In this document: piece after piece, positions 1 to 36,977 of the stretch
Layout of the letters: each line of letters opens with the position of its first letter
Numbering within the stretch: the stretch's first letter is position 1
Assembly (NCBI GenBank): GCA_046045965.1
Contig: JBJOKS010000038.1
Span: 1 to 36,977 of the forward strand
Length of the DNA stretch: 36,977 nt
Source of the DNA: Cyanobacteriota bacterium
GTDB lineage: Bacteria; Cyanobacteriota; Cyanobacteriia; Cyanobacteriales; Nostocaceae
Direction: 5' to 3'
Notes under the pieces: model-generated
The model's database searches: none
What the model saw: the letters and a program-made list of their open reading frames with translations, nothing else
What the model was told of the DNA's origin: nothing
Translations under genes and position numbers: made by a program

Positions 1-582
1 AACCAGCAGTTCATTAACTTGGAGTGCTACCCATTCTCTTTCAATCACACTATTAACTTTACCAGTCAATTTGTTTTTATCAAATTCTAGGTGATTGGGA
101 AGGTTAGCTAAACCGGGATATTGCAAGTTTGTTTCTACCAATTTCTTGGAAGCTTCTCTATCTCTAACAGCAATTTCTTCACCAGGACGACACTGATAGC
201 TGGCAATGTTAACTACACGACCGTTAACGGTAACGTGACCGTGGTTTACCAGTTGACGTGCTGCGGGAATGGTAGGAGCCATACCCATGCGAAAAACAGT
301 ATTGTCTAAACGCATTTCTAACAGTTGTAGCAACACTTGTCCTGTAGAACCAGTTACTCTTCTGGCTTTACGAACATAGCGGAGCATTTGCTTTTCTGTT
401 AAACCGTAGTTTAAGCGGAGTTTTTGCTTTTCTTCTAGACGGATAGCGTACTCAGACCGTTTTTTGCGGTTCTGACCATGTTGGCCTGGTGCATAGGCAC
501 GTCTAGCACTTTTCCGAGTTAAGCCTGGTAATTCGCCCAAGCGGCGGACAATTCTGAGGCGAGGCCCTCTATATCGGGACAT
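1..582 (-). CDS. rpsD: 30S ribosomal protein S4 (3' end runs off the window)
   Basis: Not in the ORF track. Manual translation from ATG at 582 gives [24 protein letters not shown]...[12 protein letters not shown]...ARQLVNHGH, the S4 signature. Confidence 0.97.
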
Positions 583-679
583 GAGTTTCCTTAATTTAAT
601 CCTGTTTAAACTTTACCCAAATATTCTATTATCACATATCTCTTAGCAATTAGCTAGAGTATTTTTGTTTAAATGATAA

Positions 680-786
<107 letters not shown>

Positions 787-891
787 CAGACTTTTGGAAG
801 TATTTGGGTGATGACAATGAAATTCCTTGATTATAGAGGAGTTTCAGCAAATTCTAAGTTAGCATAACTTTGGGTTGTTTGGAGAATAGCT

Positions 892-1506
892 ATGTTAAAA
901 CGCAAAAAAGAAATGAGCAGTTTTGATCACGACAAAAGTAGTCATGTCTTGAAAGTTTTCACAATTCCAGTGATGGCGATCGCTGGATTATTCATAAATA
1001 TGTTACCAAGTCAAGCTATCATCAGCTCTTATAGAAATAATTATCGTGCTTGTGCGGCTCAATTATTGAGTGCGGGAGTGACAGCAGAAGCAGCATCTCA
1101 AGGTTGTGCAACAGCCCTGCGACCAAGAGAGTTATCTACTTGTGTGGCTAAAATCACAAAGCAGACCGAAATTACACCAACTGATGCGCTTTATTCATGT
1201 AGTCAAGCTCGTCGTCCAGAGGATTTAGCTACCTGTGTTGTGGGCATTAGTAAGAGTACCCAACAGGAAATTAACCAAGCCACTTTAACCTATTGTGGAC
1301 GCAGTTTATTACCCGTGACCTTTGCTGAGTGTGTGGTTGGCTTGCGGAAAGAAATTGATTTAACCCCAATTCAGTCTTTAGATAGTTGTATTGCTGCCAG
1401 TCAACGAGCTACTGGTATTGGGAGTGGATCTAAAAAACCACCGGGATTTATGCCTCGTTTTGAGACTGTGCCTATGCCATCAATTCCCGATGGTAGCTTG
1501 AGGTAG
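892..1506 (+). CDS. Cys-rich hypothetical protein, probably exported; the true start may be downstream
   Basis: Hydrophobic segment ending PSQA, followed by repeated C-x(4)-[RL]P-x(5)-CV motifs with 8 Cys. Confidence 0.75.
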   Translation: MLKRKKEMSSFDHDKSSHVLKVFTIPVMAIAGLFINMLPSQAIISSYRNNYRACAAQLLSAGVTAEAASQGCATALRPRELSTCVAKITKQTEITPTDALYSCSQARRPEDLATCVVGISKSTQQEINQATLTYCGRSLLPVTFAECVVGLRKEIDLTPIQSLDSCIAASQRATGIGSGSKKPPGFMPRFETVPMPSIPDGSLR

Positions 1507-1910
1507 CAGTTAAACTTCGTTGTGTAGCAGGAGTCAGGAGGGGCGAGCGGCCGTTCGCCCGTACAGGGGTAAAACTCTCTTGTAGTGCGAATTTCATGAA
1601 TGGCTTACGCCAAGCTGCGCTAACAATTGATGTTCTAACCGCCTTGTCCACGGTTGGCAACGAGTCTACCCTACTCAAAGAAAACAAAACGGGTACTGGC
1701 AAGCAAGGGGAATTTATGAGACACGGAAGAGCTTCAACTACATCTAACCCCTTTAAATTTACGGACTACTACCACTATGTGAGAACTTTGCTTTCCACAC
1801 ATATTAGCCGTACTGATGGCTTCAATTAAGGCTATGAAAGATGTTTTTGACTGTTCCGAATGAATTTAGCTTTCTGTGGGTGAAAATAGTTAGCTCAAGG
1901 TGGTGGTGGT

Positions 1911-1950
1911 GTCAGCAAAAATTAGAAGATGACTTCTAACTTTTGTTGGC
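1911..1950 (-). terminator. Stem-loop immediately after the hetR stop
   Basis: GTCAGCAAAAATTAGAAG-atga-CTTCTAACTTTTGTTGGC is an imperfect inverted repeat; no clear U-tract. Confidence 0.5.
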
Positions 1951-2904
<954 letters not shown>

Positions 2905-3129
2905 TTATCTATTATACACCTAAATGGGATTTTTGTCTTCATTCACATTGAAGATTTATTATGCTTTCACCATGAATATTGATATGGTGCTAAATTCCCC
3001 AGGGTGCAAATCGCTAATTTGTAACAGCAAAAGTAAGGCTCACCACCAATTATGACATTTCGCTACATCAGATCAATAAAGACTAATGCAGCTAATTAGA
3101 GATGATCTGTCGCGCATTTAAATTGCTTT

Positions 3130-3160
3130 ATTGTGCCAACTACAATTTTTGCTGTCTGGC
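3130..3160 (-). promoter_or_regulatory. Putative hetR promoter, degenerate DIF1 type (GCCAGA-N18-GCACAAT)
   Basis: Predicted start lies about 273 nt upstream of the ATG, similar to the -271 start known for Anabaena PCC 7120 hetR. Two mismatches to TCCGGA. Confidence 0.45.
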
Positions 3161-3366
3161 TGTTCACTGATAAAACCAACCTTTAGTTTAGCACTAACTT
3201 GAGCGAGATTGAGAAATGTGAACATTACTTGAGGTCAAAGGTAATACCAATTGAAAATGCAGAAAATCAGATTTCATTTGGGTTTCCCCTGTTTGATCTT
3301 TAGCATTCATTTTCAGCTGATATAGGTTTTTTGCCTACAGTAATTGTTCTCATTGTTCTTGATCAT

Positions 3367-5727
3367 TTAATGCTTATTACTAGAAGATTTTACTTGATTT
3401 TGCATTTTTTCAAAGCTGACAGCTACTGCACCACCAGTTACTAATAAAACTCCCAAAATTTGGATCAGATCTAATTTTTCCTGAATTATTAATCCAGCGA
3501 AAATCACAGTTAAAACTGGGACAACAGCACCAATTATAGCGGAGCGAGGTCCTCCTAATTTGCGAATACCAAAATTGTTGAATAAATAGCCGCAAAGAGT
3601 GAGGACACCTAACATAAAAGCACTTAAAATCACTTCCAATAAATTGGATGATCTAATAGCTAAACTCCAATCGCTTGGTAAAGGTACTAATAAGCAGATA
3701 AAGCTTAATAGCAACATGGTGGCGAAGTTAATTAAAGCAAAAGAAACTGGATGAAGTTTCGGAGCGCATAACCTAGTAAGAATTACGTAAACAGCAAAAG
3801 CCATTCCGGACATAATTCCAGAAATAATTCCTAAAGAGGTATTACTCGTACCCGTTGAATAACTACCCAAGATTAATAATTCACCAGAAAAAATGCTAGA
3901 AATCGCACTAGCACCTAATAAGCTAGGACGCTCACGAAAGAGGAACCAAGCTAAGAGTCCAGTGATCATGGGATAGATAAAAAACAGGGCGATCGCCACT
4001 CCAGTGGTTACTTGACCAATAGCAATGTAAATCAGTACCTGAGACAAAAACAACAAGCCGCCACTCACGACTGACAACAGTAACACCTGTTTTGTGTTTG
4101 CTTTATTCGCAGCAGAATTTCTACCTACTGAGTTGAATATATTTTGTAAGTCTTGCCAAACTGGGGGATGCAAAATGGGAGCCAAAAGCAACATTAAAGG
4201 AACAACCACCAATAATCTGAGCATCAAGATTAAGAAGATATTCCCCAAGGTTGGTGAGATAAATTGCTGTGTCTGGAAGTCTCCCAACAGATCAGAACCT
4301 TGATAGAAAAGTGCCTTAACGACAACGTTGTAAAGGGATGACATCACCGCTGACAACCCAACCAGTAGGAAACCTACCTGAACTGAAGACAGGTTTGAGG
4401 AACTGCTGGATCGTTGTCGTCGGGGTGTGAGTTCTGGCTTTGGTGCTGCTGGGGGTTGGTATGCGGTTGATTTTGCGGGTCGGGAGTCAGGAGTCAGGAC
4501 AGAAATTGGTTCTAGTGGATGTTCCTGAGTTGATGACTCTGATGGTGACTGGGTTTGTGAAAAGTCAGGAGCAAGCACAGAAATTGGTTCAGGTGGATGT
4601 TCCTGAGTTGATGACTCTGATGTGGACTGGGTTTGTGAAGAGTCAGGAATGGGAATAATAACAGAAATTGGTTCAGGTGGATGTTCCTGAGTTGATGACT
4701 CTGATGTGGACTGGGTTTGTGAAGAGTCAGGAATAGGAACAATAACAGAAACTGGTTCTGCTGGATGTTCCTGAGTTGATGACTCTGATGTGGACTGGGT
4801 TTGTGAAGAGTCAGGAATAGGAACAATAACAGAAACTGGTTCAGGTGGATGTTCCTGAGTTGATGACTCTGATGTTGACTGGGTTTGTGAAGAGTCAAGA
4901 GCAAGCACAGAAATTGGTTCTAGTGGATGTTCTTGGGGTGGTGGTAATGTAACCACAGCCTCTGTTGATGATGAGTTTTCGCTTTTTGACAGCTCCTGAG
5001 TAAGTAAAGAAATTGGTTGAGCAACAATTCTTTCTGGGGGTTTTTCCGAGAAACCGTTTTTGTGGTTTTCCCCCAGTTGCAATACTGTTGGCGCTCCTCC
5101 TGTCACCACTTTTAGGGAATTTGCATCTTTGGTTTTATCCAGTTCCCCTTGTAAACGATTGACAAATTCTGCTAAAATCTCTTCCCCTTGCTGCTGTTGG
5201 TCGTACATTCTTAACAACTGCTGGGAAATATGACTTTGATAGTTTTTTAATTCTTGTTGCAGCGAACTAAAGGCTATGGTGACAGTATCATCCAGATTGT
5301 TTAACATCTGGCCAACATTTTCATTGATGTCACTAGCTACTGCTGAGTTGACTTCAGCAGACCTGAGCGCCGCACGGTCGGGAGAGTCCCCTTCTATTGA
5401 TTGGGTAGCTAAGGTTTTGAGTGAAGATTGGAGTTGGGAAGATATATGTTTTGCCAAAACTTCCGCCAGCTGACGAATTAATACTTGTTGTTCGGTAATT
5501 TGTCTGGCTTGCTGTAATTTTTCTTTTTCCTCTATTAGTCGTTGAATGTCAGTGGCTAAACGGGTTTTTTCAGCCTCCAGGCGCTTTACATCGTCTTGTA
5601 AAGACCTGAGAACATTCTGTTGGAGATTTTCTAAGTCTTCAACTATATCCCAGAGGGCATTTTCAGCTGCTCTGGATAGGTCACTTCTGTTTCGTGGGTT
5701 TTCTGGTCGCTTCTCAAGTCGCCCCAT
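3367..5727 (-). CDS. sepJ: Septal junction protein SepJ (FraG): coiled coil, Pro/Ser-rich linker, DMT/EamA-type permease
   Basis: N-terminal coiled coil, repeat linker and multi-TM C-terminus; lies directly upstream of hetR as in other Nostocales. Confidence 0.95.
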   Translation of the reverse strand: MGRLEKRPENPRNRSDLSRAAENALWDIVEDLENLQQNVLRSLQDDVKRLEAEKTRLATDIQRLIEEKEKLQQARQITEQQVLIRQLAEVLAKHISSQLQSSLKTLATQSIEGDSPDRAALRSAEVNSAVASDINENVGQMLNNLDDTVTIAFSSLQQELKNYQSHISQQLLRMYDQQQQGEEILAEFVNRLQGELDKTKDANSLKVVTGGAPTVLQLGENHKNGFSEKPPERIVAQPISLLTQELSKSENSSSTEAVVTLPPPQEHPLEPISVLALDSSQTQSTSESSTQEHPPEPVSVIVPIPDSSQTQSTSESSTQEHPAEPVSVIVPIPDSSQTQSTSESSTQEHPPEPISVIIPIPDSSQTQSTSESSTQEHPPEPISVLAPDFSQTQSPSESSTQEHPLEPISVLTPDSRPAKSTAYQPPAAPKPELTPRRQRSSSSSNLSSVQVGFLLVGLSAVMSSLYNVVVKALFYQGSDLLGDFQTQQFISPTLGNIFLILMLRLLVVVPLMLLLAPILHPPVWQDLQNIFNSVGRNSAANKANTKQVLLLSVVSGGLLFLSQVLIYIAIGQVTTGVAIALFFIYPMITGLLAWFLFRERPSLLGASAISSIFSGELLILGSYSTGTSNTSLGIISGIMSGMAFAVYVILTRLCAPKLHPVSFALINFATMLLLSFICLLVPLPSDWSLAIRSSNLLEVILSAFMLGVLTLCGYLFNNFGIRKLGGPRSAIIGAVVPVLTVIFAGLIIQEKLDLIQILGVLLVTGGAVAVSFEKMQNQVKSSSNKH
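3781..3810 (-). promoter_or_regulatory. Putative internal DIF1 promoter in sepJ, facing hetR
   Basis: Minus strand reads TCCGGA-atggcttttgctgtttac(18)-GTAATT. Confidence 0.5.
4483..4935 (-). repeat. In-frame tandem repeat in the SepJ linker: five 78/84-bp units plus a partial unit
   Basis: GACTGGGTTTGTGA recurs at 4547, 4625, 4709, 4793 and 4877. Protein unit is QEHPxEP[IV]SV...DSSQTQSTSESST. Confidence 0.95.
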
Positions 5728-5759
5728 TAGTTTCTAACCTCTAACACCTTGAAGATAAA

Positions 5760-5880
5760 TCAGTTATCAGTTACTTAGTTATCAGTTTTCAAGCTGATCA
5801 CTATTTACTGTTTACTGTTCACTGATAACTATTCATTGTTTACTGTTTACTGTTCACTGTTCACTGATAACTGATAATTG
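5760..5880. repeat. Mixed heptamer STRR tract (TCAGTTA, TTTACTG, TTCACTG, ATAACTG)
   Basis: Seen directly upstream of sepJ. Confidence 0.75.
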
Positions 5881-6221
5881 TTTCAAAGCCTTGCAGATTG
5901 GTAGGTTGTTAAAAAACAAATTTGTGCGAAATGTAAATTGCGTGACAGTTTCCGTTGCTTTGGGGAATTAAAATATTGTTCTGGTAAAAACAGAAGATAA
6001 TTTGATCTCCTGCTCAATATTCTAATAAATAGCCAGCAATTCTGCAAAAATATAATGTTTAATGATAATTGCAGAAGATAGCGGTTTGTAATTGAATAGG
6101 ATGTGCATTCAATGTGGGGGTACAGCACCGAAAGTTTGATTGTGAAACAGCAATCTTACTGAAAGTTTTTTATCTTGAATGTATTACATTCAAATAATAT
6201 CCAGTAGGTAAGATTTTTCAT

Positions 6222-6252
6222 AAATTTCAGTTTAAATTTAAGAGTATCCGGA
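6222..6252 (-). promoter_or_regulatory. Putative DIF1 promoter at the 3' end of the PiT gene, facing sepJ
   Basis: Minus strand reads TCCGGA-tactcttaaatttaaact(18)-GAAATTT. Confidence 0.35.
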
Positions 6253-7483
6253 TAATACTGAATATTAGTACGCTGATTAAAGCACTGATGGGGACTGTAA
6301 TTACCCAGGCTGCGGCGATCCCCTGGAGTGTTTGAAATTTAATTGATTTCAGGTTCTGTACCATTCCAATACCCACTACACCACCAACGAGGGCGTGAGA
6401 GGTGGATACAGGTAAACCTAAGCGGGAGGCTAGTAAGATGGTGGTGGCGGTAGCTAGTTCAGCACTGAAGCCGCTACTGGGTTGTAAGGAGATGATGTTT
6501 TCGCCGATGGTAGCGATGACTTTTTTGCCCCAAATTGCTAAACCTGCAACTATTCCCGCGCCACCAAGAATCATAATCCATAGGGGGATGGTAATTCCGT
6601 TGTTGGGGACGCTGTGTGTTTGGTTGATGTAGGATATTACAGCTAGGGGTGCGATCGCATTTCCGACATCGTTTGAACCATGTGCAAAGGCAACAAAACA
6701 AGCACTGAGCAGTTGAAAGCGTCCGAATATTTGCTCTGTGGGGTTGGGAACTGGCGACTGGGTACTGGGGACTGGGGAGTTAAGTTGTTTCCAACTATAT
6801 AATGTCAGTCCTATTGCTGCTATTGCACCTGTGAAGATGGGGATGTCGTAAGTGGGGATGTTTAAACCGAATTTTTCAGTTAAAAAGTTTGTTAGTGGTT
6901 GGGTTAGTGTTGGTAGAACTATTACACCAAATATACTCAGTAAAATTGCACTTAACCAGGGAATCCATTCTTGCAACTGTAAGCGGGGATCAGGTTGGGA
7001 TAAAATCCATTTCTGGATCAGGCTGTAAAATAAAGCAGCGATAATTGCACTAATTACAGGTGTTAATATCCAACCAATAGTAATAAAACCTATAGATGAC
7101 CAATTTATTGCTTCTCTGCCTAATGCTATCCAAGTAAAACCGGCGATCGCACCAACAACTGCATGAGATGAGGAAACTGGTAAACCCATTGATGTGGCTA
7201 TTTGTAGCCATACCCCGGCTGAGATAAGTACAGTTACCATCCCTAATGCTAGGGTTTGGGGTGTGGTGATGAATAAGTCCGGGTTGGCGATTTTTGTCCC
7301 TAGTGTTTCTGTTACTCCATGTCCAAATAATACAGCACCTGTAAATTCTAAGACTCCTGCAATGATGATGGCTTGTGTGAGGGTGACTGCTTTTGAACCT
7401 ACGGATGTTCCCATTGCGTTAGCAACGTCGTTTGCTCCCAGGTTAAAAGCGACGTAGAAGGCTAGGAAGGCGGTTATAATCAT
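6227..7483 (-). CDS. Inorganic phosphate transporter, PiT family
   Basis: Both PiT signature motifs are present (GANDVANAMG and HGSNDVGNAI), as are the PVSSSH and PVSTSH motifs. Confidence 0.95.
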   Translation of the reverse strand: MIITAFLAFYVAFNLGANDVANAMGTSVGSKAVTLTQAIIIAGVLEFTGAVLFGHGVTETLGTKIANPDLFITTPQTLALGMVTVLISAGVWLQIATSMGLPVSSSHAVVGAIAGFTWIALGREAINWSSIGFITIGWILTPVISAIIAALFYSLIQKWILSQPDPRLQLQEWIPWLSAILLSIFGVIVLPTLTQPLTNFLTEKFGLNIPTYDIPIFTGAIAAIGLTLYSWKQLNSPVPSTQSPVPNPTEQIFGRFQLLSACFVAFAHGSNDVGNAIAPLAVISYINQTHSVPNNGITIPLWIMILGGAGIVAGLAIWGKKVIATIGENIISLQPSSGFSAELATATTILLASRLGLPVSTSHALVGGVVGIGMVQNLKSIKFQTLQGIAAAWVITVPISALISVLIFSIIRILLNLN

Positions 7484-7512
7484 TTTTGTCTGTATGGGGA
7501 TTTTCAGAGGAT

Positions 7513-7634
7513 GTTTTTTAATTTTTAATTTTTAATTTTTAATTTTTAGGATTTTTAGGATTTTAGAATGAACAAGATTCACCTAAAATCCTTTCCCAAT
7601 CACCAGTCACCAATCACCAATCACCAATCACCAA
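7513..7634. repeat. STRR tracts (TTTTTAA)n, (TTTTTAGGA)n and (CAATCAC)n
   Basis: Seen directly in the intergenic region. Confidence 0.75.
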
Positions 7635-7635
7635 A

Positions 7636-8682
7636 TTAGGGATAAATTAAAATTTTATACGTTTCTGGTGTGGGTGCGATCGCTTGGTTTACTGCTTGTG
7701 ATAAATCTTGTAAGGGATAGCGATCGCTGATCAATGCTTTAACATCAATGCGGCGGTTAAAAACTATATCCGCAGATAGATTTTGCAATCTATAGGATGA
7801 GCTATAACTACCCATCAGGTCTATTTCTCGACGATACAGAATATTTGGGTTGATCGGTATTTCTACTTCATCGGGAAATTCTGCGAAAAAGAGAATTTTT
7901 CCCCCTTTGCGGGTACAGTCTAAAGCTTGAAAAAATGCTTTATCACTGGGTACTGCTAATAAGGTGACATCAACACCCATTCCTCCAGTTAAAGCTTGAA
8001 TTTTTGCAGGTAAATTAGGATCTCTCGCATCAAAAGCTGCTTCTGCTCCCACTTGCATAGCTTTTTCGATTCTAGATGGTAGGAGGTCAGTAGCGATCGC
8101 TCTTCCTCCAAAATACTTCACCAACATAATAAACATTAACCCAATCGGACCTGCACCTGTTACTAATACCGTTTGTCCTGGTGCAATTTGAGCTTTTTTC
8201 ACCGCTTTTAAACAGCAGTTGGTTGGTTCAACAAAACTCGCTTCTTCAAAACTGATATCATCAGGAATGGGAATTAAGCCCCCATTTTCCACAATGTGTC
8301 CTGGAACTTTCACATACTCAGCAAAACCCCCACCACTGGCGTTAAAACCTGCGGTAGTGGAGATATTTTTATACACATCGCACATGGAGAAATTATCATT
8401 TAAACAATAGGCACAACGCATACATGGTATATGGTGCATCACCGCTACCCGTTGTCCTACTGTCCACCCTTTCACCTGTGAACCAACTGCTGCAATAGTT
8501 CCAGCGGTTTCGTGTCCAAATATGCGTGGTGGTTCATACAGAGGATAGCGAATCTTTTTAATATCTGACTGACATAAACCCACAACCCGCACCTGTACTA
8601 GAACTTCATCCGCTTCTAGGGTAGGAACTGGGATTTCTTCGTAGGATAATTGATTTACGCCTCTAAATACCTGTGCTTTCAC
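7636..8682 (-). CDS. Zinc-dependent medium-chain dehydrogenase (sorbitol/threonine dehydrogenase-like)
   Basis: GLCQSD, GHE, CxxCxxC...C zinc ligands and the GAGPIG Rossmann motif; GTG start. Confidence 0.93.
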   Translation of the reverse strand: MKAQVFRGVNQLSYEEIPVPTLEADEVLVQVRVVGLCQSDIKKIRYPLYEPPRIFGHETAGTIAAVGSQVKGWTVGQRVAVMHHIPCMRCAYCLNDNFSMCDVYKNISTTAGFNASGGGFAEYVKVPGHIVENGGLIPIPDDISFEEASFVEPTNCCLKAVKKAQIAPGQTVLVTGAGPIGLMFIMLVKYFGGRAIATDLLPSRIEKAMQVGAEAAFDARDPNLPAKIQALTGGMGVDVTLLAVPSDKAFFQALDCTRKGGKILFFAEFPDEVEIPINPNILYRREIDLMGSYSSSYRLQNLSADIVFNRRIDVKALISDRYPLQDLSQAVNQAIAPTPETYKILIYP

Positions 8683-8827
8683 GTTGGTTTTTGATAATTC
8701 AACGTTACTAGATTTAACATTTTGTGGTGAACTTTAGGTTATGGATGAGGGGATTTTTGATCATTTTTGATAACGAACTCAGCGAACTCTTGATCATGGT
8801 AAGTTACGAATTTCATCCTAATACACC

Positions 8828-8935
8828 CTACAATCTATTATTGATTTCTACAATCATTTCTCCTTGGCGTAATTTTTCCAACGCATCAGGTAAAGTAAAA
8901 TTCAGAAGTTGACGTAAATTACGATTAGTAACATT
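8828..8935 (-). pseudogene. C-terminal remnant of a DUF5615/VapC45-like PIN toxin
   Basis: Manual translation NVTNRNLRQLLNFTLPDALEKLRQGEMIVEINNRL* resembles the DUF5615 C-terminus. No start codon; in-frame stop at 8969-8971. Confidence 0.55.
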
Positions 8936-8971
8936 TGATATGATTAATGTTGCTATTTTTGTTTTAATCTA

Positions 8972-9001
8972 TTGACAAATACTGATGTAATCTAATAAAA
9001 T
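8972..9001 (+). promoter_or_regulatory. Sigma70-type promoter for the TA cluster
   Basis: TTGACA-N18-TAAAAT, about 30 nt before the ATG at 9032. Confidence 0.55.
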
Positions 9002-9031
9002 AGAAAGAGTTATTATTTTTAAAAATAACTT

Positions 9032-9334
9032 ATGGGAATTGAAGAATTACTACTACCATTTCGAGAACAAATATTAAAAATTGCCAATAAATATGGTGCT
9101 TATAATTTGCGGGTTTTTGGTTCTGTTGCTAGAGGTGAAGCAACACCAGATAGTGATGTAGATTTTTTAGTAGAATTAAAACCACAAAGTAGCTTATTTG
9201 ATTATATTGGTTTAATGCAAGATTTAGCAGTATTATTAGGGCGAAAAGTGGATATTGCTGAACCTGGTAATTTACATGAGTTAATTAGAGATAAAGTATT
9301 AAGTGAGGCTGTACAATTTAGCTTAAAAAAATAG
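9032..9334 (+). CDS. Minimal nucleotidyltransferase (MntA-type antitoxin) without an adjacent HEPN partner
   Basis: VFGSVARGEATPDSDVDFLV matches GSx10DxD; 100 aa. Confidence 0.9.
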   Translation: MGIEELLLPFREQILKIANKYGAYNLRVFGSVARGEATPDSDVDFLVELKPQSSLFDYIGLMQDLAVLLGRKVDIAEPGNLHELIRDKVLSEAVQFSLKK

Positions 9335-9350
9335 TATTAATCAATAAATT

Positions 9351-9632
9351 ATGGCATTACAATTTGAATGGGATGAAAACAAACGTTTAAATAATATTCG
9401 TAAACATGGTATTGATTTTGTAGATGCGGTGATCATTTTTGAAAATGACAATGTTATTATAGAAGATGATCGGTTTAACTATAATGAACAAAGATTTATT
9501 GCTTTAGGACTTCTTCAAGGATGGGTGATAGTTATTGTCTATACTGAACGTGAGGATATTATCAGAATTATATCAGCTAGGAAAGCCACCAAATATGAAC
9601 AACGAACCTATTTTGAACAAATCGCTGACTGA
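9351..9632 (+). CDS. brnT: BrnT family toxin
   Basis: FEWDENK..N..KHGIDF at the N-terminus and IRIISARKA near the C-terminus. Confidence 0.92.
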   Translation: MALQFEWDENKRLNNIRKHGIDFVDAVIIFENDNVIIEDDRFNYNEQRFIALGLLQGWVIVIVYTEREDIIRIISARKATKYEQRTYFEQIAD

Positions 9633-9873
9633 TTGGCAAAGATTAGAGACAATGGAAGACGAAGATATTGATTTTTCTGACTGTCCAGAGATTACCCCAT
9701 CTCAATTTGCCAAATCAACTGTCCATCGTCGGACAAAATCTATACCAAAAAAAGAACCAGTAATGTTGAATATTGATAAAGACGTGATTGAGTGGTTTAA
9801 ATCTCAGGGAGAATCTTATCAAAATAAAATCAATGCTTTATTAAGAGATTATATGCAAACACACCAATCCTAA
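9595..9873 (+). CDS. brnA: BrnA family antitoxin
   Basis: DEDIDFSDCPE and IDKDVIEWFKSQGESYQNKINALLRDYM motifs; ATG at 9595 overlaps the end of brnT. Confidence 0.9.
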   Translation: MNNEPILNKSLTDWQRLETMEDEDIDFSDCPEITPSQFAKSTVHRRTKSIPKKEPVMLNIDKDVIEWFKSQGESYQNKINALLRDYMQTHQS

Positions 9874-9883
9874 TCTAATATTT

Positions 9884-9975
9884 CAATACCTTTGCCAATT
9901 TTCCAAAAGTAGGGCTGAAACCCAATAAAATCGTTACGATATCAATAGGGTTTCAGGGTTTTGGCAACAGTATTG
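9884..9975. mobile_element. 92-bp MITE with CAATAC..TTGCCAA terminal inverted repeats and a 7-bp target-site duplication (AATATTT)
   Basis: CAATACCTTTGCCAA ... TTGGCAACAGTATTG; inner CTGAAACCC/GGGTTTCAG pair; AATATTT at 9877-9883 and 9976-9982. Confidence 0.75.
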
Positions 9976-9986
9976 AATATTTCATA

Positions 9987-10139
9987 ACTTTTAAACTAGC
10001 AAGACGGGAAGGTTTAGCTGCTTATGATGCTGCTTATTTAGGGTTTGCTTTGCGGTTAAATTTACCTTTAGCAATTCTTGATTCTCGGTTAGCGGAAGCA
10101 GCTAGTCGTTGTGGTGTTAGTTTGGTTGTTTTTGATTAG
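9987..10139 (+). pseudogene. C-terminal remnant of a VapC PIN toxin
   Basis: Manual translation TFKLARREGLAAYDAAYLGFALRLNLPLAILDSRLAEAASRCGV contains the YDAAY...L[TI]xD PIN C-terminus; the 5' half is absent. Confidence 0.75.
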
Positions 10140-10190
10140 TTTAACCCATTGGTGGAGAATAGAAGGTAAATTCAGGAATGAGAATATAAG

Positions 10191-12869
10191 TTATAATTTA
10201 TGCAATAATTCTTGTATTTTTTGAGATTCTTGTATATTACCCTGTTGTTGAAATAGTTGTTTAGCAGTTTCTAAGTCTTTAATTGCTTGTTGTTTAGTAC
10301 CTTGTAAAGCATAAGCTAACCCTCGACCATAATAAGGACGTGCTGATTTAGGACTGATAGTAATAGCTTGGTTAAAATCTTGAATTGCTTGTTCTGTTTT
10401 TCTTTCAGTATTTTTAACAAAACCTCGTTCAGTATAAGCTACTAATAATAAAATATTAATGTAATTTTTGGATTTAGGATTAATAGTAATAGCTTGATTA
10501 AAATCGTGAATAGCTTTGTCTAAATTATTTTGTTTCACATAGGCAATTCCTCTAATAAAGTAAACTTTATCATTATGAGGATTAATCATAAGAGCTTGGT
10601 TAAAATCTTGAATAGCCTCCTTAAATTTTTCCTGTTTATAATAAATATTGCCACGATTAACATAAGCTTCTGCAAATTGAGGACTAATAGAAATAGCTTG
10701 ATTAAAATTAACAATCGCTAAGTTTATTTTTCCTTGTTGACCATAAGCAGCACCACGATTAATGTAAGCCTCTGTAAATTGAGGACTAATATTAATGGCT
10801 GCGTTAAAATCTTGAATAGCTTGATCTAAATTGCCTTGTTGACCATAAACAACACCTCTGCTGTCATAAGCCACTGCATACTGAGGATTCAAGGTAATAG
10901 CTTGGCTATAATCTGCAATTGCTTCATTATATCGGTTTAGTTTATAAAATATATCTCCACGAAAGTTATAAATGTAAAATTCCTCTTTTTCTTGTTTTTT
11001 TGCTTCTTCAATTCCTCTATTCAAAGTATGTAAAGCATTTGTATATTCTTTCGATTCATCTAAAATTTTAGCTTTCAGCCAATATAAACGATAAAAATTA
11101 TCTTGTTTCTCAATTGCTTTATTTATGTATTTTAACGCATCATTATATTGTTGTAATGAAAACTTAATTAAACTGATATTATAGTTAGCTTGCCATAAAT
11201 TTGGATCTTTACTTATAGCCTTAGACATTATATTGATCGCATTGTCATAGTCTCTAATACGCCACAATGTAATTCCATAATTAAGCCAATTATAGCCACT
11301 GCTATTCACATTGTTAGGTCTATCAAATATAGGCAGTAATAACAGAAAAAAAGAACTTTCATCTGCGTTTTTTTTCGGTTGATTGTTAGCAATATTTAGT
11401 GCAGTTTGTGGTAACTTGCATAAATCCTCTTTTTGATAAAACAAAAAACTTTGAATAGATAAACCTAAACTGTATCCTAAAAAGTCAGTTTCTGCATAAT
11501 TATGAATACCAATTAATCGTCCTTCAGTATCCCAAATACCTCCTCCACTCATCCCTGAATAAGTTTCATTACTATATGCCAATTCATAACCCTTTTTTTT
11601 AGCCCAAATCTCTCTTCCATCTGCATCTAGCATACCTCCAACATTAAATAAAGATGGATGATTTATTTCTTCCCCCTTCCAACCATATAGAAAAACAAGT
11701 TGTCCTTTACCAGATAGTTTCTGATTTCCTAACTTAGTGTTAGATTTAAAATTACGAAACTCTAAAACTGCCTCTATTTCTTCATCAGACAACTTATAAT
11801 CCCCTAAAGTAGCAACTTGATAAACCTGAGAACTACGAAACTGTAAAACAGCCATATCAAGTCCCTTTCTGGTGCGAATAGTCTCATTATCCACCTTATA
11901 AACTTGTTTATCAGGTGCAACAACTTGATACTCCTGCTTATTTTCCACCACATGAGCAGCAGTCAACACATAATAAACATCCTTATCCTTAGCAATAATA
12001 ACCCCGCTACCAATACCACTTTTACCTTCAATTTTCACTGAAGACTGTTTAGCAATATCTAAAACCTTAGCCGGAATACCCCCAATTTTCCTAATTAACC
12101 TCTCAGGAAACAAACTTAAATCAGGTGCTGCTTCATCCACCAAATTAACAGCAATACCCCAACTATAATTACCCCATTCTTTTAATGTTTTCTCATCAGG
12201 TTGTTCACCTTGTAAATAGCGAAAATCAGTTTGTAAAACCGGGTTAGCAAGTTTACTATTTATCCCCACCAAATAACCTTTTTCATTAATAATTGCTCCC
12301 CCACTCATTCCCTGTTGAATATCATTATTATAAGCTATTTGTTGTCCTTTAATTAAGGGCTGATTTAAAAATAATTTCGCTGTACCTTTGGTAGTTTGCA
12401 AATTACCTTTAACATATCCTCCAGCAAATACCTTTTCCCCTGGTTTAATATTCTCTTCCCCTAAACCAGCGACTAAATAAGTAGTTTCACTGCTAAATGT
12501 CAACCTAGCTAAATCATATAAATCATCTTTTTTATTATCTTGTCTATCTAATTTAGAAAATTCCACATCATGAGTTTTATTATCAGGAGTGACAACTTTT
12601 ACAGATTTAGCATTTTCTATCACATGAGCATTAGTGAGAACTGTATAAAACCCGTTTTGTTTTTTGATAATTGTTCCTGATGCGGTTTCTCTGTCATCTA
12701 CTATAATTTTGACCGTAATTTCTTTTAAGATATTCTTTAATTCTGATTCTGATAAAGTTCCTGGTTTGCGTGCGAATAGGGACGAACTGCAACCAGTGAT
12801 AATAATCGGAGAAGCGGGAAATAGGAGAAGGAAGAATAATAATAGATGGGAAAATTTGTGTAATTTCAT
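10191..12869 (-). CDS. Exported protein with two trypsin-like serine protease domains and a C-terminal TPR array
   Basis: LTNAHV/DLA/GMSGG and LTAAHV/DMA/GMSGG triads; many AY.NRG...A..DFNQAI.I.P repeats; hydrophobic N-terminus with ITGC. Confidence 0.92.
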   Translation of the reverse strand: MKLHKFSHLLLFFLLLFPASPIIITGCSSSLFARKPGTLSESELKNILKEITVKIIVDDRETASGTIIKKQNGFYTVLTNAHVIENAKSVKVVTPDNKTHDVEFSKLDRQDNKKDDLYDLARLTFSSETTYLVAGLGEENIKPGEKVFAGGYVKGNLQTTKGTAKLFLNQPLIKGQQIAYNNDIQQGMSGGAIINEKGYLVGINSKLANPVLQTDFRYLQGEQPDEKTLKEWGNYSWGIAVNLVDEAAPDLSLFPERLIRKIGGIPAKVLDIAKQSSVKIEGKSGIGSGVIIAKDKDVYYVLTAAHVVENKQEYQVVAPDKQVYKVDNETIRTRKGLDMAVLQFRSSQVYQVATLGDYKLSDEEIEAVLEFRNFKSNTKLGNQKLSGKGQLVFLYGWKGEEINHPSLFNVGGMLDADGREIWAKKKGYELAYSNETYSGMSGGGIWDTEGRLIGIHNYAETDFLGYSLGLSIQSFLFYQKEDLCKLPQTALNIANNQPKKNADESSFFLLLLPIFDRPNNVNSSGYNWLNYGITLWRIRDYDNAINIMSKAISKDPNLWQANYNISLIKFSLQQYNDALKYINKAIEKQDNFYRLYWLKAKILDESKEYTNALHTLNRGIEEAKKQEKEEFYIYNFRGDIFYKLNRYNEAIADYSQAITLNPQYAVAYDSRGVVYGQQGNLDQAIQDFNAAINISPQFTEAYINRGAAYGQQGKINLAIVNFNQAISISPQFAEAYVNRGNIYYKQEKFKEAIQDFNQALMINPHNDKVYFIRGIAYVKQNNLDKAIHDFNQAITINPKSKNYINILLLVAYTERGFVKNTERKTEQAIQDFNQAITISPKSARPYYGRGLAYALQGTKQQAIKDLETAKQLFQQQGNIQESQKIQELLHKL

Positions 12870-12896
12870 AGATGATACACCTGGTATATTGATTGA

Positions 12897-12983
12897 TGTA
12901 GGTTGGGTTGAGGAACGAAACCCAACATTTCCAACATTAAGAAGGTTTTTGTTGGGTTGTGCTGTCGCTTAACCCAACCTACA
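12897..12983. repeat. GTAG-type REP-like palindrome (TGTAGGTTGGGTT...AACCCAACCTACA)
   Basis: Perfect 13-bp terminal inverted repeat with internal AACCCAACA/TGTTGGGTT arms. Confidence 0.8.
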
Positions 12984-12987
12984 ATTT

Positions 12988-13833
12988 TTATTGCTCAGAT
13001 TGATGTTGTTGCAACCAATTTTCCAAATCTGACACAACAGAAAAATCTAACAAATCTTCAGCTAATGTTTCTATTTGCTCTCTAGTTAACCGTTCAATTT
13101 TTGCTAATAACTCTTGAGTAATTTCACCAAAACGACGGTTTAATTGTCGTGTAACCAGCAATAAAGCTTCTTTCTTTGATGCTTCTTCCTTCCATTCTCT
13201 AACTGCTCTAGGTTCTTCGGTTGGTATTAACATAGCTTCTATTTCCTCTCGACTGAATTTGAATTTGTAAGCAATGATTTTCGTTACTAAATCTATTATC
13301 GCTTCTTGCTCAAAAATGTCCACCTCAGTATTTTTTGTTTTTCTGAGTAAAAATTTAGCCGCTTCTATTGCTTTATCTTCAGGAGTAGTAGTTAACAACA
13401 TTAACCCTATTCCTAAAGGTTGGTTTTCTAAATCTCCCAATTCATCCAAATAGATTCTTTTAACTTTGTAACTGTCTACCAATACATCATGAATTAGGTA
13501 ATTAGATGGTTCTAAACTCCGGGATGGGAAAATGATCACACCATACCAGTTATCATACCTCACTTTACTACGATATAGAAATATCATTAATTCAGTAAAG
13601 AACCGATGATACAAATCTTGATCTTCTTGAAATTGCACTTCAGCGAAAAATGCTATTTTTGGATTAGCATGATCTGGAGGTAAAAATACTCCATCAATTC
13701 TAAATGCTGTTTCTTTGACTTCGATGGAATCAAATTGATATTCTGCTGCTGTGGGTGGTTTCTCGTCTACCAGTTCAAATATTAAACTGGGAAATTGTTT
13801 GAATAGTTGATAAAAAATTGTATCTCGTCTCAT
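12988..13833 (-). CDS. Rpn family recombination-promoting nuclease / putative transposase (DUF2887 + DUF4351)
   Basis: MRRDTIFYQLF, FRIDGVF and FAEVQFQ (PD-(D/E)xK-like); C-terminal RQLNRRFG...LAEDLLDF...L.NWL. Confidence 0.9.
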   Translation of the reverse strand: MRRDTIFYQLFKQFPSLIFELVDEKPPTAAEYQFDSIEVKETAFRIDGVFLPPDHANPKIAFFAEVQFQEDQDLYHRFFTELMIFLYRSKVRYDNWYGVIIFPSRSLEPSNYLIHDVLVDSYKVKRIYLDELGDLENQPLGIGLMLLTTTPEDKAIEAAKFLLRKTKNTEVDIFEQEAIIDLVTKIIAYKFKFSREEIEAMLIPTEEPRAVREWKEEASKKEALLLVTRQLNRRFGEITQELLAKIERLTREQIETLAEDLLDFSVVSDLENWLQQHQSEQ

Positions 13834-13851
13834 GGTAGATGCTATTTCTCC

Positions 13852-14385
13852 TTATTTATTAAACACATTGAAAATATTAACTGTACAAGTTAAATTAGCA
13901 CCTGTTTCTTGTGGTGGTTTACAGTCGGAAGAATTTTGATATGCGCTGGAAGCATCACCATTTAACACCGCAGTAAATTTTCTTAATTCATTAACAGGAT
14001 CATCTGATTCTAATAATGTTAAAATCAGAGTATGACAATCTTTTCCTGTGGTTGTACATAAAGACTTAAATCTTTGATTAGGATTATTTTCCGCTTCCGA
14101 ATAACCCCAAGTTAAAGTTTTCAAAGTTCCATTATCATAAGCAGTTTGTAATTTTGGTGTGACTTCTTGACATCTCCGTTGTGGAGGAAACCCAGCTTTT
14201 ACAAAATCGGTACGTCTCCACTCTATTAAATCTCTTGTTTGGTTTTGGTATGTAACTTTGGTTGTGTGTTCTCCATTGTTATCTGTTTCACAGGAGAAAA
14301 CAACTTTTTCTGTTTCTTTACATCCTGTTAATATAAGATTGACAATAAACAAACTGATAAATAACAACCACCGATAACTTTTCAT
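13852..14385 (-). CDS. COP23-domain lipoprotein
   Basis: LTGC lipobox; FSC...TT...LIEW...F..AG.PPQRRCQEV...Q.AYDNG pattern typical of COP23. Confidence 0.75.
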   Translation of the reverse strand: MKSYRWLLFISLFIVNLILTGCKETEKVVFSCETDNNGEHTTKVTYQNQTRDLIEWRRTDFVKAGFPPQRRCQEVTPKLQTAYDNGTLKTLTWGYSEAENNPNQRFKSLCTTTGKDCHTLILTLLESDDPVNELRKFTAVLNGDASSAYQNSSDCKPPQETGANLTCTVNIFNVFNK

Positions 14386-14490
14386 AATGGCAATTTTGGA
14401 TATGGTAAATTACTACTTGTAGTATAGTATAATTTAATTATGTTATGGTATAAATTTTTTGTAAATAATTGTTGAATTAGCTGTCTCTCA

Positions 14491-14604
14491 TATCTCGTTC
14501 CCATACTCTGTATGGGAATGAATAAAGGAAGTCTCTGACTTCCGTGATAGTCGAGTCGGAGACTCTATCACAGCATTCCCAGTCTGGAGACTGGGAACGA
14601 GATA
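14491..14604. repeat. Multi-hairpin palindromic dispersed element (TATCTCGTTCCCA...TGGGAACGAGATA)
   Basis: 13-bp terminal inverted repeat enclosing four hairpins. Confidence 0.8.
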
Positions 14605-14620
14605 ATTTATCTGTCACCTG

Positions 14621-15988
14621 TCACCTGTCACCTGATATATCTGTCACCCAAGCTTTAATTAGATAATCTCCTAAACTCTCACTTTCTGACTTAATTTTCA
14701 ATTCATATTCACCTTTTTCTATCATAATAGAAGCTGTAAAGTTATTATCTTGAATTGCCACATCTTCCACTTTCATAAAACTCTTATCCTCTAATTTACT
14801 AATTGTGAAAATAGGACGAAAATCATTACTCACTATTTCCACTGTCAAATATTGCCTTTTGTCACTTTTAAATTTGTAAACATCAAAATTTTTACCACTA
14901 CCTAATTCTTTATTATCTGCTGTTGTTAATTGTCCTAATTTTTCTTTTCCATCTGCTATTAATTGACTATCAGATTTCGGTAAAATAGCAATTACACCGA
15001 TAACTACACCAATTATTAACATAATTCCTGAAATTCCCATCATCATTAATTTAATCAATTTCCAGGGAATAGAAGGTGTTGGTGTTGTTTGTGGAGTGGG
15101 TGTAGGTGGTTTATTTGTGGTTAATGCTGTTAACGCTTCCTGTGCATTTTGAAAACGGTTTTTATAATCTTCACAAATCATCTTATTTAAAAAATCAGCA
15201 AATTCAAAACTTACATTTACTTTTGTTTGCCAATTTTTAAATAAGTTAGGTGTAAAAGAAGGATCTTCACCTGTGATTGCAAAAACCCCAATCATTCCGA
15301 TAGAATAAATATCACTTGCAAAAGATACTAATCCTAATACAATTTCTGGTGCAATATATCCCTGTGTTCCTCCTAAAATTGACCCGATTTTTGTTCCTGG
15401 AACTGTTACTTCTTTAACTAAACCAAAATCAATGATGACTAATTTATTATCTTCACTTCTGCGAATTATATTTTCTGGTTTTATATCTCGATGAATGACT
15501 GCATAACCTTTGTTATTTTTAATGTCTTGGATATATTCAACCACTGCTAAAATCTCCATTAATAAAGATTTAACTTGATCTTCTGTTAATTTCTTTCCTG
15601 GTTGAATTTCTGCTGCTAAAGAATGTCCTTCTATATATTCCTGTGCATAAAATTCTTCTCCTAGTTCTGTAAACCTTTCATGAATAGTAGGAATTTGATG
15701 ATATGTTTCTCCTAGTTTCGCTAATGCTTGAGTTTCTTTACTAAAAAGTCGTAAATAATTAGCCCAAACTTGATTAATTTTCTCCTGTTGTTCTGCTTTT
15801 GGTAAATGTTCAATCTTTAAACTTGCAGGTGTTGGTTTTTTGAGTTGTTTTAAAACTAACATCCTTTGATTGGGATGATTTCGATCTTTAACTTTATAGG
15901 TAATACCAAATCCGGTTTTAGTAGATAAAATTTCTATGATTTGATAACGCTCTCGGAGAATAGCACCAATGGGTAAAATGTTATTCAT
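14621..15988 (-). CDS. Hanks-type Ser/Thr kinase with one TM helix and a C-terminal PPC-like beta domain
   Basis: GFGITY, VLK, HRDIKPEN, DFG and APE motifs; Pro/Thr linker; hydrophobic helix; FDVYKF...GEYEL domain. Confidence 0.93.
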   Translation of the reverse strand: MNNILPIGAILRERYQIIEILSTKTGFGITYKVKDRNHPNQRMLVLKQLKKPTPASLKIEHLPKAEQQEKINQVWANYLRLFSKETQALAKLGETYHQIPTIHERFTELGEEFYAQEYIEGHSLAAEIQPGKKLTEDQVKSLLMEILAVVEYIQDIKNNKGYAVIHRDIKPENIIRRSEDNKLVIIDFGLVKEVTVPGTKIGSILGGTQGYIAPEIVLGLVSFASDIYSIGMIGVFAITGEDPSFTPNLFKNWQTKVNVSFEFADFLNKMICEDYKNRFQNAQEALTALTTNKPPTPTPQTTPTPSIPWKLIKLMMMGISGIMLIIGVVIGVIAILPKSDSQLIADGKEKLGQLTTADNKELGSGKNFDVYKFKSDKRQYLTVEIVSNDFRPIFTISKLEDKSFMKVEDVAIQDNNFTASIMIEKGEYELKIKSESESLGDYLIKAWVTDISGDR

Positions 15989-16030
15989 ATTTATTGTTAA
16001 AGTTTTTATTGATTTTTGAATTCCGCTGTT

Positions 16031-16050
16031 GCTTAACCCAACCTACAATT
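16031..16050. repeat. Half copy of the GTAG REP element (GCTTAACCCAACCTACAATT)
   Basis: Identical 20-mer at 12967-12986. Confidence 0.75.
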
Positions 16051-16248
16051 GAGAACACTATCAATTTTCCTGTAATCATGTAATCAATTAATCCTTATCT
16101 GTGTTCATCTGCGTTCCATTATTCTTGACATTTTCTTCTATGCAGTTTCATATTAATTTGGTATATGAGAAAAAAAATGTAATATAAATCTTACATCACA
16201 AAATTATGTATTATCAATTCCGTTGAAGACTCAAAATCTAAAATCATA

Positions 16249-17991
16249 ATGAATGAAATTTATACAACAGATGTCCTCGTAGTCGGTGGAGGAACAGGTG
16301 GAACTGCGGCCGCTATCCAAGCAGCACGAAGAGGCGCTAAAACTATTCTTGTCAGTGAATTTTCCTGGTTAGGAGGTATGCTAACATCTGCTGGCGTATC
16401 TGCTCCTGATGGCAATGAATTAAAATCTTTTCAAACAGGTTTATGGGGTTCATTTCTTGAAGAATTACGCAAAAGACAACCAGGAGGTTTAGATAATAGT
16501 TGGGTGAGTTTTTTTAGTTATCAACCCCATATAGGTGCAGAAATTTTCGCAGACTGGGTGCAAGAATTACCTAATTTACAATGGATTTCCGGTAAAGTAC
16601 CTATAGAAGTTTTACGGAGAGAAGACTGTATTATAGGTGTGCGCTTTGCAGATTTCACAGTCAACGCCAAAATAATTCTTGATGGTACAGAATTAGGCGA
16701 TTTATTAGCTTTAGGAGATGTTCCTTATCGTTGGGGTTGGGAACTAAAATCAGAGTGGGGAGAACCTAGCGCACCAGAAAGTTTTAACTCGCTTACAGAA
16801 AGATACTGCGTACAATCACCGACTTGGGTAGTGATAATGCACGATTTTGGTGAAAATGTCGCTCCAGAAATTCCAAGAGCGCCTAATTATGACCCATCTT
16901 TATTTACAGGCGCTTGGGATGATTATGGAGCAGAAAAATTTTTAAACTATGGACGTTTGCCAGGAAATTGGTTTATGATTAACTGGCCTATTTGTGGCAA
17001 CGACTACGGCCAAAAAGCTAATCGTTTGATAGAGTCAAAGATAGCAAGACGTGAGTTTACCCAAGAATGTTTCTGGCATAGTCAAAACTTTGCCCATTAT
17101 ATTCAAACTCACCTTGGTAGACGCTACGGTTTAGCAGAAGGAGTTTTCCCCAGTCTCTCTCCAGCTTTTGCACTTCATCCCTATTTTCGGGAAAGTCGCC
17201 GCTTAGAGGGACTTGTTACCGTCTCTGAGCAAGATATTCTGCCCATTGCAGACGGTCAAGTTGCAGCTAAGTTTGATGATGCGGTTGCTATTGGTAACTA
17301 CGCCAATGATCACCATTATCCGGGTGTTAAGTTCTCACTGCAACCTAAATCTATTCGCTGGGGGGGACGTTGGACAGGAACACCCTTTACTATTCCTTAT
17401 CGTTGCCTGATTCCTAAGTCTACAGATGGTTTGCTGGTGTGTGAGAAAAATATTTCTGTGTCCCATATTGCTAATGGTGCTACCAGACTACAACCAGTAG
17501 TGATGGGTATTGGTCAAGCCGCAGGTATGGCCGCTGCTCTCTGTTGTGAGCTAAATTGTCAGCCCAGGGATTTACCCGTGAGGATGTTACAAACAGCTTT
17601 ATTAACTGATGAGCAATGTCCAACAGCAATTGTTCCCTTGTTCAATTTACCAAATCATCATCCAGAGTGGTTAGACTGGCAAATTCATTATTTAGATCAC
17701 CCAGAAGTTTATCCTGCCAGTGGTAATTGTCCTTGTTCATCGGTTAATCAGTGCGATTACTTGAATCTTAATTCTTTCATAGGCATTTTTAATAGCCTAG
17801 ACCAACAAGATTATAGATTTACTATCACAAACCCAACTCAATTATTACCAAAAACTTGGCAGATTGTGACTTGGGAATCTTCTGTCGATGAGCAATTGCA
17901 ATTCCTGACCCAAAATCAAAAGCTCACCGTCTGGGGTCGTCCAAATTCATCTGGTAACTGGATGCTTGTCGAACATATCGACGAAGTATAA
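16249..17991 (+). CDS. FAD-dependent oxidoreductase
   Basis: DVLVVGGGTGG dinucleotide motif, RESRR and IPYRCLIP; the usual upstream neighbour of patX. Confidence 0.92.
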   Translation: MNEIYTTDVLVVGGGTGGTAAAIQAARRGAKTILVSEFSWLGGMLTSAGVSAPDGNELKSFQTGLWGSFLEELRKRQPGGLDNSWVSFFSYQPHIGAEIFADWVQELPNLQWISGKVPIEVLRREDCIIGVRFADFTVNAKIILDGTELGDLLALGDVPYRWGWELKSEWGEPSAPESFNSLTERYCVQSPTWVVIMHDFGENVAPEIPRAPNYDPSLFTGAWDDYGAEKFLNYGRLPGNWFMINWPICGNDYGQKANRLIESKIARREFTQECFWHSQNFAHYIQTHLGRRYGLAEGVFPSLSPAFALHPYFRESRRLEGLVTVSEQDILPIADGQVAAKFDDAVAIGNYANDHHYPGVKFSLQPKSIRWGGRWTGTPFTIPYRCLIPKSTDGLLVCEKNISVSHIANGATRLQPVVMGIGQAAGMAAALCCELNCQPRDLPVRMLQTALLTDEQCPTAIVPLFNLPNHHPEWLDWQIHYLDHPEVYPASGNCPCSSVNQCDYLNLNSFIGIFNSLDQQDYRFTITNPTQLLPKTWQIVTWESSVDEQLQFLTQNQKLTVWGRPNSSGNWMLVEHIDEV

Positions 17992-18035
17992 AATTGGTTT
18001 TCTTGCAGTTAAATACAATACTTTTTTATAAATCG

Positions 18036-18078
18036 TCCGGATCATTAGAGAAAAGCTAAGTATCAGTGAAGTAGAGAG
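18036..18078 (+). promoter_or_regulatory. DIF1 heterocyst-specific promoter of patX
   Basis: TCCGGA(18036-41)-N18-GTATCAGT, followed by GTAGAGAG. Confidence 0.8.
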
Positions 18079-18098
18079 TTCTAAAATAGACATCTACT

Positions 18099-18335
18099 AT
18101 GCGTGCTGCCATTTCACTTTTAGTATCGAGTCTGGTATTCGGCTCCTTAGCTTTTAACTACGAAGCAGAGTTCACTAGCCTTTCGCGTTTGCTGACTGCT
18201 TATTCTGGTTCAGGATTTCTGCTTGCAGACAATTCAAAACCCGGTCCTAACCAACCAGAACAGCCAGCGCCTCATCGCGGTAGTGGACGTAAAGAGTCAA
18301 TGGAATTCTTCAGCAATTTCCATTCTCTTGTTTAA
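18099..18335 (+). CDS. patX: Heterocyst pattern inhibitor PatX
   Basis: Signal-like N-terminus MRAAISLLVSSLVFG and PxxPxxPxHRGSGR motif; DIF1 promoter; linked to hetR, sepJ and glnA. Confidence 0.93.
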   Translation: MRAAISLLVSSLVFGSLAFNYEAEFTSLSRLLTAYSGSGFLLADNSKPGPNQPEQPAPHRGSGRKESMEFFSNFHSLV

Positions 18336-18440
18336 CAACCTTAGCTTCAGACTGCTTGTAGGAGAATTCGTTGCCAGCAAAGCCATCACATAACGGAATA
18401 ACTGGGTGTTTATCGTCCTTTACACAAGTTGTAGAACAGA

Positions 18441-18599
18441 GACTAGAGACATAGACAGTTAAAGCACTACATTCCTGATCCACAGTTACAGATTTTAGTT
18501 TCTTTGACAGAGATATAAACAGTTAAAGCACTACATAACTCGGTCATGGTTCCAGACTTTATCTTCTCTGACAGAGATATAAACAGTTAAAGCACTACA
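18441..18599. repeat. Three direct repeats of GACAGAGATATAAACAGTTAAAGCACTACA with a 64-bp period
   Basis: Core ACAGTTAAAGCACTACA at 18455, 18519 and 18583; 34-nt intervals. Confidence 0.9.
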
Positions 18600-18641
18600 C
18601 AACTTCACAAATCAGCAACGACTGAGAATTTCCTGACAACA

Positions 18642-18672
18642 TCCGGTAATTGCGGTAAACCTGGCGTATATT
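18642..18672 (+). promoter_or_regulatory. Second DIF1-like promoter with no ORF downstream
   Basis: TCCGGT-aattgcggtaaacctggc(18)-GTATATT. Confidence 0.45.
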
Positions 18673-18822
18673 GGTGGCTTAGTAAATCATATACGTACTA
18701 ATCTGGCTTTTTCAACTGCTGCTGTGTTCCGTTCAGTATCTACAGGTTGAAGGGGCAAGTTGGGAAATCAGAGTGAAAATAGGACTGTTATTGCTGTGAT
18801 CAAACCGTCAAATTTGGTGTGA

Positions 18823-18929
18823 TATAGCAGGTGACAGAGTGGAAAGTCTTTTTGTATCTTAGTTTTGTCAAGGGCTTACACCACGCTGCGCTATCATGTG
18901 ATGTCCTCAGCACCTTGGCGGTTGCTATA
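18823..18929. mobile_element. TATAGCA...TGCTATA MITE-like element
   Basis: 7-bp terminal inverted repeat; contains the small dispersed repeat GGCTTACACCACGCTGCGCTA, a variant of which is at 1602-1622. Confidence 0.55.
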
Positions 18930-18985
18930 CCAAGCAAGTTGGAATATTTTAGTATAGTTTGAGATTCATGGAACAGCCTATTAGT

Positions 18986-19046
18986 GTAGGGGCAGGTTCA
19001 GACATCTATTCAAAGTCATGGATACGATTTGTGATCCGGCCTCTAC
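18986..19046. repeat. Degenerate GTAG-type REP-like element (GTAGGGGC...GCCTCTAC)
   Basis: Imperfect terminal inverted repeat. Confidence 0.45.
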
Positions 19047-19560
19047 TGTTAATCCAAAATCTCAAATCCAAAATTCGTGTCATGAACTGTCCGCAGTTAT
19101 GCCCCTGAAAGAAAGGAGTATTTCTGCATTGCTTTAAGCTGGCTTATAAGCGATAAAATATTTGCTCAACAATGTGAACTGAGGATGATGTGAGTCAGTC
19201 TAAAGTAATTTTGGGTCTGATAAGTCAGGTTAGTTACATTATTAAACATAAATAATAGGTGAAGTTAATAAAACTTCACTCATTTTTGGTAACGCAATAT
19301 CAGCAATCAAGTCTTTTCACGATGGGAACTAACTTTCTTTTGTGGGTGGGGTAGGATTTTAAGTTTCCATCCTCAATCCCCAATTCTGCAACTGAAACCA
19401 GCATAAATACTCATTTTGTGCTGATGAAAATGTTCAGAAGTGTGGAGCAAGTTAAAGGATTAGACATCTCTCTGGGGAATGATTACAGCCTGTGGTTTGA
19501 TTAATTTTTCACAACTGCGATCGCTTGATTTATGAATTTTTATTACAAAACCTGAATTTA

Positions 19561-19574
19561 GTATTGTAAGTTAC
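19561..19574 (+). promoter_or_regulatory. NtcA site in repressor position for gifA
   Basis: GTA-ttgtaagt-TAC lies only 11 nt upstream of the -10 box TAATAT (19586-91). Confidence 0.8.
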
Positions 19575-19650
19575 AGAATTTTTGGTAATATAAATATGTG
19601 AAGGAAAAAAATTAATCATCTATTAGTAAAAAACTAGAGAGGATCGAACT

Positions 19651-19851
19651 ATGTCTATTCAAGAAAAATCTCGTGCGTTAATGGTACGTCAACATCAGCA
19701 AGTTAAGAATCGTCAACAATCCATGCTGATGCGTGCTACACAGGAACTCGGTCTTCCCGCAGAATTATGCCACTATTGGAACCCCATTCAAGGGAAGGTA
19801 GATCCGACTACACAAACCCTTTACAGCAGCAGTCATGCTTCCATGAGTTAA
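19651..19851 (+). CDS. gifA: Glutamine synthetase inactivating factor IF7
   Basis: MSIQEKSRALMVRQHQQVKNRQQSMLMR matches IF7; convergent with glnA. Confidence 0.95.
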   Translation: MSIQEKSRALMVRQHQQVKNRQQSMLMRATQELGLPAELCHYWNPIQGKVDPTTQTLYSSSHASMS

Positions 19852-19889
19852 TATTTGTGCTTGAGTGCGAGTCTCAAAACAATGAATAC

Positions 19890-19916
19890 AAAAAAAGCCA
19901 CCTGTGAGGGTGGCTT
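19890..19916 (-). terminator. Intrinsic terminator for glnA
   Basis: AAGCCACC-tgtgag-GGTGGCTT hairpin with an A7 tract on the left (U-tract on the minus strand). Confidence 0.75.
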
Positions 19917-19938
19917 AAATATTTGAGATTACAAATTG

Positions 19939-20036
19939 TATAGCAGTAGAAAGAGTAGTTGGGACATCAATGAATCATAAAACGCTTACTAAAAAAAGGT
20001 TTTACTTATGACTCCTGATTCCTGACTCCTGCTATG
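19939..20036. mobile_element. TATAGCA-ended MITE-like element with ACTCCTG STRR, between the glnA stop and its terminator
   Basis: TATAGCAG ... CTGCTATG termini. Confidence 0.5.
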
Positions 20037-20037
20037 A

Positions 20038-21471
20038 TTAGCAATCGTAATATAAGAAGAATTCGTAGGGATGTGGACGCAACTGCATTTGCTTAACTTC
20101 ATTAGCAAGCTTGTAGTCAATCCAGTTTTGGATGAAATCTTCTGAGAACACACCAGTTTCGGTTAAGAAAGCGTGGTCATTTTCCAGTGCTTCTAAAGCC
20201 AATTCCAAAGAACCAGGAGTAGAAGGAATCTTAGCTAGTTCTTCTGGAGAAAGTTCATAGATATTCTTATCTAAGGGTTCACCAGGATGGATTTTGTTCT
20301 TAATACCATCAATACCAGCGCAAAGCATAGCCGCAAACGCTAAATAGGGGTTAGAAGTAGCATCAGGACAACGGAACTCTAACCGTTTAGCTTTGGGGTT
20401 ATTACCAGACAGAGGAATACGTACAGAAGCAGAACGGTTTCCTTGGGAGTAAGCCAAGTTTACTGGTGCTTCATAACCAGGTACAAGACGTTTGTAAGAG
20501 TTTGTAGTGGGGTTGGTGATAGCCAATAAAGCAGGTGCGTGTTTGAGGATACCACCGATGTAGTAAAGTCCCATTTCGCTCATGCCGGCGTACTTGTCAC
20601 CAGCAAAGAGGGGTTGACCACCTTTCCAGATAGACTGGTGACAGTGCATACCAGAACCGTTATCACCAAAAATAGGTTTAGGCATGAAAGTAACGGTTTT
20701 GCCGTATTTTCTCGCCACGTTCTTGATGACGTATTTGTAAGTCATCAACCAGTCAGCAGCTTCGATGAGTTTACCAAAGCGGAAACCGAGTTCGCACTGA
20801 CCACCGGTAGCAACTTCGTGGTGCTGTTTTTCAATAGGTACGCCACAGTCTTTCATCGTTAGCAGCATTTCTGTCCGCATATCTTGAAAGGTGTCTGTTG
20901 GTGGCACTGGGAAGTAACCTTCTTTGAAGCGGGTTTTGTAGCCCAGGTTAGGACCATCTACTTCACCATTTTTACCCTTTCTACCAGTGTTCCAACGACC
21001 TTCAACAGAGTCTACATGATAGTAGCCTTCGTTGGCGGTTTGGTCGTAACGGACATCATCAAAAATGAAGAATTCAGCTTCAGGACCAAAGTAAGCAGTG
21101 TCGCCAAGTCCGGTAGAAGCTAGATAGTCAATTGCTTTTTGGGCAATTACACGGGGGCAACGATTATACCATTCGCCTGTGCGGGGTTCTTTAATACTAC
21201 AAATGATACTTAGAGTTGGCTCTTTCATGAATGGGTCGATCCAAGCAGTGTTAGGATCAAGTACCATTGTCATGTCAGATTCTTCGATACCTTTCCAACC
21301 CCGAATACTAGAACCGTCGAAAGGTACGCCATCAGAGAATGAACTTTCATCAATTTGGTCCTGGTACATGGTCAAATGCTGCCAAGTCCCTGGTGTATCA
21401 ATGAATTTCAAATCAATCATCTGAATGTTTTTGTCTTGAATCATTTTCAAGACTTCTTTTGGGGTTGTCAT
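20038..21471 (-). CDS. glnA: Glutamine synthetase type I
   Basis: [41 protein letters not shown] and RLEFRCPD motifs. Confidence 0.99.
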
Positions 21472-21577
21472 TTTTACTGTACTCCTTCTGTAGCCGATTA
21501 CCTAATATAAAGCCAGAACCTGCCCAAGCATCCTCACCCTGTTACGCTAACCCAAGTTGTCACACACCACCTGGAAT

Positions 21578-21620
21578 ATCGTAAATAGTTGACTTGACAT
21601 GATGTTGTGGTTTTTGTTAC
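21578..21620 (-). promoter_or_regulatory. NtcA-activated glnA promoter (GTA-acaaaaac-CAC, N23, TACGAT)
   Basis: Class II NtcA promoter geometry with one mismatch in the right half-site. Confidence 0.7.
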
Positions 21621-21845
21621 AGATCGTCTGGATTACAGGTTATATTAACCTTTCTTTCTGAATCTGCACAAAACAAGAAACTTCATCTTAACGGGGTCAA
21701 CTTTGGCATAGAATCCTTAAGTAGTGGTATGGATGGTTTTGTGCCGTATCTATTTTTTTATGTGAATGGCACAAAATTCTACTGGTGCATGAGTGCAACC
21801 AAATTAATATCAAATCATAGATAGTAACGATTGGGAGAAACCAGA

Positions 21846-22355
21846 ATGCGCGATGCAGTTACAACTTTAATTAAGAATTATGACGTAGCCGGAAAATATT
21901 TTGACCGGAATGCGATTGATAGCCTCAAGTCTTACTTTGAAACTGGTACAGCTAGAGTGCAAGCCGCAGCAGCGATTAATTCTAATGCGGCAGCTATTGT
22001 GAAGCAAGCTGGTTCTAAGCTATTTGAAGAACTACCAGAATTGATTCGTCCTGGTGGTAATGCTTATACAACTCGTCGCTTTGCTGCTTGTTTACGAGAT
22101 ATGGACTATTATCTCCGCTACGCTACCTATGCGCTAGTCGCTGGTAATATGAATGTGTTGGATGAGCGTGTGTTGCAAGGTTTACGGGAAACTTACAATT
22201 CTTTGGGTGTACCTATTAGTCCTACTGTTCGCGGTATCCAAATTATGAAGGATATTGCTAGAGAGCAAGCTGCATCTGCGGGTATTACTAATACTGCGTT
22301 TGTGGATGAGCCTTTTGATTATATGACTCGTGAGTTGAGTGAACAGGATGTTTAA
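21846..22355 (+). CDS. apcF: Allophycocyanin beta-18 subunit
   Basis: MRDAVTTLIKNYD...PGGNAYTTRRFAACLRDMDYYLRY; divergent from glnA; ATG at 21846. Confidence 0.96.
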   Translation: MRDAVTTLIKNYDVAGKYFDRNAIDSLKSYFETGTARVQAAAAINSNAAAIVKQAGSKLFEELPELIRPGGNAYTTRRFAACLRDMDYYLRYATYALVAGNMNVLDERVLQGLRETYNSLGVPISPTVRGIQIMKDIAREQAASAGITNTAFVDEPFDYMTRELSEQDV

Positions 22356-22446
22356 TTAGATGAGTTAGCGAAGCGATTAGAAATATATATCTGCCAAGCT
22401 ACGCTTCTACACAAACAAAAATTGCCTGCGCGGACTCAATGATGAT

Positions 22447-22486
22447 CGCACCTTGGCTTTCTTGACAAGGTGCGGTTACTTTTTTT
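22447..22486 (+). terminator. Probable apcF terminator
   Basis: CGCACCTTG...CAAGGTGCG hairpin followed by a T7 tract after 5 nt. Confidence 0.6.
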
Positions 22487-22843
22487 AATGCCAAAGATGA
22501 GTTAGGCTTTAAGCTTTTTCCCTAGAAAATACTTAAATTTTTGTAAAATATTTGACCAAATAGATAATAATTCTTCAGGTTATTTCCATAGAGAGCAACA
22601 CGATGACGGCTTTTAATTATTGATTAGGATTAATAAGATTTTGGTGTCAACCGTACAAAAATATCACTACCTTTTAAACATAAATAAATCAAAAATTTAG
22701 TAAAATGATATCATGAAAACGCTGAGGCGCAAACGCCTCAATAGGCTTTCATCCCTGCTATCAAGTACGATTGAATCTCTTCGCCAAGCTACGAGACTCA
22801 ACCTCAAGGGTTTTCAGCCTACTTCCTTATAAATAGCATAACT

Positions 22844-23059
22844 GTCAGAAACCCCACGGCTAAAGCCGGGGGCTTGAAAAAGCCTATCTGACCAGCCTAA
22901 GTCTTAATTGACTACGTTTAAGGCAAGAGTTAAAAGACCTACCAGAGAATGCTCCCGCTAGTTCCCTGCTCTAGAACCGAACTGTTAAACATCTGTACAA
23001 GGGTTAAGGAAGTGCAGTTTGGATAGTTACCGGCCTTAAACATTGGCGAAGCTAACATT
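22844..23059 (+). ncRNA. HEARO / IscB omega-RNA scaffold
   Basis: Characteristic blocks TGACCAGCCTAAGTC..GACTACGTT, ACCTAC..GAATGC..GCTAGTTCC.TGCTCT, GTTAAACA..GGGTTAAGG.AGTG and AACATTGGCGAAGC.AACATT, recognised from memory of the family. Confidence 0.8.
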
Positions 23060-23153
23060 TGATATCGCTACCAAAATGGGGAGAATTACAGGCATTAGCT
23101 ACAAATATTGTTCAGCAATTCATAAAAAGGATGGATATAGTTATGCATTTTGA
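23058..23153 (+). pseudogene. iscB: Last 31 codons of IscB
   Basis: FDIATKMGRITGISYKYCSAIHKKDGYSYAF* matches the cyanobacterial IscB C-terminus (...HKxDGYSY). Confidence 0.8.
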
Positions 23154-23234
23154 AGCAATTCTGACGGCGATTAAAATTGCCTGCGCCTTCCCCCCATTTT
23201 TAAAGCCAGGGGCTTCCACGGCGCGAGGTGTTTG

Positions 23235-23729
23235 GTGATTGACCCTCTGTTTTGGCTGGGACTATCCATCCTCTTAGTCGCTGCTAGTCTCACTGCTGTT
23301 TTAGTGGCAGCTATACCCGCTTTACAGGAGTTAGCACGCGCCTCGCGTAGTGCCGAAAAGTTTTTTGATATTCTTTCAAGGGAGTTACCGCCCACTCTCA
23401 AAGCCATCCGTAATACCAGTTTAGAAATAACAGACTTAACAGATGATGTTAGTGAAGGTGTCAAAAGTGCTGGTCAAGTCGTTAAACAAGTAGATCAAAG
23501 TCTCGATCATGCCAAAAAACAAGCTCAGAATATTCAAGTCAGCACACGCAGTCTCGTAGTTGGTGTGAAAGCTGCCTGGAAAACCTTCACGCGCCAACAA
23601 CCTGCTAGACGAAGCCCTGAACGCTTACCCATGAATGAAAAACCAGAGCTGACCCTGCGAGAACGAGAGCAGAGGAGCAGGGGAGCAGGGGAGCAGAGGA
23701 GCAGGGAGAGAATAACAACTGACAACTGA
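23235..23729 (+). CDS. DUF948-like membrane-anchored protein
   Basis: GTG start giving MIDPLFWLG; N-terminal TM helix and coiled coil; STRR-derived tail. Confidence 0.75.
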   Translation: MIDPLFWLGLSILLVAASLTAVLVAAIPALQELARASRSAEKFFDILSRELPPTLKAIRNTSLEITDLTDDVSEGVKSAGQVVKQVDQSLDHAKKQAQNIQVSTRSLVVGVKAAWKTFTRQQPARRSPERLPMNEKPELTLREREQRSRGAGEQRSRERITTDN

Positions 23730-23835
23730 CATGAGATTAGAGTAAAGTAAAGAAGTGTAAAGAAGTATCACTTTTCTCGTACTCTTTAAAAAGCACTTGT
23801 TCACGTTTGCCGTTAATATTTGTATAAAAAATTCC

Positions 23836-24645
23836 ATGCAGCGTTGTTTTTGGCGACAAATTTTGGTATCCATTGCAGTATTTTTCTTTGCTGGAGCAAT
23901 TTGGGCGGTTCATTCACCATCAGCCCTAGCTTATGAAAATGCTGACTTACTACCTGACACATTTACCCCAGTTGTCGATTTAGCGAAAACTCTCCCCGAC
24001 CCCCAAGAAGAAAACCTGGTCAAAGAGTTAGAACAGTTTGAAACTGATACTGGCTGGAAATTGCGAGTATTAACCCAGTATGACCGCACTCCTGGAAGAG
24101 CAGTAATCAAATATTGGGGTTTGGATGACAAAAGTATTCTCTTGGTTGCAGATGCCCGTGGTGGTAATATTCTCAGTTTTAGTGTGGGTGATGCAGTTTA
24201 TGAACTTTTACCCCGTACATTCTGGATTGAACTACAAACCCGTTTTGGTAACTTGTACTTTGTGCGCGAACAAGGGGAAGACCAAGCTATCCTACAAGCT
24301 TTAGATTCGGTTAAAGGCTGTTTACTCAAAGGTGGTTGTAATGTCGTTCCTGGACTACCAAGGGAACAGTGGATACTCACCGTCATTACCTCAGCTATTG
24401 GTGGCATTATTTGTGGCTTTGCTGCTCAACCCCGCAATGATAAACAAGTTTTTGCTTGGCAATGGGCGTTAATTTTTTCACCTTTGTGGGGAATTTTGTT
24501 TATTGCCTTCGGTATTGCTCCAGTCATAACCCGTACTAGCGATTGGGTTCCTCTGGTTCGCAATATTTCCGCTTTTTTGATTGGGGTTTTGGTAGCTTAT
24601 CTATCTCCAGGTTTCAGTCGTCCTCCTTCTAGTAGCGAATCTTAG
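23836..24645 (+). CDS. TPM-domain membrane protein
   Basis: Signal peptide, TPVVDLA...FETDTGWKLRVLTQ and C-terminal TM helices. Confidence 0.85.
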   Translation: MQRCFWRQILVSIAVFFFAGAIWAVHSPSALAYENADLLPDTFTPVVDLAKTLPDPQEENLVKELEQFETDTGWKLRVLTQYDRTPGRAVIKYWGLDDKSILLVADARGGNILSFSVGDAVYELLPRTFWIELQTRFGNLYFVREQGEDQAILQALDSVKGCLLKGGCNVVPGLPREQWILTVITSAIGGIICGFAAQPRNDKQVFAWQWALIFSPLWGILFIAFGIAPVITRTSDWVPLVRNISAFLIGVLVAYLSPGFSRPPSSSES

Positions 24646-24646
24646 C

Positions 24647-24745
24647 TAATTGGTAATTGGTAATTGGTAATTGGTAATTGGTAATTGGTAATTGGTTAAA
24701 ATATTTTCCCCATCCCAATCCCCAATCCCCAATCCCCTATTCCCT
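24647..24745. repeat. STRR (TAATTGG)x7 followed by an oppositely oriented (CCCCAAT)-type tract
   Basis: Seen directly. Confidence 0.85.
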
Positions 24746-24793
24746 ACCTTGTGATGATAAGCTGAAAGCTGATATGTGAGAAGCTTAACAGCA

Positions 24794-25423
24794 ATGGAAT
24801 GGCACGTAACTGATGCTCAAAGCTTGGCAATCATTGATAGTGAAATTGGCGATCATGTCTTTTCACCAGCAGAGTATGAGATAGTCCGGCGAATAATATA
24901 CGCCACGTCTGATTTTGAGTACAAGTCTTTGATTCGCTTTTCGGAACACGCTTTACAAGCTGGAGCAGCAGCACTGGCAGCACGTACTACTATTGTGGTA
25001 GATGTGCCAATGGTACAAGTTGGTATTGCTTACGATATTCAAAACACCTTTGCCAACCCGGTGTATTGCAGTATGGAAGCTCTGACCCGTCCCCAAAAAG
25101 AAAGAACTCGCTCTGCTTGGGGGATTGAAACTCTGGCCAAGCGGTATCCAGAGGGAATTTTTGTGGTCGGTCAAGCCCAAACTGCTTTAACTGCACTTGT
25201 TGATTTAATTGAAGCGGAAGAAATTCGACCAGCTTTGATTATTGCTACACCAGCAGGATTTATCAATGTGGATACTGATAAAGAACGGTTGCAAGAATCT
25301 TTAGTACCTTATATTACTATTGACAGTCGTAAAGGTAATGCGGTGGTAGCATCTGCTATTGTTGATGGTTTGGTTGATTTAGCTTGGCAAGCCTATGGTC
25401 AAGAGAGAAGTGGGGTAAGTTAA
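24794..25423 (+). CDS. Precorrin-8X methylmutase (CobH/CbiC) family protein with an atypical active site
   Basis: SLAIIDSE, RRIIYATSDF, IVVDVPMV, IRPALII and RKG motifs align with CobH. Confidence 0.85.
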   Translation: MEWHVTDAQSLAIIDSEIGDHVFSPAEYEIVRRIIYATSDFEYKSLIRFSEHALQAGAAALAARTTIVVDVPMVQVGIAYDIQNTFANPVYCSMEALTRPQKERTRSAWGIETLAKRYPEGIFVVGQAQTALTALVDLIEAEEIRPALIIATPAGFINVDTDKERLQESLVPYITIDSRKGNAVVASAIVDGLVDLAWQAYGQERSGVS

Positions 25424-25522
25424 ATTTTTAGGGTGTGGGGTGTGGGGCTAGTAACTGAAAAAATTCACAATTTTGAACTACTGTTCTATTCTCACTGTCA
25501 CCTGTCACCTGTCAACTGTCAC

Positions 25523-26227
25523 CTAATAATCATCATCGTCTCTGTATTTTTGTGGTTCTGGACGACGGCGACGTGGTTTTTCCTGTTGGTTTTCTCGTAA
25601 GCGAAGACTGACTTCATTAAAGAAATCCTCTCGCACGTAGGGATAGTCACTTACCCAGAGGTTACGACTGGGGATGTAGATGTTGCTAAATTCTTCGATG
25701 CTGCTTAAATCTGGGCTATTTGACATGACTATCATTTCTGCGATTTGACCACGAGCGATCGCTTTATGAGCAGGACGTAATGGGGCATCAAATTCTACAG
25801 TAAACCCTGTGTTATCACCCAGTTCTAAGTTAATCCGTTTTTCGCGGTTTTCGATAATTACCAACTCGCCTTTATTGTTGACAGTTTCTTGTTTACCTGT
25901 CAATTTATCTGTAATCCACCAATCTAGCACTCGTCCACGGAAAAAGCCGCTGTACTTGTAACGGCGGCATTTTGCATTGCGAATACTGGCTTGAAATACG
26001 GGATACCACAACCAAAAAAAAGCACCAAATACCCCGAAGGTGAAAATTAACCCAAAATCCAGCTTCAAAAAGATTCTGACCAGAAAAATTACAACTACAG
26101 TCACTACAGAAATTAATAGCCGCTGTAAAAAACTGTTAAATTTTCCCCAGTAGTATTTATACTGTGAACCACTGGCAATAAGAGGTATGATTTGTTCAAA
26201 TTTTTGGCGAGTCAGTGGAACAAGCAT
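25523..26227 (-). CDS. Conserved hypothetical membrane protein (2 TM)
   Basis: 234-aa ORF with two hydrophobic segments, in line with dapB. Confidence 0.8.
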   Translation of the reverse strand: MLVPLTRQKFEQIIPLIASGSQYKYYWGKFNSFLQRLLISVVTVVVIFLVRIFLKLDFGLIFTFGVFGAFFWLWYPVFQASIRNAKCRRYKYSGFFRGRVLDWWITDKLTGKQETVNNKGELVIIENREKRINLELGDNTGFTVEFDAPLRPAHKAIARGQIAEMIVMSNSPDLSSIEEFSNIYIPSRNLWVSDYPYVREDFFNEVSLRLRENQQEKPRRRRPEPQKYRDDDDY

Positions 26228-26362
26228 ATTTTAGAATTTAGAATTTAGAATTTAGAATTTGGATAGGAAAAATCGCAAATCGAAAATTTATCACATAAAT
26301 ATCAATGGGCAGGGTAATCAGGATATCAATATAATTCTGAAAACAGAGTACACATTTATTTT

Positions 26363-26410
<48 letters not shown>

Positions 26411-26413
26411 TTC

Positions 26414-27250
26414 TTACAGTATTTTTTCTAATCCATATACTAATGACTTTAGCTGGTTGACTTTGCGAATTGCTAGTAGGACTCCGGGCATATAGCAGGA
26501 GCGATCGCTGGTATCATGGCGTAAGGTGTAAATCTGCCCTGCTGCGCCGAAAATGACTTCCTGATGGGCAATTAATCCTGGTAAGCGTACACTATGAATT
26601 CTAATCCCTTCGTCGGCTAAAGAGCCTCTTGCTCCTGCTATTTTTTCTGTTTCTTCAACTTGAGGGACGTTAAAAGTTTTACCTAATTCTGCTAATAATT
26701 GCGCTGTTTGAATGGCTGTACCGCTTGGTGCGTCGGCTTTTTGGTTGTGATGTAGTTCGATAATTTCTACATGATCAAAATATTGGGATGCGGTGACTGC
26801 GGCTTGTTGTAGCAGTACCATACCAATGGAAAAATTAGGAATTAGTAAACAACCTGTACTCGCTTTTTCAGCAAAATCTGTCAAATTTTGAATTTGTTCA
26901 AGACTTAAACCCGTGGTTCCCACTACTGGACGAATACCATAGGCGATCGCACTCCGCACATTATCATAAACCGCATCAGGATGGGTAAAATCTACCATTA
27001 CCCCTGGTTGTAGCTGTCTTTCCCCTGCTACATAACCTAACATTGGCTCTAGTTGATTGGTAATTGGAACTTCCAAAGGTTCGCTTAAACCTGCCAGTTC
27101 TCCTGCGTCCTTGTCTTGATGTTCCGGTGAGGTATCGAGAGCGCCCATTAAAATCATATCCGGTGCTTGGGCTACCGCTTTGATGACTTCACGTCCCATT
27201 TTACCAGCTGCACCATTGACAATTACGGGGATGGTAGATTGATTGGTCAT
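26414..27250 (-). CDS. dapB: 4-hydroxy-tetrahydrodipicolinate reductase
   Basis: GAAGKMG, VDFT, GTTG, PNFSIG and [15 protein letters not shown] motifs; ATG at 27250. Confidence 0.97.
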
Positions 27251-27387
27251 ATTTCCTGCAAATGCGTTTTTAGTCATTTTACTTATATCTTGCACCAGTC
27301 CTGACAAATGGGTGAGATTGGATGATCAGGAACCAATATCAAAAGTCTGATGGAGAGGACTGGGTAACATGAGGTTTTAAGCCTTTT

Positions 27388-27738
27388 TTATGATAAATTC
27401 TGGGTTTGAGAATCTGTGTTTTCGGGATCAGATGGGTTTGTCCGTTTTATGGCTTGACTTTCGCGTTGAGTAGCATCTACTCCAGCAGCGATCGCTTCTC
27501 GTAGTCTCTCTAAGGTATCATCCCAGTTTCGCAATGCGCTGGCAGAAAGCCGATCTGCTTGAATTTGCACACTTGTTGATATATCTTCTGCCAACTCTGG
27601 TAAGGCATCGGCTGATTTTTTCAAAAGTTTACGTGTTTCCCTCCCTGTGCGGGGAGCAGCGAGCAAGCTGGTTAAAGCACCAATAGTAGCTCCCAGCATC
27701 AAGCCGCCAATAAATATTCCAGAACGATTATTAGACAT
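27388..27738 (-). CDS. YtxH-domain protein
   Basis: FIGGLMLGATIG...LLAAPRTGRETR signature. Confidence 0.88.
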   Translation of the reverse strand: MSNNRSGIFIGGLMLGATIGALTSLLAAPRTGRETRKLLKKSADALPELAEDISTSVQIQADRLSASALRNWDDTLERLREAIAAGVDATQRESQAIKRTNPSDPENTDSQTQNLS

Positions 27739-27896
27739 TTTGATTGTTTATCTCCATACACTTATTTTAGGTGTGTTTTATCCTCTGGCAATAGTGAAAG
27801 GATTTGATCTGGTGAAAGAAGAGGACAAAAGCAGCGTGGTGTAAGCCATTGATAAAACTTAGATCCCAAAAGACTTTTCATACTGTCACTTGTCAC

Positions 27897-28199
27897 CTAT
27901 AACCTGTCCCCTGACCTCTGCCAAATTTTTCTTCCTAGTTGGATGAGGTTGAGAATTTGCCTCACTTGTTGAATTTGCAGTTTGAGGTTTTGGTGTTTTT
28001 GCCGCAAGTTATAAATTTGCTCCTGCCCTGTATAAATGTTTTCTGGTGCTGTATACAGTGCTGTATGAATAGCACCTTCATAGCTGTTTAACCTGTCTGC
28101 TAAGATTCCCAGCTTGTGCTTAAGTTGCCATAGCTGCCAAGCTATGTAGAGAAGCATTAGTGAGATGAGGATGTTAATTAGGACAACTATTGTTACCAT
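27897..28199 (-). CDS. Hypothetical membrane-anchored protein
   Basis: N-terminal TM helix and coiled coil; GGTAAG before the ATG. Confidence 0.7.
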   Translation of the reverse strand: MVTIVVLINILISLMLLYIAWQLWQLKHKLGILADRLNSYEGAIHTALYTAPENIYTGQEQIYNLRQKHQNLKLQIQQVRQILNLIQLGRKIWQRSGDRL

Positions 28200-28435
28200 T
28201 TTAACTTACCTTTGGGGGTGAAAGTCCCCTGCTTCTACAAGCAGCGGGTTTTGCGTGAGGGTAAAATCCCCGTTGCCAAACGTAATTCTGCATTCTAAAT
28301 TCTAAATTCTTCATTCTTTTAATATTTACAGAAATTACAGCAGTTTTTGTTGCTGTAGTTTTAACTTCAATTATTTAGCATTCAGTTAAACTACACTTAA
28401 AAAGGTAATCCTAGAAAATATTCATTTGCAAATAG

Positions 28436-28825
28436 ATGGCAGATAAAAATTTAGAAGCATTAATAGTCAAAATTGTCAAAAAGGAGATCAAAAAAGAAAT
28501 CAAGAACCTCAACTCGGATAATTTACCAATTGTTGCAACTGAGGTAAATCAACAATTACCAAGTTTGGCAGAAACTTTTGAAACTGAAGCCGAAACACGC
28601 ACCACAGCGGAAATACTTGAAAATATATATACCAATGGATTTGTTAACTTACCCACCAAAGAAAATTTAGAACTTGAACGCAAGTTAAGGGAACTCAAAT
28701 TTAAGCAAGAACTGAGGAAAGATTGGATACTATTTCTTTTGAAGGATGTCATAGTCTATGCTGCTACTATTTTATTTATGTTTACTTTTGCTGGCTTCTA
28801 TTTACTCACTCTCATTCACAGCTAA
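28436..28825 (+). CDS. Hypothetical protein with a C-terminal TM helix
   Basis: 129-aa ORF with a hydrophobic C-terminus. Confidence 0.65.
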   Translation: MADKNLEALIVKIVKKEIKKEIKNLNSDNLPIVATEVNQQLPSLAETFETEAETRTTAEILENIYTNGFVNLPTKENLELERKLRELKFKQELRKDWILFLLKDVIVYAATILFMFTFAGFYLLTLIHS

Positions 28826-29127
28826 AGAGACTTACATTTATTAAAATCTGTTGTTATGGGAGAAATTAAACAACAAATAAATACCCTAGTATGAAATCAA
28901 TGCTTTAGCTAAAAATCAAGCTTTTGTCTACTAACTAAAGTTGCCTGAAACTGATTTAATTGTGATCGATAAAAATCAATTAAAACTGAAAACAATTATG
29001 CTTACTACCTCCTGGGTCCTGAATCTGCTGCATATAAATTTTTGGTAAATTCTTATACCAATTACCATTCCTGAAATTTGATTGCTATATTAGAGTAAAT
29101 TACTATTCTGGTGAGGTTTGGGAAGCT

Positions 29128-29847
29128 GTGCGTGATGATTTAAAAGGCTTAGTAATTAGCCATCAAGAGTTGGAACAATTGACTAATTTACCTGTCCCTA
29201 ATGAATTGTTCATCATTACGAATTTTCTTGATAAATTGAAAAAATCATTAATAACAAAGATTAAAGGTTCTGAAGGAGCTACAGTAGTTTTTATAAGTTG
29301 TTCTGTTTTGGTAGTTTCATATCTATTTTTTGACATTCTTATCAAAACATTTGCCAATTGGATTACAATTCCCTCTGGGATATTACTAATATTATTTAGT
29401 ATTTGGCTTGGTGGTGTAATCCAGACTATATTGTATTTACTATGGAAGAGCAAAGGGAATTTTATTAAAAGGAATATGACAAATTGCCTAAAAGTTTTAC
29501 TCAATGATGTTGAAAGATATAATGCTGTTATTAAAGCTATAGATATTAATGACCAAATAGAAGAAGCTGGTAATCCAGAGGTAGGGATCAAGCACAGAGA
29601 AAGAGTTATTGAAGCTTTAAACTTTACTAAATTAGATTTAGTACGTGCTTTAAAAACCGAAAGAATTTTGCGAGAAAATAAGAATTTTCTTCTGACTAAT
29701 TCTGATTTATTTGCAAATAATTTAGCTAGTTTAACTTCCATACAAGTTACTGAACAAGCAACTGAACATGACCAGTTATTGAATGAAGCTTTGCAAATTG
29801 CTTTAGATGTCCAATACGAAATGCGAAGGTTGCAGAATCAGCGTTAA
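29128..29847 (+). CDS. Hypothetical membrane protein (2 TM plus coiled coil)
   Basis: 239-aa ORF; GTG start with GAGG upstream. Confidence 0.75.
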   Translation: MRDDLKGLVISHQELEQLTNLPVPNELFIITNFLDKLKKSLITKIKGSEGATVVFISCSVLVVSYLFFDILIKTFANWITIPSGILLILFSIWLGGVIQTILYLLWKSKGNFIKRNMTNCLKVLLNDVERYNAVIKAIDINDQIEEAGNPEVGIKHRERVIEALNFTKLDLVRALKTERILRENKNFLLTNSDLFANNLASLTSIQVTEQATEHDQLLNEALQIALDVQYEMRRLQNQR

Positions 29848-30096
29848 AACCTCGTTAATTTCATCTAGTATGCCATAGCTTCGCTCTCTAAAAGACGCTA
29901 CGCGTAGTTTACTTCCTCAAAGTGGTAGGCCGCAAGCATCGCACAGTTGTTTGGTTAAACTGACCAAATATTGGTATTTCCAGAAGATTACACCCTCTCA
30001 ACGATTATAGTTAATCTTCTTTGGCAGGAACGGAGTAACATTAAAGAATATGAAGCAAGCGTTAGCGTAGCTTAACCGTAGGTATAGCACATTGAT

Positions 30097-30864
30097 ATGG
30101 ACTGGAAAGAAATCAGAGGCAACTGGGTAATTATTCCGCGTCATCCCATTGGTATCATCCATTTCTTGGGGGGTGCATTTGTCGCTACCGCACCTCACCT
30201 GACTTACCGTTGGTTACTAGAACAGTTGGCAGCTAAAGGCTATGTTGTTATTGCTACGCCTTTTGTCAATACCTTGGATCATCAAGCGATCGCTGAATCT
30301 GTACTCCTGAACTTTGAACGCACCCTAGAACGCTTACACTATTCCGGTGAATTACGCAAGCTTTACCTGCCTACCTATGGTGTGGGACACAGTATGGGTT
30401 GCAAACTTCATTTACTCATTGGTAGCCTTTTTCCCGTAGAACGAGCAGGTAATATTCTCATCTCCTTTAACAACTACACTGCGAAGGAAGCCATACCGCT
30501 GGTAGAACAATTAAATTCTACCTTGGCAATCGAGTTTACTCCCACACCCTTGGAAACTAACCAAATTGTAAAGGAACGTTATCACATCCGCCGTAATTTA
30601 TTAATAAAATTTAGCAATGATAATCTTGATCAATCAGCAGTTTTAACAAAAATCTTACAAAACCGCTTTCCCGAAATGGTGACAATACAAACCTTATCTG
30701 GAAATCACACCACACCTTTAGGTCAAGACATTAAATGGCAACCAGGAAATTCTTTTACTCCCCTTGATGCTTTAGGACAATGGTTTAAGCAAGAAGTATA
30801 TCGTGATATCTACCAGCTAAACAAAGTCATGCTTTTATGGCTCAACCCTCTTGCCTCTTTATAA
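30097..30864 (+). CDS. DUF1350 family alpha/beta hydrolase
   Basis: IHFLGGAF, GHSMGCK nucleophile elbow and GNHTTP. Confidence 0.88.
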   Translation: MDWKEIRGNWVIIPRHPIGIIHFLGGAFVATAPHLTYRWLLEQLAAKGYVVIATPFVNTLDHQAIAESVLLNFERTLERLHYSGELRKLYLPTYGVGHSMGCKLHLLIGSLFPVERAGNILISFNNYTAKEAIPLVEQLNSTLAIEFTPTPLETNQIVKERYHIRRNLLIKFSNDNLDQSAVLTKILQNRFPEMVTIQTLSGNHTTPLGQDIKWQPGNSFTPLDALGQWFKQEVYRDIYQLNKVMLLWLNPLASL

Positions 30865-31274
30865 TACAGTAGAAGTCAGGAGTAACCGCTTTTTGATACT
30901 TAATTTTGATTGATGAAAATTTCATATCATACTTCATTTACCTGCAACCTGCTGGATTTGATACATGAGAAGATTAGTAAATTGATGGATAGTTAAAAAT
31001 GATTTTTGGCAAATCAAGTTAGTAATTTTGATCGCATCGCATCATTATGACTAACTATGTATTCATCACTTACTGTATTTGTGGATTTTATGTTTATTTC
31101 TGGATAGAATGTTGATTTCCAGAGGGAACAGGAAACGGGCAACTCTTAACAGAAAAAACTCATGTTTAAAAACATAAGATTGAAATAATGACACTGTTTT
31201 TTTGGTGCTACGCATCTTGTAAAAACATCTTTTTTTTTGACTGAGCTTTAAACTCACCAACTTTAGTTTCTTAT

Positions 31275-31309
31275 CTGTTCCCTGTTCCCTGTTCCCTGTT
31301 CCCTGTTCC
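31275..31309. repeat. STRR (CTGTTCC)x5
   Basis: Seen directly. Confidence 0.85.
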
Positions 31310-31332
31310 CTTTTTTGTAACCGCTATTGATT

Positions 31333-32490
31333 ATGTTTCAAATTCTAGTAATTGATGATGACTATTCAATACAGATCCTGCTAAAAAGGATGTTAGAAAA
31401 ACATGGTTATCAAGTAATAACTGCCAATAATGGACAGGAAGGAATTTTACAGGCGCTTGCTTGTCCTCCAGCCCTAATTATTTGTGATTGGATCATGCCA
31501 GGTTTAACGGGGTTGGAAGTTTGCGATCGCATTAAGAAAGATCCTAATTTATCCACAACATTTTTTATTTTATTAACATCTTTAGATTCCGTTGCAGATC
31601 GCGTCAAAGGACTAGATACTGGTGCTGATGATTTTATCTCCAAGCCTATTGAGCAAAATGAACTTCAAGCTAGAGTAAGAGCAGGATTACGTCTACATCA
31701 GTTAAATCGGGATTTACAAACCCAAAAGCTATTGTTAGAAACAGAACTAGCAGAAGCAGCAGAATATGTAAAATCCCTTTTACCCTTACCTATATCTACA
31801 CCTCTGAATATTAATTATAAATTCCTTCCTTCCCGACAATTAGGAGGTGATTGCTTGGATTATTATTGGCTTGATGCTGATCATCTGGCAATTTACCTTT
31901 TAGATACTGCTGGACATGGACTCCGAGCAACTCTTCCCTCTGTTTCTGTACTAAATTTACTGCGTTCCCGTGCGCTCAAAGAACTTAATTATTATCAACC
32001 TAGTCAGGTGTTAAAAGCTTTAAATGATACTTTCCAGATCAACTACCAAAATGATAAATATTTTACTATTTGGTATGGTGTATATAATCGCATAAATCAT
32101 CAATTAACTTATGCAAGTGCTGGACATCCACCCGCAGTATTAGTATCGGGAAAATCTCCCAGCACCACGGAAATAAAACTCTTGAAAACACCGGGAATGC
32201 CAGTTGGTATGTTTCCTGAAGCCAAGTATGTGGATGAAACTTGTCAGATTTCAGAATTAAGTAGTCTTTATATTTTTAGCGATGGTGCTTATGAAATTAC
32301 TACATCAGATGGTAATCTTTGGAGTCTGGATGGATTTATTCAGTTACTAGTTAGCTTACAACATTCAGTTGATTACCAGCTTGATTATATACTGAAATAT
32401 TTAATCAATTTAAACTCCAAAGAAGCCTTTGATGATGATTTATCTATCCTGCAAATTAAGTTCGATCAATTTGTAGCCAGTAAAACTTGA
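31333..32490 (+). CDS. Response-regulator receiver fused to a SpoIIE/PP2C phosphatase (RsbU/RsbP-like)
   Basis: ILVIDDD...CDWIMPG...KP receiver; GGD, DTAGHG, SAGHPP, SDG and DDDL phosphatase motifs. Confidence 0.93.
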   Translation: MFQILVIDDDYSIQILLKRMLEKHGYQVITANNGQEGILQALACPPALIICDWIMPGLTGLEVCDRIKKDPNLSTTFFILLTSLDSVADRVKGLDTGADDFISKPIEQNELQARVRAGLRLHQLNRDLQTQKLLLETELAEAAEYVKSLLPLPISTPLNINYKFLPSRQLGGDCLDYYWLDADHLAIYLLDTAGHGLRATLPSVSVLNLLRSRALKELNYYQPSQVLKALNDTFQINYQNDKYFTIWYGVYNRINHQLTYASAGHPPAVLVSGKSPSTTEIKLLKTPGMPVGMFPEAKYVDETCQISELSSLYIFSDGAYEITTSDGNLWSLDGFIQLLVSLQHSVDYQLDYILKYLINLNSKEAFDDDLSILQIKFDQFVASKT

Positions 32491-32813
32491 TTGAAATCAT
32501 CTTGACTAGGAAATATTTCAAATATTTCATTAATACTGGTCAATTCAAATATCATTCTAACCTGCTCATTAATCGAACAGAGAACCATTTTAATCCCAGC
32601 ATCTCGTAGGGTTTTGAAAGCTAATACTAGAGATCCTAAACCAGAACTATCTAGAAATGTAATATTTTGACAATCAACTAAGACAATCTTTGCACCACTT
32701 TCTATAATTTGGGCAATATCTTTCTGAAATTCCGATGAAGTTTCAGCGTTGAAATTGAATTTAAGTGTAAGAACTTTCACCTGCTGGCTCATAATTAGGT
32801 TACTCTGATTCAT
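32466..32813 (-). CDS. STAS-domain anti-sigma factor antagonist
   Basis: VLVDCQNITFLDSSGLGSL, containing the phosphorylatable Ser. Confidence 0.92.
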   Translation of the reverse strand: MNQSNLIMSQQVKVLTLKFNFNAETSSEFQKDIAQIIESGAKIVLVDCQNITFLDSSGLGSLVLAFKTLRDAGIKMVLCSINEQVRMIFELTSINEIFEIFPSQDDFNQVLLATN

Positions 32814-33154
32814 ATCAATGGTGTTCTCTGTTAGCTAGTATATACCAATATAGGAAATTTTTTAAAGAAAAAATCTCTAAAAAGCCGAATTTTTCACGAT
32901 TTAAATAATTTGTCAAATATAAATTTTTCAATAAAAAATTGAAATTTTCTCCTGATAAATTCATAGAAAATTGTTAAATTTGAACTTCTAAACAATTAAT
33001 ATCAGCTACTAATTCATTACCAAGGAATCAAGAGTTAATACAATTTTGGATCTTTGCTTGTGAAAGTCTTGTTATATAAGCTTTTCATTTTTCTATCCGT
33101 CGCCATCATTTTTGAAATTGTGATAACATTCCATATTTTTGTCATCCATCTGAT

Positions 33155-33284
33155 TAAGTAGGTGAACAGAAAAATTTAAAGGTATGTGAAGAAAAGTAAA
33201 ATCACCCAAAACTCTCTTCCTGTTCCCTGTTCCCTGTTCCCTGTTCCCTTGCCCCAACGACAATTTTTAACGCCAACCTACTTA
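33155..33284. mobile_element. TAAGTAGGT...ACCTACTTA MITE-like element with internal CTGTTCC STRR
   Basis: Perfect 9-bp terminal inverted repeat, extended imperfectly by AAAAATT/AATTTTT. Confidence 0.65.
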
Positions 33285-33319
33285 GTGACTTAATTAATAT
33301 TGAGCAAGAAAATCGCTAA

Positions 33320-33997
33320 TTAAAGGCGATTGACCTTAGCTCGATAAAGCAGCTTGTTACCTTGACGGTATCCAAGATAACATACTTTGACTGTTTCGCC
33401 AAGTTGGGCTGTTCCCTGCAATAATTCATGCCAGTGAGGATCATAAGGTATTTCGGCTCCCACAGAAGCGATCGCTTCCACTCCCCAAGCTTGTAATAAT
33501 TTTTCCAGAGGCTTTTGCACCAAAGGCAATATTTTTACAGCCTCTAGCTGGGGATTTTCCTTGGCTTTTTGTGCTGCGGTAGGCCAAAATAACAACAAAG
33601 ACTCCAAAATTTGCAAACTTGACTGCTGAAACTCCTGCTGTAATACCTCTGGTTGCTGTTCCAGCATCAGCACAACTCGCTCGTATTCCCTTTTTAAGTC
33701 AGCAATTTCTTGTAGTGTGGCATCAGAATTCAAGTTTTCAGTCTTAACTGTTAAACTCCCCTCTTGGGACTCACAATTGTAACTAGAAAAAGTCTCTACT
33801 AATTCACTTAATGATACTCGTAGTATTTTTGACAGTTTAAACAACACATCCACTTTCATCTGTGTCAGCTTTCCTTGTCGCAGACGGAGTATTTGCCGTT
33901 CTGAGACACCAGCAGCGCGACTGAGACTTTTAAAACTAGAAATACCCACAAGCTGCATTAAATTTTGCAACTCCAGGGTGAAATCTTCATCAGACAT
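33320..33997 (-). CDS. XRE-type HTH fused to a GrpE-like domain
   Basis: LSRAAGVSERQILRLRQG HTH; C-terminal GAEIPYDPHWHE...GYRQGNKLLYRAKV. ATG at 33997 preferred; 34036 is possible. Confidence 0.8.
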   Translation of the reverse strand: MSDEDFTLELQNLMQLVGISSFKSLSRAAGVSERQILRLRQGKLTQMKVDVLFKLSKILRVSLSELVETFSSYNCESQEGSLTVKTENLNSDATLQEIADLKREYERVVLMLEQQPEVLQQEFQQSSLQILESLLLFWPTAAQKAKENPQLEAVKILPLVQKPLEKLLQAWGVEAIASVGAEIPYDPHWHELLQGTAQLGETVKVCYLGYRQGNKLLYRAKVNRL

Positions 33998-34032
33998 AGG
34001 TTTTTTCTTCCTCCTACACCCTACACCCTTGT

Positions 34033-34296
34033 TCATGCCAAGTGCATCTTCAGAACACTGGGAGTAGCTTTTCTCACTTTAGCTAAAATTGTTTCTTTAC
34101 CCAGACGTTGACAAGCTTCATAACGATGGCAACCAGAAAAGCCATAATAACGTCCATCTACTTCTAGAACTTCTATCGGTTCTTGTTGCCCAATTTCTGC
34201 AATGGAGTCCATTAAGTCTTTGACTTTTTTTTGATCATTCTGACGCGGTAATGGACGTTGAATTTGATTTAAGGGGATTTCTTGAATTCTAACCAT
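34033..34296 (-). CDS. srxA: Sulfiredoxin
   Basis: ParB/Srx fold, 87 aa, catalytic FSGCHR motif. Confidence 0.93.
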   Translation of the reverse strand: MVRIQEIPLNQIQRPLPRQNDQKKVKDLMDSIAEIGQQEPIEVLEVDGRYYGFSGCHRYEACQRLGKETILAKVRKATPSVLKMHLA

Positions 34297-34330
34297 CAGG
34301 GATTTTGCTGTTTAGTTATGCTTTATGGAT

Positions 34331-34352
34331 AAATCATAGTCATTATGATTTT
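34331..34352 (-). promoter_or_regulatory. Fur-family (FurC/PerR-like) operator upstream of srxA
   Basis: Palindrome AAATCATA-gtcat-TATGATTT about 35 nt upstream of the ATG; srxA is a known FurC/PerR target in Anabaena. Confidence 0.6.
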
Positions 34353-34484
34353 AAGTTGCAAGTAGTTGACAAAAAAGAGGTAATGATATCATGGAACTGC
34401 ATACACAACAAAGCAAAAACGCTACAAATTCCGTTAAAATCTGCCCTGAAGCCCCACTGTGGTAGCAAAATAAAGTTTGTTTTC

Positions 34485-36122
34485 ATGAAAATCTTCTTCT
34501 GGCGTTCTGGCTACAAAATATTGACAACCTTTTGCTTATTGGGACTGACTGCGGCCTCAAGTCCTGTCAACAATAACCAAAACGAGGATGTGGAACTGAA
34601 AATTGGTATTGTCCAGCGATTTGGAGCCACACCTACAGCCAAGTTACAACTGACACCGACCAAAGGCGATCGCTTAAAGCTAAAATGGAAAGTAGATAAT
34701 CAGCAGCAAACCCTAGTTACTGCCAACCCTGTCCAATTGGAAACAGTGATGAAAACCTTACCTCAAGCAAAAGTGCAGGAGGTAGTAGTTTTAGGCAACT
34801 ACCGCACCTTTGAAACAGCGGAAGACAGTGCCAGAAATTGGCGTTCTCAGGGAATAGAAGTGGAAATAGCCCAACCTGAACGCTGGCAAGTATGGGCTAA
34901 ACGAGAAGTTTACAGCAGTCCTTTAATACGCCGCTTGTTATTACAAGGCATACAAGCATCAGGACAGAAGCTCCCATATTTAGATACACAAATTCTCAAA
35001 CAAGTGCCGCAAATCAGCTGGGAAATTAATGGAAAGCGATACAGCAATAATTATCTAGAAATTACCACAGATAAAAATTTAATTCGGGTGAATAAAGCCG
35101 AAAAACCAGGGAATGCGCGTCTTTATCCAGGGAGATTGAACTTACAACCCAATGCTTATGGTACTTATTCTTTAGTAAATCAAGTACCTTTAGAAACATA
35201 CCTGCGTGGTGTTTTACCTTACGAAATTGGCACAAGTGCGCCAACAGCATCCTTAGAAGCTCAGGCTATTATTGCCCGCACCTATGCCCTTCGCAATATA
35301 CGTAGATTTGCTATTGATGACTACCAATTATGTGCTGATACACACTGTCAAGTTTATGATGGGCTAAATGGAGTGGCACGGACAACAGATCAAGCGATCG
35401 CAGCGACACGGGGGATGGTAGTCACTTATAATAACGAGTTAGTAGACGCTCTCTATTCTTCGACCACAGGTGGCATCACTGCTTTCTTTAGCGATGTTTG
35501 GAATGGAGAAGATCGTTCTTATCTGCGGCCGGTAGTAGATGCGCCTACAAATCTTTGGAACTTATCAAAGAAGAGTTTAGCAGACGAAAATAATTTCCGG
35601 GAGTTTATTAACCTCAAACAAGGATTTAATGAAAGTAGATGGAATGTATTTCGTTGGCAAAAGGAAACCAGCTTAGAGGATATTACCAAGGACTTGCAGA
35701 AATTTTTGCGGGTGAAAAAAAGTCCCTATGCCAAATTTAAAACCATCGAAGCCATAGCTATCACAAAGCGTAGTGAAAGCGGACGTATTTTGGATCTAGC
35801 TGTAAAAACGGATATTGGCGTGTTTACTTTGCATAAAGATGAAGTTCGCAGCGCCTTTGCTGCTCCTCGCAGCACACTGTTTTATCTCGAACCTCTGAAC
35901 AAGGGCAAAGCAGAAGTGTGGGGATACGCTTTCATCGGTGGAGGGTTAGGACATGGAGTAGGTTTAAGTCAAACAGGCGCTCAAAATTTAGCCAAACTAG
36001 GCTGGTCAAGTGCCAAAATTCTTCAGTTCTATTATCCCGGCACAGAAATTAAAATTCTTGGTCAGGAGATTAAACCTTTCTTAACATCTTCAGCTACTAA
36101 GACAGGTAGAGAAGTGCGTTAA
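34485..36122 (+). CDS. SpoIID/LytB-domain peptidoglycan hydrolase-like protein (start uncertain)
   Basis: VPLETYLRGVLPYE, AQAIIARTYAL, CQVY and GHGVGLSQTGA...ILQFYYPG motifs. Confidence 0.9.
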   Translation: MKIFFWRSGYKILTTFCLLGLTAASSPVNNNQNEDVELKIGIVQRFGATPTAKLQLTPTKGDRLKLKWKVDNQQQTLVTANPVQLETVMKTLPQAKVQEVVVLGNYRTFETAEDSARNWRSQGIEVEIAQPERWQVWAKREVYSSPLIRRLLLQGIQASGQKLPYLDTQILKQVPQISWEINGKRYSNNYLEITTDKNLIRVNKAEKPGNARLYPGRLNLQPNAYGTYSLVNQVPLETYLRGVLPYEIGTSAPTASLEAQAIIARTYALRNIRRFAIDDYQLCADTHCQVYDGLNGVARTTDQAIAATRGMVVTYNNELVDALYSSTTGGITAFFSDVWNGEDRSYLRPVVDAPTNLWNLSKKSLADENNFREFINLKQGFNESRWNVFRWQKETSLEDITKDLQKFLRVKKSPYAKFKTIEAIAITKRSESGRILDLAVKTDIGVFTLHKDEVRSAFAAPRSTLFYLEPLNKGKAEVWGYAFIGGGLGHGVGLSQTGAQNLAKLGWSSAKILQFYYPGTEIKILGQEIKPFLTSSATKTGREVR

Positions 36123-36159
36123 TCTAGAATTACCAAGTCCAAAAATGGAGACAAAAGAG

Positions 36160-36213
36160 CCACCGCGATACTGCTGGCACAGTAAGGCGGTGGTCAGCTG
36201 TCAATATGACAGC
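36160..36213. terminator. Two stem-loops between the convergent SpoIID gene and petF
   Basis: CCACCGC...GCGGTGG and GCTGTCA-ata-TGACAGC. Confidence 0.5.
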
Positions 36214-36222
36214 AACCAACTC

Positions 36223-36522
36223 TTAGTAAAGTTCTTCTTCTTTGTGAGTTTGGATGGTGACATTTCCCGAATCTGGGTAAGCAACACAGGTCAATACGTA
36301 TCCAGCTTCAATTTGATCATCATCTAAAAATGATTGATCAGATTGGTCAACTTTACCTTTGACCAATTTACCTGCACAGGTAGAACAAGCACCTGCACGA
36401 CAGGAGTAGGGCAAGTCAAGACCTGCTTCTTCAGCAGCGTCTAGAATATATGTATCGTCAGCACAATCAATAGTAGTTTCAGTGCCTTCTGCGTCAATTA
36501 ATGTGACTTTGTAAACTGGCAT
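36223..36522 (-). CDS. petF: Plant-type [2Fe-2S] ferredoxin
   Basis: [13 protein letters not shown]...LTC; AGAGAGGA ribosome-binding site. Confidence 0.96.
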
Positions 36523-36977
36523 TTGGAAATCCTCTCTTGTTACAGCGGCAGTATAAGCTATCCTTCAGCAAAAGCTACGGCTGACCTGAAAGGATTAGCC
36601 GTTGGTTTTTATTTGCTTCAATTCTGATACTACGGGAAAATTTAAACCTTGTAACCGAAAATTGACGGCGATTAGTAATGAAATTTAGTTACTTATTTAC
36701 AATAAGTTTTTATTATGTAAGCTCACCGTCTCGATAGATGACGAAAACATCTTTGAGGGTTTGATTTTTAAAGGTTGCATTGCTGGAAAAAATAGTTAAC
36801 GTCAGTTGTTGTAATGGGAAGATGGGGACTGGGAAAAATTGACCACCCTACACCCTTGTTGTGAGCTGGCTTTTTGATAGAATGCCATAGGCATTTATGA
36901 CACTGTATCTAAATTATCTGTAGATCCAAAAATCCAACAAACAGAACTGGTGAAAATCATGTATAATTACAAGCCAC

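Follow-up and report, generated by a model that had tools for sequence, protein, structure and literature searches.

The locus described here raises the question of whether a 391-bp element that holds an IscB omega-RNA and no protein gene is a working RNA-guided parasite or the stranded remainder of a longer transposon. The window (the whole stretch of 36,977 nucleotides that was analyzed) is cyanobacterial DNA, in which a phycobiliprotein gene (21846 to 22355) is followed by a DUF948-like gene and a TPM-domain gene, and the insertion point lies exactly before the GTG start codon of the DUF948-like gene. The first-pass annotation had proposed an active minimal parasite. Our preferred explanation, to which we give a probability of about 0.7, is that an IscB transposon inserted between N and GTGA at the DUF948 start codon, lost ~1.2 kb, and is now stranded and inert. 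The features needed first are the following, with positions being those of the window.

22844 to 23234, + strand: internally deleted ISC (IscB-type IS200/IS605) element, 391 bp.
22844 to 23061, + strand: HEARO/IscB omega-RNA scaffold (Rfam RF02033, model positions 1 to 211, 143.9 bits).
22852 to 22872, + strand: left subterminal hairpin, intact, within the omega-RNA (upper stem, 4/4 Watson-Crick pairs; -7.1 kcal/mol as DNA).
23058 to 23153, + strand: last 31 iscB codons and stop (30/31 residues identical to the C terminus of the full-length relative L095).
23192 to 23212, + strand: right subterminal hairpin, degenerate, presumed TnpA site adjoining the target (upper stem, 1/4 pairs; -1.6 kcal/mol).
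23235 to 23729, + strand: DUF948-like host gene, frame intact (Pfam PF06103, E 2.7e-8, 34.3 bits).

The borders of the element were set by the empty sites of relatives and by the flanks of the family. Both ends are retained, and both arms match the ~1.6-kb iscB elements of relatives (L066 to L068) at 85% to 88%, the exception being the left arm against L068 (81%). HEARO is the IscB omega-RNA (PMC9755519 and PMC13565253, in the portions available; PMC10734277, likewise in part, gives context). The HEARO match, which the annotation had proposed to seek with the HEARO model, covers the full model and is the sole Rfam match in the 37-kb window (E 2.9e-30; cut-off, 83 bits). The window copy resembles its class in this full-length match above the gathering score, in a score within the range of 20 loci of relatives (138.5 to 159.9 bits), and in a 5' end that is also the element end. 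It differs in that the open reading frame is cut to 31 codons and the hairpin and ribosome-binding site after the scaffold are gone. The scaffold is 92.5% identical to that of L087, and among 148 conserved positions four have changes private to this copy (range, 0 to 13; rank 12 of 34); judged from its sequence, the scaffold is undecayed. The earlier description of a 391-bp length, an iscB tail fused to a HEARO-like RNA, and two retained subterminal motifs, the right one partly degenerate, thus agrees with these results; the element itself was borne out, whereas the annotated start at 22820 takes in 24 nt of host flank.

Compared with 16 full-length relatives, the element is missing 1208 to 1276 bp (~1.2 kb), or about 396 codons, which reduces the downstream HNH/RuvC (IscB) open reading frame to its last 31 codons and removes the ribosome-binding hairpin that follows the scaffold in full elements. 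The left side of the deletion junction reads CATT, as had been noted. However, the suggested CATT microhomology was not supported, the overlap with the iscB side being TT alone in 25/25 full-length relatives (the codon before TT is AGT in 21, AGC in 3, and AAT in 1). We infer that a full element inserted first and that ~1.2 kb, including nearly all of iscB, was then deleted in place by illegitimate recombination at the TT overlap. The scaffold and tail are without excess decay, which fits a recent deletion but would also fit selection.

Could the deletion instead predate arrival, the element belonging to a rare lineage of mobile mini-elements whose helpers were lost later or were never resident? 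Short HEARO elements without open reading frames are mobile in the family, and searches for a full-length allele of the site gave none. However, a second copy of the junction was absent from all sets searched: the junction word occurred exactly only in this genome among 389 family genomes, and metagenome_contigs held no junction copies. A search allowing two mismatches gave matches in 97 of the 389 genomes, and the 10 loci that were checked were unrelated sequence with only a 19- to 22-nt word in common. In addition, both multi-copy mini families found in relatives (see below) have dedicated modules and not an iscB tail, and we regard arrival in the deleted state as highly improbable. No conspecific empty or full-length allele was present in metagenome_contigs, where near-identical records may be missing. 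One-off deleted or truncated HEARO elements with other breakpoints were seen in relatives (L080:1617-1805, - strand, and L139).

The insertion site can be read with some precision, and two further features belong to it.

22824 to 22843, + strand: predicted 20-nt guide, host 5' flank (17/20 bases shared with the empty site in three genomes of the same genus).
23235 to 23238, + strand: target tetranucleotide GTGA, predicted TAM and DUF948 start codon (from empty sites and family flanks).

As the annotation had expected, relatives carry the empty allele. All 29 orthologous DUF948 loci (29/29) lacked the element, and in the 21 whose junction was readable by pattern the host flank was continuous with the start codon. 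The 17/20 identity concerns the bases upstream of the empty site, and the original target DNA is clear only for 22829 to 22843 (~15 nt) of the guide, the distal bases overlapping a neighboring IS605 end. The claim that such elements insert at RTGA likewise held, this motif lying 3' of 57 of 70 distinct right ends of the family (39 GTGA and 18 ATGA). Since the family 3' flank is RTGA, we consider the guide and TAM to have been read correctly in the annotation, which took the guide from the 5' flank and GTGA as the TAM; both roles are predictions drawn by analogy with published IscB work. In the available part of one such study (10.1101/2023.03.14.532601), GstIscB cleaves the native donor joint and has a TAM that corresponds to the flank of the element, and in the part of PMC11278801 available the TAM of AwaIscB is ATGA. 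Excision of the present element would leave a product that the guide still matches. HEARO and RTGA were reportedly linked by Weinberg in 2009. Targeting of start codons as a family strategy was ruled out: a frame of 100 codons opens at only 3 of 38 flanks, compared with 306 of 2501 (12%) in the background.

The parasite proposed at first would have an IscB from elsewhere load the RNA and cut the empty allele at the GTGA TAM, recombination restoring the element and a TnpA in trans mobilizing it. The intact scaffold and the correct geometry of guide and TAM speak for this, as do the cleavage of a native donor joint by GstIscB (in the available part of 10.1101/2023.03.14.532601), RNA contigs that join guide and scaffold, and the multiplication of HEARO elements without open reading frames in relatives. 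However, the helpers were not found. The genome assembly (G000) comprises 5.29 Mb in 107 contigs and is 92.2% complete, and it has one HEARO copy. It yielded no RRXRR domain, the hallmark used here for IscB, in a search that was positive in 35 of the 61 genomes making up the relatives set and in none of 14 controls. A profile of 25 family IscBs run against all six frames gave the window tail and five matches that BLAST placed on the HNH region only. No intact IscB that could act in trans, as the annotation had supposed, was therefore found by either search in the 92.2% complete assembly; a divergent IscB could lie in the missing part of the genome.

The transposase fared no better. Y1 transposase matches occurred at three loci, one of them an IS200-like tnpA split over two frames and followed by an end of a second, TTAT-associated family (G000:C11:23411-23762; L002 and L004). 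The two longer Y1 proteins resemble what we take to be REP-associated transposases. A TnpA cognate to the ends of the present element was not found in the 92.2% complete assembly, and the search for full iscB and tnpA copies that the annotation had suggested thus returned neither. Eleven TnpB-type matches were present. No other ends of the family were detected in the genome, profiles of 59 left and 25 right ends matching this locus only, and the short form was not seen at further sites. Beside RTGA, the guide has no match of at least 10 nt elsewhere in the genome and two matches of 8 nt. In DNA run X1, the possible source, one contig spans 22263 to 23696 with no difference at a depth of 77.8, and related HEARO and tail contigs among those listed have depths of 9.8 and 4.5; because of this disparity, near-identical unassembled copies are unlikely.

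The right hairpin is damaged as well. Its upper stem forms one of four pairs, versus three or four in 36 of 39 relatives compared by the same pattern, the other three of which look misregistered by the pattern. Its folding energy of -1.6 kcal/mol compares with a mean of -3.9 among the 39, 4 of which are equally weak or weaker. Single-strand folding (z = -1.96) is of little weight. Palindromic inserts of ~20 to 25 nt recur in the 3' part of HEARO and in the right end of family members (L066, L069, L072, L073, and L090), with the end register shifted.

Population data were examined at contig level in eight runs, of which X2 had no contig at 99% identity or more and X8 had no usable contig. Contigs from another four studies (X3, X4, X5, and X6) span the deletion junction, contigs of X7 cover the tail and the right junction, and every conspecific contig seen carries the element. 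A joint skipping the element, that is, the excised allele, was not present among the contigs listed from the eight runs; contigs drop rare variants, and excision may occur rarely. Runs with shares of 0.62 to 0.76 were considered as empty alleles and ruled out, the element being present wherever there was coverage. One X4 contig has two substitutions and two insertions in the HEARO stem (22885 to 22910) that match another family variant, which may reflect a strain difference, gene conversion, or a chimeric contig.

Taken against the single copy with its damaged right hairpin, its unique junction, the missing IscB and cognate TnpA, and the lack of an excised allele among the contigs listed, an active parasite guided in trans appears quite improbable, and the corresponding claim of the first-pass annotation was not upheld. 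In the stranded-element explanation that we prefer, the copy would not excise for want of a transposase or a sound right hairpin; no target would therefore arise, and no retention by cutting and copying would be needed. Its RNA is probably still able to guide a cognate IscB, should one arrive.

The surroundings of the element have been rearranged, and a remnant of another transposon lies beside it.

22692 to 22829, - strand: left-end remnant of a second, TnpB-type IS605 family, following TTAT (10 related stretches in the genome).

This remnant is 14 nt from the HEARO element, and left ends of the TTAT family are carried by 3 of 10 TnpB loci in the genome. Relative to same-genus genomes, the block from 22830 to 27390 is inverted, with TTAT at both breakpoints, hinting at a TnpA-linked rearrangement. 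A ytxH-like gene (PF12732) ends ~12 nt before the DUF948 start in relatives, and here it is inverted (27388 to 27738, - strand), away from its DUF948 partner. The PF06103 score of the latter (34.3 bits) is just below the cut-off of 37.2, and the gene is also conserved with same-genus orthologues. A purine-rich short tandem repeat occupies its 3' end (23660 to 23730), where the C termini of same-genus orthologues differ.

RNA libraries indicate how the region might be transcribed.

22734 to 23658, strand not assigned: region that one contig spans in each of two RNA libraries (X3, 22734 to 23984; X6, 22736 to 23658).

These contigs extend across the guide, scaffold, and tail and reach the DUF948 gene. 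Farther upstream, RNA contigs end at 22432 to 22435, and 22469 to 22669 has no RNA cover, the DNA contigs (X1) continuing through it. The data weakly suggest a read-through transcript or leader over the element, being contig-level and strandless, and a contig is not a transcript. The starts of the RNA contigs fall in a hairpin and may be reverse-transcription stops. A promoter scan found four sites versus 1.9 ± 1.4 in shuffled sequences and was uninformative. The element is probably transcribed only within the leader of the host gene.

It might accordingly be asked whether the remnant has been kept as the 5' leader of DUF948 after the rearrangement split off ytxH. The sequence GAGG (23225 to 23228), which is Shine-Dalgarno-like, lies six bases before the GTG and comes from the right end of the element. 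The displacement of ytxH from its position directly upstream, the RNA contigs that span the element from a start ~500 nt before the GTG, the intact DUF948 frame, and the presence of the element in every conspecific contig seen are all in keeping with such a role. On the other hand, right ends of this family generally carry GAGG or GAAG, the family shows no preference for start codons (the 3/38 and 306/2501 given above), the inability to excise accounts for fixation, and selection beyond the family average was not seen. We hold a domesticated leader to be unlikely.

With regard to known systems, the nearest full transposon is ISC1-1_MA of Microcystis, an ISC transposon with a target of the type in which insertion falls between N and ATGA (Kapitonov et al., PMC4810608, available in part). 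With this class, as described there, the window element has in common a terminus reading 5'-GTCA, a precise position upstream of RTGA without target duplication, and the lack of tnpA. Of the two subterminal hairpins of the class, it has the left one intact and the right one damaged, and it differs further in having no IscB and a single copy. Omega-RNAs that need a nuclease in trans have been described in PATE-like IS200/IS605 elements without open reading frames (Meers et al., 10.1101/2023.03.14.532601, in the part available), and stand-alone omega-RNAs go back to a report of Altae-Tran et al. from 2021, as summarized in PMC11610941. The concept is thus not new. In those cases, as here, there is no protein gene, both ends are present, and nuclease and transposase would be needed in trans. 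In the Geobacillus PATE-like case, as given in the same part of 10.1101/2023.03.14.532601, the helpers are in the same genome, whereas no helpers of the window element turned up and it is not evidently mobile. The locus would be a clean example of the death of an OMEGA element, in which guide, target, and predicted TAM (GTGA) can be read from the genome and the host gene has kept its frame despite the insertion at its start codon.

More weight attaches to the comparison than to the locus itself: omega-RNA elements without open reading frames are frequent and multi-copy in related cyanobacteria. Two recurrent multi-copy HEARO families of this kind, which we name type B and type C in this analysis, have conserved noncoding modules in place of iscB. 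Neither module has an Rfam match, and no published description was found in the literature searched, outside of which lay Altae-Tran 2021, Weinberg 2009, and their supplements. Both module patterns gave 0 matches in the genome carrying the window, and the window element belongs to neither family.

Type B was found in 26 of 389 genomes and 16 of 68 genera, in up to 15 copies (examples in alignment A2: L069:774-868, L104:1717-1811, and L138:524-618), with 0 matches for a reversed-pattern control; all 39 titled records matched in genome_contigs were cyanobacterial. Where both ends could be read, its length was mostly 367 to 398 bp. A HEARO-profile match lies directly upstream of the module at 53 of 55 loci, and the flanks differ between copies. 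RRXRR was present in 24 of the 26 type B genomes, versus 22 of 36 same-family genomes, kin not being independent; the mobile type B thus co-occurs with IscB, unlike the window copy, which is a further point against a parasite guided in trans.

The type B module (~85 nt) is covarying and pseudoknotted. Among 51 distinct copies (4 of the 55 were dropped, two cut by contig ends and two duplicates), 97.9% of cells were paired, and two-sided changes occurred in 12 of 21 pairs, among them 3 of the 7 that form the pseudoknot helix. None of 500 shuffles reached this, and slid controls were 41% to 62% paired; since the structure was drawn by eye from the same sequences, these controls overstate the case. 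Compared by eye, the module resembled none of the ribozyme and riboswitch layouts considered.

Types B and C share with the window copy the left end, the HEARO, and a similar size (about 367 to 398 bp in type B), and for many of their copies the right-end family and the RTGA flank as well. They differ in being multi-copy with noncoding modules, with type B co-occurring with IscB, whereas in the window copy a raw iscB tail has survived. Tentatively, the window copy might represent the raw first step toward the protein-free, multi-copy omega-RNA transposons of sister genomes, in which a selected structured RNA domain has taken the place of iscB. The B and C modules would then be RNA cargo of an undescribed class that stabilizes or processes the guide or tunes a borrowed IscB, making these elements hyperparasites of OMEGA elements rather than debris. 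If the modules influence IscB or the maturation of omega-RNA, the role of stand-alone omega-RNAs would become directly testable, and the modules may offer stabilizing parts for IscB guides.

Type C was found in 38 of 389 genomes and 14 of 68 genera, in up to 17 copies (L097, L115, L124, L131, L147, L151, and L264 to L283; viral, L288, L290, L291, and L294). Its module of ~100 nt is conserved and multibranch, the pairs having been inspected by eye. A HEARO-profile match is adjacent at 14 of 20 type C loci and in 4 of 10 viral contigs with the type C pattern. Right ends of at least two kinds accompany type C, and two short words are common to types B and C.
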